64,000 nt of DNA from Candidatus Multivorans sp. (GCA_965247095.1 OZ251997.1:2880001-2944000); one strand, 5' to 3'. Counted from the stretch's first letter, positions 1 to 64,000 are shown. The notes: generated from the letters alone by a model not told the origin. Made by a program: numbers and translations.

Positions 1-2611
1 CCAGCGGGTCGCGGGGAGTCCGGTCGTCGAAGAGCAGCGGTTCGATGAACTTGCCGGCCCAGAGCGCGACGAGCGCGCCGGCCACGACACCAGCCGCCGC
101 CAGCGAGAAGCCTCGTGCCAGCACCATCCGCAGGAGGTCCGAGGCCCGGGCGCCCAGGGCGCGCCGGATGCCGAACTCGAGTTCGCGCTGCCGTACGCCG
201 AACGCGATGACCGCATAGAGACCAATGGCTGCGAGCAGCACCGCCAGGAGTGCCGCGGCGCCGAACAGCCCCGTTCCGATGGTCCACGTTCGGATGCGCG
301 GCGCGAAGACAGTGGGGAGGCTTCGCACGCTGTGGCGCGGCAGGTCGGGGAACAAGTCCGCCAAGGCGAGGAGCGTTGGCTGCACCACTCGCCCGGGGTT
401 CCCGCGAGTCCGGACGATCAACGTGCGCATGTTGTTGACGAAGCTGGCCTGAATGGTGTTCGACGAAGCCTGGGAGATGGGCAGGTAGTAGACCGCTACG
501 CGATCGGCGTCCAAGAGACCCTTTTCGAGGGCGGATTCGGCGACGCCAACCACCGTCGTGCAGTCTGTGGACGCGTCGCCGAAGAAGAGGCACCGGCCGA
601 CGGCGCTCTTGCCGGGCCAGACGCCGCGAGCGAACGTGGTGTCTACGACCGCGACCCTCTGAGTCTCTGCGCGATCCCACTCGGTAAAGCCACGACCTTC
701 CAGAATCGCCAGGCCTGCGACGCGGAAGAAATTGGGCGTCGTGAGGCTCACGTAGGGACCTTCGTTGAAAGGCAGGCGGTCCAGCCCTTCGACCCGCGGT
801 GGCGGCATCGCTGCCATCGACGACATCGGTGAGTTCGTTCCCTGGGCGACATCCAGGACCTCCGGCAGTGACCGGAGTCGAGACTCCAGTGCGTTGATCG
901 TGGTTTCATCGGGCGATCCGGCGGTACGAAAGCTCGCCAGGTTCACCGTGATCAGGTTCTCCTTCGCATAGCCGACGTCCACCTGACGCGCCGCTTCGAA
1001 CGAGCGGTAGAAGATGGCCGCGCCGCTGAGCAGGATCAGCGACAGGGCGGCTTGACCGACGATCAGACCGGTACGGACCGGCATTCCGAGTGCAGCACGG
1101 GCGCCTCGCGAACTGTCGAGCTTCTCGATGCCGCGGCTCCGCGCTGCATACACGGCGGGCGCCAGGGCTGCCCCGAGGCCGATGACGAGTACGGCGGTGG
1201 CGGTGAAGCCGATCGCGGTGCCGTCCAATGGCTCTTGAGCCCATTGAAAGCCCGGCAAGAGCGTGACCCGCAGAGAGCGGCCGGCGAGCGCGGCCACGAC
1301 CAGCGCCGCTACGCCCGAGACAGCGGAGAGCACGACGCACTCGACAACCAGCAGGCGTCCCACGCCCCATCTCCCCGCGCCGAGTGCATTGCGAACGGCA
1401 AGCTCCCGTCGACGGGCCGCGACCCGCACTATCAGCAGGTTCGACATGTTGGCGGTCGCGATCAGGAGCACGACCAGGGCTGCGCCGCCCACGACCAGCG
1501 GCAGGCGCATCTGACCCGGCAACGCGGAGGGTCCGCGGCTCCGCAGTATGGGACCCAGCACAACGGTTGGCTCAGGGTCCCGTGCCTCGGGCATCCGCGA
1601 TGTGGCTCGCGCCGCGCGCACCGCGGCGGTTGCCGCGGCGGCCGCGGGTTCCGCCCTCACTCCGGGCGCCAGGCGAGCCAATGCCGTCAGGGAGAATCCA
1701 GTGAGGGACTGCCTCCAGGAGTCGCCGCGGATGGCCGTGGCCGCGAGTTGGAGAGGCAGCCAGAGCTCGGCCGCGTTGGGGTCGGGGCCGGCGAAACCGG
1801 GCGGCAGGACGCCGACGATGACGTATGTGACGTCGTTGAAGCTGAGGTTTGCTCCGAGGGCTTCCGGTGAACGCTCGAACCGTTGCCGCCAGTAGGCATC
1901 GCTGATCACCGCTGCCGGTGTCGCCGCCAGATCGTCGTCTTCGGGTTGGAGCAGCCTGCCTAGCGCGGGTTGAACCCCCAGGAGCGCGAAGAACTCTCCG
2001 GTTACCGAGGAAACCTGTAGCTCCTCCGCGCTCTGGCCCCGTCCGTTCTGCATCCGCGCCGGAGCCGTGTAGCCGGCGACAGCGCTGAACCGGTCAGGGT
2101 CATCGCGGAGCGAGTTGAACTCCGCCCAGTCCATTCGGTCTCTGGTGGCAGAAGGGCCCGTGAAGACGCCCCGGTCAACCGCATCGCCCCTTTCCCGCAC
2201 CCAGATGCGGTGAATTCCCTCCGGATCCTCGATGTGTGGGGGCGCTTGGAGGAACAGCCGGGAAAGCAGGTCGTACATCGCGGCGTTCAGTCCGATGCCC
2301 AGTGCCAGCGTGAGGACCACGGCGCAGGTGTAGCCGGTATTGCGTCGCATCATCCGGAACGCGGCGCCGATGTCCTTGAGGAGGCGCTCCACGGGCGCCC
2401 AGCCCCAGCTCTCGCGCGTCAGTTCGCGAGTCAGCGTGAGGTTGCCGAAGTCGCGCTGCGCGGCCGTGCGGGCCTGTTCGGGAGACAGGCCCGCCTGGAT
2501 CCGCTCTTCCATCTCTTCGGCGAGATGGAACCGGATCTCGTCGTCGAGTTCGGCGTCCTTGCGCCGCCGGTGCAATATGGAGCGCAGTCGGTTGTAGAGC
2601 AGCCGCAGCAT
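1..2611 (-). CDS. ADOP-family (acidobacterial duplicated orphan) ABC permease, MacB/FtsX type; 3' end runs off the window
   Basis: Hand translation from ATG 2611: MLRLLYNRLRSILHRRRKDAELDDEIRFHL...RDFGN...VLTLALGIGLNAAM...VTGEFFALLGVQPALGR; same frame at position 1 (KFIEPLLFDDRTPRDPL). Absent from the ORF track because no stop falls in the window. Confidence 0.9.
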   Translation of the reverse strand, partial: MLRLLYNRLRSILHRRRKDAELDDEIRFHLAEEMEERIQAGLSPEQARTAAQRDFGNLTLTRELTRESWGWAPVERLLKDIGAAFRMMRRNTGYTCAVVLTLALGIGLNAAMYDLLSRLFLQAPPHIEDPEGIHRIWVRERGDAVDRGVFTGPSATRDRMDWAEFNSLRDDPDRFSAVAGYTAPARMQNGRGQSAEELQVSSVTGEFFALLGVQPALGRLLQPEDDDLAATPAAVISDAYWRQRFERSPEALGANLSFNDVTYVIVGVLPPGFAGPDPNAAELWLPLQLAATAIRGDSWRQSLTGFSLTALARLAPGVRAEPAAAAATAAVRAARATSRMPEARDPEPTVVLGPILRSRGPSALPGQMRLPLVVGGAALVVLLIATANMSNLLIVRVAARRRELAVRNALGAGRWGVGRLLVVECVVLSAVSGVAALVVAALAGRSLRVTLLPGFQWAQEPLDGTAIGFTATAVLVIGLGAALAPAVYAARSRGIEKLDSSRGARAALGMPVRTGLIVGQAALSLILLSGAAIFYRSFEAARQVDVGYAKENLITVNLASFRTAGSPDETTINALESRLRSLPEVLDVAQGTNSPMSSMAAMPPPRVEGLDRLPFNEGPYVSLTTPNFFRVAGLAILEGRGFTEWDRAETQRVAVVDTTFARGVWPGKSAVGRCLFFGDASTDCTTVVGVAESALEKGLLDADRVAVYYLPISQASSNTIQASFVNNMRTLIVRTRGNPGRVVQPTLLALADLFPDLPRHSVRSLPTVFAPRIRTWTIGTGLFGAAALLAVLLAAIGLYAVIAFGVRQRELEFGIRRALGARASDLLRMVLARGFSLAAAGVVAGALVALWAGKFIEPLLFDDRTPRDPL

Positions 2612-2630
2612 TTCCCCGTGCCCCCCGCCC

Positions 2631-2972
2631 TTACTCCGCCGGACGAAGCACCCTGGTGACGGCAACCGAGAGTTGCTGCCATCGCGACTGCTCCACTACG
2701 AGCTGCCGCCGCCCGGTCCTCGTGAGGCGGTAGTACTTGGCGCGCTTGCCCATGTCGGAGGTTTTCCACTCCGCCGCAATCCAACCGCGTGTTTCCAGCC
2801 GGTGGAGCGCGGGGTAGAGCGACCCGGTTTCGATGCGGAGCGCATCTTCCGACACGCGCTGGATGTGCCCGGCGATCGCGTGGCCGTGCGCCGGGCCGTA
2901 GACCAGGGTCCGCAAGATGAGCAGGTCCAGGGTGCCGTACAGGAGTTGATTGCGGGGACTTGCTGGCGTCAT
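2631..2972 (-). CDS. PadR-family transcriptional regulator (ADOP-associated type)
   Basis: GTLDLLILRTL..GPAHGHAI...GSLYPALHRLE..GWI.AEW...RAKYYRLT..GR; directly upstream of the ADOP permease. Confidence 0.93.
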   Translation of the reverse strand: MTPASPRNQLLYGTLDLLILRTLVYGPAHGHAIAGHIQRVSEDALRIETGSLYPALHRLETRGWIAAEWKTSDMGKRAKYYRLTRTGRRQLVVEQSRWQQLSVAVTRVLRPAE

Positions 2973-3018
2973 AGTGTAGACAAGCTACTCCATAATGACG
3001 TAGATTGTCTACACCATG
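2970..3018. promoter_or_regulatory. Symmetric divergent promoter / probable PadR operator pair
   Basis: 19-bp inverted repeat with 2 mismatches, CATAGTGTAGACAAGCTAC (2970-2988) / GTAGATTGTCTACACCATG (3000-3018), including both start codons; TAGACA-18nt-TAG(A/C)TT on both strands. Confidence 0.7.
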
Positions 3019-3687
3019 AGTACACTGATCCACTTGGAGAGTGTTTCCAAGATCTTCTACACGGACGAGATCGAAACCCGCGCGCTCGATGGAGTCACCC
3101 TGGACATCGACTCCGGGGAGTACGTGGCCGTTTCCGGCCCGTCCGGCTGCGGCAAGTCGACCTTGCTGTCGATCCTCGGTTTGCTCGATACGCCGACGGC
3201 GGGCGACTACACCCTGAACGGCTACGCGGTGGCGCAGCTCAAGCAATCCGAACGGGCGCGCATCCGCAACCGGGAGATCGGCTTCATCTTCCAGAACTTC
3301 AACCTGATTGGCGACCTGACCGTTTACGAGAACGTTGAGCTTCCACTCACCTACCGCGGAATCCGGCCGGCGGAGCGGCGCGAACTGGTCAACCAGGCAT
3401 TGGAGAAGGTGGAGATGGCGCCGCGGGCGAAACACCTGCCGAGCCAGCTCTCGGGTGGGCAGCAGCAGCGGGTGGCGGTCGCACGAGCCGTTGCCGGCCA
3501 GCCTTCGATTCTGCTTGCCGACGAGCCGACCGGGAACCTCGACTCGAAGAACGGCGAGGCGGTGATGGGCCTGCTGCGGACGCTGCACGAGGAGGGGTCG
3601 ACGATCTGCACGGTGACCCACGATCCGCGCTACGCCGACTATGCGGAGCGGGAAATTCAACTGTTCGACGGGCGGGCGACGACCTGA
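3016..3687 (+). CDS. ABC transporter ATP-binding protein (LolD/MacB-like)
   Basis: Walker A GPSGCGKST, LSGGQQQR signature, LLADEPTGNLD, VTHD. Confidence 0.96.
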   Translation: MSTLIHLESVSKIFYTDEIETRALDGVTLDIDSGEYVAVSGPSGCGKSTLLSILGLLDTPTAGDYTLNGYAVAQLKQSERARIRNREIGFIFQNFNLIGDLTVYENVELPLTYRGIRPAERRELVNQALEKVEMAPRAKHLPSQLSGGQQQRVAVARAVAGQPSILLADEPTGNLDSKNGEAVMGLLRTLHEEGSTICTVTHDPRYADYAEREIQLFDGRATT

Positions 3688-3713
3688 ACGGCTAGGCCAT
3701 CTTGGCAACCGGA

Positions 3714-4967
3714 ATGGACATCGCGAGACCGGACCTGGCGCGGAAGAAAAAGGTCCGCCGGGTGACGTACTTCTCCCTCGCGGGCGTCTTGCTCGTGCTG
3801 GTCACGCTCGGCTTGCAACAGGTCCAGCCGACGGCGCCTCGAGTTGACCGCGACGCCGTCTACATCGACACGGTGCGGCGGGGCCCGCTGATCCGCGAGG
3901 TGCGGGGGAGAGGAACCCTGGTGCCGGAGAAGATCCGGTGGATTCCAGCGACGACGGAGGGCACCGTCGAGAGGATCGTGATCGATCCGGGGGCCGAGGT
4001 GACACCGAATTCGGTCATCGTCGAACTGAGCAACCCGGAACTCGAGCACCAGGCGAGAGAAGCGGAGCTCAACCTGCGCGCTGCCGAGGCGCGCTACGAG
4101 AACCGCAAGGTGGAACTCGAGAGCGAGTTGCTCATGCAGCGCGCGGGGCTCGCGAGTGTTGAGGCCGCACTGGTCGTTGCCCGGCTCGAGGCGGACGCCG
4201 ACGCCGAGCTGGCGAAGAATGGTCTGGCCTCCGCCATCGAGGTTCAGCGGGCGCAGGCGTCCAAGCGGGAACACGAAACGCGGTTCGCGTTGGAGCAGGA
4301 GCGTCTCGGCATCGCGGAAAGGACAATGGCGGCAAAGCTCGCCGTCGAGCGCACGGAGGTGGATCGGCTACGAGGCCTGTGGGAGCTCCGGCTCGATCAG
4401 GTCGCCGACCTGCAGGTCCGGGCCGGCATGCACGGCGTCCTCCAGCAGGTACCGCTCGACGAGGGCCAGCGCGTTACCGCGGGCACGAATCTGGCCCGAG
4501 TCGGCGACCCCACGGTGCTGAAGGCCGAGCTACGGATTGCCGAGACGCAGGCCAAGGACGTTCAGATCGGGCAGGTCGCGTCGGTCGACACGCGAAACGG
4601 GATCGTTCCGGGTCGCGTGGTACGGATCGATCCGGCGGTGGAAGAGGGGACGGTGACGGTCGATGTCGCGCTCGAAGGCAAACTGCCGCGCGGGGCGCGG
4701 CCGGACTTGACTGTCGCCGGGACGATCGAGCTCGAGCGGCTCGAGGAGGTGCTCTTCGTAGGTCGGCCGGTCGTCGGTCAGGAAGAGAGCGAAGTCAGTC
4801 TCTTCCGACTCGACGGCGAAGGGAACGGCGCTACCCGCACCCGCGTGCTCCTGGGGAGAAGCTCGGCCAACACGATCGAAGTAGTGGACGGGTTGCAGCC
4901 CGGCGACCAGGTCGTGCTGTCGGACATGTCCGCTTGGGACGAGTTCGATCGCGTTCGTATCGATTGA
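3714..4967 (+). CDS. Efflux periplasmic adaptor subunit (HlyD/MacA-like)
   Basis: N-terminal TM anchor, lipoyl-like halves (GTVERI..PG; VRAGMHGVL), coiled coil, C-terminal GLQPGDQVV; follows the ABC ATPase. Confidence 0.88.
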   Translation: MDIARPDLARKKKVRRVTYFSLAGVLLVLVTLGLQQVQPTAPRVDRDAVYIDTVRRGPLIREVRGRGTLVPEKIRWIPATTEGTVERIVIDPGAEVTPNSVIVELSNPELEHQAREAELNLRAAEARYENRKVELESELLMQRAGLASVEAALVVARLEADADAELAKNGLASAIEVQRAQASKREHETRFALEQERLGIAERTMAAKLAVERTEVDRLRGLWELRLDQVADLQVRAGMHGVLQQVPLDEGQRVTAGTNLARVGDPTVLKAELRIAETQAKDVQIGQVASVDTRNGIVPGRVVRIDPAVEEGTVTVDVALEGKLPRGARPDLTVAGTIELERLEEVLFVGRPVVGQEESEVSLFRLDGEGNGATRTRVLLGRSSANTIEVVDGLQPGDQVVLSDMSAWDEFDRVRID

Positions 4968-4990
4968 CGCCCTTCGGAGGCCAACTGCGG

Positions 4991-5045
4991 CGGAGGCCGG
5001 CGAGAACCCGGGTGGCGCGGATCGCGCCACCCGGGTTCCCAGGGG
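4991..5045 (-). repeat. Internally deleted REP composite (end of module D joined to hairpin A)
   Basis: Perfect palindrome GAACCCGGGTGGCGCG-GAT-CGCGCCACCCGGGTTC (5004-5038), homologous to 18001-18040 and 18950-18985; lies between convergent genes. Confidence 0.85.
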
Positions 5046-5048
5046 CTC

Positions 5049-5246
5049 CTACCCCATCCAGAAGCCCTTGCGGTGCGAGACGCCGAGGACCTTCTTGCAT
5101 AGCGCGCAGAAGTAGACGTAGCGCTTGCCGAGGACTCCCGAGATGGACCGGAAGTAGATGCCCACCGGCTGCTCGCAGTGCGGGCATAGGGGCGTGATGT
5201 CGTTGCGTTCTTCAGCCTGCATCAATGGGGTTGTCTCCTCTCCCAT
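5049..5246 (-). CDS. Small zinc-ribbon protein
   Basis: CPHC...CALC pairs in 65 aa. Confidence 0.6.
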   Translation of the reverse strand: MGEETTPLMQAEERNDITPLCPHCEQPVGIYFRSISGVLGKRYVYFCALCKKVLGVSHRKGFWMG

Positions 5247-5288
5247 GGCTTCGTTGTTCGGTGAAGAGGTGCTTTGGAGGGAACCCCG

Positions 5289-5540
5289 TCAGCCAAGCAG
5301 CCGCGCCAACACGCTCACCGCGGCCGCACCGACGGTCAGCGCGACACCTACCGCCCACAGAACAAGCCGCCGCTCCAGATTGGCCAAGTCTGATCGTAGA
5401 TCGGCGCGAGTGACCAACCCCGAAATGGCCCCGGAGCATCCGTCCTCTATCGCGCGGGCGTGGGCCTGAGCCTGTCTCTCAGCGACGCCAGCATCGCGAA
5501 GCGTGTCGGCGGTGTGGAGCGTGTCGGTCGCAGCAGCCAT
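5289..5540 (-). CDS. DUF1640/CCDC90-like small coiled-coil membrane protein
   Basis: DTL...LRDAGVAERQAQA...VTRADL...C-terminal TM; ATG 5540 preceded by TACGAT. Confidence 0.65.
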   Translation of the reverse strand: MAAATDTLHTADTLRDAGVAERQAQAHARAIEDGCSGAISGLVTRADLRSDLANLERRLVLWAVGVALTVGAAAVSVLARLLG

Positions 5541-5608
5541 TGCAAGAAGATCGTAGCGCATCTGGCCCCTTCCCCGTGATGTCGCGGCCGGTCCACTCTG
5601 TCGCTGCT

Positions 5609-7075
5609 TCAGGCCAGGATCTCGCGCACCACCCGCGCCTTCTCGACGCCGGTCAGCCGGGCGTCCAGGCCGCGGTGCCTGTAGGTGAAGCGCTCGTGGT
5701 CGATGCCGAACAGGTGGAGGATGGTGGCCTGGAAGTCGCGGATATGGACCGGATCCTTGACGATGTTGTACGAGAAGTCGTCGGTCTCGCCGTGGACGAC
5801 GCCGCCCTTGACGCCGCCGCCGGCCATCCACAGGCTGTAGCAGCGCGGATGGTGGTCGCGGCCGTAGGTCTCGGCGGTCAGCCGCCCCTGGGAGTAGATC
5901 GTGCGGCCGAACTCGCCGCCCCAGATGACCAGGGTCTCATCGAAGAGGCCGCGTTCCTTGAGGTCCTGGACGAGAGCCCAGGCCGCCCGGTCGACGTCGC
6001 GCGCCTGGGCCGGCAGCACCAGTGGCAGAGCGGAATGGACGTCCCATCCCCGGTGGTAGATCTGCACGAAGCGCACGCCGCGCTCGACCAGCCGCCTGGC
6101 CATCAGGGCCGCGTTCTGGAACTTGCCGGGCTGCTTCGCCTCCTCGCCCCAGCGTTCGAAGGTGCTGTCGGGTTCGCTCGAGAGGTCGGCCATCTCCGGC
6201 ACCGAGGACTGCATGCGGAACGCCATCTCGTACTGCTCGATACGCGCGAGGGTCTCGGGATCGCCGACCTGGGCGTGCCGGAGGCGGTTCAGTTCGCTCA
6301 TGCCGTCGAGCACGCGGCGCCTCACGGCGGGTGAGACGCCCTCGGGATCCTTGAGATAGAGCACCGGCTCGTCGCCGGTCTGGAGCCCGACGCCGGCGTA
6401 TTCGGGTGAGAGGAACCCGGCGCTCCAGAGCTTGGCCGAGATCGCCTGCAGGCCGGCCGCGGGATGGCTGCGTTCCGCGTTCATGACCACGAAGGTGGGC
6501 AGGTTCTCGTTCATGCTGCCAAGGCCGTACGCGAACCAGGAACCGATGCACGGACGCCCCGGGATCTGCTGGCCGGTCTGGATGAAGGTGATGCCCGGCT
6601 CGTGGTTGATCGCGTCGGTGTGCATCGAGCGGATGATCGCGATGTCGTCCGCCATGCTGGCGGTGTGGGGCAGGAGCTCGGAGAACCAGGCGCCGCTCTC
6701 GCCGTGCTGGGAGAAATCGAAGACCGATGGCGCGATCGGGAAGCGCGACTGCCCGGAGGTCATCGTCGTCAGGCGCTGCCCCTGCCGGATCGAGTCGGGG
6801 AGATCCTGGTCGAAGTACTCCTTCATCTTCGGCTTGTAGTCGAGCAGGTCCATCTGCGGCGGCGCGCCCATCATGTGCAGGTAGATGCAGTGCTTCGCCT
6901 TCGGCGCGAAGTGCGGCAGATCGGGCAGGCCGCCGACCTGGTCACGGGCGGCGGTCAGCGCGAAAGCGTCCTCTGCGAACAGGTTGGCCAGCGCCAGGCC
7001 GCCGATCCCGCGCGCGGCGGTGCCGAAGAACTGGCGCCTCGTCTCTGCTCGAACGGTTTCCTTGAGTGGGTCCAT
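5609..7075 (-). CDS. DUF1501 domain protein (Tat-exported, sulfatase-like)
   Basis: TRRQFF Tat motif; IYLHMMGAPPQMDLLDYKP, ARRLVERGVRFVQ, WGGEFGRT, GRDHH. Confidence 0.93.
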   Translation of the reverse strand: MDPLKETVRAETRRQFFGTAARGIGGLALANLFAEDAFALTAARDQVGGLPDLPHFAPKAKHCIYLHMMGAPPQMDLLDYKPKMKEYFDQDLPDSIRQGQRLTTMTSGQSRFPIAPSVFDFSQHGESGAWFSELLPHTASMADDIAIIRSMHTDAINHEPGITFIQTGQQIPGRPCIGSWFAYGLGSMNENLPTFVVMNAERSHPAAGLQAISAKLWSAGFLSPEYAGVGLQTGDEPVLYLKDPEGVSPAVRRRVLDGMSELNRLRHAQVGDPETLARIEQYEMAFRMQSSVPEMADLSSEPDSTFERWGEEAKQPGKFQNAALMARRLVERGVRFVQIYHRGWDVHSALPLVLPAQARDVDRAAWALVQDLKERGLFDETLVIWGGEFGRTIYSQGRLTAETYGRDHHPRCYSLWMAGGGVKGGVVHGETDDFSYNIVKDPVHIRDFQATILHLFGIDHERFTYRHRGLDARLTGVEKARVVREILA

Positions 7076-7094
7076 CTTCGGCGCCTCCAGCGGC

Positions 7095-10000
7095 TCACTT
7101 GTTAAGAGCTTCGTCCAGGTTCATCAACTGGCTTGCCAGCATCGTCCACGCCGCCGACTCCGAGGCTGGCAGGGCGGCATCGTGGGCCGACTCGCCTGTA
7201 GCGACCAGCTTCTTCGCACCGGCCTCGTCGGCGCGGTAGAGGTCGATCAGGGCGTCGTACGTCTGTCGCGCGACCGCCCGCTCGGCGTCGTCGAAGGGCC
7301 GGGACAGGAGTCGGGTCGTGACGTAGTCGAGCCGGCGGTCGAAGTCGTCGCCGGCTTCCCGCATCGCCCGCTGGGCGAGGAAGCGCGACGCCTCGACGAA
7401 CTGCGTGTCGTTCATCACCACAAGCGCCTGCAGTGGCGTGTTCGTGCGCTCGCGGCGAACCACGGAGTGCTCGCGGTTGCCGGCGTCGAAGATCGTCATC
7501 GAGGGCGGCGGCGCGGCGCGCTTCCAGAAGGTGTAGAGGCTGCGCCGGTAGAGCTTGTCCCCTGAATCTCTTCGGTAACGGGCCGTGTTGCTCGAGTTCA
7601 TCGCCACCCGTTCCCAGTGGCCTTTCGGCTGGTACGGCTTGACGCTCGGTCCGCCGATCGTGCGCACCAGGAGGCCGCTGGCGGCGAGCGCCGTGTCGCG
7701 CACCATCTCGGCGTCCATCCGGAAACGGGGGCCGCGCGAAAGCAGGCGGTTCTGGGGATCGCGATCCAGCGTGTCCGGTGTGAGAGCGGCCGCCTGCCGG
7801 TAGGTCGAAGACGTCACCAAACGGCGGAAGAGAGCCTTCGTGTCCCAACCCGAGTCACGGAACTCGCTCGCCAGGTGGTCGAGCAACTCGGGGTGCGACG
7901 GCACCTCGCCCTGGGCGCCGAAGTCCTCGCTGGTGGCAACGAGACCGGTGCCGAAGATCTGCTGCCAGAAACGGTTGACCGTGACCCGCGCCAGCAGCGG
8001 ATTGGTGTCTTCGATGAGCCAACCTGCGAGCCCCAAACGGTTTCGGGGCAGGGAGTCTGGCATCGGCGGCAGGGCGGCGGGCGTGCCCGCGAGAACGCGC
8101 TCGCGCGGCTGGTCGTACATGCCGCGATACAGGACGCGCGCGGCCGCCTCGCTTCCGGGAAGCTCCTGCATGACGTGGGTGATCGAGCCGTGGCGCCGCA
8201 GATCCCGCCACTCGCGGTCGATCTCCAGCCGGCGGGCGACGAGGCGGCGATACTCCTCGTCGTTCGTGTTGGCGTAGGAGAGCAGCAGGGCCTGGCGCTC
8301 CCCGGCGGTGAGCTGTTCCGGCGACTTCGAGGCGGCGGACTGGAGCGGGCCCCACTCCGAGACGACTTTGGCTTCCTGCACGGACAGCGCCCGGTTGAAG
8401 ACGCGCACGTCGGCGATGCCGCCGCCGGCGAAGTACTGGGCCTTGCCGTCGCCCCTCAGGTCGTGGCGGCCGAGGTAGAACGGCCGGTCGGTGAGGATGC
8501 TGCCTTGGACCTTGGTGAAGAACTCGCTGCCCTGTTCGGCAACTCGGTCGCCGTCGCGGTAGATGTGCAGGCCGCCGCGCTCTCCGGAACCGTCGTGGGT
8601 GAAGACGATGTGGGCCCACTCGCCCGGGGTGAGCCGCTGCGTGTTGTTGGGATTGATCGAGACACTGGTCGCGCCCCTGCCCGGTCCGGCGCGGTCGCCG
8701 TTGAGTCGGAAGTACAGCTCGCGTGATCCGAGCGTGACTTGCCAGCCGCGATTGGCGTCGTGTGGGTCGTTCTGGCTGGCCACGGTGTAGCTGCCCTCGG
8801 CCTCCGGCATGTAGATCCAGAGCGCCAGGGAGAACGGCGTGTCGGTGTCGAGTTCGAGCGGTGGGAGTTCGGCCGAGGACTCGTCCTCGAAGCGCAGCGC
8901 CGGCAGACCGTTCGGTCCGGGTTCGATCCGGACTGCCTCGTGCAGGTTGATCGGCTGGCGTTCTCCATTGGTGACTACCGCCGGCGCCTCCCCCTCGAGA
9001 TCGAGCCTCAGGAGCTCGGAAGCAACTCCGAGAGGCGCTTCGATCTCGCGATGGCCGTCGCTCGCAAGCCACTCGGCGAACGTCGGTTCGACCGCGTCGA
9101 GGCGCTCCGTCATCGCGTCCTCGAGCTCGTCGACCTCTGCGCGCAACCGGTACCAGGTGTCGCGGTCCTCGTCTCGCGGCACCACCAGGGTCGGCGGCGG
9201 ATCGGAGATGTTGCCGTCCATCACGTACTGCGTCGTGTTGCGGAAGAACGCGGTCAGCGCGTAGAACTCGCGTTGGGTGATGGGGTCGAACTTGTGGTCG
9301 TGACAGGTCGCGCAGCCGACGGTCAACCCCATGAACACGCTGCCGATCGTCTCGGCGCGGTCCTTGGCGTAGATCGCCTCGTATTCCTCGACCAGCACGC
9401 CGCCTTCGTTGGTCGTGATGTTGTTGCGCTGGAGGCCGGTGGCGATCAACTGGTCGAGGGTCGGGTCTTCCAGCAGGTCGCCGGCGATCTGGTCGACCGT
9501 GAACTCGTCGAACGGCTGGTTCCGGTTGAACGCCTTGATGAGCCAGTCCCGGTAGGCGTACATCTCCCGGTAGTTGTCGTTGTGGATGCCGTGGGTGTCC
9601 CCGTAGCGGGCGGCGTCGAGCCAGTAGCGGGCGCGGTGCTCGCCCCAGTGGGCCGAGGAGAGGAGCCGGTCCACGAGCCGCTCGTAGGCGCCGGCCTCCG
9701 TGTCGTCGAGGAAGGTCGCCAGCGTGCCCGGATCGGGCGGCAGGCCGGTCAGGTCAAGAGCCGCGCGCCGGGCGAGCGAGCGCCGGTCGGCTTCACCTGC
9801 GGGGGTGAGCCCCGCGTCCTCGAGCCGCGCCAGAACGAAGCGATCGAGCGGATCGCGAATCCAGGCCTCGTCTACGACGGCGGGCGGCGCCGGCTGGTCG
9901 ATGGGTTTGAACGACCAGTGCTGGTCCCAATCCGCCCCCTGCTCGATCCAGCGCTTGAGGAGATCGATCTGCTCATCGGAGAGCGTCTTCTGTGACACCT

Positions 10001-10388
10001 CCGGCGGCATCCGCCGGAGCGTGTCGGCGTGGGTGATGCGCTCGACCAGCAAGCTGGCGTCGACATCACCGGGAACCACCGCGGGATCGCGCGGCCTGGT
10101 GCTGCGTCCGGCTGGGGGTCGCTGACCGAACGCGCCCTGGCGGGTGTCCAGCCTCAGGTCAGCCTCGCGCGTCGCCTCGTCGGGACCGTGGCAGGCGAAG
10201 CAGTTGTCGGACAGAATCGGCCTGATGTCGCGCTGGAAGTCGACGGCGGGAGCGGGCTCGGCGGCCGCGACGGCCTGGGCTGACGGCGGAGCGGAAACCG
10301 CCAGGAGCGCACTCGCCAGAGCGATGACGTGCAGACGAGCGGACGGTGGCGAAACCACTCGTACTCCGAGTGACGCGAACAGGTTCAT
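7095..10388 (-). CDS. Planctomycete cytochrome c / DUF1549 / LamG / DUF1553 protein
   Basis: CFACH and CATCH haem motifs; WLDAARYGDT, ARVTVNRFWQ, RRSLYTFWKR, TNTPLQAL; LamG-like insert; paired with DUF1501. Confidence 0.93.
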   Translation of the reverse strand: MNLFASLGVRVVSPPSARLHVIALASALLAVSAPPSAQAVAAAEPAPAVDFQRDIRPILSDNCFACHGPDEATREADLRLDTRQGAFGQRPPAGRSTRPRDPAVVPGDVDASLLVERITHADTLRRMPPEVSQKTLSDEQIDLLKRWIEQGADWDQHWSFKPIDQPAPPAVVDEAWIRDPLDRFVLARLEDAGLTPAGEADRRSLARRAALDLTGLPPDPGTLATFLDDTEAGAYERLVDRLLSSAHWGEHRARYWLDAARYGDTHGIHNDNYREMYAYRDWLIKAFNRNQPFDEFTVDQIAGDLLEDPTLDQLIATGLQRNNITTNEGGVLVEEYEAIYAKDRAETIGSVFMGLTVGCATCHDHKFDPITQREFYALTAFFRNTTQYVMDGNISDPPPTLVVPRDEDRDTWYRLRAEVDELEDAMTERLDAVEPTFAEWLASDGHREIEAPLGVASELLRLDLEGEAPAVVTNGERQPINLHEAVRIEPGPNGLPALRFEDESSAELPPLELDTDTPFSLALWIYMPEAEGSYTVASQNDPHDANRGWQVTLGSRELYFRLNGDRAGPGRGATSVSINPNNTQRLTPGEWAHIVFTHDGSGERGGLHIYRDGDRVAEQGSEFFTKVQGSILTDRPFYLGRHDLRGDGKAQYFAGGGIADVRVFNRALSVQEAKVVSEWGPLQSAASKSPEQLTAGERQALLLSYANTNDEEYRRLVARRLEIDREWRDLRRHGSITHVMQELPGSEAAARVLYRGMYDQPRERVLAGTPAALPPMPDSLPRNRLGLAGWLIEDTNPLLARVTVNRFWQQIFGTGLVATSEDFGAQGEVPSHPELLDHLASEFRDSGWDTKALFRRLVTSSTYRQAAALTPDTLDRDPQNRLLSRGPRFRMDAEMVRDTALAASGLLVRTIGGPSVKPYQPKGHWERVAMNSSNTARYRRDSGDKLYRRSLYTFWKRAAPPPSMTIFDAGNREHSVVRRERTNTPLQALVVMNDTQFVEASRFLAQRAMREAGDDFDRRLDYVTTRLLSRPFDDAERAVARQTYDALIDLYRADEAGAKKLVATGESAHDAALPASESAAWTMLASQLMNLDEALNK

Positions 10389-10471
10389 GGAGAAGGTAGA
10401 GATTATCCGACCGCTGCTGCGCCGTTCTTGCCCCGACAGGTGAGAATGGACGGCGCAGGAGGAGCCGAGCC

Positions 10472-11008
10472 GTGATCGAAGAAGTCCTGTCCTTCTGGTT
10501 TGAACAGAACGGCCCCGAGCAGTGGTGGACCAGGGATCCGCAATTCGACGCCGTGATCCGCTCCCGGTTCGGGGCGCTGCATGCGCGGGCGGTTCTGGGA
10601 GAGCTCGACGGCTGGCGCGACGCGCCCGAGGGTCGCCTCGCTGAGATCATCGTGCTCGACCAATTCTCGCGCAACCTCTACCGTGACGATTCTCGCGCCT
10701 TCGCGGCCGACGGGATGGCGCTGGGGCTGGCGCAGGAGGCGGTGCGAACCGGCGCCGATCAAGCCGTGCCGCCGGTGAAGCGACAGTTCTTCTACATGCC
10801 CTACCAGCACAGCGAGTCGCCGCGAATCCACGAGGTCGCGGCAGCGCTGTTCGAGGGCCTGGCGGACCCGGAGAGCCTGGACTTCGAGCGGCGGCACAAG
10901 GCGATCATCGATCGTTTTGGGCGCTATCCGCATCGCAACCGCGTCCTCGGCCGCGCCTCGACCGCGGAGGAGATCGCCTTCCTCCAGGAGCCCGGGTCGT
11001 CGTTCTGA
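10472..11008 (+). CDS. DUF924 family protein
   Basis: EVLSFWF, LAEIIVLDQFSRN, FFYMPYQHSE, IIDRFGRYPHRN. Confidence 0.93.
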   Translation: MIEEVLSFWFEQNGPEQWWTRDPQFDAVIRSRFGALHARAVLGELDGWRDAPEGRLAEIIVLDQFSRNLYRDDSRAFAADGMALGLAQEAVRTGADQAVPPVKRQFFYMPYQHSESPRIHEVAAALFEGLADPESLDFERRHKAIIDRFGRYPHRNRVLGRASTAEEIAFLQEPGSSF

Positions 11009-11009
11009 G

Positions 11010-11513
11010 ATGAGGAAGCATCTGCCATCGGCCGTTGTTCCCGTGATCGCGGTGATCGCCTTGGCGTGCGCGACCACGGCGTCCACCACGCCGGGCTCAG
11101 CGCCGCCCGCCGCGCCCACCGATCAGCCACCGGCCGCGGAGCCGGCGCCGTCCGCCCCCCCGACCTCCGTTCTCGACGGCATCTACACCGAGGCGCAGGC
11201 CGATCGCGGCCGCGCCGCCTACGGCAAGAACTGCGCCGAGTGCCACGGGGAGGGCCTCGGCGGCGGCGAGATGGCGCCGGGCCTGACCGGCGTCGCGTTT
11301 TCCTTCCGCTGGCGCGGGCTCAAGGTGGGGGACGTCTACACCAGCATCCGGTCGACCATGCCGCCGGAAGAGCCGGGGAGGCTCAGCGCCCAGGAGTACA
11401 TCGACATCGTCGCCTTCCTGCTCGGCGCGAACAAGTACCCGGTGGGCGATCGGGAGTTGGCGGCGGAATCGGCGATTCTCGAGGGTATTGCGGTCGAGCG
11501 GATGCCTCCGTAG
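11010..11513 (+). CDS. c-type cytochrome, probable lipoprotein
   Basis: LAC lipobox-like signal, Pro/Ala linker, CAECH, distal TMPP. Confidence 0.85.
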   Translation: MRKHLPSAVVPVIAVIALACATTASTTPGSAPPAAPTDQPPAAEPAPSAPPTSVLDGIYTEAQADRGRAAYGKNCAECHGEGLGGGEMAPGLTGVAFSFRWRGLKVGDVYTSIRSTMPPEEPGRLSAQEYIDIVAFLLGANKYPVGDRELAAESAILEGIAVERMPP

Positions 11514-11562
11514 GCTAAGCGGCCCTTCATCGACGCGCGGTTCTCGTTCCGCTAGCTACTAC

Positions 11563-11588
11563 CGGGGACGCCGGCGTCCCCGCCGGCC
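11563..11588. repeat. REP-like palindrome (second sequence type)
   Basis: GGGGACGCCGGCGTCCCC is a perfect palindrome overlapping a GCCGGC-GTCCCC-GCCGGC hairpin, same layout as the GCGGGC-ATCCT-GCCCGC REP. Confidence 0.6.
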
Positions 11589-11615
11589 TTCGTGGGTGTC
11601 GCCAGACGGAAACGG

Positions 11616-11637
11616 TTTGACTTCATCTGAAGTCAAA
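11616..11637. promoter_or_regulatory. Operator palindrome over the -35 of the RHH/RelE operon
   Basis: TTTGACTTCA-TC-TGAAGTCAAA, perfect 10-bp arms, contains TTGACT; RHH antitoxins typically autorepress at such sites. Confidence 0.75.
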
Positions 11638-11660
11638 GACATCATGTGGAGCCAGAGAGC

Positions 11661-11894
11661 ATGACGATGGTTCAAGTGACCGCAAGACTCCCCGACGACC
11701 TCGTTGCGAAAGCCGATCGTGCAGCTAGCCAGTTGAATCGATCGAGAGCGCAGTTGGTCAGACAGGCGCTGGAGTACTACCTCGATGACTTCGAGGATCT
11801 GCGTCTGGCGCTGGACCGACTCAACGATCCTGCCGACCCGGTCCTCGACTGGGAAGACGTCAAGGGTGAGCTACTCGATCAAGATCAAGAGTAG
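11661..11894 (+). CDS. Ribbon-helix-helix (CopG/RelB-like) antitoxin
   Basis: VQVTARLPDDLV..ADR.A..LNRSRAQLVRQALE; acidic C-terminus; overlaps the toxin gene. Start could be 11646 or 11667. Confidence 0.85.
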   Translation: MTMVQVTARLPDDLVAKADRAASQLNRSRAQLVRQALEYYLDDFEDLRLALDRLNDPADPVLDWEDVKGELLDQDQE

Positions 11895-12120
11895 CGCTGT
11901 CAAGGCTCTGAAGAGAATCGACGCCCGGGAGCGAACGCGGCTCGTTGCGGCGATCGACCGACTCGCTGAGGAACCTTCCGCGGGCGCTGCGCTCAAGGGG
12001 GAATTCGGGGGCCTGCGCCGACTTCGGGTGGGGCGGTACCGCATCATCTACGAAGCGTTCCACGAAGAGTTGACGATTCTGGTCGTCCGCATCGGGCATC
12101 GCCGGGAGGTGTATCGATGA
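11866..12120 (+). CDS. RelE/StbE family toxin
   Basis: GTG start; LKG...LRRLRVGRYRIIY...ILVVRIGHRREVYR. Confidence 0.92.
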   Translation: MSYSIKIKSSAVKALKRIDARERTRLVAAIDRLAEEPSAGAALKGEFGGLRRLRVGRYRIIYEAFHEELTILVVRIGHRREVYR

Positions 12121-12139
12121 GATGGCGGGCTAGGAGCTT

Positions 12140-12292
12140 GCGCGGCAGAACGATCTGACCTGGGAACCCGTGTGGCGCGACCCGCGCCACACGCGAACCA
12201 CTCCGTGCGCCCGTCATCGGGCGCACGGATGGCACGCGGGCATCCTGCCCGCATCCGGCGCGAAGCGCCGGCCTCCGGGAGTTCTGCCGCGC
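12140..12292 (+). mobile_element. Full-length composite REP/MITE-like element (hairpins A-B-C-D inside 12-bp terminal inverted repeats)
   Basis: GCGCGGCAGAAC (12140-12151) / GTTCTGCCGCGC (12281-12292); near-identical to 31276-31427; modules shared with the RAYT flanks. Confidence 0.85.
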
Positions 12293-13676
12293 TACGGCCC
12301 GGGGTACTCCAGCGCGAACACGAACAGGTTGTTCGCGAAGCCCGGCTTCAGCTCCGGCGTCAGACGCAGGAAGCTCGACGTGGTCGCCGAGATGCCGGTG
12401 CTGACGGCGACGTACTGCGTGCCGCCTGTGGCGTAGGTGATCGGGTAGCCGGTCACCGGTGAGCCGAGGTTCACTTCCCACAGCACCTCGCCGGTCTCCT
12501 GGCTGTAGGCCTTGAAGCGGCCGTTCGTGTCGCCGCCGAAGAGCAGTCCCCCGCCGGTGGCGACCAGCGAGGTCGTCGACGCGCGCTGTTCGTGGAGCCA
12601 CACCGTCTTGCCGGTCTCGGCCGAGATCGCGTAGACGGCGCCGAGGTTGTCGGTGCCCGGCGCCAGCTCGTGGCGCACGCTCAGGGCGTAGATGGTGTGG
12701 GACGCGCTCGGGTCAGTCGTCGTCAACGTCGGCATGCACATGTTCCGCAGCGGGTAGTACAGCGTGTTCGTCTCCGGGCTGTAGGCGCCGGCCTCCCAGT
12801 CCTTGCCGCCGTGCATGTTGGGGCAGATCAGGCGCTCCTCTTCCAGAGCGTGGAAGACGACTTCCGGGTTCTCGGTCGCCCTGCCGGTCTCGCCGTCGAT
12901 GCTCTGGATCACGTTCTGGTACACGGTCGGCCGCGCCCAGAGGAACTCGCCCGTCTCGCGGTCGATGGAGTAGACCAGGGCGGTCTTGCCGGGAATGCCG
13001 GTGATCACCTTGCGGACCTCGCCCGGTACGAGGTTCGGATTGATCCACGGAACCTCGTCGGGGTCGGGCGTCACCGCGGTGTCGACGACCAGGCGTTCGA
13101 AGGGATGGTCGAGATCCCAGTGGTCGTTCATGTGCTGGTAATGCCAGACGATCTCGCCGGTGTCGCCGTCCAGAGCGAGGGTTGAGTTGTGGTAGAGGTG
13201 CGTCTTGTCGACACCGCCGAGCATGAATTTCGGCGCCGGCGCGGCGACAAAGACCAGGTTCAGCTCCGGGAGCCGCCAACGTACTCCGATGCATCGTCGG
13301 GAATCTTGCGCCGGTGCTCCCAGATCAGGTCGCCGGTCACCGCGTCGAGCGCCTGAATCACGTCGTTCGGGTTCGGCATGTACATCACGCCGCGGTAGGC
13401 GAGCGGCGTCCCGGTCTGGCTGCCGTCGTTGAGCGAGCGCGTCCAGACCATGCGCAGGCCGCCGACGTTCGAAGGCGTGATCTGGTCGAGCGGGCTGTAG
13501 CCCCAGCCGTTCGCTGTGCGGCGCCACATGAGCCAATCCCCGGGCGCGGGGTTCTCGAGAATCTTGTCCGTGACCGGGACGAAGTCGTCGTCGGACTGGG
13601 CGTGGGCGGCGGTGAGGCTCAGGAACCGGGCCGCGACCGCCGCGGCGACGAGTGCGTGTCGGTACAGGTTCGGCAT
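12292..13676 (-). pseudogene. PQQ-dependent dehydrogenase with internal deletion and frameshift
   Basis: N-part (signal peptide, DWLMWRRT..GWGYSPLDQI, QALDAVTGDLIWE) stops at 13260; C-part (PELNLVF..PAPKF, YHNSTLALD, HWDLD, GSPVTGYPITY) is in another frame; central propeller blades are missing. Confidence 0.8.
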
Positions 13677-13730
13677 CGGGAACCCCTTTCTGTGTGGCTG
13701 GAGCCGTAGAGTATGGCCGAGTACGTCTTG

Positions 13731-13828
13731 CCGTCGCTTCGCGCCGGATGCGGGCAAGGATGCCCGCGTTCCCAGGCCGGAACCCAGCCGGCGAAGCGTT
13801 CACCTGGGAACGCGGGCATCCGGGCCAG
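13731..13828. repeat. Inverted REP pair (REPIN-like)
   Basis: GCGGGCAAGGATGCCCGCGTTCCCAGG ... CCTGGGAACGCGGGCATCC back to back, plus a module D remnant. Confidence 0.8.
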
Positions 13829-13862
13829 CAGCCCATCGCGATAGCAGACTAAGCTAGCCGGT

Positions 13863-16697
13863 ATGCCTCACAACAAGGTCGCCTTCGCCTCGGCTGCCGT
13901 AGCGGCAGCCGCTCTGTCGTTCGCCCTACCTCCGGCCCCCGCGCCGGCGCAGGAACCGGCCTCGCTCGGCGGCGACGACGTCATCTCCCTACTCGTCCGC
14001 CTCGGCGTCAACGACACGGCCGCCCGCGACTGGGACGGCTCGCTCGAGGTAGCGGGCGGCGAGTTGCTCGACGTGCGCGACTGGCGTCCGCGCCTCGACC
14101 ATGAAGTCGCGGGCAACACCTGGAAGCTCGCCAGCTACAAGGGGCCGAACTTCGGGTACAGGGCATGGCACGAGACGCAGAACGTCGGCCCCGTCCCGTA
14201 CATCCGATCGCCCGGACTGGTGGTCGACATCCGCGGCAACGGCGGTTCGCGGCTGATGTTCGCGACCGCAAACGGGGAGTTCGACTTCCGGCTCGCCGAC
14301 GTCGCGTTCGGCCGCCGCCTGAGGCTCTTGGGCGGCGACGTGACCGTTGAGCGGGTACCCCCGGCCGAACGTCTGACGTCGGACGAGTACGAAGACGACT
14401 TTGCTGTGATCCTCGGCAGCGACAGCGACGAGGTGTGGGCCGCCTGGATGGGCTACCGGGACGGCGCCAACGAGGTGCTGGCCCGCCGCTTCGACGGGCA
14501 GAGTTGGGGAGACGTCCAGTCTCTCTCGGAACAGCCCGGAGATCACTACATGGTCAAGATGGGCCGCGACGGGAAGGGCCGCCCCTGGGTCGTCTACTCG
14601 GCGCAGGTCGACGGCAACTGGGATCTCTACGCGCGCGTCCTCGACGGCGACGCCTGGTCGGCTGCGGAGCGCCTGACCGAGGCGCCGCAACCGGACGTTT
14701 TCCACAACCTGGCAACCGACGCCGAGGGCAACCTATGGCTGGTCTGGCAGGGCTTCCGCGACGGCGCCGCGGACATCTTCGCCCGTCGTTACGACGGTTC
14801 GGGCTGGTCCGAGGCGGAGCAGGTCTCGTCGTCGCCGGCGAACGACTGGGAGCCGGTGATCGCCGCCGATTCCAAGGGCGGCGTCTACGTCGGTTGGGAC
14901 AGCTACGGCGCCGGCAACTACGACGTGCTGATCCGCCGCTGGGCGGACGGCGCGTGGGGCGAAGAGATGGCGGTGGCCGCGACCCCGAAGTACGAGGCCC
15001 ACCTGAGTCTCGCCGTCGACCCGCAGGATCGGGTCTGGGCTGCGTGGAACGAGAGCGGCGTGAACTGGGGCAAGGACACGGGGTGGGTGCTCAACCGCGA
15101 AGGCACCCGCCTGTACCAGTGGCGCACGATCGGTGTCGCCGTCCATGACGGTTGGGAATGGCGGTCCCCGGCCGCGGACGTCAACGCGGTAATGCCCGCG
15201 GAACTGGAGAACTACAACGACTTTCCGGTCCTGTTCCCGGACGCCGACGGGCGCATGTGGCTCTACTTCCGGCACCGCACCCTGCGCACCGCCGACGTGC
15301 CGAGCGAGGCGCCGGCCCACCGCGCCGCCTGGGAGATCTGGGGCACGACGCTCCAGGGCGACCGCTGGCTGCGGCCGCAGCACATCCCGATGACGCGTTT
15401 CCGTCAGGACGCGCGCTGGGGCCTGGCCGCCGACGGCAAGGGCAACGTCTGGGCGAGCTGGCCGATGGACAACCGGGACTACGAGGGCTTCCTGTACGAG
15501 CACGCCGACGTCTATGCCGCGAGACTGCCGCGGCTTTCGACGAAGGTCGTGCCGCCGAAGCTCACTGCCCGCCTCGTTGAGGACGCGATTCCGGCCTACT
15601 CGATCCACGAGAACGAGGCGGAGGACCTGGCGACAATCCGGGACTACGAGCTCGAGTCGGAGGGCAAGACCTACCGCATCTACCGCGGCGACACCCACCG
15701 CCACACCGAGATCTCGATGGACGGCAACAACGACGGCTCGCTGATCCAGACCTACCGCTACGCGATGGACGCCGCCGCGCTCGACTATCTCCTCGCCAGC
15801 GAGCACAACTTTCAGGGCGGCCCCGACAACGACTACATCAACTGGCTGCTGCAGCAGACGGTCGACGTGTTCTCGGTTTCCGGCCGGTTCCAGCCCTTCT
15901 ACGGCTACGAGCGGAGCCTCCGGTACCCCGACGGGCACCGGAACATCCTGTTCGCGGAGCGCGGCAAGCCGACCCTCCCGGTCACCGAGGCGGAGCAGAA
16001 CCACGAGGAGGGAGCGGCGAGACTCTACGGGTACCTGAAGGTACACGACGGCATCGCCATTTCCCACACCTCGGCCTCGAACATGGGCACCGACTGGCGG
16101 GACAACGACCCGGAGGTCGAGCCCTTGGTCGAGATCTACCAGGGCGACCGGGTCTCCAACGAGTACGAGGGCGCCCCGCGCGCCGCCCGCAGCGGCAACC
16201 TGCGCTCAGCGCCGGGCGGCTTCGAGCCCGCGGGCTACGTCTGGAACGCCTGGGCCAAGGGCTACAAGCTCGGCGTGCAGGCGGCTTCGGACCACCTGTC
16301 GACCCATATCTCGTACGCCTGCACGATCGCCGAGGACTTCACGCGGGAGGGGATGCTCGACGCGATGAAGAAGCGGCACAGCTACGGCGCGACCGACAAC
16401 ATCGTCCTCGACTACCGGCTGCGGACGGCCGACCGAGAGTACCTCCAGGGCGACATCCTGACCACAGGCAACGACTTCCGCCTCAGCGTCCGCGTCATCG
16501 GCACGACGCCCATCCGCCAGCTCGACATCATCCGCGACCAGACCTTCGTCTACAACCGCCAGAACCTCGACGCCGACGTGAGCCTCGAGTTCGCGGACTC
16601 CGATGTCGAACCGGGCGAGCACCTCTACTACGTGCGGGTGATCCAGAACGACGGCAACATGGCCTGGTCGTCACCGATCTGGGTGACGGTGGAGTAA
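13863..16697 (+). CDS. Large secreted beta-propeller + PHP-like (DUF3604/CehA-type) metallohydrolase
   Basis: Signal peptide; repeated W-x-x-W...RRFDG..W blades; C-terminal GDTHRHTE, SEH, GHRN, SHT, ASDH metal-ligand pattern. Confidence 0.7.
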   Translation: MPHNKVAFASAAVAAAALSFALPPAPAPAQEPASLGGDDVISLLVRLGVNDTAARDWDGSLEVAGGELLDVRDWRPRLDHEVAGNTWKLASYKGPNFGYRAWHETQNVGPVPYIRSPGLVVDIRGNGGSRLMFATANGEFDFRLADVAFGRRLRLLGGDVTVERVPPAERLTSDEYEDDFAVILGSDSDEVWAAWMGYRDGANEVLARRFDGQSWGDVQSLSEQPGDHYMVKMGRDGKGRPWVVYSAQVDGNWDLYARVLDGDAWSAAERLTEAPQPDVFHNLATDAEGNLWLVWQGFRDGAADIFARRYDGSGWSEAEQVSSSPANDWEPVIAADSKGGVYVGWDSYGAGNYDVLIRRWADGAWGEEMAVAATPKYEAHLSLAVDPQDRVWAAWNESGVNWGKDTGWVLNREGTRLYQWRTIGVAVHDGWEWRSPAADVNAVMPAELENYNDFPVLFPDADGRMWLYFRHRTLRTADVPSEAPAHRAAWEIWGTTLQGDRWLRPQHIPMTRFRQDARWGLAADGKGNVWASWPMDNRDYEGFLYEHADVYAARLPRLSTKVVPPKLTARLVEDAIPAYSIHENEAEDLATIRDYELESEGKTYRIYRGDTHRHTEISMDGNNDGSLIQTYRYAMDAAALDYLLASEHNFQGGPDNDYINWLLQQTVDVFSVSGRFQPFYGYERSLRYPDGHRNILFAERGKPTLPVTEAEQNHEEGAARLYGYLKVHDGIAISHTSASNMGTDWRDNDPEVEPLVEIYQGDRVSNEYEGAPRAARSGNLRSAPGGFEPAGYVWNAWAKGYKLGVQAASDHLSTHISYACTIAEDFTREGMLDAMKKRHSYGATDNIVLDYRLRTADREYLQGDILTTGNDFRLSVRVIGTTPIRQLDIIRDQTFVYNRQNLDADVSLEFADSDVEPGEHLYYVRVIQNDGNMAWSSPIWVTVE

Positions 16698-16698
16698 G

Positions 16699-16772
16699 CC
16701 CTGTGGCCGCGGGCATCCTGCCCGCCCTGTGGCCGCGGGCATCCTGCCCGCATCTGGCGCCAAGCACCGGCC
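16699..16772 (+). repeat. Tandem REP (2 x 26 bp) plus degenerate module D
   Basis: CCTGTGGCCGCGGGCATCCTGCCCGC twice. Confidence 0.85.
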
Positions 16773-16787
16773 CCCCTTGGCGGTAGC

Positions 16788-17984
16788 ATGCAACTGCCGA
16801 TGCTCCGTTCCTTCTTCGCGGTTGCCGTCTGTGGTCTCTCGACTGCCACCGTCCTCGCCCAACCCCCCGGCGACCTCGGCGACCGGATGCGGGAGCGCAG
16901 CCGGCAAATCGACGCCCGGCTCGCCGACGACCCCTACGTCGGCATTCACGGCAGCTCGGGCATCGAACGCGGCCTGTTCAAGATCGAGTCGACCGGCGTG
17001 TCGACGGAGCCCGTCCGCCTGGCCGCGAAGAACTTCCTCACGGCCCTGTCCGCCGGGCAGCGCGCCAAGACGATGTTCCCGATCGACGACGACGAGTGGC
17101 GCAAGTGGATGAACCAGCACTTCTACGTCCGCCAAGGCGTCGGCTTCGACGAGATGGACGAAGCCCAGCGGGAAGCGGCCTTCGGCCTGATGCGGGCCTC
17201 GTTGAGCGCCGACGGGCTCAAGCTGAGCCGCGACATCATGAACCTCAACCGCACCCTCGGCGAACTGAACAACGACAACTTTGCCGAGTACAACGAGTGG
17301 CTGTACTGGATCACCGTGATGGGCGAGCCCTCGGCCGACCAGCCCTAGGGTTGGCAAGTCGACGGTCACCACCTGATCATCAACTACTTCGTGCTCGGCG
17401 ATCAGGTCGTCATGACGCCGCTGTTCATCGGCTCGGAGCCGGTCATCGCCGAGTCCGGGAAGTTCAAGGGCACGGCGATCATGCAGCGTGAGCAGGACCG
17501 GGGCCTCGCGCTGATCCGCTCGCTCACCGAAGAGCAGCGCGCGAAGGCGGTCATCGAAACGTCGAAGGACGGCAACGACAACCTCGGCGAGGCGTTCAAC
17601 GACAACGTCGTCCTCGACTACGCCGGTATCCCCGCCGCCGAGCTCTCAGCCGAGACCAGGGAGCAACTGCTCGACCTGATCGGCATCTACGTCCACAACA
17701 TGCGAGAGGGCCACGCCAGAGTGCGAATGGACGAGGTCGAGCGGCACCTCGACGAGACCCACTTCGCCTGGATCGGCGGCACCGGCGGCGACGCGGTCTT
17801 CTACTACCGCATCCACAGCCCGGTCATCCTGATCGAGTTCGACCACCAGCGCCCGGTCGGCATCCGTCATCTCGTTGCCGGCCGCAGCCCGATCCGCCAG
17901 CACATCCACGCCGTCGTCCGCACACCGAACGGCAACGACTACGGCAAGGACCTGCTCCGGCAGCACTACGAGCGGGACCACTAG
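16788..17984 (+). pseudogene. DUF3500 domain protein interrupted by an in-frame TAG (17346-17348)
   Basis: ...[22 protein letters not shown]...; family motif is PWGWQxDGHH; frame continues to FYYRIHSP...[19 protein letters not shown]. Confidence 0.85.
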
Positions 17985-17999
17985 CCACTCCGCTCCACC

Positions 18000-18168
18000 C
18001 CGGGAACCCGGGTGGCGCGATCCGCGCCACCCGTGAACCACTCCGTGCGCCTGTCATCGGGCGCACGGATGGCACGCGGGCATCCTTGCCCGCATCCGCC
18101 CTGGGAACGCGGGCATCCCTGCCCGCATCCGGACCTGGGAACGCGGGCATCCCTGCCCGCATCCGGAC
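18000..18168 (+). repeat. REP array downstream of RAYT (A-B-C-C-C)
   Basis: Hairpins A and B followed by three GCGGGCATCC(C/T)TGCCCGC units, two preceded by CTGGGAAC. Confidence 0.92.
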
Positions 18169-18813
18169 TCAACGAAGAGCCGTGTTCCGTCGCCGCGCCG
18201 CACTGCCCCACAGCCAATCTCCTGGTGACACCGCCAGTCCGGCCTTGACCGGGTTACCCTCGATGTACTCGGTAGTGGCCCTCAAGTGCCCCTCGTTCCG
18301 AATGAAGCGATCGACATAGTCCGGCATCCAGAAGGCCCCCGATCGCCCCAGCACCCGGTTGGCTCGTTGTGCCGAGAAGGACTTCCACGAGTGCACGACA
18401 ACATCCAATGGGAATCCAGGGAGAGTCTCGATCAGGACGTGCACGTGGTTGGGCATAACGACCCAAGCAATCAAGTGATATCGGCGGCTGTCGAAGTGCA
18501 GCAGTGTGGCTTCGATCTGCTCGGCAATACGCGGATCACGCAGCCAGCATTCCCCGTGCCCCTCGTCGGCCCAGCGGTCTATCCGCCTCCGGAGACTCGC
18601 GCAACGTGGGTCGTCCGCCGAGGTATCGGACCTGATGCCCAACTCGTCCTTCCAGCGAAGGACGACTTCGGAGGGCACCGAATCGACCAAGCGGAAAGTC
18701 ACGAACTGGACTAGGCCGGGTTCATCAAGGTGCGGAATGTAGCCTCGACTGTGCCACGCTCGGTGCCGTCTGGAGGCCTGTGGGGGCAGGCGGATGGACT
18801 CGAGGCCTGACAT
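18169..18813 (-). mobile_element. REP-associated tyrosine transposase (RAYT, IS200/Y1 HUH family)
   Basis: RGYIPH, FVTFRL, HUH motif VMPNHVHVL, WKSFSA, FW..Y.DRFIR, catalytic YIEGNPVKAGL; flanked by inverted REP arrays. Confidence 0.93.
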
Positions 18814-18857
18814 CGCTCGCCCCAGATACGTTGGAGGGAGCCCAAGCGTCTATCAAG

Positions 18858-19050
18858 GCCGGATGCGGGCAGGGATGCCCGCGTTCCCAGGGCGGGCAGG
18901 GATGCCCGCGTGCCATCCGCGCGCTCGATGACGAGCGCACGGAGTGGTTCACGGGTGGCGCGGATCGCGCCACCCGGGTTCCCAGGGGCGGATGCTTGGC
19001 GAAAACGCCCGCGTTCCCAGAGCGGGCAGGATGCCCGCGTTGGGTCCCAG
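18858..19050 (-). repeat. REP array upstream of RAYT, inverted relative to 18000-18168
   Basis: C'-C'-B'-A' followed by one degenerate and one intact C'. Confidence 0.92.
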
Positions 19051-19061
19051 GGGGGCCGCGA

Positions 19062-20456
19062 CTACTCGAAGAAGCGAGCCAGGACCACGTAGCGCACGAC
19101 CAGCAGCGCCATCGCGATCTCGAACACGAAGACGAGCCACAGCCCGATCTGGGTCAGCCGGCGCGGCCGGATCCGCGGGTCCATTCGCTTTCGCTGGAGC
19201 CATAGCGTGGCGCCGCACTGGACCGGCAGGAGGATCGCCGAGGTCAGGCCGCCGACCATGATCAGGACGACGAAGTCGGTGACGAAGTAGTAGATCCCGA
19301 AGGCGGCGAGAGGCAGGAAGACGAGATATCCGCGGATGATCTTCTTGCGCAGCGCCAGGTTGGAGCGCTCGATCAGGCCCATCTCCATCAGGTAGTCCGG
19401 GATCGTGCGGCCGCCGCCGCCGGCGCCGGAGAGCACGGTCGAGAACAGGATGCAGAAGGCGCCGATGGCGAAGATCCACACCGCCCACAGGCCGAGGGTC
19501 TGGGTGAAAATGTTGGAGAGCGCCCCGATCGTTTCGTCGTTGCCCTCGGGGGTCAGGCCCATCTTGTTCAGCACCCCGGCGCCGAGGACGTAGTAGGGGA
19601 TCGTGGCGCAGGTGACGATGATGAGCGCCAGCCAGACGTCGGTGTGGAGCACCCGCATCCAGCCCCGGGCGTGCGGCTCCCAGTTCGGGTCGCTGCGGTC
19701 GGCGCCGAGCAGGCTCGGGTAACCCTTCTCGACGCACCAGTAGGTGTAGGAGGCGATGTCGCCGGAGGTGGTGCCGGTGTACCCGTAGGCAGAGAGGGCC
19801 AGGGCCGCGAACACGACGAACAGGGACATGTCCGGCTTCATGCCGCCGAGGATCTCGCCGGGCGTGGTGCGGAACTCGGTGAACTGCATCGCGATGAGGC
19901 AGACCAGGGTGCAGAACGTGAACGCGATGACCAGGGGGAGCATCACCCGCTCCAGCCACTTGTAGGAGCCGGTGCCGAGGATAATCGAGCCGGCGACGGC
20001 GATGAGGAACGTGCAGAACACCCCGCCGATCTCGATGTTCGCCAGCGAGGCGAGGAAGGACATCGACTGGCCGGCGCCGCCGATGATGCCGCCGAGGCCC
20101 ATCGTCCCCGGGACGTAGGCGAGCAAGCCGAGCCAGATCGGCCAGGAGATCCTCCAGATGCGCCCGGGCACCCGGTTGATCGCACGCAGGTAGGTGTCGC
20201 CCGACTCGATCGTGTAGCGGGCCAGCTCCGCCTGGACCAGGGACTTGCACCAGCAGGACAGGAGCATCCACCACAGCAGGGTGAAGCCGGCGGCCGCGCC
20301 CAGGCTGGTCGTGAGGACCAGTTCGCCCGAGCCGATCACCGCGCCGGTGACGATCAGGCTCGGCCCGAGATACTTCAGCCGGCCCCGGAACGTCGCCGGC
20401 GGCGCCACGCTCTCGCCATGCCGGACGGTGTACGGATCGAGTGCTTGGTTAGCCAG
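19062..20456 (-). CDS. Nramp-like (MntH-related) transporter; start uncertain (CTG 20456 or GTG 20408)
   Basis: LGPSLIVTGAVIGSGEL...GAAAGFTLLWW...QAELARYT; about 11 TM segments; the ORF-track N-terminus is REP-derived. Confidence 0.8.
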   Translation of the reverse strand: MANQALDPYTVRHGESVAPPATFRGRLKYLGPSLIVTGAVIGSGELVLTTSLGAAAGFTLLWWMLLSCWCKSLVQAELARYTIESGDTYLRAINRVPGRIWRISWPIWLGLLAYVPGTMGLGGIIGGAGQSMSFLASLANIEIGGVFCTFLIAVAGSIILGTGSYKWLERVMLPLVIAFTFCTLVCLIAMQFTEFRTTPGEILGGMKPDMSLFVVFAALALSAYGYTGTTSGDIASYTYWCVEKGYPSLLGADRSDPNWEPHARGWMRVLHTDVWLALIIVTCATIPYYVLGAGVLNKMGLTPEGNDETIGALSNIFTQTLGLWAVWIFAIGAFCILFSTVLSGAGGGGRTIPDYLMEMGLIERSNLALRKKIIRGYLVFLPLAAFGIYYFVTDFVVLIMVGGLTSAILLPVQCGATLWLQRKRMDPRIRPRRLTQIGLWLVFVFEIAMALLVVRYVVLARFFE

Positions 20457-20473
20457 GGGAGGTTCCGGCGCGA

Positions 20474-20545
20474 CTAGCTTGCGCGGCAAGAACAGGCGCT
20501 CCTGGGAACGCGGGCATCTTGCCCGCATCCGGCGCGAAGCGACGG
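20474..20545 (+). repeat. Partial composite REP (left end + C + degenerate D)
   Basis: CTAGCTTGCGCGGCAAGAAC...CTGGGAACGCGGGCATCTTGCCCGCATCCGGCGCGAAGCG. Confidence 0.85.
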
Positions 20546-20638
20546 TCTGTGGGTTGAGGAAGGGGAGGGTATCAGCCTCAGCCGTCGAAGCCGCTCCACC
20601 TTTCTTGTCGCGGCGGCGGTTGAGTTACCATGGTTCCT

Positions 20639-20866
20639 ATGCAGACTGAGTCGCAGACGGTCGTGCATTCCGACCCGGACATTCTGGCGGGCACCCCGGT
20701 CTTCCGCGGGACGCGAGTACCGGTTCAGTCGCTCTTCGACTACTTGGAGGGTGGTGAGACGCTCGACGAGTTCCTCGATCAGTTTCCGTCGGTGTCGAAG
20801 AAACAGGCACTCGCCGCATTGGATCTGGCCTGCGATTACGTGCTAGGCCGTGCGCGTCCTGCTTGA
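20639..20866 (+). CDS. DUF433 antitoxin
   Basis: DPDILAGTPVFRGTRVPV..LFDYLEGGETLDEFL..FPSV; TACCAT 7 nt before ATG 20639. Confidence 0.92.
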   Translation: MQTESQTVVHSDPDILAGTPVFRGTRVPVQSLFDYLEGGETLDEFLDQFPSVSKKQALAALDLACDYVLGRARPA

Positions 20867-21185
20867 CGAGAACCTGCCGCGTGCCTTCGCCTCGGAGTTG
20901 AAGGGGCATCGTGTCAGGACCGTTCAGTCCATGGGGTGGTCAGGCACGAAGAACGGCGAGTTGCTTCGAAGGGCGGACGGTCGTTTCGATGCCTTGTTGA
21001 CCATGGACCGGGGGTTTGAACACCAGCAGAACCTGGGTGCTCTTGGTGTGCGGGCAGTGATCATCCGCGCGAGTTCCACCCGACTGGTTCACCTGAGACC
21101 GCTTGTTGGCGAGATTCTGAGGACCCTGGAGGCCTTGCCGCCTGGCGAGTGGTGCGAGATCGGGGCCTCGGTTCGCCAACCATGA
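20850..21185 (+). CDS. DUF5615 PIN-like toxin
   Basis: MRVLLDENLP...TV..MGWSG.KNGELL...FDALLTMD; overlaps DUF433. Confidence 0.9.
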   Translation: MRVLLDENLPRAFASELKGHRVRTVQSMGWSGTKNGELLRRADGRFDALLTMDRGFEHQQNLGALGVRAVIIRASSTRLVHLRPLVGEILRTLEALPPGEWCEIGASVRQP

Positions 21186-21212
21186 CCTGGGCCGAGGGCC
21201 GCAGCGCCCCCG

Positions 21213-22253
21213 TCAGTCGATGATGATGCGCGGCTCGCGACGCTCCTCAGCCGCTTCCTTCTCCAGCAGCCGGGCGCCGCGGAGCATGTTGCCCATCGCG
21301 TAGTTCCCCTCGTGGCAGGCGTACTCGTACAGCCGCTTGTCCGTCTGCGGCCACGGTAGCGAGCCCGTGAACGGGGCCTCGTAGTCGGAGTCCTCGACCG
21401 TGAACTCGTAGAACAGGGTCGAAGCATCGATCCGCCGGAGGCGCTCGGTCACGCGTAACCCGTCGTGGGGGACGTTCGGGGCGCGCAGGAAGTTCGTCGT
21501 CTCGACGACGAGGGTGTCGCCGTCCCACCAGCCGATCGAGTCGCCGCCGAACGAGCGGACCTCGGGCTGCGCGTGCTCGGCGTCGAGTCGGACGATCCGC
21601 GTCCAGTGCATCCACTCGACGTGGATCGCCACATGGGTCTCGGTCTGTGTGATCGTCTTCAGGTTGTTGTAGGCCGATGGCCGGGCCGGCACCGTGGCGC
21701 CGCCGGCGTAGAGGCAGCGGGTGCCCAGGGTCTGGTTTTCCGGGTCGTCGAAGAGGGTCTCGCCGGTCTCGAGCCACCAGGCGCCGCCGGGGTTCCGGTT
21801 GAACGCGCCGAGGCCCAGCGGCGTAAGCGCCTGCCCGCGCTCCGTCTTGGCCGGCAGCCGTCCATCGGCCGGGTCGGTGATCAAGGAGTTGCGGTACTTG
21901 CCGTCGACGGTGAAGACGGTGCTGCCGAAGTCGAACCAGAACTGGTTGTGGCCGCCGATGTTGCTGCGGTGCCCGTCGCCGCCGACCGGCGGCGCCTTGC
22001 GGTCCGGTTCGCTGGGGACGTCGGCCTCGACCTTCGTCGCTTCGGTGGCGGCCGCGATCCGGTGCGCGTCCCCGGCGCTCATCCAGGGGTCTTCGCCGTA
22101 CTTCGGGTCGCGCATCAGGGGCGTGCGGGTGGCGATGTCGTAGGTGCCCGAGAGGTCCGGCCTGCCGCTTGGGGTGCGGGGAATGTCGTCCTGGGCTGAG
22201 GCCGCGGTAGGCAGGCAGAGGGCGGCGGCGAGAAGGAGGAGACGGGTTCGCAT
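21213..22253 (-). CDS. Conserved secreted hypothetical protein
   Basis: Signal peptide, PRTPSGRPDLSG, GDSIGWWDGDTLVVETTNF, YEYACHEGN. Confidence 0.8.
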   Translation of the reverse strand: MRTRLLLLAAALCLPTAASAQDDIPRTPSGRPDLSGTYDIATRTPLMRDPKYGEDPWMSAGDAHRIAAATEATKVEADVPSEPDRKAPPVGGDGHRSNIGGHNQFWFDFGSTVFTVDGKYRNSLITDPADGRLPAKTERGQALTPLGLGAFNRNPGGAWWLETGETLFDDPENQTLGTRCLYAGGATVPARPSAYNNLKTITQTETHVAIHVEWMHWTRIVRLDAEHAQPEVRSFGGDSIGWWDGDTLVVETTNFLRAPNVPHDGLRVTERLRRIDASTLFYEFTVEDSDYEAPFTGSLPWPQTDKRLYEYACHEGNYAMGNMLRGARLLEKEAAEERREPRIIID

Positions 22254-22286
22254 GGGATGTTCTCCGGCTGGGACTCTTCCGTTTGG

Positions 22287-24269
22287 CTAAGGCGCTTCGC
22301 TCTCCGGCAGGGCGAAGGCGATCAGTTCGGCCGGCTCGGTCATGCCGCCGCCGGTGACGACGATGTATTGCAGTCCCTCGACCATGTAGCTGACCGGCGC
22401 GCCGTGCAGGGCCCGTTCGGTGAGCACCTCGGCCAGCAGCTTGCCGGTGGACTTGTCGTAGGCCTGGAGCGAACTGCCGAGGACCGTCGAGCGGTCGTTG
22501 TAGGTCTCGAAGCGGGCGGCATGGGTGACCAGGAGGGTCTTCGTGACGAGCAGGCCGCCCTCGGTCACCGCGCTCGACGACAGCCCGCCCAGCGGCCCCA
22601 GGTCGAGGTGCCGGATCGCGGGGTGGTTGCGCGGCCCGTCCCCGAGCGGCGTCTGCCACGCGATGTCGCCGCGGTTCAGGTCGATGCCGGTGATGCGGCG
22701 GTACGGCGGCTTGAGCAGCGGCAGGCCGCGTGGGCCGGCGGTCGAGACGCGGTCCAGGACGTACGGCCAGAAGCTGCGCGCCGCGTCCGGCTTGATCAGA
22801 GCCATGCCCGAGGGCCGGGTTATCGATTGCACGAAGAGCATCCCGGTATCGGGATCGGCCGCGGCCCCCGGGTGATTGGCGCCGCCGCCCGCGCCCGGAA
22901 CGGCCAGGATCGCCTCCTTGCCGCCGGCGCCGCGCTCGATCAGGGGCATGAACATCGGCCCGAGAATGAACTTCTCCGCGATCTCGAGCGCTTCGGCCCG
23001 GAGTTCCGGCGTGAAGTCGATCAGGTCGTCCTCGGTCACCCCCTGGCGGTCGAAGGCCGGCGGCCTGGTGGGGAACGGCTGCGTCTTCGACAGTTTCTCG
23101 CCCGGCACCGAGGTGCGCCATTCGACCGGGCGTTCCTCGATCGGCCACACCTGTTCGCCGGTCGCGCGGTCGAAGACGTAGGTGAAGGCGGTCTTCGAGA
23201 CCTGGGCAACGGCCTTGATCAGCCGGCCGCCGACGACGATGTCGATCAGGTTCGGGGCGGAGGCGATGTCGTAGTCCCAGACGCCGTGATGGACGGTCTG
23301 GAAGTGCCAGACCCGCTCGCCGGTCGCGGCGTCAACGCAGATGAGGCTCTCGGAGTAGACGTTGTCGCCGTGCCGCAGCCCGCCGTAGTAGTCGCTGGTG
23401 GGCGTGCTGGTGGCCAGGTAGACATAGCCGAGTTCCTGGTCGGCGGTCATCGGCGCCCAGACGTTCGCGTTGCCGACCGTCTTCCAGGAGTCGTTCTCCC
23501 AGGTCTCGACGAAGTCCTCCCCCTCCTGCGGGATGGTGTGGAACCGCCACTTGAACTCGCCGGTGCGGACGTCGTAGCCGCGCACATGCCCCGGCGGGTT
23601 GTTGTTCTGGAGCGGGAAGTCGAAGATGCGCGAACCGACGACGATGGTGTCGCCGACCACGATCACGGGCTGGCCGTGGCTGATGTTCCGCAGCGCGATG
23701 TTCTCGCGCCCCAGGTTCCGGGAGAGTTCGACCACGCCGTCCTCGCCGAAGGCGCGGTCGGGAAGGCCCGTGGCCGGGTCGAGCGACACGAGCTGCTTCC
23801 CGATCGTGGCGAGGAACAGGCGTTCCTGCTCGCCGTCGGTCCAGTACTCGAGGCCGCGGGTGTAGTAGTTGTTCTGGGCCGGCTTGCCGCGCTCGTAGCT
23901 CTTCGGATCGTAGACCCAGAGTTCCTCCCCGGTGCCGGCGTCGAGCGCCGCGACCTGGCTCAGCTCGGTGGGGATGTAGAGCCGGTCGCCGATGACGAGT
24001 GACGAGGACCGGAACACCTGCCGGTCGTAGGGCGAGTTCTGCTCGACCCGGGAGTCGGCGGACGACCACCGCCACACCGGTTCGAGCCGTTCGAAGTTCG
24101 AGGCGTCGACCTGGCTGAGCGGTGTGTAGCGAGTGAAACCGTGGTCGCCGCCGTGATGGCGCCACTCGCCGCTGGTGGCGCCGTGCTGGGCCGAGGCGCT
24201 GGCGGAGAGGATGAGGGCCAGCAGTGACGCGAGGCCCCAGCGAAGTTGGTGGGACACGACCGCTAGCAT
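22287..24269 (-). CDS. PQQ-dependent (glucose/quinate-type) dehydrogenase
   Basis: RYTPLSQV, PGHVRGYDVRTG..KWRFHTIP, WHFQTVHHGVWDYD, TQPFPT.PP, KPPY. Confidence 0.9.
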   Translation of the reverse strand: MLAVVSHQLRWGLASLLALILSASASAQHGATSGEWRHHGGDHGFTRYTPLSQVDASNFERLEPVWRWSSADSRVEQNSPYDRQVFRSSSLVIGDRLYIPTELSQVAALDAGTGEELWVYDPKSYERGKPAQNNYYTRGLEYWTDGEQERLFLATIGKQLVSLDPATGLPDRAFGEDGVVELSRNLGRENIALRNISHGQPVIVVGDTIVVGSRIFDFPLQNNNPPGHVRGYDVRTGEFKWRFHTIPQEGEDFVETWENDSWKTVGNANVWAPMTADQELGYVYLATSTPTSDYYGGLRHGDNVYSESLICVDAATGERVWHFQTVHHGVWDYDIASAPNLIDIVVGGRLIKAVAQVSKTAFTYVFDRATGEQVWPIEERPVEWRTSVPGEKLSKTQPFPTRPPAFDRQGVTEDDLIDFTPELRAEALEIAEKFILGPMFMPLIERGAGGKEAILAVPGAGGGANHPGAAADPDTGMLFVQSITRPSGMALIKPDAARSFWPYVLDRVSTAGPRGLPLLKPPYRRITGIDLNRGDIAWQTPLGDGPRNHPAIRHLDLGPLGGLSSSAVTEGGLLVTKTLLVTHAARFETYNDRSTVLGSSLQAYDKSTGKLLAEVLTERALHGAPVSYMVEGLQYIVVTGGGMTEPAELIAFALPESEAP

Positions 24270-24306
24270 AGACCGCGATGACACGCACAAGCACCCGGAA
24301 CCGCCG

Positions 24307-25386
24307 ATGAGATCTTGGCCGACCCTGATGGTCCTGTCTCTTTCCGCCTCCCTGACCGCCCTGGCCTGCACCGCGCCGGCATCCGAAACGGCGCCCGACG
24401 CCGAACCCGCGGCCGCCAACGAAGCGCCCCTCCGCGTCGAGCGGCTCCTCGACCGTCCGATCATCGGACCCGAGATCCACGACAGCATCGGCGAGAACAT
24501 CCAGGGGCCGTCGCTGATCCGCGTGCCGGACTGGATTCCCGAGCCGCTCGGCCGCTACTACCTCTACTTCGCCGACCACAAGGGTCGCTACATCCGGCTC
24601 GCGTACGCCGACGAACTGCTCGGACCGTGGTCGATCCACGGGCCCGGAAGCCTGCAGATCGAGCACTCCCACTTCCTGACCGAGCCGCCGGAGGTGACGC
24701 CCGAGATCGTGGCGGAGTGGGAGGCGCGCCGGGGCGCCAAGCTCTCGCACGACATCCAGAAGGAGATCACGACCCCGCACATCGCGTCGCCCGACGTCCA
24801 CGTCGACCACGAGGGCCAGCGGATCGTCATGTACTTCCACGGCCTGGAAGGCGTGGGCACCCAGGTTTCCCGGGTCGCCACGTCGACCGACGGCATCGAC
24901 TTCGAGGCCCGTACCCAAATCCTTGGCCGCACCTACATGCGCATCTTCCGGCACGGCGGCATGACCTACGCCCTGGCGATGCCCGGCCGGCTCTACCGGT
25001 CGGCCGACGGCTTCACCGACTTCGAGGAAGGACCGCTGCTCTTCAACCCGGACATGCGCCACTTGGCGTTGCTCCTGCGCGGCGACACGCTGTGGGTGTT
25101 CTGGACCCAGGTTGCCGAAGTGCCCGAGAGGATTCTCCTCAGCAGCATCGACCTGAGCGGCGACTGGATGGGCTGGAGCGAGACCGATGCCGTCGAGGTG
25201 CTGCGCCCGGAGCGCGATTGGGAAGGCGCCGCCGCGCCGCTCGAACCGTCGGTTCGCAGCACCGCCTACGGTCAGGTCAACCAGTTGCGGGACCCGGCGA
25301 TCTTCGAGGAAGACGGCCGCGTCTACCTGCTCTACGCAGTAGCAGGCGAGAGCGGCATCGCCATCGCCGAGGTGCTCTTCGAATGA
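24307..25386 (+). CDS. Lipoprotein with GH43-like five-bladed beta-propeller
   Basis: LAC lipobox; YYLYFADH, HIASPDV, LRDPAIFEEDGRVYLLY. Confidence 0.65.
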   Translation: MRSWPTLMVLSLSASLTALACTAPASETAPDAEPAAANEAPLRVERLLDRPIIGPEIHDSIGENIQGPSLIRVPDWIPEPLGRYYLYFADHKGRYIRLAYADELLGPWSIHGPGSLQIEHSHFLTEPPEVTPEIVAEWEARRGAKLSHDIQKEITTPHIASPDVHVDHEGQRIVMYFHGLEGVGTQVSRVATSTDGIDFEARTQILGRTYMRIFRHGGMTYALAMPGRLYRSADGFTDFEEGPLLFNPDMRHLALLLRGDTLWVFWTQVAEVPERILLSSIDLSGDWMGWSETDAVEVLRPERDWEGAAAPLEPSVRSTAYGQVNQLRDPAIFEEDGRVYLLYAVAGESGIAIAEVLFE

Positions 25387-26708
25387 GGGGTTCGTTTCCG
25401 GCCGTAGGACTTGCCGCCGCGCTCGCCCTCATCGCCTGCACCGCCGACCAGCCCGCCATCGACGGCGCCGGCACGATCACGATCGCCGGCGCCACCCTGA
25501 TCGACGGCGCCGGCGCCGAGCCGATCGAGGACGCGGTCGTCATCATCCGCGGCGACCGGATCGAGCGCTCCGGTTCCCGAGCCGAAGTGCCCATACCCGA
25601 AGGCGGCGAAGTGATCGACGCCACGGGCAAGTTCCTGATCCCCGGTCTCATCGACCTTCACAACCACTATCGCGACGGCCTGGAGGAGTGGGCGTGGCGG
25701 CTGCAACTCCACTCCGGCGTCCTGACCGCCCGCAGCCTCGGTTCCGACCAGGGAGGCACTCCCGGGATGATCGCCGAAGCGCGCGCCGGAAACGTGCCGG
25801 CGCCCCGCATCTTCACCGCCGGGCTCGGCTTCACCCACCCTGAGGGTTTCCCGCCGAACGCCCGCGGCCCGGCGACCGAAGAAGAGGCGCGAGAGACGGT
25901 ACGCGAACTTGCCGCACAGGAAGTCGACCTGATCAAGATGTGGGTCGACACCTTCCTCGACACGCGGCCGAAGATCGAGCCCGAGATCCGCACCGCGATC
26001 GTGGACGAGGCGACGAAACACGGCATCCCGGTCTCGGCGCACGTCTTCTTCGAAGACGACATCTGGCAACTGGTCGACGCCGGCGTCCGGTCCTTCGTCC
26101 ATGGCGTGCGCGACCAGGAGGTCGACGAGGAGTTCGTACGGATGGCCCAGGAGAAGGAACTCTCCTTCGCGCCGGCGCTCGGTCAGGCGAAGACCACCTG
26201 GTACGTCGCCGAGCACCCGGAGCTGCTGGACGATCCGGAACTCATGGCCGGTGTCCAGCCGCCGCTGTTGGAACGCCTCCGCGACCCGGAGCACCGGGCC
26301 GGCATGCTGGCCAGCGAAAACACCGCGAAGCGCCGCGTCGCCTTCGACTACGTGACGAAGTTCGTGCGCCGGATGAACGACGCCGGTGTGACGATCACCG
26401 TCGGTTCCGACAGCGGCGCCGGCAACACCGCCTACGGCTGGGGCACCCACCACGAGCTGGAAGCCCTGGTCGAGGACGGCGGCCTGACCCCGCTTCAGGC
26501 CCTGGCGGCTGCCGGCGCCAACGCCGCCGGCGTCCTGACGGACGACCCCGACTTCGGAACCATCGCCGCAGGCAAAGCGGCGGACCTGATCCTGCTGTCA
26601 GCCGATCCGCTTGCCGACATCCGCAACACGAGGCAGATCGAGCGCGTGATGCAGGCGGGGGAGTGGCTGGAGCGGGGTCTGCCGGAGTTCCCGGCGCCGG
26701 CGGAGTAG
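25383..26708 (+). CDS. Amidohydrolase family lipoprotein
   Basis: IPGLIDLHNH, IKMW, AH, HG, GSDSG, G.IAAGKAADLILL..DPL.DI.NTR. Confidence 0.9.
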   Translation: MRGSFPAVGLAAALALIACTADQPAIDGAGTITIAGATLIDGAGAEPIEDAVVIIRGDRIERSGSRAEVPIPEGGEVIDATGKFLIPGLIDLHNHYRDGLEEWAWRLQLHSGVLTARSLGSDQGGTPGMIAEARAGNVPAPRIFTAGLGFTHPEGFPPNARGPATEEEARETVRELAAQEVDLIKMWVDTFLDTRPKIEPEIRTAIVDEATKHGIPVSAHVFFEDDIWQLVDAGVRSFVHGVRDQEVDEEFVRMAQEKELSFAPALGQAKTTWYVAEHPELLDDPELMAGVQPPLLERLRDPEHRAGMLASENTAKRRVAFDYVTKFVRRMNDAGVTITVGSDSGAGNTAYGWGTHHELEALVEDGGLTPLQALAAAGANAAGVLTDDPDFGTIAAGKAADLILLSADPLADIRNTRQIERVMQAGEWLERGLPEFPAPAE

Positions 26709-26737
26709 GGCGCGATTTTGTCGAAGCGGCAGCGATG

Positions 26738-27904
26738 CTAGTCGTCCCCGAGCCGCACCTCGAACACCCGCAACGTCGGAACCCGCCAGGCCGGCGTGCG
26801 GCTGACGACGTAGACCTGCCGCCGGTCGTCCATGGCCAGGACTGCGTGGTCGAGGCCGTCTTCGAGCAGCTCCCTGGTCAGTAGCTCACTCTGCCTGCAG
26901 TGGAGCAGCTCACCGTCGGGCGAGAACGTCTGCATCAGGATCGCGTCGTGCCCCTGCTCGAGCCGGACCCGAACGAGCTGGACCAGGGCGCCGGCGCGGG
27001 TCGAAAACAGGCCCAGGCTCCTGTGGACCGCCTCGTAACGAGTGAAGCCGGACCTCGAATAGACGGTGACTGCCGCTTTCGATGGAAGATGGCCCGGCGG
27101 TGACGTGGCGCCTCCTTCGATTGCCGGCTGCGGTACGGCCAGCATCTTCGGCGCACTCTTCGTAGTCCCCAGGTGCTGAAGAGCGGGTCCGGGGGGTTGG
27201 TACCCGGTCAGGACGCCGCGGAAACGCCAGGGACTGTTCCAGCTCTCCTGTCCGAACAGATAGATGCTGCCTTCGTAGTAGGCGGGCGCGTACGCGATCT
27301 GGACACTGCCGACTGGAGTGAACGATCCCGTGCTCGGCGAGGGCCGGAAGTGGAGCCCCGGCGTCGGCTGCTGGTTCAAGGAGAGTTCGGCCGATCCGAA
27401 TTCGGCTTCGAGTGCCAGCGACGCCCGGCTCGCCTGGTGGAACAGGCGCCCACGGGCGTTCAGGTCCGGTTGGGGCGCATTGGTCGCTGCGGTGCTGTTG
27501 TAGAGCAACAGCAGGGAACCGGGGCCCCATGGTTTGAGTTGAGTGACGTGCTGAGCGCCCTCCGGAAGAGTCAGCTCACCGAGGAAGTCTCCAGCGGTCG
27601 ACCACGAGGACAGTGCGCCCCTCGTGTTGTCGACGATCGCCAGTTCGTCAGGGCCGACCAGCGACATCGGGCCGATGGTGAGGAACTGGCCCGGATCGCG
27701 GCCACGGGCGCCGAACCGCCGTAGCGGCCGGCCGGCCCCGTCGAACACCTTGACCGTCATGCTCGCCATATCGGCGACGTAGACGTGGCCGCGACGATCC
27801 ACTGTGATCGCGGACGGGTGGCCGAGAACGAAGCCGGGCTCGGAGTCGCTGCCGATCCGTGCCTTCTCCTGGAGGAAGTCGCCGTTGCCGTCCTGTTCGG
27901 TCAT
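26738..27904 (-). CDS. 6-bladed beta-propeller (NHL-like) protein
   Basis: PSAITVDRRGHVYVAD...VKVFD..G..LRRFG.RGRDPGQF. Confidence 0.7.
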   Translation of the reverse strand: MTEQDGNGDFLQEKARIGSDSEPGFVLGHPSAITVDRRGHVYVADMASMTVKVFDGAGRPLRRFGARGRDPGQFLTIGPMSLVGPDELAIVDNTRGALSSWSTAGDFLGELTLPEGAQHVTQLKPWGPGSLLLLYNSTAATNAPQPDLNARGRLFHQASRASLALEAEFGSAELSLNQQPTPGLHFRPSPSTGSFTPVGSVQIAYAPAYYEGSIYLFGQESWNSPWRFRGVLTGYQPPGPALQHLGTTKSAPKMLAVPQPAIEGGATSPPGHLPSKAAVTVYSRSGFTRYEAVHRSLGLFSTRAGALVQLVRVRLEQGHDAILMQTFSPDGELLHCRQSELLTRELLEDGLDHAVLAMDDRRQVYVVSRTPAWRVPTLRVFEVRLGDD

Positions 27905-28536
27905 CTCTTGAGGATCTTCTCGATCAGAGCTCTCTTCGACGCAACGGGAACAGGGCCCAGCCCCCGGTTTGCCACGAGCACTCGCACGACGGCCCGGCCA
28001 CTGGCGGTGTTCACCACGACCATCTGCCCGAAGTGGCGGTTGCCCTGGAAGTCCGTGAGCGGGCTCTCGAGTTCGGAAGACGCACCGATCAGGGCGGGCA
28101 GATCGAGCTCATGGGTCAGAAGAAACCGCTCTACCTGGGCTTTGTCGTGCTCGAACATCAGGAGCACGGAGGCGATCCGGCCGCCCGTGATGTCGCGAAA
28201 CATCCGGTCGAACTCGACCGGGTCGTTGAAGTCCGCTGAATGCGACTGCCGGTTTGCGGTGAAGACCGCGAGGAACGGCGGGACCTTTGCCAGAGGCGGG
28301 TGCCTTCCTACCGGCGCCAGCCGGAGGATCTCACTGGCACGGAGCGGCTCGTCGATCCACTCGTAGTCGACTGCGATGAGGTCTTGATCTTCATCCCCAT
28401 CGTCGAGATCGGAGTCCGGGCCGGAGGACACGCGCTGCTTGGTTGAGACCCACCTCGAGCGAGCGATGGCGCCGATCAGTGCGCAGACGGAGAGGAGGCC
28501 GAGGAGAACGGGCAGCAGTTGATCAAGGCTCGACAC
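27901..28536 (-). CDS. Membrane-anchored hypothetical protein, possibly a Cys-less redoxin-like fold
   Basis: N-terminal TM, acidic linker, alternating beta/alpha pattern; ATGA overlap with the next gene. Confidence 0.5.
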   Translation of the reverse strand: MSSLDQLLPVLLGLLSVCALIGAIARSRWVSTKQRVSSGPDSDLDDGDEDQDLIAVDYEWIDEPLRASEILRLAPVGRHPPLAKVPPFLAVFTANRQSHSADFNDPVEFDRMFRDITGGRIASVLLMFEHDKAQVERFLLTHELDLPALIGASSELESPLTDFQGNRHFGQMVVVNTASGRAVVRVLVANRGLGPVPVASKRALIEKILKR

Positions 28537-28555
28537 TCTTGTTCGGCGCGGCTTC

Positions 28556-29869
28556 CTACCGGCACTCCGTCGACATCACTTCCGACTCGATGATGACGCC
28601 GCAGATGTGGCTCGTGTACTCGAAGGGGTCGCCGTCGAAGAGGGCGAGGTCGGCGTCCTTGCCGACCTCGATCGAGCCGACGCGGTCGTCGATGCCGAGG
28701 ATGCGGGCGGCGCTCAGGGTGATCGCTTCGAGCGCGCGCTCCCGGCCGAGGCCGTTGGCGGCGGCGATGGCGGCTTCCCACAGCAGGACGCGGGTCTTCG
28801 GGACGTAGCCCTCGAAACCGGTCTGGAGCGCGAAGGGGATGCCGGCGTCGGCGAGCTTGGCGGCGGTCTCGAAGGACCCGTTGCGCACCCGGCTCATCGT
28901 CGGGTGGAGGACGACGGGCACGCCGGCCTCGCGGATCTCGTCCAGCAGCAGGTAGGACTCGGCGGCGCCGTCGAGCACGAGGTCGAAGCCGAACTCGCTC
29001 TGCAGGCGCAGGGCGGCCGCGATCTCGGGCACGGTGTTGGCGGTGATCAGCAGCGACAGCTCGCCGTCGAGCACCTGGCCCAGGGCCTCCTTGGCGAGGT
29101 CGCGGGACGGCGGCTTCGGAGCGGGCTTGGCATCGCCGTCGTGGTGACCCTCGGAGTCCTCGTCGCCGTCATCGTCGTGTTCGCCATCGTCGTCGGCTGA
29201 CTCCGCTCCGGCTTCCTCCGCCTTGCGCATCTGCTCCAGGTACGCCTGGGCGCCAATGAAGGCGCCGCGCAGCATGGCCACGCCCTTGGATGACGTCCCC
29301 GGCGACTGGAAGTTGGAGGACACCGCGTTGCCGAGCGTCGAAGCGAGCATGCGCGCGGGCACGAGGGTTGCTTCATCGACGTTCCGGCCGCGGGTCTTGG
29401 CGATCATCGTCTGGCCGCTGATCAGGGCGCCGGGGCCGTGACCGGTGTGGAGCGTCGTGACCCCGTAGGAACGCACCCACTCGACCAGGGTCTCGTTCGC
29501 GTCGTAGGCGTCGATCGCCCGCAGATCGGGCTGGATCGGCGACGAGCGCTCGAGCTGGTCCTGGTCGCGCACCGGGCCGACGTTGCTGTTCAGCGCCCCC
29601 GAGAGGCCGACGACCGAGTGCGGGTCGACCAGGCCGGGGGTGACGACGGCGGCTTCCAGGACACGGGCGCCGTCGGGAATGTTCGCTTCGGCGGCCGGGC
29701 CGACCCATTCGATCTTGCCGTCGGCGCCGGCGATGACGACGGCGTTCTGGATCGGCGGCCCCGAGACGGTGTGCAGGGTCTCCGCCCGCACCGCCACCTG
29801 GGCGGCTGCCGGTCCGCCGGCCAGAGCCGCCACGGCGACGAGTAGCAGAGGCGTTCCGAGCCGCTTCAT
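28556..29869 (-). CDS. Amidohydrolase family protein (second of tandem pair)
   Basis: PGLVDPHS.VG, GVTT, GSIEVGKDADLALFDGDPF. Confidence 0.9.
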   Translation of the reverse strand: MKRLGTPLLLVAVAALAGGPAAAQVAVRAETLHTVSGPPIQNAVVIAGADGKIEWVGPAAEANIPDGARVLEAAVVTPGLVDPHSVVGLSGALNSNVGPVRDQDQLERSSPIQPDLRAIDAYDANETLVEWVRSYGVTTLHTGHGPGALISGQTMIAKTRGRNVDEATLVPARMLASTLGNAVSSNFQSPGTSSKGVAMLRGAFIGAQAYLEQMRKAEEAGAESADDDGEHDDDGDEDSEGHHDGDAKPAPKPPSRDLAKEALGQVLDGELSLLITANTVPEIAAALRLQSEFGFDLVLDGAAESYLLLDEIREAGVPVVLHPTMSRVRNGSFETAAKLADAGIPFALQTGFEGYVPKTRVLLWEAAIAAANGLGRERALEAITLSAARILGIDDRVGSIEVGKDADLALFDGDPFEYTSHICGVIIESEVMSTECR

Positions 29870-31227
29870 CGGGTCTCTCCCGTCTCTCCGGACAGCAACT
29901 GCCGGATCATGTGTTCTTCCTCGGCCGTGGTGCGGTAGACCTTGTAGCCCCCGACCGCGTACTTGCGGTGGTCCGGGTTCGAGCGGTCGTAGATCATCGT
30001 CCCCTCGACCCAGGTCTGTTCGACCTTCGAGTAGACGCTGAGGGGGTCGCCCGAGAGCACGACGAAATCGGCGTCCTTGCCGGCTTCGAGCGAGCCGATC
30101 CGGTCTTCGAGACCGAGCATCCGAGCCGGCGCCAGGGTCAGCGCCTCGAGCGCCTTCTCGCGCGACATGCCGTAGCGGACGGCGATTGCGGCGGCCCGGA
30201 ACAGGAGCCGCGAGTCGGTCACCGAGTCGTCCGTGTTGAAGGCGACGTCGACACCGGCACGTTCCAGAATCGCCCCCATCTCCATGTTCCAGTCGATCAC
30301 CTCTTCCTTGCCGCCCGGAGAGTCGATCCAGGTGATCGAAACCGGCACGCCGGCCGCGGCGAGTTCCTCGGCGACCTTCCAGGACTCGGTGCCGTGCTGG
30401 ACGACGACCCGGAACCCGAACTCCTCCTTGAGCCGCAGCACGGTGGCGATGTCGTTGTGGCGGTGGGTGTGGTGCTGGACGATCCGGTCGCCCGCGAGCA
30501 CCTGGGCCAGCGCCTCCATGCGCAGGTCGCGCTTGGCGGGAGCGCCGTTTCCGTCGTCGTCATCGTCACCATCAGCCGTTTCGGCCATCTTCTCCACGTA
30601 GGCAACCGCCTCGTGGTAGAGGTTGCGGACCAGGGCCGCCGACTTCGAGCGCGTGCCGGGGAAGGGTGGCTGGCCGATCGAGTTCGTGCCGTTGGCCATC
30701 TTCATGCCGCCGCAGATGCCGGTGAGCGGATCGTCGCAATACAGCCAGTCCTCGATCGTGCGGGCGCCGTCGCGGAGCTTCACGTAGGCGGTCTGTCCGG
30801 ACATGAGATGCCCGGAGCCGGACATCATGTTGAGCGTCGTGATGCCGCCGGCGCGTGCGCGCCAGACGCTGTCGGCGGCGACGTCGATCGAGTCGAGGTT
30901 CCGCACCTCGGGGTGGAGCGGCGACGACCGGTCTCCGCCCGAAACCGAGCCGACGTGGGAGTGGGTGTCGACGAGGCCTGGCATCAGCACCTTGCCGGAG
31001 AGGTCGTGCTCGACCGCACGCCGGGGCGCGCGGGTGTCGGGGCCGCCGACGTCTGTGATCTTGCCGCCCTGGACGACCAGGACCCCGGATTCGATCGGCG
31101 GTCCGGCGATGGGCAGGATCTGCGCGCCGCGGAAGACGTGGGGCTCCTCCTGGGCCGCCGCTGGCAGCGCGACGTAGAGCGCGGCCAGGGCCAGGATGAG
31201 CGTGAACGGACGGGTACGTTTTCTCAT
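29866..31227 (-). CDS. Amidohydrolase family protein (first of tandem pair)
   Basis: PGLVDTHSH, KMANGTN, HHTHR, HGTE, NTDD, GSLEAGKDADFV. Confidence 0.9.
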   Translation of the reverse strand: MRKRTRPFTLILALAALYVALPAAAQEEPHVFRGAQILPIAGPPIESGVLVVQGGKITDVGGPDTRAPRRAVEHDLSGKVLMPGLVDTHSHVGSVSGGDRSSPLHPEVRNLDSIDVAADSVWRARAGGITTLNMMSGSGHLMSGQTAYVKLRDGARTIEDWLYCDDPLTGICGGMKMANGTNSIGQPPFPGTRSKSAALVRNLYHEAVAYVEKMAETADGDDDDDGNGAPAKRDLRMEALAQVLAGDRIVQHHTHRHNDIATVLRLKEEFGFRVVVQHGTESWKVAEELAAAGVPVSITWIDSPGGKEEVIDWNMEMGAILERAGVDVAFNTDDSVTDSRLLFRAAAIAVRYGMSREKALEALTLAPARMLGLEDRIGSLEAGKDADFVVLSGDPLSVYSKVEQTWVEGTMIYDRSNPDHRKYAVGGYKVYRTTAEEEHMIRQLLSGETGETR

Positions 31228-31275
31228 GCAGGTTCCTCGAAGGGCGGGACTGCCCGGTGCGGCGCTAGGGAGCTT

Positions 31276-31427
31276 GCGCGGTAGAACGATCTGACCTGGG
31301 AACCCGTGTGGCGCGACCCGCGCCACACGCGAACCACTCGTGCGCCCGTCATCGGGCGCACGAGTGGCACGCGGGCATCCTGCCCGCATCCGGCGCGAAG
31401 CGCCGGTCTCCGGTCGTTCTGCGGCGC
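31276..31427 (+). mobile_element. Second full-length composite REP/MITE-like element
   Basis: Colinear with 12140-12292; imperfect terminal repeats GCGCGGTAGAAC / GTTCTGCGGCGC. Confidence 0.85.
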
Positions 31428-32575
31428 TAGCGCCTGAAGGACGGATCAAGATCGATACGGTACACCGCTTCGCGCGGGGCGCCGCCGTCTCGGGGGCTCC
31501 AGAGCACGTGCACGGCGATCTGGTCGCCGCGCGGGCGCCAAGTCAGGTCGCCGACGTAGGTGTGCCCCAGGCTGTGGTCGGAGTTCGGGTCGTTGAAGAA
31601 CGTCAGCCGGCGCTTGTTCGAGCCGTCGGCATCCATCAGCCACAGTTCGCGGCGGGCGGTAGGCGGCAGCGACTGGCCGGGCTCGGTGCCGCGGATCTCG
31701 GCGTTCGAGGTGAAGGCGAGGTGTCGGCCCGTGGGCGACAGGCGGACGTACTCCTCGACGCCGCCGCGGGAATGCGTGAGGCGCTCGGGCTCGCCGCCGT
31801 CAAGGCTGAGCCTGTAGAGGTCGAGGGTGTCGGGCGACTGCCCGGGTTCGAGGTTCGCGGCCACCAGGGCGCCCCGGTCGTCGGGCGTGTAGCCCTGGGG
31901 AACGATCAGTGCATCGGCGGGCGCGGAGTGGGACCTGATCTGCTTCAGCTTCGCGATACCGACACGGTTGACCTGAAGGCGGCCGCTGCGCAGTCGCCAG
32001 GCGCCGTAGCGCCCCTTGCGTGCCCTGATCCGCTCGCTCCAGAGCAGACGCTCGCCGTCGAAGGAGAAGTGCGGATCGAGCACCGCCTTGCCGTTGTCGC
32101 CGAACCGGGTCAGCAGCGTGAAGTGTTTGCCCTTGCGGTCGATGTCGTAGAGCTCGCTGTGCAGCGCCCGGTCGGGGGTCAGAAGCTGCAGCGGATCGGC
32201 GACGAACTTGAGCCGCTTGGGGTGGCTCTGGACCTGAACGATCAGCCGCTCGCCCGAGGGGTGCCACACGGGGTTGACCACGTTGTCCTTGCGGAACTCG
32301 TACATCTCGCAGGTCAGGCAGCGCTCCGCGAGCCGGTCGGTGGAGGTCACGTAGACGTCGTATCGGCCGTCGGTTCCGGCCTTGTCGTAGGCCAGCCACT
32401 CACCCTGGCGGGACCAGTCGACGCGGGCGCCGCCTTCGATCCAGCGCTCGATGCGGACCACTTCCAGGGCTTCAGGATCGGCGCCGGCCGCGGATGCGGC
32501 GGTGATGGCGAGAGCAGCCGTCAGGCATGGAATCAGTGCCAGCATGGAGTGCCTGCGCGCGAACGCTCCGACCAT
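31427..32575 (-). CDS. TolB-like (PD40) beta-propeller protein
   Basis: Signal peptide; P.WHPSG, PHFSFDG, LSPTGRHLAFTS, LWLMDADGSNKRRLT. Confidence 0.8.
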   Translation of the reverse strand: MVGAFARRHSMLALIPCLTAALAITAASAAGADPEALEVVRIERWIEGGARVDWSRQGEWLAYDKAGTDGRYDVYVTSTDRLAERCLTCEMYEFRKDNVVNPVWHPSGERLIVQVQSHPKRLKFVADPLQLLTPDRALHSELYDIDRKGKHFTLLTRFGDNGKAVLDPHFSFDGERLLWSERIRARKGRYGAWRLRSGRLQVNRVGIAKLKQIRSHSAPADALIVPQGYTPDDRGALVAANLEPGQSPDTLDLYRLSLDGGEPERLTHSRGGVEEYVRLSPTGRHLAFTSNAEIRGTEPGQSLPPTARRELWLMDADGSNKRRLTFFNDPNSDHSLGHTYVGDLTWRPRGDQIAVHVLWSPRDGGAPREAVYRIDLDPSFRR

Positions 32576-32627
32576 CGGATGCAGACTACCAGCGCTGCGG
32601 TCGCGGGCTGCTAGCGTCCTCTTCCTG

Positions 32628-33770
32628 ATGCGCCGGTTCGCGGCACCTGCCCTCATCGCTCTTTGGATCGTCGGCTCGGCGCCTTTCCTGGGTCGGCTCA
32701 CCCAGTGGGTTCGAGAGGAGCTCGACCGATCCCTCCTCGTCATCGTGCCGACGATCCTGTTCTGGATCGCGGCGGCTGCGTTCGTGGTCTGGGTTGTCCG
32801 TTCCGCCCGCCAACTGCGCTGGTCCAACTACGCCGCCCTCGCCGTGGGGGCGCTCTGGGCCGTGGCCCAGGCGACCGCCCTCGCCCGCGGCCGCCCCGAA
32901 GAGTCCGCGCTCGAGCGGATGCACCTGGTGCTCTACGGGTTGGTGGCGTTGCTGCTCTACCGCGCCCTGCTGCGCGCCGGCCGGGCGGCACTCGCCGCCG
33001 CGGTCGTCGCCGCGGTCGTGACCGCACTGGTGGGCGTCGCGGACGAATTCGTACAGTGGCTGGTCTGGCTCCGTGTCGGCGACGTGTACGACGTCCTGCT
33101 CAACGCTTCCGCCGCCGGCTGCGGCGTCGTGTTCGGCGTGGGGTTGTTCGGGTTCGACGATGCGGCGCCCAGCCGCGCCGAGCTACGGGGTGTCGGTGTG
33201 TTGTGGTCCTTCCTCGTCCTGGCGTCGGCCGGCTTGCTGGAACTGACCAACCTCGGCCACGTGATCGAAGATCCCGAACTCGGCCGGTTCCGCAGCCACT
33301 ACAGCGCCGAGCGCCTGGAGCGTCTGAACGAGAACCGCCGTGCGCGCTGGGCAACCAGCCTGCCGCCGATGCGGTCGGCTTTTCAGCCCTGGCACATTGA
33401 GGACCACTTCCTCTCCGAGGCCGCCTGGCACGTTCAGATTCGCGAGGAGGCGTACCGGGCTGAGGATTTGCCGACGGCGGCTGCCGAGCAGGCGATCCTG
33501 AGCCGCTACTACCCGGCCGTACTGGAACTGGTGACGCCCGACGGCACTCTCCGCTACCCCTTTCAACCGGAGAAGGTCCTGCGCTTGGAGGAAGAGGGAG
33601 CGGTCCCGGTACCGACCTACGAAAGCCCCGCCGGCGGCAGCAGGATCTGGATCTGGCCCAGACGCTACACATGGTTGGCGTGTGCTGGCTTGCTTCTCCC
33701 CTTGAGCCTGATCTTGTACTTCGATCCGAAGACTCGGGAGGCGCGTCGAGAAGAACGGGGCCGCCGCTAG
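32628..33770 (+). CDS. VanZ-like membrane protein with C-terminal extracytoplasmic domain
   Basis: ERMHLVLYG...GVADEFVQW...RVGDVYDVLLN. Confidence 0.75.
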   Translation: MRRFAAPALIALWIVGSAPFLGRLTQWVREELDRSLLVIVPTILFWIAAAAFVVWVVRSARQLRWSNYAALAVGALWAVAQATALARGRPEESALERMHLVLYGLVALLLYRALLRAGRAALAAAVVAAVVTALVGVADEFVQWLVWLRVGDVYDVLLNASAAGCGVVFGVGLFGFDDAAPSRAELRGVGVLWSFLVLASAGLLELTNLGHVIEDPELGRFRSHYSAERLERLNENRRARWATSLPPMRSAFQPWHIEDHFLSEAAWHVQIREEAYRAEDLPTAAAEQAILSRYYPAVLELVTPDGTLRYPFQPEKVLRLEEEGAVPVPTYESPAGGSRIWIWPRRYTWLACAGLLLPLSLILYFDPKTREARREERGRR

Positions 33771-33777
33771 CGCCGCC

Positions 33778-34887
33778 TCAGTCGCAGCCCTCGCGGGTCT
33801 CCTCGATCAGGCCGTCGACGACGGCGTTCAGGTCGCCCTCTTCGGCGCGGCGCAACTGGCGGTCGGCGCTGGTGCCCTCGGCGAGGATCGTGTGGACGTA
33901 CTCGGCTTCCTTGCGGATGCCGAGTTCGTCCAGCACGTCGTCGACGAACTCGAGCAACTCCAGGGTCAGGAAGCGCAGCGGGACCTCCTCGGCCTTGCCG
34001 AAGTCGATCATCTTGCCGTCGATGCCGTAGCGCATGGCCCGCCACTTGTTCTCGTAGAGCAGGTGCCGGGGGTACCGGCGCCAGGCCTGGTTGTCGCGGC
34101 GCAGGCGGATCAGCTTGCCGACGATCGCCATGAACAACGCGGTCAGGCAGAGCGCCTCCTCGATCTTCGTGCAGACGTCGCAGACCCGGAACTCGATGGT
34201 CGGGAACTTGGGGTGCGGCCGGACGTCCCACCAGATCTGGGTCGGCTCCTCGATGCACTTCGTCTTCACGAGGACATTCACGAGGCGCTCGTACTCGGCG
34301 TAGGAACGGAACGAGGGCGGCAGGCCGGAGCGGGGCAGGCTTTCGAAGACCACCGAGCGATAAGACTTGAGCCCCGTCTTCCGCCCCTGCCAGAACGGTG
34401 AGCTAGTCGACAGGGCGAGCAGGTGGGGCAGGAAGTAGAGGGACTGGTCCATCACGTCGATCCGCAGATCCCGTTCCGGCACGCCGACGTGGACGTGCAT
34501 GCCGAAGATCAGCATGCGCCGCGCGACATCGCCGAAGCTCTCCTGCATCTTGATGTAGCGCTGGGCCTCGGTGACGTCCTGCTCCTGCCATGCGGAGAAC
34601 GGATGGCTGCTGGCGGCGGCGATGCACAGGCCGTTGTTGGCCGCCAGCTCGGCGACCCTTCGCCGCAGCCGGATCAGTTCCTGTCGCGCTTCGCCGATCG
34701 TCCTGCAGACCTCGCTGCCGACCTCGACCTGGCACTGGAGCTGCTCGGCCTTGATCTGCTCCTGGAGCACGATTTGACCCTGTTCCAGGAACTTCTGGAT
34801 GAAGGGCTTCAGTTCGCGGCTCTCCGGGTCGATGATCTGGTACTCCTCTTCGATGCCGATCGTGAGCTCGGGGAGCTTCGTCTTCAT
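33778..34887 (-). CDS. ybdK: Carboxylate-amine ligase (GCS2 / YbdK family)
   Basis: TIGIEEEYQ, FGMHVHVG, ALSTSSPFW.G, WWDVRPHP.FPTIEFRVCD, ENKWRA.RYG. Confidence 0.92.
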   Translation of the reverse strand: MKTKLPELTIGIEEEYQIIDPESRELKPFIQKFLEQGQIVLQEQIKAEQLQCQVEVGSEVCRTIGEARQELIRLRRRVAELAANNGLCIAAASSHPFSAWQEQDVTEAQRYIKMQESFGDVARRMLIFGMHVHVGVPERDLRIDVMDQSLYFLPHLLALSTSSPFWQGRKTGLKSYRSVVFESLPRSGLPPSFRSYAEYERLVNVLVKTKCIEEPTQIWWDVRPHPKFPTIEFRVCDVCTKIEEALCLTALFMAIVGKLIRLRRDNQAWRRYPRHLLYENKWRAMRYGIDGKMIDFGKAEEVPLRFLTLELLEFVDDVLDELGIRKEAEYVHTILAEGTSADRQLRRAEEGDLNAVVDGLIEETREGCD

Positions 34888-34970
34888 GCGTCTTCTCCGG
34901 GAAAGGGGAAGCAGTTTCGTTGCGGGACCAATCAATCGTATCCGGCTGCTCTGATACCCTGCGCGCTGCC

Positions 34971-36758
34971 ATGAGCCGGCTCGCGACCACTGCCTCGCGT
35001 GCGCTCGCTCGCGGCCTGATTGCCGTTCTCGTTGCTGCCGCGGTCCTGCTTGGACCCGCCTGCGGAGGGACTGGGGGGGCGCCTTCAGACGACGCTTCCT
35101 CCTCGTCCTGGGACTTCTACGGTCGGGCAAAGGCAGCGGAGGGGCAGGACGGCATGGTCTCGAGCGGCCACGGTCTGGCGTCCGACACCGGCGCCCGTGT
35201 CCTGGAACGGGGCGGCAACGCGGTCGACGCCGCGGTCGCGGTGGGCTTTGCCCTGGCGGCGGCGCTGCCGGCGGCGGGGAACATCGGCGGCGGCGGCTTC
35301 CTGGTCTATCGGTCGAACGAGGGCGAGGTCCGGGCGCTCGACTACCGCGAGAAAGCGCCGGGGGCGGCGACCCGCGACATGTTCCTCGACGACGGCGGCC
35401 AGGTCGCGGAGAGCGCGGTGATCGGCCATCTTGCGGCCGGCGTGCCCGGATCCGTGGCCGGGTTGTGGGAGATGCACCAGCAGTACGGCTCCATGCCCTG
35501 GGCCGACCTGGTCGCGCCGGCGATCGAGTTGGCGCGCGGCCACGAGGTCGACGAGGTCCGGTCGCGGAGCCTGGCGTCGGCGGCCGAACGGCTCAACCGG
35601 TTCCCGGCCAGCGCCGAACAGTTCCTCCAGGGTGGCGAGGCGCCGGCGCCGGGGACGCTCCTGGAGCAGCCCGACCTGGCGGCGACCCTGACGGCGATCG
35701 CCGAGCAGGGACCGGACGGTTTCTACCGGGGCCCGGTCGCCGACCTGATCGTGGCCGAGATGGAGAAGGGCGGAGGCCTCATCTCGCATCAGGATCTCGC
35801 CGACTACGCGCCGGCCTGGCGGGCGCCGGTCGAGGTCGAGTACCGCGGCCACACGATCTACTCGATGCCGCCGGTCTCGTCCGGCGGTCTGACCCTGGGC
35901 CTGATCCTGAACGTGCTGGAAGGCTGGGATTCCCTGCCTCCGTTCGGCAGCGCCGAACTGATCCACCTGGAGGCCGAGACGATGCGACTCGCGTTCCGTG
36001 ACCGCAACACGTTGCTCGGCGACCCGGACTTCGTCGACGTGCCGCGGGCGCAGTTCGAGTCCCAGGACTACGCCGACGGGCTGCGGGTGGAGATCGATCC
36101 CGAGCAGGCAACGCCCCTGCCGCCCCTTGAGATCGCGCCGCCGGCTGAGAGCACCGAAACGACCCACTACTCCGTGGTCGATCGCTGGGGCAATGCGGCC
36201 TCGATCACCACGACGATCAACAGCGGCTACGGCAACGCGGTCGTCGTCACCGGCGCCGGGTTCCTGCTCAACAACGAGATGGACGACTTCGCCGCCTCGC
36301 CGGGCCAGCCGAACCAGTTCGGGCTGGTCGAGGGCGAGAACAACGCGATCGTCCCCGGCAAGCGAATGCTGTCGTCGATGACCCCGAGCATCGTCCTCGA
36401 CCCGGATGGCGATCTGATGATGGTCGTCGGCACGCCCGGTGGTCCGACGATCATCACCACCGTCTACCATGTGATCTCGAACGTGATCGACCACCGCATG
36501 ACCCTGCAGCAGGCGGTCGAGAGCCCGCGGGTGCATCATCAGGCGTGGCCCGACAAGATCTTCTACGAGCAGGGCGGCCTTTCCGCCGCGACACTCGAGG
36601 GTCTGGCCGCGCGCGGCCACGAACCGTTCGAACGCGGCTTGAGCGGCGACGTGTCGGCGATCCGCGTCAGGGAAGAGGCGCTCGTCGGTGTCGCCGATCC
36701 GCGGCGGGGAGGCGGCGTCAGCGCGCCGCGGGGAGACGCGCCCGCGGGAGTCGAGTGA
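34971..36758 (+). CDS. ggt: Gamma-glutamyltransferase
   Basis: GGNAVDAAVA, GNIGGGGF, ETTHYSVVD, LNNEMDDF, MLSSMTP, GTPGG. Confidence 0.96.
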   Translation: MSRLATTASRALARGLIAVLVAAAVLLGPACGGTGGAPSDDASSSSWDFYGRAKAAEGQDGMVSSGHGLASDTGARVLERGGNAVDAAVAVGFALAAALPAAGNIGGGGFLVYRSNEGEVRALDYREKAPGAATRDMFLDDGGQVAESAVIGHLAAGVPGSVAGLWEMHQQYGSMPWADLVAPAIELARGHEVDEVRSRSLASAAERLNRFPASAEQFLQGGEAPAPGTLLEQPDLAATLTAIAEQGPDGFYRGPVADLIVAEMEKGGGLISHQDLADYAPAWRAPVEVEYRGHTIYSMPPVSSGGLTLGLILNVLEGWDSLPPFGSAELIHLEAETMRLAFRDRNTLLGDPDFVDVPRAQFESQDYADGLRVEIDPEQATPLPPLEIAPPAESTETTHYSVVDRWGNAASITTTINSGYGNAVVVTGAGFLLNNEMDDFAASPGQPNQFGLVEGENNAIVPGKRMLSSMTPSIVLDPDGDLMMVVGTPGGPTIITTVYHVISNVIDHRMTLQQAVESPRVHHQAWPDKIFYEQGGLSAATLEGLAARGHEPFERGLSGDVSAIRVREEALVGVADPRRGGGVSAPRGDAPAGVE

Positions 36759-36768
36759 CGGGCCGCAC

Positions 36769-36831
36769 ATGAACGGCCGGCGCATCTTCGCCGCGGTGAC
36801 GTCACGTCGCGTCGGCATCGACATCTCATGA
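36769..36831 (+). other. 20-codon mini-ORF duplicating the MFS N-terminus
   Basis: MNGRRIFAAVTSRRVGIDIS* versus MNGRRIFAAVTVGHLGIDIF; its TGA overlaps the ATG at 36828. Confidence 0.75.
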
Positions 36832-39800
36832 ACGGTCGGCGGATCTTCGCTGCGGTCACCGTAGGTCACCTCGGCATCGACATCTTCAACAGCATGGGGC
36901 CGGTGCTGCTGGCCTTCCTGAAGGCGCCGCTCGGCCTCAGCGTCACCCAGGTCGGCTTCGCTCTCGGTCTCTACCAGTTCCTGGCCGGCGCGACCCAGCC
37001 GGGGTTCGGCTGGGTAGTGGACCGCTTGGGCACCCGGTTCCTGGGGCCGGCAAGCGTGGCCGTCAACCTGGCCTGCATCGGCCTGGCGGTCGCCGCCGCC
37101 GACGCCTTTGGCAGCTACGCCCTGTTCCTGATTCCCTTCGCCATAGCGGCGGTGGCTTCCGGCGCGTTTCATCCGCTCGGCGTACTGCACGCCAGCACCG
37201 CGGATCTCTCGCGCTCATCTTTCTTCACGGCCGTGTTCTTTTTCTTCGGCCAGGTCGGGCTCGCCTGCGGACCGATGCTGGTCGGCTACGCGCTCGACCG
37301 CTCCGGTCTGACGGGCGTCTACTGGCTGTTGCTGGTGGTGGCGCCGGTTCCGCTCTTCATGGCCTTCGCGATGGGACCGCGGCGGCTCCACGAGCGGCGT
37401 TCGGAGTTGCTGCTCGAGGAAGAGGCGACGGCGGGAAACACGGGGCCGAGCGAACCCGCCCAGCCGGGTGTCATCGCGCTCCTGGCGCTGATCTTCGCGG
37501 GCCGCGCCTGGGTCTTCATCGGCACCCTCGTGTTCCTGCCGCTGCTGTTCAGACAGCAGGGTTGGAGCGGTCTCGAGCAGGGCGCGGTCGGCGGCCTGTT
37601 CACGCTCGGCGGCGCCATCTCAGCCATCGCTGCCGGCGCGCTCGTTGATCGTTGGGGCCGGCGCCTTGTGGTGTTCGTGCCCACCCTGCTCGGCGCCTTG
37701 CTGCTGGCGGTGCTGCCGGGGTCGGGAACCTGGGCGTTTGCGGTCGCCCTGGTGTGCGGCGCCCTGCTCGGGGCGCCCCACTCGGTCCTGATGGTCATGG
37801 CGCAGTCGCTCCTGCCCTGGCGGCGGGGCCTCGCTTCCGGCAGCGCACTCGGTTTCCTGTTCGCCATGGGCGCGGTGTCCAGTTCGGCCATCGGGTTTCT
37901 TGCCGAGCGCTTTGGGCTGGCTGAGGTGCTGCAGGTGGGTTCCGTGATCGGCGTGGCCGTGGCCTTTGCCTCCTTGCTGTTGCCCAGGGAGCGTCCGTCG
38001 CGTTTCGCCGCGGCGCCGGCGGTGTCGGCGGTTCTCGTCGTTGCGACCCTGGGCCTGACCTTGTTTGGGGCGCGCCCGGCCGCGGCGAGCCTGAATGGCG
38101 AGATCAACGGGCAGGTGCGTGACGTCGCGACGGACCTTCCGCTGGCCGGGGCCGAGATCAGGATCACCGGCGACCAGTTGTACAGCCCCCGGATCGTTCA
38201 CGCCGGGGACGGCGGCAGCTACCGTGCGCCCGGCCTGCCGCCGGGCGTCTACCACGTGGAGGCGACGGTGGACGGCTACGTCACCACCGTGGTGGAAAAC
38301 CTGGTTCTGGTCGTAGGCGGCGTTCTGCGGGTCGATTTCCAGATGCGGAGCGGCAGCGCCTCGATGCTCGAACTCGTCTCCTCGCCCCTGCTCGATGTGG
38401 TGACCGGCAGTGACGGGAATGTGCTCGCGGGCGACGATCTGCGGGAACTGCCGGGCAGTACCGCCGCCGTCAATCTCGATCTTGCCGCGGGTCTGGACCC
38501 GGCGGGCGGCGATCTCTCCGTCAACGGTTGGTCGCCGGGCTTCGCCACCTACCGGGTAGACGGCCAGGATCGCGTACTGCCGGGCCTTTCGGCGGCCGCC
38601 GTCGATCCGCGCTGGGTGGATCAGGTGCGGGTGCGTTCGATGGACTTCGCGGCGGCGATGGCCGGGCCGCACGTCGACGTGATCACGCGCTCGGGAGGGA
38701 CCGAGTGGAGTGTCAATGGCGGCTGGTCGGTGGTCGAACCGTTCGACACCGGGGAGCGGCCCGCGCTGCGTCTGCTGGGCGTGGAGCGGTTGCCCGCGGG
38801 TGGCGTCGATCGGAGGAGCGTGGATGGCGAGGAGGCGACCGTGTTCCTCGGCGGGCCACTGCGGGACAAGCGCGCCCGGGCCTTCGGCGGCTACTCGACG
38901 AGTCGCACGAGTGGGGAGGTGGAGCTCTTCGGCGCCGGTGCGCCGGTGACCTGGAAGGAGACGATCGAGCAGTCGGTGGGCAAGTTCGACTGGTGGGCCG
39001 GATCGGCCAGCAACCTGACTCTGAAGCACCATTCGGGATCGAGTGAGCTGGACGGCCGGAGGCCGGCGCTCCTGGTGCTTCCTTCGGCCGACGGGCGGGA
39101 GAACCGCCGGTCCACCGAGGAGACGACGAGCCTCAACGTCGAATGGGGAATCACGGACCGACTCTGGCTGCGAGTATTCGCGGGACGCTCGGACCAGCGG
39201 GGCCGCGAGGAGCCGTGGCAGGACGCCGGCGTCTACTTTGCGGCGCCTGCCGGAGGCCGCGCCGCGGGGTGGTACGAAGCTCGTCCCGCCGGCCTTGTCC
39301 GCCGAGCGGCGGAGCGCCGGAACTGGGCGGTCGAGCCGTCCTTCTTCCTGTTCGACCACACCCTGGAAGTGGGCGTGCAGAACTCCCGGGGAGACCTGGA
39401 GTTGGTCCGGTCCGACCATCCCGGAAGGCTGCTGGCGTTGCCCGGCGGGGCGCTACCGGAGTGGAGCGGCCGGCCCCTCGCGGCCACCGGTCTGCGGCAG
39501 GAGAAGCGTGCCCTCTACGTCCAGGACGCCTGGCGTCTGGCGGGTCCGTTCGACCGCCGCGTCACCCTCCACCTGGGTCTGCGTGCGGAGGAGGAGAGGA
39601 CCGGCCCGCTTGAGTTGGCTTTCGACGACCGCACGGAGCCGCGGCTCGGCTTTGTCTGGGATGTCGGCGGCCGCGGCAAGTGGAAGGTTTACGGCGGTGG
39701 GGCCTGGTCGCATGTCGACGCGTTCCGGTCGTTTGGCGGTCTGGCGGGGATCGACGCCGCGGGCGGTCTTGAGGCGGGCGATTTCTTCGGTTCCGGCCTC

Positions 39801-40766
39801 GACTTCGGCCGCGCTGCGGTGGATCCCGATCTGCGTCCAGGCCTCGTGCGGGAGGTGCAATTCGGTACCCGCTACCAGTTCCTGCCTGACGTGGTCATCT
39901 CGGCGCGCCTCGCCCGGCGCCGCCTTCGCGACGGCATTCGCCTGGTGCCCACCCTCGTTGACGGAGAGGTCGTGTCGACCCTGCTGACCCCCGGCCGCGG
40001 CGCCGGCCGCGCACCCTGGGGCGAGACCGGCGCCGACCTGCCGCGACTCGAGCAGGAGTGGTGGGGCGCCGAACTGAACGCGAACGTCGGTCTCAGCCCG
40101 GCCTGGCGCGTTCATCTCACCTACCTTTGGAGCCGGCTGACCGGCAACCACGAGGCCGGCGGCCTCGGGCTTCAGGCCCTCAGTGGGATGGACGTTCATC
40201 CGGGAGTGGCCGCGCTCGACCTCTGCTCGTCGCCGGTGCCCTGCGACGTCTTCGATGTGACCGATGAGAGCCGGCGTCTCGACGCCGACCGCGAGCACCA
40301 GCTCTCCGGCTGGCTCGTGCTGTCTCCCGGCGACCGGTTGTTGATGGCCCTCGTTTACCGCTTCCGCACCGGCGGGGCTTACGTGCCGCGGACCATGGCG
40401 GTACGCCTCGACGAGGCGAACCGCATCCTCAGCACCGGCCTCGCGCCGTTGCCTCGGAGTCCGGACACGCCGATCAAGAGCTCCGACCTCAAGCGCGCGG
40501 ACCTCTCCCTGACCTACCGCGTGCCGCTGCGCTCCAACGACCGGCGCCTGTCCCTGTTCGCCGAAGCCCTGAACGTCTTCGACCAGGACGCGGCGTCGGT
40601 GCTGTGGCCGCTCGCCTACCTCGATCCGGTACTGATCGGCTTTGGTCAGAGCGACCTGCTTGCCGCGGCGGCCGCGCAACAGGCGAGACCGGACCTCCGT
40701 GAGTCCCGGCCGGCTGCGTTCCCGGACAGCCGGCGGGTGCGTGCCGGGTTGCGGTTGCAGTTCTGA
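36828..40766 (+). CDS. MFS transporter (Fsr-like) fused to an Oar-like TonB-dependent receptor
   Basis: aa 1-~388: GWVVDRLG, SGAFHP, GALVDRWGRR, ~12 TM; aa ~389-420 signal-like ending PAAA; then carboxypeptidase-regulatory-like domain (GEINGQVRD..LAGAEI..GLPPGVY.VEA), plug (DVITRSG), barrel (ALYVQDAW, LHLGLR, PRLGFVWD), terminal ..GLRLQF. Confidence 0.85.
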   Translation: MNGRRIFAAVTVGHLGIDIFNSMGPVLLAFLKAPLGLSVTQVGFALGLYQFLAGATQPGFGWVVDRLGTRFLGPASVAVNLACIGLAVAAADAFGSYALFLIPFAIAAVASGAFHPLGVLHASTADLSRSSFFTAVFFFFGQVGLACGPMLVGYALDRSGLTGVYWLLLVVAPVPLFMAFAMGPRRLHERRSELLLEEEATAGNTGPSEPAQPGVIALLALIFAGRAWVFIGTLVFLPLLFRQQGWSGLEQGAVGGLFTLGGAISAIAAGALVDRWGRRLVVFVPTLLGALLLAVLPGSGTWAFAVALVCGALLGAPHSVLMVMAQSLLPWRRGLASGSALGFLFAMGAVSSSAIGFLAERFGLAEVLQVGSVIGVAVAFASLLLPRERPSRFAAAPAVSAVLVVATLGLTLFGARPAAASLNGEINGQVRDVATDLPLAGAEIRITGDQLYSPRIVHAGDGGSYRAPGLPPGVYHVEATVDGYVTTVVENLVLVVGGVLRVDFQMRSGSASMLELVSSPLLDVVTGSDGNVLAGDDLRELPGSTAAVNLDLAAGLDPAGGDLSVNGWSPGFATYRVDGQDRVLPGLSAAAVDPRWVDQVRVRSMDFAAAMAGPHVDVITRSGGTEWSVNGGWSVVEPFDTGERPALRLLGVERLPAGGVDRRSVDGEEATVFLGGPLRDKRARAFGGYSTSRTSGEVELFGAGAPVTWKETIEQSVGKFDWWAGSASNLTLKHHSGSSELDGRRPALLVLPSADGRENRRSTEETTSLNVEWGITDRLWLRVFAGRSDQRGREEPWQDAGVYFAAPAGGRAAGWYEARPAGLVRRAAERRNWAVEPSFFLFDHTLEVGVQNSRGDLELVRSDHPGRLLALPGGALPEWSGRPLAATGLRQEKRALYVQDAWRLAGPFDRRVTLHLGLRAEEERTGPLELAFDDRTEPRLGFVWDVGGRGKWKVYGGGAWSHVDAFRSFGGLAGIDAAGGLEAGDFFGSGLDFGRAAVDPDLRPGLVREVQFGTRYQFLPDVVISARLARRRLRDGIRLVPTLVDGEVVSTLLTPGRGAGRAPWGETGADLPRLEQEWWGAELNANVGLSPAWRVHLTYLWSRLTGNHEAGGLGLQALSGMDVHPGVAALDLCSSPVPCDVFDVTDESRRLDADREHQLSGWLVLSPGDRLLMALVYRFRTGGAYVPRTMAVRLDEANRILSTGLAPLPRSPDTPIKSSDLKRADLSLTYRVPLRSNDRRLSLFAEALNVFDQDAASVLWPLAYLDPVLIGFGQSDLLAAAAAQQARPDLRESRPAAFPDSRRVRAGLRLQF

Positions 40767-41302
40767 TGTCGGCTCAGGCGCAGGGAGACCGCAAGGTCAT
40801 CATCATCGCCGGGCCCAACGGGGCCGGGAAGACCACGTTCGCCTTGGAGTACCTGCCGTATGAGCCGGCCTGTCCGATCTTCGTCAACGCCGACCTCATT
40901 GCGGCGGGCCTGTCGCCGCTCCAGCCGGCAGCGGCGCTGTTTCGAGCCGGCCGTCTGATGCTGCAGGAGATTGACGATCACGCGAACCACGGCCGGAGCT
41001 TCGCCTTCGAGACGACGCTCGCTGGTCTAGGCTATGTACGGAGGATTCGCCGGTGGCAGGGCATGGGCTACGTGGTCAAGTTGATCTACCTGCCGCTCGC
41101 GACTCCCGAGGAGGCGATCAAGCGTGTGGAGCAGCGGGTGAAGCAAGGCGGCCACGGCATTCCTGAAGACATCATCCGGCGGCGCTTCGACCGGAGTTTG
41201 AAGAACTTCCGAACCGTGTATTGCGACATCGTTGACATCTGGCAGGTCCTCAACCGACGTGGTTACGATCTCGTCGTTGTGGAGGAGGGGGACAACCGAT
41301 GA
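40766..41302 (+). CDS. Zeta-toxin-like / AAA_33 P-loop protein
   Basis: IIAGPNGAGKTT, FVNADLIA.GL, SFAFETTL, RV..RVKQGGH.IPE..IRRRF. Confidence 0.9.
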   Translation: MSAQAQGDRKVIIIAGPNGAGKTTFALEYLPYEPACPIFVNADLIAAGLSPLQPAAALFRAGRLMLQEIDDHANHGRSFAFETTLAGLGYVRRIRRWQGMGYVVKLIYLPLATPEEAIKRVEQRVKQGGHGIPEDIIRRRFDRSLKNFRTVYCDIVDIWQVLNRRGYDLVVVEEGDNR

Positions 41303-41508
41303 GAGCGCAGAAGCGGCAGCTTCCTGTCTCACGACTTGACGATCCTGACATGCAGGCTGCACCCGCCGCTATGGAGCGCGCCCTGAGGCGTGCCCACAAG
41401 GTCGCGCACCAACACGGCACCACCGTTCTCGTGGTGGAGAGCGGCAAGCTGGTCGAAATCGAACCGGATCCGGCGATGTACGAAGACAAGTCGGGGCTCA
41501 GACCATGA
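41299..41508 (+). CDS. Small partner (putative antitoxin) of the AAA protein
   Basis: ATGA overlap; AAMERALRRA..VA..HGT..LVVESGKLVEI. Confidence 0.7.
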   Translation: MRAQKRQLPVSRLDDPDMQAAPAAMERALRRAHKVAHQHGTTVLVVESGKLVEIEPDPAMYEDKSGLRP

Positions 41509-41512
41509 ATGA

Positions 41513-41550
41513 CCGGCGCGAAGCGCCGGCCTCCGGAAGTTCTGCCGCGC
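41513..41550 (+). repeat. Right end of composite REP (module D + terminal repeat)
   Basis: CCGGCGCGAAGCGCCGGCCTCCGGAAGTTCTGCCGCGC matches 12255-12292. Confidence 0.85.
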
Positions 41551-41581
41551 CAGGCCACGTGCGAAGGATCCAGCCGAGGGA

Positions 41582-41926
41582 ATGCGACAACCGATGAAAG
41601 CGGAGGACCGCCTCGTTGCGGCCATGGTGGACGCCATCGTTGCCGAAGTCGATCCGGAACGGGTGATTCTCTTCGGCTCGCGGGCGCGAGGGGAGGAGGG
41701 GGAGAAGTCGGACGTGGACCTCGTCGTGATCGAGGCCGAGCCGTTCGGCGAGAGCAGGAGTCGGCACGCGGAAATGGTGCGCATTGATGTCGCGCTCGCG
41801 AAGTTCAGGGTGCCTGCGGACGTCCTCGTCTACAGCGAAGACGAAGTCGAGTACTGGCGCGATTCGATCAACCACGTGCTGGCGCGTGCACTGCGGGAGG
41901 GGCGAGCCCTCTATGAGCGACCCTAA
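41582..41926 (+). CDS. Minimal nucleotidyltransferase (MNT antitoxin)
   Basis: VILFGSRARG....SDVDLVVI...DVLVYS. Confidence 0.92.
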   Translation: MRQPMKAEDRLVAAMVDAIVAEVDPERVILFGSRARGEEGEKSDVDLVVIEAEPFGESRSRHAEMVRIDVALAKFRVPADVLVYSEDEVEYWRDSINHVLARALREGRALYERP

Positions 41927-42158
41927 GTGCGCTCGTCCGATCACCCACAACATCGCCCAACTGCTCGACGCTCTGCAAGCGCATGAGATGGAGGCCGTGG
42001 GCTACCGGGATCTGATTGCCCTCAATCCGTATGCGGTTCGGCTCCGCTATGTGGGGCAAGAGCCCGAGACGCCGGGAGTCGATCGTGAAGCGGTCGTTGG
42101 GCGAATCGAGTCGCTCATGGAGCGGGTGCAGTGGCAACTGAGTCGCTCGCTCCAATAG
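41913..42158 (+). pseudogene. HEPN domain gene with probable in-frame internal deletion
   Basis: MSDPKCAR joined directly to PITHNIAQLL...LNPYAVRLRY; the A..DL / FHAQQA.EK..KA helices expected in this family are absent; 81 aa. Confidence 0.65.
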
Positions 42159-42328
42159 AGCCTGGCGCCAAGGTCATCATCATCGCCGGGCCCAACGGCG
42201 CCGGGAAGACCACGTTCGCCCTGGAGTACCTGCCCTATGAACCGGTCATCAGGCGGCGGTTCGACCGGAGCTTGAAGAACTTGGTGGAGAACGGCGAGAT
42301 GGTGGAGATCGAGCCGGCACCGAACTGA
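42159..42328 (+). pseudogene. Collapsed paralog of the AAA + partner operon
   Basis: Three fused pieces matching ~40793-40867, ~41171-41208 and ~41432-41472. Confidence 0.85.
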
Positions 42329-42338
42329 GCGGTTGCCG

Positions 42339-42725
42339 CTACCACGAGATCCGCACGGGATACTGAGAAACCAGCCTGTCCGGCGTTACCAGCGTCATGC
42401 CGTGCTCGATCGCCTGGCAGATCAGGAGGCGGTCGAAGGGGTCCTTGTGGAGGGGCGGGAGACGTTGTAGCTGCAGAGCGCTCGCTTCATCAAAGGGGAG
42501 GCTCTCAAAGCCGTGGCGCCTGCGCTGTTCGGGCACGAAGAGCTGAGGGTCCTGTGGCAACGGCAATCGGCCGAGGCCGTGTTTCACGGCGATTTCCCAA
42601 GCCGACGATGCGCTGAGATATACGGTGAACGCCGGGTCGGACACGGATCTTCGGACGGTCGCCGGCAGCCTGCGGTCATCCAGGCACCACCAGAGGAAGG
42701 TGCAGGTGTCGAGTAGCAGCTTCAC
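42339..42725 (-). CDS. vapC: VapC PIN toxin
   Basis: MKLLLDTCTFLWW, S.ASAWEIAVK, HKDPFDRLLICQA, LVTPD. Confidence 0.93.
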   Translation of the reverse strand: MKLLLDTCTFLWWCLDDRRLPATVRRSVSDPAFTVYLSASSAWEIAVKHGLGRLPLPQDPQLFVPEQRRRHGFESLPFDEASALQLQRLPPLHKDPFDRLLICQAIEHGMTLVTPDRLVSQYPVRISW

Positions 42726-42979
42726 TCGTCGGGGAAGACCGGTCCGTTCTCGAAGGCTTCGATGAAGTCGTCCGGCAGCGGATCGAAGAACGACTCCGGG
42801 ATCGTGAACTGTCCGCGGCACAGTCCAATGGGTCGGGGCTTCTTGCGCTCCCGCGGCAGCGGCCGGATCTCGGCGACCGGCTTGTTGCGACGGCAGAGGA
42901 TGATCGTCTCGCCTTCCTTGAGTTCGGCGATGTGGTGGGACAGGTGAGTCTTCGCTTCGTGCATGTTGAGTCGCTTCAT
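42722..42979 (-). CDS. Phd/YefM antitoxin
   Basis: NMHEAKTHLS...GETIILCRRNKPVAEI.P; F.IPESFFDPLP. Confidence 0.92.
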   Translation of the reverse strand: MKRLNMHEAKTHLSHHIAELKEGETIILCRRNKPVAEIRPLPRERKKPRPIGLCRGQFTIPESFFDPLPDDFIEAFENGPVFPDE

Positions 42980-42986
42980 GACTGGA

Positions 42987-43016
42987 AACTTAGTTCATTT
43001 TCTGAGTCGTTGTCAA
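42987..43016 (-). promoter_or_regulatory. Sigma70-type leaderless promoter of phd-vapC
   Basis: TTGACA-18nt-TAAGTT-7nt-ATG on the minus strand. Confidence 0.75.
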
Positions 43017-43085
43017 AGGGGGAAGATGACCGTGGAACCTCAGGACCCCTATGCGGAGGGAGAGCGAGGTCCTGCGATGCCGCGC

Positions 43086-45650
43086 CTACACCAGTTCGCT
43101 CAGCCGCCGGAGCGCCGCCAGCAGGTCCGGCTGCTCCGTCAGTACGCCGCGCAGCGGGTCGGTCTTGAGCTTCTTGAGCCGCTCCGGCACCGAGTGGATG
43201 TTGTGGTCGCGCAGGTCGAGGCCGGGTTTGACCTCGGACCAGCGGAGCGGTGTGGACACCGGCGCCGCGGGGAGCGGGCGGACGCTGAAGGGGGCGACCA
43301 GGAGGCGGCCGCGGCCGTTCTGGACGAAGTCGATGTAGACCTTGCCGTCGCGACGTTCGGGGTTGCGGGTGATGGTGGCGATGTCGGGCAACTGGCGGCA
43401 GATGATCTGGGCGATGAGTTGGCCGAGGCTGCGGGACTGTTCGAAGGTGCAGGCGCCGCCGAGCGGCAGGAGGACGTGCAGGCCGCTCGAGCCGCTGGTC
43501 TTGACGAAGCTGGGCAGCTTGATCTTCCGGCACAGGCGGCGGATGGCCAGGGCGATCTCGATCACGTCCTCGAACGGTGCGTCCTTGGGGTCAAGGTCGA
43601 GGATGCACCAGTCGGGCTGGCCGAGCTGGTGGCGCCGGCTGGACCACACGTGGAGGACGATCGCGCCCAGGTTGGCGACGTAGATCAGGCTCTCCCGGTC
43701 CTGGCAAACGAAGTACTCGACTTCCTTGTCCGTCCGGGGATTGGTCAGCTTGACCCTCTGCAGCCAGTTCGGTGCGAAGTCGGGCGCGTTTTTCTGGAAG
43801 AACGACTTGCCGTGGATCCCGTCCGGATAACGGGTCATCACCAGCGGACGGTCGGTGAGGTAGAGCTGCATCGCGTCGGCGATGGCGGCGTAGAAGTCGA
43901 TCAGGTCGCCCTTCGTGTAGCCCTCGACCGGCCAGAAGACCTTGGAGGTGTTCGTCACTTCGACGCGACGCTCCGGCGGCGCCGGCGGGGTGGCCCCGGG
44001 GGCTCGCGGCCCGGCGCCGCGCACGCAGTCCTCGATGGGCTTGTCATCGCGTAGGCGCAGAAAGACCGGGTGCCGGAGCATGCCGTGGGGCGTCCACTCC
44101 TTGTAGCGGACCTCGCAGATCAGCTCCGGGTCCGGCTCGACCCAGGTCTGGTCTTCGATCCGGCCGCCCATCAGGTCTCCCGCGGTCAGCTCGTCGCCCG
44201 CGGGCGACCGGCAGGGCGGCGCCTCAAGCTGGGCCAGGGAGAGCCGTTCGGTCAGTTCGCTGAGTGCGGCGTCGCTTAAGCCGGTGCCGACGCGCCCGGC
44301 GTAGACGAGCCCGGCAGCCTCGGCGTCCCACACCGCGAGGTGGAGCGAGCCGAAACCGACCCGGCTGCCCTTGGGCGGCGACATGCCGACGATCGCGAAG
44401 TCGGCGGTCCGTTCGGTTCGCAGCTTCACCCAGGACGACGAGCGGCGGCCGACGTAGCGGGAGTCGCCGTCCTTGGCCATCGCGCCCTCGAGGCCCATGG
44501 CCGCCACCTGCTCGAAGAAGGCCTCGCCCTGTTCCTCGATGTGGTCCGAGTAGCGGAGCGGTCCGGCCGGGGACAGGACCTTCGCCAGCAGGGCCTTCCG
44601 CTCCACGAGGGGCAGCGACCTCAGGTCCGACCCCTCGAAGGCGACGAGATCGAAGGCGAACAGGGTCGCGGGCCGGCGCACGGCGGCCTGTTCGATGTCG
44701 ACCGGGCGGCTGAGCAGGGCCCGCGTCTGCAGTCTGGCGAAGCTCGGTCTGCCGCCTGAGTCGAGCGCGACGACCTCGCCGTCCAGCACCAGGGACCGCA
44801 CCGGCAGGGCCCGCAGGGCGCGGGTCAGTTCGGGGTAGAGCGCGGTCACGTCGCCGCCGTTCCGGTAGCGCAGGAAGACGCTGCCGCCTTCCTTGGCCGC
44901 CACCAGCCGGTAGCCGTCGTACTTCAGCTCGTAGATCCAGCCCTGGCGCGAGAAGGGCCGGGCGCCGGTGACCGCCAGCATCAGCGGCAGAGACCGCGGA
45001 TCGACCCGGCGGCTGCGCGCGGCCGAGTCGGCGACGTCGGCGCGAACCTCCTCGATCCGCTCGCATCCGTCGCGCAGTTCCTCGACGGTGAGACCCGAGA
45101 GCACGGACTGGGGCGGCAGGTCATCGTCGCTGTCGCCGCCATCCGGCCGCGCGGCGGCGTCGGGCTTCTTCATCAGCAGCCACTGGTTCCCGTCGTCCTG
45201 CTGGCGCGGGTCTCTGATGCGGAACAGGGTCCAGACACCGCGCAGCTTGTAGCCGTGCAGCTCGAACAGGAGCTTGCCGGCTTCCATGCCGGCGACCGGA
45301 TCCTCGAGCGGCCTCCAGCGGCCGCTGTCCCAGACGATCATCGCGCCGGCGCCGTAGTTGCCGGCGGGGATCGATCCTTCGAAGTCGGCGTACTCCAGCG
45401 GGTGGTCCTCGGTGGCCACCGCCAGGCGCTTGACCTCCGGGTCGAGACTGGGTCCGCGCGGCACGGCCCAGGACTTGAGCGTGCCTTCGAGTTCCAGGCG
45501 CAGGTCGAAGTGGACCCGGCGTGCCGCGTGCTTCTGGACCACGAAGCGGCCGCCGCCTGTCCCCGTCGCAGGACCGAAGGGTTCTGGCGTCGCCTCGCTC
45601 GATCGCTTGCGGCGGTAGGCCTCGAGATTGCCGCTCGGCATCCGCTGCAT
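43086..45650 (-). CDS. ligD: NHEJ DNA ligase D (phosphoesterase-ligase-polymerase)
   Basis: FVVQKHAARRVHFDLRLE; ELKYDGYR; EGAMAK; RYPDGI.G.SFFQK; KTSGSSGLH. Confidence 0.96.
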   Translation of the reverse strand: MQRMPSGNLEAYRRKRSSEATPEPFGPATGTGGGRFVVQKHAARRVHFDLRLELEGTLKSWAVPRGPSLDPEVKRLAVATEDHPLEYADFEGSIPAGNYGAGAMIVWDSGRWRPLEDPVAGMEAGKLLFELHGYKLRGVWTLFRIRDPRQQDDGNQWLLMKKPDAAARPDGGDSDDDLPPQSVLSGLTVEELRDGCERIEEVRADVADSAARSRRVDPRSLPLMLAVTGARPFSRQGWIYELKYDGYRLVAAKEGGSVFLRYRNGGDVTALYPELTRALRALPVRSLVLDGEVVALDSGGRPSFARLQTRALLSRPVDIEQAAVRRPATLFAFDLVAFEGSDLRSLPLVERKALLAKVLSPAGPLRYSDHIEEQGEAFFEQVAAMGLEGAMAKDGDSRYVGRRSSSWVKLRTERTADFAIVGMSPPKGSRVGFGSLHLAVWDAEAAGLVYAGRVGTGLSDAALSELTERLSLAQLEAPPCRSPAGDELTAGDLMGGRIEDQTWVEPDPELICEVRYKEWTPHGMLRHPVFLRLRDDKPIEDCVRGAGPRAPGATPPAPPERRVEVTNTSKVFWPVEGYTKGDLIDFYAAIADAMQLYLTDRPLVMTRYPDGIHGKSFFQKNAPDFAPNWLQRVKLTNPRTDKEVEYFVCQDRESLIYVANLGAIVLHVWSSRRHQLGQPDWCILDLDPKDAPFEDVIEIALAIRRLCRKIKLPSFVKTSGSSGLHVLLPLGGACTFEQSRSLGQLIAQIICRQLPDIATITRNPERRDGKVYIDFVQNGRGRLLVAPFSVRPLPAAPVSTPLRWSEVKPGLDLRDHNIHSVPERLKKLKTDPLRGVLTEQPDLLAALRRLSELV

Positions 45651-45755
45651 TCTCCCAGAAGCCGGCCGGCATACCCGGGGAGACCCCGGCCGCCAGTGTC
45701 AACGGAGCTTGCGGAAGAACGGCCGAACCGGTTTCGGTGCTAAGGTTTGCCGTCT

Positions 45756-46691
45756 ATGCCTGCTCGTTCCGTTGGCGCCGGCACCGTCTCGTTCGGCCTG
45801 GTTTCGATTCCCGTCCGGCTGTACTCGACGTCGGAGACCTCAGGCGGCGTCCGCTTCAACATGCTCGACCCGAGCGACAACACGCGGGTCAAGCAGCAGT
45901 TGGTCAACCCCCGGACCGGCGCGCTCGTGGAGCGGAAGGAGACGATCAAGGGCTACGAGTTCGGCAAGGGGCAGTACGTCACCTTCAACAACGAGGAGAT
46001 CCAGGAACTGCAGGAGAAGGCCTCGCCGGCGATCGAGATCACCGAGTTCGTGCCGCTGGCCGAGGTCGAGCCGATCTACTTCGAGAAGTCCTACTACCTG
46101 GGGCCGGAGAAGGGCGGCGAGCGCGCCTACCGGCTGCTCAGCGAGGCGATGCGAAGCACGGGCCGCTCGGCGCTGGCCAAGCACGCCGCGCGCGGCAAGC
46201 AGTATCTGGTCATGCTGCGGCCCTACGCCTCGGGTCTGCTGATGCAGCAACTGAAGTACGAGGACGAACTGAAGGCCTTCGACGAAGTGCCTCTGGGCGA
46301 AGAGACCGAACTCAAGCCCGGCGAACTCGAACTCGCGGTGCAGTTGATCGAGCAGATCGCCTCCGACGACTTCAGGCCGGACCAGTACACGGATGAGGTG
46401 CGCAAGCGGCTGTGGGACGCGATCCAGAGCAAGATCGATGGCCGCGAAGTCGCCGAGGACGAGACCGAGGCGCCGCAGGCGCAGATCATCGACCTGATGG
46501 AGGCGCTCAAGGCGAGCCTGTCGAAGAACGGCGAGGACGAGACCGAGGCAGGCGATGGCGCGGGCAGTTCCCGCAAGGCCGGCGGCGGCGCCAAGACCGC
46601 GAAGAAGGCGGTCGCTGATAGCAAGACAACAAAGAAGAAACGCGCGCGGCGGGCGAAGGCGGAACCAGCGCGCAGGGCCGCGGTTGGTTGA
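45756..46691 (+). CDS. ku: NHEJ Ku protein
   Basis: G.VSFGLVSIPVRLY, KGYE..KGQYV, YFEKSYYL.P, IIDLMEALKASL, basic tail. Confidence 0.95.
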   Translation: MPARSVGAGTVSFGLVSIPVRLYSTSETSGGVRFNMLDPSDNTRVKQQLVNPRTGALVERKETIKGYEFGKGQYVTFNNEEIQELQEKASPAIEITEFVPLAEVEPIYFEKSYYLGPEKGGERAYRLLSEAMRSTGRSALAKHAARGKQYLVMLRPYASGLLMQQLKYEDELKAFDEVPLGEETELKPGELELAVQLIEQIASDDFRPDQYTDEVRKRLWDAIQSKIDGREVAEDETEAPQAQIIDLMEALKASLSKNGEDETEAGDGAGSSRKAGGGAKTAKKAVADSKTTKKKRARRAKAEPARRAAVG

Positions 46692-46887
46692 CGTGAGCCG
46701 CCGTCAGTGAAGCCCTCACGGCGAGGGCGTCAGTGCGGCTACGGCCGCGTCTATTCAACTGACTGGATCCGCGCACGCACACAGGCAGGGAGCGGCTAAG
46801 GTATTGCTTCGTCTTCGTCGTCCGTAGGCGGCCTGATCGGCCGTCCAAGAGCAGAACCGACCAGTCGTCAATACAGGAGTCCCCGAG

Positions 46888-47415
46888 ATCGCAACCCCAT
46901 CTAGAGAGCCGCGCATCAACCACCGGATCCGGAAAAGCCCGGTACGGCTCATCGATCAAGACGGTACCCAGTTGGGTGTCGTCGCCTTGGATCAGGCCAA
47001 GACGCGCGCTGAGGCAGCGCAGCTCGATCTCGTCGAAGTGGGTCCCAACGCGGACCCGCCCGTTGTCCGTATCCTGGACTGGGGCAAGGTCAAGTTCGAA
47101 CGCGACAAGAAGAACAAGGAGTCGCGGCGCAAGGCGGCGACGATCGATCTGAAGGAGGTCAAGTACCGGCCGACGATCGACCCGCACGACTACCAGATCA
47201 AGACCGACCGGGCGCTGCGCTTCCTGCGCGAGGGGAAGAAGGTCAAGGTGACGATCTTCTTCCGCTACCGGCAACTCCGCCGCCCCGAACTCGGTTTCGC
47301 CATCCTGGACAAGGTGAGCACGGCGATCGACGGAGTCGGCGAGGTCGAGACTCGCTCCGGACTCGAGGGCCGTCAGATGACGATGATCCTGAATCCGCTC
47401 GCGCAGGAGGACTGA
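46888..47415 (+). CDS. infC: Translation initiation factor IF-3 (probable ATC start)
   Basis: RINHRIR..PVRLID.DG.QLG lies upstream of the ORF-track start; LDLVEV.P...PPV, KEVKYRP.ID.HDY; AGGAG 8 nt before in-frame ATC 46888. Confidence 0.92.
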   Translation: MATPSREPRINHRIRKSPVRLIDQDGTQLGVVALDQAKTRAEAAQLDLVEVGPNADPPVVRILDWGKVKFERDKKNKESRRKAATIDLKEVKYRPTIDPHDYQIKTDRALRFLREGKKVKVTIFFRYRQLRRPELGFAILDKVSTAIDGVGEVETRSGLEGRQMTMILNPLAQED

Positions 47416-47454
47416 GGCCGGACGAGGGTTGCCGCGCGAGCGGTACAGGTGGTC

Positions 47455-48000
47455 ATGCGGATCCCGGTCGTCATCTTTGGGGTGCTGGTTGCACTCTGCG
47501 CCGTGGTGCTGGTGCTGGCGCTGGTGGAGGAGCCGGCGGACAGCCGCGGCATCGACCATCCCGAGTACCAGACGATGCGCCAGGGCGGCAGCACCGACCG
47601 CCACGACTCTGTCCTGTTCTGGGGCTGGCTCTACGGCACCCTGTCGATCGTCCTGTTCGTGGGGCTGATGGCGCTGGGGCTCCGGCGGGGCGGCAAGCTA
47701 CCGGCGGGCAGCGGCCGTGCTCTGTCCTGGGGGCTGGGGCTCTTTGTCCTGGTGTTCACGATGCTGGTGTTGAGCTACCGGGCCTACGCCGAGCCGGGCG
47801 CGGAGCGCGCGCTGTTCGGGTCCTTCCCTGAGCCCACGGCGTGGATGCTCTACGCGCTGTGGCCGGTGCCGGTCGTCTTCGTCGTGCTCTACATGCGCTA
47901 CTTCGACCGATGGGTGATGAGCGATGAGGACGTGGCCGAGTTCGAGCGGTTGGTGGCGCGCTCACGGCGCGACCGCGAAGCGTCCGAAGGCGACGGCTGA
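47455..48000 (+). CDS. Hypothetical 4-TM membrane protein
   Basis: Four hydrophobic segments; stop overlaps the symporter start. Confidence 0.7.
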   Translation: MRIPVVIFGVLVALCAVVLVLALVEEPADSRGIDHPEYQTMRQGGSTDRHDSVLFWGWLYGTLSIVLFVGLMALGLRRGGKLPAGSGRALSWGLGLFVLVFTMLVLSYRAYAEPGAERALFGSFPEPTAWMLYALWPVPVVFVVLYMRYFDRWVMSDEDVAEFERLVARSRRDREASEGDG

Positions 48001-49481
48001 TGGACGGCGGCAACATCGTCATCCTGACCTGCATCGGGGTCTACCTGGCGGTCTGCATCGCGGTCGGTCTGTGGGCGCTGCGGCGGACGAAGTCGACCCG
48101 CGATTTCTTCATGGCCGGCCGGGACCTGGGGATCATCGTCACCGCGCTGGCCGTGTTCTCGAGCACGCTTTCGGGCTTCGGCTTCGTCGGCGGGCCGGGA
48201 CTCGTCTACCGGATGGGCCTGAGTTCGCTGTGGATGGTGGTCTGCGCCTCGGTCGGGTACGTGATCGCCTTCTACCTGCTCGGCAAGCGCCTGCGTCTGT
48301 TCGCCGAGCTGCGGGACTCGATCTCGCTGCCCGATGTGGTGGCGGCGCGCTACCGGAGCGAGTGGAGCCGGTTGCTCACCGCGATCGCCATCCTGCTCGG
48401 GGTGATGGGCTACCTGGCAACCCAGATCCTGGCGATGGCCACAGTCCTCCAGGACATTCTGAGGAGCACGCTGGGAAGCGGTATCAGCATCGAGGCGTGC
48501 GTCGCCCTTTCGTGTGCCGTGCTGGTGTTCTACTGCGTCACCGGCGGCATCATCGCCTCCGTATACACGGACCTGATTCAGGGCTTCGTGATGATGGTTG
48601 CCGCGGTGCTGGTGCTGCTGGCTGCGATCGCCGCGATCGACGGCGGCTTCGCCGGCATGAGCGAGGCGATCATGGCCGACGATCCGGAGTCGATGTCCCC
48701 GTGGGGCGCGGCGGGGATGATGAACTCGCTGTCCTGGTACTTCGTTTTCGCTCTGGGCCTCGCCGGTCAACCGCACATCATCACCAAGATGATGATGAGC
48801 CGCCGGGTGAAGGATGCGCGCAGCATCCTGCCGGTATCGCTCGGGGCCTACGTGGTCTCTGCCCTGCTCTGGATCAGCATCGGCCTGGTCATGCGCGCCC
48901 TGGTGCTGCAGGGCCTCCACCCGGAGATTCCGGGCGCCGACGCCGCGGCGCCGCAGTTTCTGCAGGCGTTCGCCCATCCGCTGCTGGCGGGCGTGGTCTT
49001 CGCCGGCCTGTTCGCCGCGATCATGTCGACGGCGGATGGCTTTCTGAACATCGGCGCCGCCGCCGTGGTTCACGACATTCCCCAGTTCTTCCGAGGGCGT
49101 TCGGTGAAGAACGAGCTTTTCTGGGCCCGCACCTGGACCCTGATTATCGCGGTCCTGGCGTCGCTGTTCGCGCTCTACAGCGGCGAGGGCCTGGTCGCGC
49201 TGCTCGGCGCGTTCGGTTGGGGCACCTTCGCCGCCGCACTGGTGCCGACGGTAGCGATCGGCTTCAACTGGAAACGGGCGACCGCCACCGCTGCCAACGT
49301 CGCCATCCTCTCCAGCCTGGTGATCAACTTCTCGATCCAGGTATTCGGGCTGCGGGTGCCCTTCGGCATCGACGGCGGCGCGCTCTCGCTTCTCGTCTCC
49401 CTGACCCTCTTCTTCGGCATCTCCCTGCTGTCCAAACCGCCGCAACTCGCCCCCGACGTCGCGGCGGTCATGGACATGTGA
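48000..49481 (+). CDS. Sodium:solute symporter (PutP-like)
   Basis: DFFMAGR.LG, SGFGFVGGPG, GGIIASVYTD.IQG, GQPHI, AAIMSTAD. Confidence 0.92.
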   Translation: MDGGNIVILTCIGVYLAVCIAVGLWALRRTKSTRDFFMAGRDLGIIVTALAVFSSTLSGFGFVGGPGLVYRMGLSSLWMVVCASVGYVIAFYLLGKRLRLFAELRDSISLPDVVAARYRSEWSRLLTAIAILLGVMGYLATQILAMATVLQDILRSTLGSGISIEACVALSCAVLVFYCVTGGIIASVYTDLIQGFVMMVAAVLVLLAAIAAIDGGFAGMSEAIMADDPESMSPWGAAGMMNSLSWYFVFALGLAGQPHIITKMMMSRRVKDARSILPVSLGAYVVSALLWISIGLVMRALVLQGLHPEIPGADAAAPQFLQAFAHPLLAGVVFAGLFAAIMSTADGFLNIGAAAVVHDIPQFFRGRSVKNELFWARTWTLIIAVLASLFALYSGEGLVALLGAFGWGTFAAALVPTVAIGFNWKRATATAANVAILSSLVINFSIQVFGLRVPFGIDGGALSLLVSLTLFFGISLLSKPPQLAPDVAAVMDM

Positions 49482-49496
49482 CCGCGCCGGCGCCGG

Positions 49497-50660
<1,164 letters not shown>

Positions 50661-50765
50661 TCAGACGCTACCATCAGTAGTGGCGCCCGGTCGTGTGGTC
50701 GACGTGAGGGCGTAAATGAGGAGGAAGAGAATCTGAAGTAGAACCTCTAAGGGAGGGAAAGACAA

Positions 50766-51371
50766 ATGCGCAAACTGCTCATGGAGCTGATCGGCACGAT
50801 GTTCCTGATGATGGCTGTGGCCTTCTCAGGGAACAATCCCATCGCCGTCGGACTGATGTTGGCGATGATGGTCTACAGCGGCAGACACCTGTCTGGCGCC
50901 CACTACAACCCGGCAGTGAGCGTAGCCGCCTGGATGCGAGGCAAGATCGGGGCGGCGGATGCCCTCAAGCACATGGTGGCCCAACTCGTTGGCGCCGGTT
51001 TGGGCTGGTGCGTCTTCCGGCTCGTCACGGGCGACGGCTTCGCCCTGATGCCGGTCGCGGAGCATGAACTCTGGCACGGTATGTTGGTCGAGGCGCTCTT
51101 CACGTTCGCGCTCGCCACCGTGGTCCTGAATGTTCGCTCGGACAACTCCGCTCACGGTCTGGCGATCGGCTTCGCGCTCGCGGCAATGGTGTACGCCGGC
51201 GCTGGCGTCTCGGGCGGCGCCTTCAACCCGGCTGTCGGGATCGGGCCGCAGATCATGGGCGCGATATCAGGCGGCAGCTTCGATGCCTCCACGCTGGCGC
51301 TCTACGGGGTCGGCCCGTTGGTCGGCGGTGCTTTGGCGGCGGTCGTCTACAAGTTCCTTAACGCCGACTAA
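50766..51371 (+). CDS. MIP/aquaporin family channel
   Basis: SGAHYNPAVS and SGGAFNPAVG; ELIGT. Confidence 0.92.
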   Translation: MRKLLMELIGTMFLMMAVAFSGNNPIAVGLMLAMMVYSGRHLSGAHYNPAVSVAAWMRGKIGAADALKHMVAQLVGAGLGWCVFRLVTGDGFALMPVAEHELWHGMLVEALFTFALATVVLNVRSDNSAHGLAIGFALAAMVYAGAGVSGGAFNPAVGIGPQIMGAISGGSFDASTLALYGVGPLVGGALAAVVYKFLNAD

Positions 51372-51410
51372 GGTTCGCGGCGCCGGCATAGTCCGGCCCG
51401 GAAACCGCGC

Positions 51411-53132
51411 GTGACCCCGGTTTCGGCCCACCGACCGGGGCACGTCGCGGTGCGTTTGCTGCTGCTCGGCGCGGCAGTTGTGTGGGTGCAGGGCGCCTTC
51501 CCGGGCCTTGCTGCGCCGGTTCGGGCGCAAGCGATCGATGCGTCGATCGATGTACTGGACTACCGCTTCGAGCTGGTGCTCTCCGATACCAGCGACGAGA
51601 TCGAGGGCCGGGCGGTGATCGGTTTCCGCCTCCTGCAGGCGGTCTCCGAGGTCGAGTTCGATCTGGATGACGTAGACGGCAGTAGCTACCTGGAGCATGG
51701 TGACGCGGCCCTGGAGAGCGGCGGCATGGAGGTGTCCTCCGTTGCCTACGTCGGCCCTCCCGGATCGGGCCGAGAGTTCGTCCCAACGGCGTCGTTCGAT
51801 CATGGGGACGATCGCCTGCGGGTCAGCCTCGGCGACGACGCCCGCGTCGGCGAGAAGCGACACCTCGAAGTCCGCTACCGCGGTGTGCCCGCCGACGGCC
51901 TGACGATCGGTAAGAACCGCCACGGCGACCGCACCTTCTTCGCCGACAACTGGCCGAATCGGGCCCACCACTGGCTGCCGGTGGTCGATCACCCGTCGGA
52001 CAAGGCGCTGGTCTCCTTCGCGGTCACCGCCCCGGCGCACTACCAGGTCGTCGCCACCGGCGCCTTCGTCGAAGCGGTCGATCTCGACGGCGGCCGGCGG
52101 CGGACCGAGTGGCGCAGCCGGGCGCCGGTCGCCACCAAGGTCATGGCGATCGGCGTCGCCCGCTTCGCCCGCGGCAGGGAAGCCACGGTCGACGGCGTGC
52201 CGGTCGAGACCTGGGTCTACCCGCAGGACCGCGAAGCCGGCTTGCGGGCGTTCGCGCCCGCCGCCCGGGTGGTGGGCACGTTCGAGCGGCGGCTGGGCGA
52301 GTACCCCTACGCCAAGCTCGCCAACGTGCAGACCACGACCCGCTGGGGCGGCCTGGAGAACGCGGGCAACGTGTTCTACGACGAGGACGCGGTCATCAGC
52401 GAGAACGGCATCGAGACCCTGATCGCCCACGAGGTCGCCCACCAGTGGTTCGGCGACGCGGTGACCGAGAGCGACTGGCCGCACGTCTGGTTGAGCGAGG
52501 GCTTTGCGACCTACCTCACCGCCTGCTACCTGGACTGGACGTACGGCCGCGAGCGCTTCCTGGGGCAGATGGACGCGGCGCGCGAACGGGTCCTCAGGTA
52601 CCTCGAGCAGGCGCCGGACTCGGTCATCGTTCCCGAGGCCGTGCCCGACCCGCGGCGTCTGCTCAGCCCGAACGTCTACCAGAAGGCCGCGTGGGTGCTG
52701 CACGCGCTCCGCGGCGAAGTCGGCGACGGCACCTTCTGGAGGGGCATGCGCACCTACTACCAGCGGTTCCGCGACCGCAACGCCTCCACCGCCGACTTCG
52801 CCGCCGTCATGGAGGAGGTGTCCGGCCGCCGGCTCGACTGGTTCTTCGACCAGTGGCTTCGCCGGCCCGGCGTGCCGGAACTCGAGATCGAGTGGAGCTA
52901 CGACGCCGCGGCGTCGGCGGTCGGCTTGCAGGTGCGGCAGCTTGGACCGACGATCTACCGGCTGCCTCTGGACGTGGAGGCCGTGCTCGCCGATGGCCGC
53001 ACCGTGCGCGGGCGGGTCGATGTCGAGGGTGAACTGACGACGGCGACCGTGGCAGTGCCGGAGCATCCGGCGCGCCTCCGGATCGACCCGGACGGCTGGC
53101 TGCTGATGCGGTACACGGTGGAGGAGAAGTGA
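51411..53132 (+). CDS. M1 family aminopeptidase
   Basis: GGLEN, HEVAHQWFG..18..E (WLSEG), YQKAAWVLH.LR. Confidence 0.93.
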   Translation: MTPVSAHRPGHVAVRLLLLGAAVVWVQGAFPGLAAPVRAQAIDASIDVLDYRFELVLSDTSDEIEGRAVIGFRLLQAVSEVEFDLDDVDGSSYLEHGDAALESGGMEVSSVAYVGPPGSGREFVPTASFDHGDDRLRVSLGDDARVGEKRHLEVRYRGVPADGLTIGKNRHGDRTFFADNWPNRAHHWLPVVDHPSDKALVSFAVTAPAHYQVVATGAFVEAVDLDGGRRRTEWRSRAPVATKVMAIGVARFARGREATVDGVPVETWVYPQDREAGLRAFAPAARVVGTFERRLGEYPYAKLANVQTTTRWGGLENAGNVFYDEDAVISENGIETLIAHEVAHQWFGDAVTESDWPHVWLSEGFATYLTACYLDWTYGRERFLGQMDAARERVLRYLEQAPDSVIVPEAVPDPRRLLSPNVYQKAAWVLHALRGEVGDGTFWRGMRTYYQRFRDRNASTADFAAVMEEVSGRRLDWFFDQWLRRPGVPELEIEWSYDAAASAVGLQVRQLGPTIYRLPLDVEAVLADGRTVRGRVDVEGELTTATVAVPEHPARLRIDPDGWLLMRYTVEEK

Positions 53133-53283
53133 CCGGGCGGTTCCTGGGGGCCGCAGGCAGAGTCGGGGACACCTCGGGAGCCAGCCAACACTTCTGGTCT
53201 GGCGACCGATAGCCGATTGGCTATAGTCGCTGCATTCCGACATCAATCCGCAGACCGTCCACACCCTACCGCGAGCCGAAGTC

Positions 53284-53810
53284 ATGTCGGCTCCGCGAGA
53301 TAGGCCGCACTGAGCCGATTCGTCCACATGTACTCCGGTTACGGAGCGCCTTGCGGCACCGCCGAGCTTCTGGTATTGCTCTGGCCATGGTGCTGGGGAC
53401 GCCCACACACAAGGTACAGGCGAAGTCGCAATGCTGAGCCGCAGCCCAAACGCCAACACGATGACGCGGCCCGCCAAGAGAGACATCAACCACCGCTGGC
53501 GGGCCATCGCCGACGACCACGGGGATTGCACCGGCTTGCCGAGGCACCACTGCCATCGCGCGGGTACGCCCTCCGTGGACGGGGACGCCAGGAAGATCGA
53601 CGTTCACGCCGACACTGTGATCTCGCTGAAGTCGATGTTGAAGCGGCGCCTCTGCGGTACCCATGGCCGGGTGCGCTTCAGGCACGTACACCACAATGTG
53701 AACCGGTTTGCGGGGCGCGTGGGCATCCGCGACATCGACACCTCGAACACTTCGCCGAACTCACCGATAGCTTCCTCGGTAAGCGGCTCCGCTACAAAGG
53801 AACTCAGCAA
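53284..53810 (+). pseudogene. Heavily decayed IS1595-family transposase remnant
   Basis: ADDHGDCTGL...VHADTV.SLKSMLKR..CGTH..V..RHVH..VNRFAGR..IRDIDT, then in a shifted frame GKRLRYK; resembles the IS1595 C-terminal pattern (TD..Y..L; HTN.IE.FWS.LKR..GTYH..S.KHL..Y..EF..R). Confidence 0.65.
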
Positions 53811-54443
53811 GTGAAAAATGAATCTTTGGCCAACGACATTTCCGACTTCTTGGGGCATGAGAGGTTCGGTACGATTCTTGCCGATCCGCCTTGGCGCTTC
53901 GCCAATCGCACTGGCAAGATCGCGCCTGAGCATCGCCGCCTCTCGCGATACGGGACTCTCACCCTAGAGGACATCGCGGCACTGCCCGTAGCCGACTACG
54001 CTAGAGACCGGGCTCACTGCTACCTGTGGGTGCCGAATGCTCTCCTTCCGGACGGGCTCCGTGTACTCGAATCTTGGGGTTTTCAGTACAAGACCAATTT
54101 GATCTGGCACAAAGTCCGGAAAGACGGCGGATCGGATGGCCGAGGTGTCGGGTTCTACTTCCGCAACGTGACAGAGATCCTATTGTTCGGCGTCCGAGGC
54201 CGGAAGGTCCGGACGCTTGACCCCGGTCGGAGCCAAGTCAATTTGATTGCCAGCCGGAAGCGAGAGCACTCCCGCAAGCCGGACGAGCAATACGACCTGA
54301 TTGAGAGTTGTAGTTGGGGGCCTTACCTCGAGCTCTTCGGGCGCGGTACCAAGGCGAACTGGACGGTATGGGGAAACCAGGCAAAGGACTACACTCCTGA
54401 TTGGCCGACCTACAGCCACAACTCGGCTGCCGCATCTCCGTGA
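53811..54443 (+). CDS. MT-A70 family adenine methyltransferase
   Basis: TILADPPW, YLWVPN, WGFQYKTNLIW.K, TEILLFG.RG, REHSRKP, LELFGR. Confidence 0.93.
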   Translation: MKNESLANDISDFLGHERFGTILADPPWRFANRTGKIAPEHRRLSRYGTLTLEDIAALPVADYARDRAHCYLWVPNALLPDGLRVLESWGFQYKTNLIWHKVRKDGGSDGRGVGFYFRNVTEILLFGVRGRKVRTLDPGRSQVNLIASRKREHSRKPDEQYDLIESCSWGPYLELFGRGTKANWTVWGNQAKDYTPDWPTYSHNSAAASP

Positions 54444-55189
54444 ACCTGTCCGATCTGGAGAGAATCGGCTTCAACGTAAGAACCGTCAACCACGCACTGG
54501 CCGTGCTCACGAACGACTTTTGTGGGCCGCTCGAGGAACTCTGTGCGTCGCTTGCTGCGATTCGCATCGAAGATGTCGAACTGATTCGAGGTGGCGGCGG
54601 TGAGTCCCAGCCGACGCAGCGTCTTCGGCGTGCTTTGGCGGCTCAAGGATGGGAGAAGCGGAAGATTCTCATTAGGAAGACAGTCGACGGCGAAGAACGT
54701 GCTGCGATTTCCCACGAAATCGACCATGTGCGTAGGGCTGCACAAGGAGTGGTGGCCCTGGAGATCGAATGGAACAACAAGGATCCCTTCTTCGATCGCG
54801 ATCTTGAGAACTTCCAACGGCTTCATAGCGAGGGTGCCATCAGCGTGGGCGTTATCGTGACGCGCGGAGACTCGCTACAGGATGGTCTAGTGAGCATCGT
54901 AGCTCGGTTCGCTGTCAATCACGAGGTCACGGGCTTCGAGGATCTTCGGGGATTCGGTGTGGACCCGACGGCCCGCCAGCGCCGCATGGTCAAGGACACT
55001 GGAGCCGCTTTCGTGGATGCTTGGGCACGCAAGTTCGTAGGCGACAAGTTCGGGAGGGCGACAACCCACTGGGAGAAGCTTCACCAGCGGATAGAGAGAG
55101 GCGTTGGCAATCCGTGCCCGTTGTTGCTGCTTGGGATACCGGCGGCGTCGGTCCACGAGGCGAGGGCTGCGAACGAAGGCGAAACATGA
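54440..55189 (+). CDS. BglII/BstYI-family restriction endonuclease
   Basis: SHEIDH...VALEIEWNNKDPFFDRDLENF..LH...ISVGVIVTR; GTGA overlap with the MTase. Confidence 0.88.
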   Translation: MNLSDLERIGFNVRTVNHALAVLTNDFCGPLEELCASLAAIRIEDVELIRGGGGESQPTQRLRRALAAQGWEKRKILIRKTVDGEERAAISHEIDHVRRAAQGVVALEIEWNNKDPFFDRDLENFQRLHSEGAISVGVIVTRGDSLQDGLVSIVARFAVNHEVTGFEDLRGFGVDPTARQRRMVKDTGAAFVDAWARKFVGDKFGRATTHWEKLHQRIERGVGNPCPLLLLGIPAASVHEARAANEGET

Positions 55190-55337
55190 GTAGTCCAAGC
55201 GCCACTCACTCGGCCGACTGTCGGGCAGATTCGAGTTTCCGTCGACCCGCCGGCGGAAGCGGACCAAGGTGTCACCGCCAGCCGTGGAACGGACTGACGA
55301 CGTCAGCGCCAGCCCGGCAACCGCTGAAGGAGACACC

Positions 55338-55585
55338 ATGTGCAGGAAATCCACGTCCTCTAGAACTTCGAGCCGCCCGCGGGGCACCGAGGAAGTGCGA
55401 GCGGCGGCACTTCAGTACGTGGAGAAGGTCAACGGTTCGACCATGCTCGCGCGGAGGCGACGGCCTGGCTGTTCGAGGAACTCACGACGAACGCGCAGCC
55501 GCGCAGTCGGGAGCCGGGAGCGGAGAAGGCGAGGGACCGCTGGCGGCTGCGCGAGGAGCGGATCGCGGCAGCCGCGTCTGGCTAG
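55338..55585 (+). pseudogene. DUF2277 pseudogene (copy of 56697-56984)
   Basis: Colinear from RBS to stop; 1-nt indels, TAC->TAG and a ~40-nt deletion. Confidence 0.88.
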
Positions 55586-56599
55586 CTAGTCCGCTCCCCG
55601 TCCTTCTGCCAGAACGCGCCGCCCCGCCGGAGTCAGGCGGTAGCGCTGGTTCCGCGCACTCGGCGCCTCGGGACTCGTCATCTCGACCAAGCCGCCACTC
55701 ATGGCGGGCCCGATGTATCCCTGCCGCAGCCACTTGCGGTCGCGCAAGCCCAGCGCATGGAGCAGTTCGCGCCCGGACATCTCGCCGTCGACTACGCGTA
55801 TGAGCCGCCTAACCTGGGGGGTAACCTGGGGTGATTCCTGGGGGGCGGTCTGCTCCACAGCGGCCAGGATCGCGTCCAGCATGAAGGCGATGAAGCGCGT
55901 GCTTTCGCCATCCGCGGAGCTGAGTTCAATCGCCTCGTAGTACTGGCCCTGACGGGCGCGCACGACGCTTTCCACCGGCACGTGGGCGAACAGCGGCTTC
56001 CAGCGGGTGAGGATCAGGGTCTGCCAGAGTCGCCCGAGGCGACCGTTGCCGTCCTCGAAGGGGTGGATGAACTCGAACTCGTAGTGGAACACGGAACTGG
56101 CGATGAGCGGATGTTCCTCCGAATCTTGCAGCCAGCCGAGAAGGTCGGCCATCAGCCCCGGCACGCGGCCGGCCGGTGGACCGATGTGGTGGACGCCGTC
56201 GGGACCGATTACGCCCACCGCGCCGGCGCGGTACCGGCCCGGCGCCTCCACCAGCCCGGTCATCAGGATCTCGTGGGCCGTCAGCAGGTCGGCCTCGCTC
56301 GACGGCGCCCAGCGATCGAGGAGGTCGTAGGCCGCAATCGCGTTCCGCACCTCCTGGATGTCCTTCGGTGGCGCCACGACCCGCTTGCCGTCGAGGATCG
56401 CAGAGACTTGCTCTTCCGACAGCACGTTGCCTTCGATCGCCACGGAACCGTGCACCGTGCGAACGCGGGCCTCACGCCGCAACCGCAGGTCCAGCCCCAG
56501 TCCTGCGGCCTCGGCTCGACCGACCGCTTCGCCGACCTGTTCCACCTGGGACAGGATTGCGGACGTGATCGAGAAAGGCGGAGGCGTCACTGCGCTCAT
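55586..56599 (-). CDS. Fic family protein with C-terminal HTH
   Basis: HPFEDGNGRLGR; GSVAIEGN; C-terminal P.A.NQRYRLT. Confidence 0.93.
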   Translation of the reverse strand: MSAVTPPPFSITSAILSQVEQVGEAVGRAEAAGLGLDLRLRREARVRTVHGSVAIEGNVLSEEQVSAILDGKRVVAPPKDIQEVRNAIAAYDLLDRWAPSSEADLLTAHEILMTGLVEAPGRYRAGAVGVIGPDGVHHIGPPAGRVPGLMADLLGWLQDSEEHPLIASSVFHYEFEFIHPFEDGNGRLGRLWQTLILTRWKPLFAHVPVESVVRARQGQYYEAIELSSADGESTRFIAFMLDAILAAVEQTAPQESPQVTPQVRRLIRVVDGEMSGRELLHALGLRDRKWLRQGYIGPAMSGGLVEMTSPEAPSARNQRYRLTPAGRRVLAEGRGAD

Positions 56600-56696
56600 G
56601 ACCCGAACTTTGGCACAGCACCCGCCGCGCACGAGATCCAAGCGCCGATCAATACCCGGCCCCGATACGATCCGGTGGACCGATGGAGGAAGACCC

Positions 56697-56984
56697 ATGT
56701 GCAGAAACATCCGCGTCCTCTACAACTTCGAGCCGCCCGCCAACAGTGAAGAAGTACGCGCGGCGGCGCTCCAGTACGTGCGCAAGGTCAGCGGTTCGAC
56801 CAAACCGTCACGCGCCAACGCGGCTGCCTTCGAGCAGGCTGTGGATGCCGTCGCGGAGGCGACCGCACGGCTGCTCGAGGAACTGACCACCACCGCGCCG
56901 GCCCGCGACCGCGAGGTCGAGGCGGAGAAGGCCCGCGAGCGCTGGCGGCAGCGCCAGCAGCGAATGGCCGCGGCTTCGGGCTAG
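56697..56984 (+). CDS. DUF2277 family protein
   Basis: MCRNIRVLYNFEPPA..EEVRAAALQYVRKVSG. Confidence 0.9.
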   Translation: MCRNIRVLYNFEPPANSEEVRAAALQYVRKVSGSTKPSRANAAAFEQAVDAVAEATARLLEELTTTAPARDREVEAEKARERWRQRQQRMAAASG

Positions 56985-58252
56985 GCGCCGGCGGCCGCCG
57001 ACTCCGCCCGCATCACGTCGTCGTAGTAGTCGATGACCCGGCGCACGTAGGCGCGCTTCTCGAGGTAGCTGCCGGGGTAGAAGCTGCGCTTGAAGCCGTA
57101 GATGATCACGTTGCGGAGGTCGTCCTGAGACAGGTTGAAGGCCTTGCAGGCGGAGGCGATCTCGTTGGTCACCGTGGTGCGGGACATCAGCCGGTTGTCG
57201 GTGCAGAGGGTGACGGAGAGCCGGTCCTTGACCATCCGTCCGAAGGGGTGGTCGGCGAACTTGCGTAGGTGCTGGATGCTCTGCAGGTTCGAAGTGATGC
57301 AGACCTCGAGGGTGATGCGCCGGTCGCTGATGTACTGCGTCAGGTTGCGGATGTAGCGCTCGGGATCCTTCGTCGCCGTCGAGTTCGGGTTGTCGCGGCG
57401 TAGCCGGTCCACGTCGTAGAGATGCGTACCGTGGCCGATTCGGTCGGCGCCGAGCAGTGTGATGGCCTGGTAGATGCTCTCCGGCCCGTAGGCCTCGCCG
57501 GCGTGGACTGTCTTCATCAGGAAGTTCTGCTGCGCGAACAGGTAGGCGTCGCGATGGAGCGAAGCCGGATTGCCGGCTTCGGCGCCAGCCAGATCGAAAG
57601 CCACGATCGGCAGTCCGAGGCGGTCGCGCGCCTCGACCACCGCTCGGGCCAGCGACAGCGACGCCGCGGCGTGGACCTCCGGCTGCGTGAACCCCTGAAG
57701 GGCCGAGTACAGCCCGTGGTAGTAGGGGCTGTGCCCGGGGCCGAACATCCGCAGCGCGCAGGCGATGATCCCGTAGCGGAAGGGCGGTTCGGCGCCGCTC
57801 TTGACGCCGTCTGTGGCCTCATGCTCCTGTCGCACGCGGTTCAGGCCGCGGTCCACGGCCGCCAGCACGCCGGCCGTGTCGAGGTCCGGGCCGGTATGCA
57901 GTTGAGGCGCCAGCCGGACCTCGACGTAGCACACGCCCTCGGCCAGGTTGTCGACGCCGAGTTCGTAGGCCGTGCGTTCCAGCGCCTCGGCCGCGCACAG
58001 GGCCGGCGAGGTGTAGGAGAAGGCGCGGAGGTAGTCCTCCAGGTCGTCGTAGGTCTCCTTGAAGACGAGTTCCAGCAGGCCTTCCGGGGTCTGGGAAGGA
58101 AGCTCCAGACCGGCGTCGCGCGCCAGCTCGATCAGCGTGTCGAGCCGGAGGGAGCCGTCGAGGTGGACGTGGACATCGGTCTTCGGCAGCCTGCCGATCA
58201 GGTCGGCAGAGGGGACGGGTCCGTTCGGGTCAGTATGATTCGCGGTCTGCAT
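56981..58252 (-). CDS. add: Adenosine deaminase family protein
   Basis: LPKTDVHVHLDGS, FDLAGAE, TVHAGEA, RIGHG, EVC.TSN, CTDN. Confidence 0.9.
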   Translation of the reverse strand: MQTANHTDPNGPVPSADLIGRLPKTDVHVHLDGSLRLDTLIELARDAGLELPSQTPEGLLELVFKETYDDLEDYLRAFSYTSPALCAAEALERTAYELGVDNLAEGVCYVEVRLAPQLHTGPDLDTAGVLAAVDRGLNRVRQEHEATDGVKSGAEPPFRYGIIACALRMFGPGHSPYYHGLYSALQGFTQPEVHAAASLSLARAVVEARDRLGLPIVAFDLAGAEAGNPASLHRDAYLFAQQNFLMKTVHAGEAYGPESIYQAITLLGADRIGHGTHLYDVDRLRRDNPNSTATKDPERYIRNLTQYISDRRITLEVCITSNLQSIQHLRKFADHPFGRMVKDRLSVTLCTDNRLMSRTTVTNEIASACKAFNLSQDDLRNVIIYGFKRSFYPGSYLEKRAYVRRVIDYYDDVMRAESAAAGA

Positions 58253-58305
58253 AGCGCAGTGTACAGGCACCTGTGGATTGGCGACTCTTGTCAGGGAGCG
58301 AGACG

Positions 58306-58428
58306 ATGACGACGACCAGACGTTCCTTTCTTGGTGGCATGAGCAGTCTCGGAGCAGTGCTGCGCGCCGAGTACCACAACGGCTGGCAACTCCCGCAGGT
58401 CACGGGCGCCGAGGCTTCGGCCGGCTGA
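58306..58428 (+). other. 40-aa micro-ORF with a Tat motif (probable collapsed gene)
   Basis: AGGGAG-7nt-ATG; MTTTRRSFLGGMSSLGAVLRAEYHNGWQLPQVTGAEASAG*. Confidence 0.65.
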
Positions 58429-58444
58429 TTCGCGAGTTGCCACC

Positions 58445-59347
58445 CTGACCCTGCTCGAAGACTGCCGGCTTGGCGCCGCGACCATCCTGTTCGGCGAAGG
58501 CTCCGGCAAGTACCCCGACAACAACGCCCTGCTGGTGGAGGGCGCTGAGTCGACGATGCTGATCGACCCTTCGCTCGGCGTGCGCGCCCGCGGCCGGAGC
58601 GCCCTGCCCGCCGTCGACCTCGTGCTGCTCAGCCACTGCCACGAGGACCACACCGCGGCGCTGCCTCTGTTTCCGGACGCGCCGGTACACGTCCACGAGG
58701 AGGACCTGTGCGGCCTCCTCGACTTCGACGGGTTTCTGGGCATCTTCGGCGTCGAACCGGAGCGCCGCGAGGAGTACGGCCGGCACCTGCAGACCACGTT
58801 CTTCTACGAGCCCCGGCCCGACGCCGTCCCTTTCCGCGACGGCGATCTGTTCGACCTCGGCGGCGGCGTGTCGGTGCGGGTGATCCACACCCCGGGCCAT
58901 ACTCGGGGCCACTGCTGCTTCCTGATCGAGCCCGACGGCATCCTGTTCCTGGCCGACATCGACCTGACCGGCTTCGGCCCGTACTACGGGGACGACTGGT
59001 CGGACCTTGCCGCCTTCGAGCGTTCGCTCGACCTGGTGCGCGGCATCGAAGCGGCGCACTACGCCACCGGCCATCACATCGGTCTGCTCGAGGACCGGGC
59101 CGCCTACCTGGGCCGTCTCGAGCGCTACGGCGATCGCATCCGCGATCGCGAACGGCGCTTGCTCGAGTACCTGGGGCAACCGCGGACGATGGACGAGATC
59201 ACGGACCACCGCTTCGTCTACCGTCCTCAGGACGCGGGCGCCGGGATCCCGAAGGTCGAGCGACGGAGCATGCAGCTCCACTTGGACCGGCTGCAGCAGG
59301 GCGGCCGGGTCGAGCGCAGTGGAGAGACGTATCGGGCGCTGCGTTAG
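58445..59347 (+). CDS. MBL-fold metallo-hydrolase (start uncertain; CTG 58445 proposed)
   Basis: SHCHEDH, HTPGHT.GH, LAD, TGH; in-frame ILFGEGSGKYPDNNALLV precedes the first GTG (58535). Confidence 0.85.
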   Translation: MTLLEDCRLGAATILFGEGSGKYPDNNALLVEGAESTMLIDPSLGVRARGRSALPAVDLVLLSHCHEDHTAALPLFPDAPVHVHEEDLCGLLDFDGFLGIFGVEPERREEYGRHLQTTFFYEPRPDAVPFRDGDLFDLGGGVSVRVIHTPGHTRGHCCFLIEPDGILFLADIDLTGFGPYYGDDWSDLAAFERSLDLVRGIEAAHYATGHHIGLLEDRAAYLGRLERYGDRIRDRERRLLEYLGQPRTMDEITDHRFVYRPQDAGAGIPKVERRSMQLHLDRLQQGGRVERSGETYRALR

Positions 59348-59382
59348 CATTCCTGGCCAGGGAATCGCCGAGGAGGCCATTG

Positions 59383-59979
59383 ATGAAGGTTGGGGTCGGT
59401 TGGTTCGGTTTGCCGGCGTTGTTGATGGCTGGAACTCTGGCCGCGGCGCCGCTGCCGGGTGAGGCCGGTGACGCCGGGCCGGTCGCCGAACGGCTCCTCG
59501 ATCCGGACGACATCTACCCGGTGACCTCGGACCAGTTCCAGGGCATCCTGGATCACCATCGCGGCAAGGTGGTCATGGTCAACATCTGGGCTACCTGGTG
59601 TAAACCCTGCCTGGATGAACTGCCAGCCCTGAACGATCTGCAGAAGAACTACCGCGAGCGCGGTCTGCGGGTGCTCGCGGTCTCCGCGGACGATCCCAGG
59701 AAGATGAAGAAGATCCGGGAGTGCTTCAAGGAGCGCGCCCCCGATCTCACGTCCTACGTGGCGGTCGGGCCGCCGCCCGAGCAGGGGCGCAAGGGGAAGA
59801 AGCAGCGGTGGGAAGACTCGAGGAAGTTCATCCGCGCCTTGTACGAGGACTGGCCGTCCAAGTTCCCGACCACGTTGATCTTCGATGCGGAGGGCGAACT
59901 CAAAGAGACCGTGATCGGCGCGCGGAGCCACTTCCAGTTCGCGCTGCTGCTGGAAAGGATGTGGGGAGCCGACTTCTGA
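59383..59979 (+). CDS. TlpA/ResA-like thiol-disulfide oxidoreductase
   Basis: NIWATWCKPC..ELP; FPTT. Confidence 0.9.
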   Translation: MKVGVGWFGLPALLMAGTLAAAPLPGEAGDAGPVAERLLDPDDIYPVTSDQFQGILDHHRGKVVMVNIWATWCKPCLDELPALNDLQKNYRERGLRVLAVSADDPRKMKKIRECFKERAPDLTSYVAVGPPPEQGRKGKKQRWEDSRKFIRALYEDWPSKFPTTLIFDAEGELKETVIGARSHFQFALLLERMWGADF

Positions 59980-60080
59980 CGCCGAAGCCCTGGCCTGTTG
60001 GCGGCGGGTCTATACTGCCAGTCAGGTTCCGTACCGGCTCCTTTCGGGGTCGGTCGCTGCGCCGGAAACAGGAGGTTCGA

Positions 60081-60647
60081 TTGTCCGTCAAGAGAGTGGC
60101 CCCGACCTGGGTCTGGGCTTCGGTTCTGATTGCGGCCTTGCTTGCCGTTGCGCTGCCCGCGATCGCGGACGACGCGGCATCGGCGGAGCATCTGCTCGAA
60201 CCGGACACGATCCACCCCGCGACCGCGGAGCAATTCCGGACGGTACTCGAGCACCACCGGGGCAAGGTGGTGATCGTCAACTACTGGGCCACCTGGTGCA
60301 TCCCCTGCCTGCAGGAACTGCCCGAGCTCGACCTGCTGCAGGAGCGCTACGGCGACCGCGGCCTGAAGGTGATTGCCGTCTCGTTGGACGATCCGGAGAA
60401 GCTCGAGGACCGGGTGCGGCCGTTCTTCGCCAAGCGAGCGCCCGGCCTGGTCTCCTACCTCGCCACCGCCGGCGACAACTCGGTGGACTTCGTCACCTCG
60501 TTCGATCCCGAGTGGCCCGGGGCTCTGCCGACCACGATGTTCTTCGATCGCAGTGGCGAACTGACCAACATCCATCTCGGACGGATGCTGTACGCGGAGT
60601 TCGAAGAGGCGGTGCTCGAGTTGCTTGAGGCCGACGGGGGATCCTGA
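60081..60647 (+). CDS. TlpA/ResA-like thiol-disulfide oxidoreductase (tandem paralog)
   Basis: GGAGG + TTG start; NYWATWCIPC..ELP; LPTT. Confidence 0.9.
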   Translation: MSVKRVAPTWVWASVLIAALLAVALPAIADDAASAEHLLEPDTIHPATAEQFRTVLEHHRGKVVIVNYWATWCIPCLQELPELDLLQERYGDRGLKVIAVSLDDPEKLEDRVRPFFAKRAPGLVSYLATAGDNSVDFVTSFDPEWPGALPTTMFFDRSGELTNIHLGRMLYAEFEEAVLELLEADGGS

Positions 60648-60698
60648 TCCGGGTCGAGCGAGCCCGCACGGTGTCTCGCCGACATCGGCAACCCTACA

Positions 60699-60752
60699 GA
60701 AACGTGGGCATCCTGCCCGCTCACCGAACGTGGCATCCTGCCCGCACCCGGC
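60699..60752 (+). repeat. Two degenerate REP units
   Basis: AACGTGGGCATCCTGCCCGC and AACGTGGCATCCTGCCCGC. Confidence 0.75.
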
Positions 60753-60841
60753 CTTGCCGGGCGAGAGCCCGGAAGCTGCGGACTGCTTCCCGGTGTTGTC
60801 GGTTTTGGGCGCCGAGACAGAGGCGCTTAGGAGGGACGCGA

Positions 60842-61954
60842 ATGTCAGACCCGGTCTTCGAGCACTTCGGCTTTTCCGACGAGTACGGTCCGGAGAAGGT
60901 CGTCACCCTGTACGAGCCGCGGTGCGGCCTGCAGGGGATCGTCGTCATCGACAACAGCGCCGCCGGACCGACGATGGGCGGCATCCGCATGGCGGCCGAC
61001 GTCTCGGTAGAGGAGGTCTGCCGGTTGGCGCGGGCCATGACGTGGAAGAACGCGATGGCCAGTCTGCCTCACGGCGGCGGCAAGGCGGGCATCCGCGCCG
61101 ACCCACGGTCGCCGAACCGGGAGGCCTTGGTGCGGCAGTTCGGCCGGGCGATCAGGCAGTTGGTGGACTACATCCCGGCCCCGGACATGGGCACGGACGA
61201 GACCGCGATGGCCTGGATTCGCGACGAGGGCGGCTGCTCGGTCGGCCTGTCCAAGGCGCTGGGCGGGATCCCTCTCGACGAGGTTGGTTCGACCGGTTTC
61301 GGTCTCGCCATCGCCGCCGAGGTGGCCGAGGAGGCGGGCGTTGTGAGACTCGAAGGCGCCACGATCTCGATCCAGGGTTTCGGCAACGTCGGTCGACCGG
61401 CGGCCCGGTTCCTGGCCGAGCGGGGCGCGCGGCTCGTCGCGGTCACCGATCTCGACGGCACGATCCATGACCCGAACGGCATCGACATCGACGAACTCGT
61501 GGCGACGATGGATGCGACCGGCGGGGTGACCGCCTACCCGCGCGGCAGCCGGGTGGAAGGCGACGCCTTCCTGGACCTGGAGGTCGACTTCTTGGTGCCG
61601 GCGGCGCGTCCCGACGTGATCGACAGCGGCAATGCGGGCCGCGTAGGCTGCAAGGTCGTGCTCCAGGGGGCGAACATACCGGTCACGCCGGCCGGCGAAC
61701 GGATTCTCCACGACCGTGGTGTTCTCTCGATTCCCGACTTCGTCGCCAATGCCGGCGGCATCATCTGCGGCGCGGTCGGGTACGCGGGCGGCTCGGAGAG
61801 GCAGGCGTTCGAGAGAATCGAGGACACGGTGCGCGAGAACACCCGCGAGGTGCTGGAACTGGCCCGGACCGAGGGATGCCTGCCGCGCGAGGCGGCGATG
61901 GGTATCGCGCAGCGACGCGTCTCGGAAGTGATGGCCTATCGCCGCGCCGACTAG
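60842..61954 (+). CDS. Glu/Leu/Phe/Val dehydrogenase
   Basis: GP..GGIRM, MTWKNA, GGGKAG, PAPDMGT, QGFGNVG, GAN.P, PDFVANAGG. Confidence 0.93.
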   Translation: MSDPVFEHFGFSDEYGPEKVVTLYEPRCGLQGIVVIDNSAAGPTMGGIRMAADVSVEEVCRLARAMTWKNAMASLPHGGGKAGIRADPRSPNREALVRQFGRAIRQLVDYIPAPDMGTDETAMAWIRDEGGCSVGLSKALGGIPLDEVGSTGFGLAIAAEVAEEAGVVRLEGATISIQGFGNVGRPAARFLAERGARLVAVTDLDGTIHDPNGIDIDELVATMDATGGVTAYPRGSRVEGDAFLDLEVDFLVPAARPDVIDSGNAGRVGCKVVLQGANIPVTPAGERILHDRGVLSIPDFVANAGGIICGAVGYAGGSERQAFERIEDTVRENTREVLELARTEGCLPREAAMGIAQRRVSEVMAYRRAD

Positions 61955-61977
61955 CGGCAGGTCGAAGTCGACACGGA

Positions 61978-62907
61978 ATGAAGCCCCACAACGCACTCGC
62001 CGAACCGGCGGTCGACCGGCGGTCCGAGCGGCGCGGCGACGCCGAGTGGCTTGCGGGGCGCCTCGCCGACCCCGAGAGCCTGCTGACTGTCGTGTGGCGG
62101 GAGCGCAGTCTGGTCATCGACGCCCATGGCGATCGCGCGCCGGCGCCGGGGACGGTGCCTGTGACCGCGGCATCGGCGCTGGTCGAGCAGACGGAGGAAC
62201 TCGTCTACCTGGGTGACGCGGCCGGCCGGAGCTACTTCTCGATCGACCTTTCCGACCGGGACGATCCGCTTCCGGGAGCGTTGCGGGGCGCTGGTCGGTT
62301 GGTCGATCTGCGCCAGGTCGGTTCCGCGATGAGCGGTCCAGACGGCAACCTGCTTGCCTACGCCCGGGCTATGGCGACCTGGCATCAACGCCACCGCTTC
62401 TGCGGCCGTTGCGGCGCGGCGACGTCAAGCCGGAACGCCGGTCACTTGCGGGTGTGCACCGGCTGCGGCGCCGAGCACTTCCCGCGCACGGACCCCGCGG
62501 TGATCATGCTGGTGCACACGTCGAGCGGCGGCGACGACTCGTGCCTGCTCGGCCGCCAGGCCACCTGGCCGCCCGGCATGTTCTCGGCCCTGGCGGGCTT
62601 CGTCGAACCTGGTGAGAGCCTGGAGAGCGCCGTGGCGCGCGAGGTCCAGGAAGAAACCGGCATCGCCGTCGACACCGTGGAGTACCACTCCTCTCAACCG
62701 TGGCCCTTCCCGACCTCGATCATGCTGGGCTTCTACGCCACGTCCCCCGGCGGCGACGTGCAGGTGGACACCGAGGAACTCGAGCACGCGGTCTGGGTGA
62801 GCCGCTCCGACCTCGAGTACGCGATCAGAGCCCGCGAGGTGCGGTTGCCGCTGCCGCTCTCGATCGCTCGCAGGCTGATCGACGACTGGCTGCGCGGGCT
62901 CGCGTAG
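61978..62907 (+). CDS. nudC: NADH pyrophosphatase / NAD-cap decapping Nudix
   Basis: FCGRCG..C..C, FPRTDPAVI, Nudix box GFVEPGES.E.AVAREV.EE.G, SQPWPFP.S. Confidence 0.95.
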   Translation: MKPHNALAEPAVDRRSERRGDAEWLAGRLADPESLLTVVWRERSLVIDAHGDRAPAPGTVPVTAASALVEQTEELVYLGDAAGRSYFSIDLSDRDDPLPGALRGAGRLVDLRQVGSAMSGPDGNLLAYARAMATWHQRHRFCGRCGAATSSRNAGHLRVCTGCGAEHFPRTDPAVIMLVHTSSGGDDSCLLGRQATWPPGMFSALAGFVEPGESLESAVAREVQEETGIAVDTVEYHSSQPWPFPTSIMLGFYATSPGGDVQVDTEELEHAVWVSRSDLEYAIRAREVRLPLPLSIARRLIDDWLRGLA

Positions 62908-62919
62908 CATGGGTCGGCA

Positions 62920-63966
62920 ATGACCCTCGACTCCACGAACGGCGCCGCCGGCAGCCAGCCGATCGACCGCCTGGGACGACCGATCCGCGATCTGCGCATC
63001 TCGGTCATCGACCGCTGTAACTTCCGTTGCACGTTCTGCATGCCGGCGGACCGGGAGTACAAGTTCCTGCCCAGGCAGCAGTTGATGACCTTCGAGGAGA
63101 TCGAACGCCTGGTGCGGCTGTTCGTCGAGCTCGGCGTGCGCAAGATCAGGCTCACCGGCGGGGAGCCGCTCCTGCGCCGGGACATCGAGGACCTTGTCCG
63201 GCGCTTGGCCGCCACCCCCGGCATCGACGACTTGGCCCTGACCACGAACGGCGTTCTGCTCGGGGCCAAGGCGCAGGCGCTCGCCGACGCCGGCCTCAAC
63301 CGGGTCACGGTCAGCGTCGAGTCGCTGCGGGACGACGTCTTCGGCCGCGTCAACGGTCTTGGACACGGCGTGCAGCAAGTGCTCGACGGCATCGACGCCG
63401 CGGCCGACGCCGGTCTCGGCCCGATCAAGATCAACACGGTCGTCATGCAGGGCACCAACGAGGACGAGGTCGCCGACATCGCGGGCTACTTCAAGGAGCG
63501 AGGCCACATCGTGCGCTTCATCGAGTTCATGGACGTCGGCACCGTGAACGACTGGAGCCTCGACCGCGTAGTGACGGCGGCCGAGATCACCGACCGGATC
63601 GCCGAACGCTGGGCCTTCGAGCCGGTCGGCCGCGCCCAACCGAGCGACGTCGCCGAGCGCTTCCGCTACCTCGACGACGGCGTCGAGTTCGGCGTCATCT
63701 CCTCGATCAGCCGCCCCTTCTGCGGCGACTGCGCCCGGGCGCGCCTCTCCTCCGACGGCCGCCTCTACACCTGCCTGTTCGCCGACACCGGCCCCTCGAT
63801 ACGGGATCGCCTCCGCTCCGGCGTGACGGACGAAGAGCTGCTCGCCTTCCTTGCCGGCCACTGGCGCGGCCGCGAGGACCGCTACTCCGAGATCCGCGCC
63901 GAACGCCTGCGCGCGGGTTTGCGGACGCCGGCGGAGCGGGTGGAGATGTTCCGTATCGGCGGGTAA
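62920..63966 (+). CDS. moaA: GTP 3',8-cyclase
   Basis: LRISV.DRCNFRC.FCMP, RLTGGEPL, FCGDC.RARL..DG.LYTCLF, C-terminal IGG. Confidence 0.96.
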   Translation: MTLDSTNGAAGSQPIDRLGRPIRDLRISVIDRCNFRCTFCMPADREYKFLPRQQLMTFEEIERLVRLFVELGVRKIRLTGGEPLLRRDIEDLVRRLAATPGIDDLALTTNGVLLGAKAQALADAGLNRVTVSVESLRDDVFGRVNGLGHGVQQVLDGIDAAADAGLGPIKINTVVMQGTNEDEVADIAGYFKERGHIVRFIEFMDVGTVNDWSLDRVVTAAEITDRIAERWAFEPVGRAQPSDVAERFRYLDDGVEFGVISSISRPFCGDCARARLSSDGRLYTCLFADTGPSIRDRLRSGVTDEELLAFLAGHWRGREDRYSEIRAERLRAGLRTPAERVEMFRIGG

Positions 63967-64000
63967 AGCGAGAGCTTCACGCCGTTGCGTATACTAGCGC

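Follow-up and report, generated by a model that had tools for sequence, protein, structure and literature searches.

We analysed a window of 64,000 nt from Candidatus Multivorans sp. (GCA_965247095.1 OZ251997.1:2880001-2944000), and all coordinates given here are positions within it. At the locus studied, one plus-strand ORF encodes, in this order, a 12-helix MFS transporter, a signal-peptide-like thirteenth segment and an Oar-type TonB-dependent receptor (Table 1). A first-pass annotation of the same DNA had described this frame as uninterrupted over 1312 codons, and it indeed runs to its stop codon without a break; the junction letters and the protein end LRLQF given there are the same in our translation, which ends in ...GLRLQF and in which the junction reads ...ASLLLP-RERPSRF-AAAPAVSAVLVVATLGLTLFG-ARPAAA/SLNGEINGQVRD, the slash marking the predicted cut. 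A gamma-glutamyltranspeptidase gene lies directly upstream, across a gap of 70 nt.

Table 1. Features of the fused locus, in window coordinates; residue numbers refer to the fused protein.
Feature	Position	Strand	Basis or remark
Gamma-glutamyltranspeptidase gene, uncertain start codon	34920..36758	+	Pfam G_glu_transpept, E 3.2e-166
Fused ORF	36828..40766	+	ATG start, 1312 codons plus stop, no internal stop
MFS half, residues 1-385, 12 transmembrane helices, both termini cytoplasmic	36828..37982	+	Pfam, hydropathy, AF2 model
Basic cytoplasmic linker PRERPSRF, residues 386-393 (n-region)	37983..38006	+	Sequence, 42-genome alignment
Vestigial Shine-Dalgarno-like AGGGAG in the linker	37986-37991	+	Sequence
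Vestigial receptor start position, TTC in the window genome	38004-38006	+	Alignment with relatives
Internal signal-peptide-like segment, residues 394-420, hydrophobic core and c-region ARPAAA	38007..38087	+	
Predicted signal peptidase I cut, A420/S421	after 38087	+	Column pattern over 42 genomes
CarboxypepD_reg N-terminal extension, beta-sandwich, residues 426-507	38103..38348	+	Pfam, models
Linker with TonB-box-like strand, then plug region, residues ~508-658 (approximate boundaries)	38349..38801	+	
TonB-dependent receptor beta-barrel, residues ~660-1312	38805..40763	+	PF00593, Foldseek

The transporter half matches the MFS_1 profile (PF07690) in two stretches, the best at residues 21-240, with 86.1 bits against a cut-off of 33.4. 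Hydropathy resolves 12 hydrophobic segments, divided into two halves by a long central loop at 183-214, the basic residues of the loops are distributed as the positive-inside rule expects (K+R = 16 in loops assigned as cytoplasmic, 4 in periplasmic ones), and the AF2 model consists of helices over its whole length, its core lying mostly above pLDDT 90. Profile score, twelve helices and cytoplasmic termini thus agree with membership of the MFS superfamily and with the transporter of about 12 transmembrane helices proposed earlier. By eye, MFS 'motif A' is resembled by two basic loops, one that follows helix 2 (DRLGTR) and one that follows helix 8 (DRWGRR).

The receptor half was likewise assigned by profile and fold. 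CarboxypepD_reg (PF13620) scores 51.3 bits against 32.3 at residues 426-507, where both models show a beta-sandwich, and TonB_dep_Rec_b-barrel (PF00593) scores 40.5 bits against 27 at residues 759-1250. All of the best 50 Foldseek matches are TonB-dependent transporters (E 8.7e-26 to ~1e-20), among them PqqU, PirA, Cir, YncD and PfeA, with TM-scores of 0.55-0.67 on the target. Together with PF00593 they place the C-terminal part with the 22-strand beta-barrels of this family, an assignment by profile and by fold on a receptor model of only moderate quality (pLDDT 65.8). The Plug model PF07715 finds no match in the fused protein at E<=0.1; the plug region (mature residues 110-240) is modelled at low confidence, and full-length alignments to TonB-dependent transporters of solved structure extend over it. 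A conserved strand, ...LELVSSPLLD..., stands by eye where a TonB box would be expected, and the aromatic C-terminus is represented by a terminal F that is nearly invariant in our alignment (A1). The extension lies directly behind the signal-peptide-like segment, the arrangement of the Oar subclass as defined in the accessible part of a published survey (PMC6434023), and the receptor is of the Oar type, as in the first-pass annotation.

The segment that joins the two halves has the make-up of a signal peptide, with three K/R in PRERPSRF, a 21-residue core and Ala at -3, -2 and -1. Across 42 genomes of the genus, position -1 of the predicted cut is Ala in all and position -3 is Ala in 40 and Val in 2, while -2 is the most variable column, with 11 different residues. 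Pro occupies -4 in 36/42 genomes and -6 in 32/42; after the cut, +1 varies among S, G, Q and R, with S in the window, and the next eight residues, LNGEINGQ, are invariant in 42/42. The conservation of A-x-A resembles that of a cleavage site, cleavage itself being a prediction. The predicted mature end agrees with the ends of ordinary paralogues and of receptors in sister genera, a paralogous receptor of the same genome carries an ordinary N-terminal signal peptide of equal layout, and this genome has two signal peptidase I genes. In the model, the thirteenth segment is a lone helix of low confidence (397-413), unpacked against the MFS fold; models of this kind do not discriminate a cut chain from an uncut one. 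Twelve helices, the loop charges and a basic loop that precedes an in-to-out segment also uphold the proposal that a thirteenth segment would have signal-peptide orientation.

Of 42 species genomes in the genus, 41 keep the junction in frame and 38 are free of stops over query residues 1-1312; such counts over related genomes overstate independence. Except in a single genome, indels at the junction consist of whole codons. The distance from one flanking motif to the other is 279 nt in 39 genomes; one genome has 276 nt, another 282 nt, and G011 alone has 278 nt. Homologs spanning the junction, proposed earlier as a check, fall into 35 clusters of fused proteins, 1300-1336 aa long and drawn from many assemblies, and a stop with a separate start, the other check, was absent from all genomes except G011. 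Over 682 of 703 pairs from 38 genomes, the MFS half had a dN/dS of 0.188, the receptor half one of 0.230, and the linker together with the signal segment one of 0.424. Judged from these alignments, frame conservation is far beyond chance, the MFS, the signal segment and the receptor are all under selection in the fused frame, and the MFS-receptor fusion is a real gene fixed across one genus. Three proteins of odd length (P0011, P0006, P0012) were rejected as split forms, being truncated or frameshifted elsewhere with the junction in frame, and P0061 (785 aa) was rejected as a second fusion, containing MFS_1 alone. The fusion has been retained during divergence to ~65-70% protein identity.

In G011 the junction is 1 nt shorter, which yields a split form. 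This form is found in one assembly only, and a sequencing error is possible because the missing base lies within a run of C. It would be tempting to regard G011 as the ancestral, never-fused state, but we rejected this as the best reading since all three trees place G011 within the fused genomes; in the AU test its position was significant for the MFS half only (p 0.0065; receptor half 0.069, GGT 0.21), for a group defined after the first tree had been seen. No slippery site for a programmed frameshift was seen in G011 by eye. At the least, G011 shows that the split form is viable, or exists.

The origin of the fusion can be explained by sister genera from the same family (12 genera, 15 genomes), in which the two genes are separate. 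The MFS is stand-alone in 15/15 of these genomes, and in six (G054, G072, G053, G051, G049 and G050) it is followed directly by a separate gene for an Oar-like receptor that carries a signal peptide of its own. In four of these six pairs the MFS stop and the receptor start overlap as NTGA (ATGA, TTGA, GTGA and GTGA). The pairs resemble the fused locus in gene order and in an orthologous MFS (46-60% identity), and G054 also shares the wider synteny GCS2-GGT-MFS-receptor-LigD; they differ in that a stop and a start keep MFS and receptor apart as two genes, and their receptors are only ~22-26% identical to the fused receptor half. As reconstructed from these pairs, the ancestor is a set of adjacent MFS and receptor genes, overlapping as NTGA and translationally coupled, and a one-base phase change just upstream of the overlap is what put the MFS into the receptor frame. 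All fused genomes belong to one genus, so this reconstructed event is a single one. The separate genes of the sister genera also show that the internal segment is the former N-terminal signal peptide of the receptor.

Thus, we suggest, with a probability of roughly 70%, that the fused product is a polyprotein cut by signal peptidase I. Insertion of the MFS half would be co-translational and would leave both its ends in the cytoplasm, where the basic loop P-[KR]-[RQ]-E-P-x-R would remain. The thirteenth segment would then enter the Sec channel in the in-to-out direction, the following 892 residues would be threaded to the periplasm, and signal peptidase I would cut behind the conserved A-x-A, after residue 420. 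The expected products are an inner-membrane MFS of 13 helices and a normal mature receptor starting with S/G/Q/R-LNGEINGQ, which would be assembled into the outer membrane via its C-terminal Phe signal, so that both transporters would be made in a strict 1:1 ratio from a single translation start. We know of no studied bacterial precedent for an 892-residue beta-barrel precursor passing through Sec behind a 12-helix membrane protein.

The receptor might instead be made mainly from an internal start of its own, a vestigial CTG, TTG or GTG with a Shine-Dalgarno-like motif, the read-through fusion being a tolerated by-product. The codon aligned to the receptor start of the sister genera is CTG in 31 of the 42 genomes, TTG in 4, GTG in 2 and non-NTG in 5, and GGAG, GAGG or AGGA occurs 5-18 nt upstream in 22 of the 37 genomes that keep NTG, so some internal initiation may occur there; G011 seems to depend on such a CTG, within a CTGA overlap. 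CTG, however, is a very weak initiator in bacteria. A start at this codon would also leave the receptor without a basic n-region because the charges all sit upstream, and it shares its frame with the MFS without a stop, so that every ribosome initiating at the MFS would yield the fusion. The five genomes that lack NTG at the old start, including the window genome with its TTC, keep an intact and constrained receptor half, and 22/42 have no ATG, GTG or TTG from -40 to -20. The first-pass statement that no RBS or start would give the receptor its own n-region needs qualification, since the window holds three in-frame codons, TTG at 37974, TTG at 37980 and GTG at 38022, and a start is therefore not strictly absent, but these codons are unconserved (relatives have CTG, CTC or CTA) and have no purine-rich motif upstream. 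A scan of 36500-41000 found no sigma-70-like promoter (0.1 expected), which is weak evidence for this phylum, and two terminator-like sites against 2.5 expected, which is uninformative. The RNA-library runs X19 and X20 gave only small contigs at 38293-38600 and none over the junction, and are therefore uninformative on transcripts or internal 5' ends. On balance, we consider a receptor made mainly in this way unlikely.

Another possibility is an uncut single chain that spans both membranes, its MFS part lying in the inner one and its barrel in the outer one, tethered by the thirteenth helix as a covalent trans-envelope transport unit. Conservation of the frame and of the hydrophobic segment would be expected in this case as well, and the sequence holds no outright bar to it. 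However, a pure anchor would have no need for small residues at -1 and -3. These positions vary little or not at all although -2 varies freely, and the helix-breaking Pro at -4 and -6 also speaks against an anchor. Moreover, only ~3-5 residues separate the predicted cut from the first folded receptor domain, and given the usual width of the periplasm, an uncut receptor domain would be pinned to the inner membrane with the barrel out of its reach. The stand-alone orthologues of the sister genera and the G011 proteins also function without a tether. We regard the uncut chain as quite unlikely; of the two alternatives named in the first-pass annotation, the cut polyprotein is much better supported.

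It is more doubtful still that the halves are separated by another protease or at a site other than A420/S421. This position is a predicted one, which leaves room for others, but the strong pattern in the linker is limited to -1 and -3 of the proposed site and the mature end it predicts is that of ordinary receptors. Finally, an error of assembly or sequencing, or a pseudogene decaying in this one genome, suggested by the a-priori oddity of the fusion and by the many spurious ORFs that chance keeps open in high-GC DNA, was rejected as next to impossible in view of the frame conserved in 41/42 genomes and in 35 clusters from independent assemblies, dN/dS values of 0.19-0.42, and a 4,845-nt contig of another study (run X5) that spans 37500-38600 with 2 substitutions and 0 indels, being near-identical to the window and perhaps its very source; the contigs of run X10 leave 37796-38017 uncovered.

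The neighbours of the fused gene are themselves conserved. Gamma-glutamyltranspeptidase lies upstream in 42/42 loci of the genus and within 7 kb in 12/15 loci of the sister genera, and a family-2 glutamate-cysteine ligase (GCS2) is a further conserved neighbour, which hints weakly at gamma-glutamyl or thiol compounds as a possible substrate. In the four cases that have a name from the source, it mentions only the transporter ('MFS transporter' in three, 'FSR family fosmidomycin resistance protein-like MFS transporter' in one), and the receptor is thus hidden in the annotation. As a 'Rosetta stone' pair, the fusion links MFS and receptor functionally, which helps in assigning partners to the many orphan Oar-like receptors of Acidobacteriota.

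Outer-membrane beta-barrel proteins are generally seen as stand-alone precursors that carry an N-terminal signal peptide and are exported after or late in translation. The fused gene represents a natural, long-lived case of a barrel behind a polytopic inner-membrane protein, whose sole export signal is internal and whose entry into the Sec channel has to follow the co-translational insertion of a transporter. Should the proposed cut be true, this would be a bacterial polyprotein that supplies both membranes from a single translation start, and a test case for the co-translational targeting of an outer-membrane protein, for the action of signal peptidase I at internal sites after 12 helices, and for the benefit of fixed 1:1 synthesis of inner- and outer-membrane transporters.

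Our literature searches, supplementary files aside, found no description of an MFS-TBDT fusion or of any fusion between inner- and outer-membrane transporters, in agreement with the first-pass annotation, which knew of none. The available portion of a 2019 survey of 34,893 TBDTs distinguishes five architectures at the N-terminus, and an inner-membrane transporter is part of none of them; that survey required a Plug match, which the fused protein lacks (PMC6434023). Outer-membrane porins are rarely fused, and the examples in the accessible part of one report are porin-porin fusions (PMC4827864). With the Oar TBDTs, as the same portion of the survey portrays Myxococcus xanthus Oar, the fused receptor shares the CarboxypepD_reg extension, the plug region and the large barrel (PMC6434023). 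Oar and all the paralogues here, of which the window's genome holds many as stand-alone Oar-like genes, have their own N-terminal signal peptide; the fused receptor follows a 12-helix MFS instead. A search of the ESM Atlas gave stand-alone receptors of Oar-like type as its nearest clusters (score 0.75, leads only), with no fused cluster among those listed. The transporter half is like Fsr-like MFS proteins in its 12 helices and MFS_1 type, but the fused protein has only far sub-threshold NCBIfam matches and no curated model at cut-off, and a PDB sequence search with the MFS half gave 0 matches at E<=0.01. By analogy, the nearest precedent for the proposed mechanism would be the FbcH cytochrome b/c1 precursor of Bradyrhizobium japonicum, reportedly described by Thony-Meyer, James and Hennecke in 1991, in which one gene is said to encode a polytopic inner-membrane protein and an exported protein that are separated at an internal signal sequence, although both products reportedly stay at the inner membrane and neither is an outer-membrane barrel.

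The MFS-receptor gene is the product of a fusion between two coupled genes, and it probably gives a polyprotein with an internal signal peptide. The first-pass annotation had described a single-frame ORF running from an MFS transporter through a signal-like segment into a receptor, and this description proved accurate when the frame, the Pfam domains, the junction and the C-terminus (...GLRLQF) were re-read. At the junction, ...ASLLLP is followed by RERPSRF, AAAPAVSAVLVVATLGLTLFG and ARPAAA, and then, past the predicted signal peptidase I site, by SLNGEINGQVRD. The Pfam Plug model had no match in the fused protein, and NCBIfam gave only matches far below threshold.

Coordinates and scores of the features discussed (window, G000:C1:2880001-2944000, from a 4.6-Mb genome in one contig)
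Feature	Location	Details
Fused gene	window 36828..40766 (+)	ATG start, one frame, 1312 codons
MFS_1	fused protein	Pfam, 86.1 bits (cut-off 33.4)
CarboxypepD_reg	residues 426-507	Pfam, 51.3 bits (cut-off 32.3)
TonB_dep_Rec_b-barrel	residues 759-1250	Pfam, 40.5 bits (cut-off 27)
MFS half		dN/dS 0.188
Linker and signal segment	residues 386-420	dN/dS 0.424
Receptor half		dN/dS 0.230
Former receptor start codon	window 38004-38006	TTC
GCS2-GGT-MFS-receptor-LigD order	window 33778-36758 and 43086-45650; locus L054 2593-14034	kept across genera
400-aa ORF of outgroup G054	5672-6874	diguanylate-cyclase-like by eye, no Pfam scan
Insert between receptor stop and LigD	window 40766-42158	resembles toxin-antitoxin cargo
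Zeta-toxin/AAA_33-like gene	window 40766-41302	ATG overlaps receptor TGA by one base
Nucleotidyltransferase	window 41582-41926	overlapping partner ORF
Split junction of G011	locus L028, about 4250-4300	CTGA overlap
Two tandem signal peptidase I genes	G000, C1:3262361-3263635 (outside window)	145.6 and 118.6 bits (cut-off 47)

Homologues of the fused protein were searched for in 57 genomes of the family, 42 of them from the window's genus. All 15 outgroup genomes (12 genera) carry an orthologous MFS of 46-60% identity with a stop shortly past helix 12, and in six of them an Oar-like receptor is encoded separately downstream on the same strand and carries a signal peptide of its own. The MFS stop and the receptor start overlap as ATGA in G054, TTGA in G072 and GTGA in both G053 and G051; in G049 AGGAGG and then a TTG come after the MFS stop, and G050 has a longer spacer between the two genes. 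The gene order in G054 is family-2 glutamate-cysteine ligase (GCS2, minus strand), gamma-glutamyltranspeptidase (GGT), the 400-aa ORF, MFS, receptor and LigD (minus strand), and in the window it is GCS2 (minus strand), GGT, fused gene and LigD (minus strand). Because these orders mirror each other, the downstream receptor of G054 can be regarded as the positional orthologue of the fused receptor half. A one-base phase change 5' of such an NTGA overlap would suffice to create the fusion. At the position of the old receptor start, the frame today reads an internal Leu, Val or Phe codon, which is CTG in 31 of the 42 genomes, TTG in four, GTG in two and a non-NTG codon in five. GGT lies directly upstream in 42 of 42 genus loci and within 7 kb in 12 of 15 outgroup loci, and this conserved neighbourhood hints that the transporter pair might serve gamma-glutamyl/thiol metabolism. 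The small insert next to LigD includes a zeta-like gene that just five of the 57 compared loci carry.

Judged by column counts over the 42 genus genomes, the junction behaves like a signal peptide. All 42 have Ala at position -1 relative to the predicted site (A420/S421), and position -3 holds Ala in 40 genomes and Val in the other two. Position -2, where 11 different residues occur, varies more than any other column. Pro predominates at -4 (36/42) and -6 (32/42), the residues of the hydrophobic core change freely, and LNGEINGQ at +2 to +9 never varies. The window's genome also encodes a paralogous Oar-like receptor (L014) whose N-terminal signal peptide is of the ordinary kind, ending AYA/Q with CarboxypepD_reg directly after it. 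The MFS half has 12 hydrophobic helices and a long central loop, with 16 Lys and Arg residues in the loops assigned to the cytoplasm versus 4 in the remaining loops, so the basic stretch past helix 12 is cytoplasmic; the 13th segment must run in-to-out, and the A-x-A therefore lies in the periplasm. In an AlphaFold2 model of residues 1-520 (mean pLDDT 80.4, MFS core mostly >90), a beta-sandwich occupies residues 424-506, and residues 397-413 form a lone helix of pLDDT 40-51 flanked by disordered linkers, which places the 13th helix outside the modelled MFS fold.

The MFS half would be inserted co-translationally, with the 13th segment serving as internal signal peptide; signal peptidase I would cut after residue 420, and the mature receptor would be assembled in the outer membrane. 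The single frame with no conserved internal start, the retention of the former signal peptide with its cleavage-type pattern and the constraint on both halves are all in keeping with such a polyprotein. Initiation within the frame is unlikely to be the main route to the receptor. Of the 37 NTG genomes, 22 keep an SD-like GGAG-type motif 5' of the old start, and the first-pass annotation, otherwise borne out, erred in seeing no start for the receptor, as in-frame TTG codons occur at 37974 and 37980 and GTG at 38022. However, the fused chain would be produced regardless, the window's own genome lacks a start codon at the old site, 22 of the 42 genomes have no canonical start between -40 and -20, and basic residues lie upstream of the old start. 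It is also improbable that the MFS-receptor chain stays whole as an uncut tether, because the -3/-1 pattern is conserved and the first folded domain in the periplasm follows the site after only a handful of residues.

The fusion is real and conserved. Residues 1-1312 were matched without a stop in 38 of the 42 genus genomes (67-100% identity); in G008, G012 and G017 the interruptions lie away from the junction (contig end or receptor-half frameshifts) and the junction is in frame. Junction-spanning homologues, which the first-pass annotation had proposed to look for, are thus in frame in 41 of 42 genomes, and G011 alone is split there. Two conserved motifs flanking the junction are 279 nt apart in 39 genomes, 276 in G059, 282 in G066 and 278 in G011, so that all junction indels but one are whole codons. 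Furthermore, 35 clusters of 1300-1336 aa with all three domains (62-100% identity), from many assemblies, are present in a large protein collection, and three matches of odd length are truncated or frameshifted elsewhere and in frame at the junction. A 4,845-nt contig from a run of another study spans 37500-38600 with two substitutions and no indel, although this near-identical run may be the source sample, and a 217-nt contig from a third study spans the predicted cleavage site. An assembly artefact is ruled out by the in-frame relatives, the 35 clusters and the indel-free contig.

G011 has an MFS ORF of 427 aa that stops at TGA, and its receptor lies in the other frame in a CTGA overlap, with a Lys codon right after the CTG and GGAG 8 nt upstream. 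This junction mimics the ancestral coupled arrangement, yet trees nest G011 among fused genomes. In the MFS-half tree, rooted with the 15 outgroups and including 18 of 42 ingroup rows, G011 is sister to G022; in the GGT tree it is nested in a 97% clade, and in the receptor-half tree it is nested as well. A tree holding all fused rows together was rejected for the MFS half (p-AU 0.0065), with values of 0.21 for GGT and 0.069 for the receptor half, the group for these tests having been chosen after the first tree had been seen. G011 is quite probably a secondary re-split through loss of one C in a C-run; the split has turned up in this single assembly, so a homopolymer error may lie behind it instead. 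The fused gene is a mosaic (window 36828-37982 versus 38088-40763; loci L002, L031 and L035). Across the receptor half, the window shares 90-92% identity with G016, G063 and G070, but across residues 1-520, including the first 100 receptor residues, it shares 90% with G063 and only 76-77% with the other two. The trees of the MFS and receptor halves conflict accordingly, and the pattern points to recombination, with a breakpoint close to helix 12.

Judged by dN/dS (Nei-Gojobori, 682 of 703 non-independent pairs among the 38 uninterrupted genes, with G008, G011, G012 and G017 excluded), the MFS and receptor halves are both functional genes, and the segment between them is coding and evolving under relaxed constraint. 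The model of residues 421-1312 is of moderate quality (pLDDT 65.8, pTM 0.73), reliable over the N-terminal sandwich and most strands of the barrel but weak over the plug, and its top 50 Foldseek matches in the PDB are all TonB-dependent transporters (E 8.7e-26 to about 1e-20), among them PqqU, PirA, Cir, YncD and PfeA. Besides the fused gene, the window's genome encodes at least 12 Oar-like paralogues of the receptor (CarboxypepD_reg), such as L013-L017, as open frames of about 950-1100 aa with no preceding MFS.

In a library of 1.84 billion representatives, 2112 sequences matched the MFS half; of the best 150, only one is of receptor length, and it is the cluster of the genus itself. When long proteins with a related MFS domain were sought under a length restriction, all 35 matches belonged to this family. 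As far as these searches extend, the fusion is a single event confined to one genus. P0061 (785 aa), considered as a second fusion, has MFS_1 alone.

The receptor half shares the layout of the Oar subclass, defined in the accessible part of a survey by a CarboxypepD_reg extension, a plug with TonB box and a 22-strand barrel (PMC6434023), although its putative plug and TonB box lie in a poorly modelled region with no Pfam Plug match. None of the five N-terminal architectures in that part of the survey includes such a fusion (PMC6434023), and outer-membrane porins are, in the available text of another source, fused only rarely, with porin-porin examples (PMC4827864). The first-pass annotation knew of no MFS-receptor fusion, and our literature search likewise gave no report in which an MFS or any other inner-membrane transporter is fused to a TonB-dependent receptor. 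The four source names given to fused proteins are all MFS transporter names that leave the receptor unmentioned. The nearest mechanistic precedent is reportedly the cytochrome b/c1 precursor of Bradyrhizobium japonicum.
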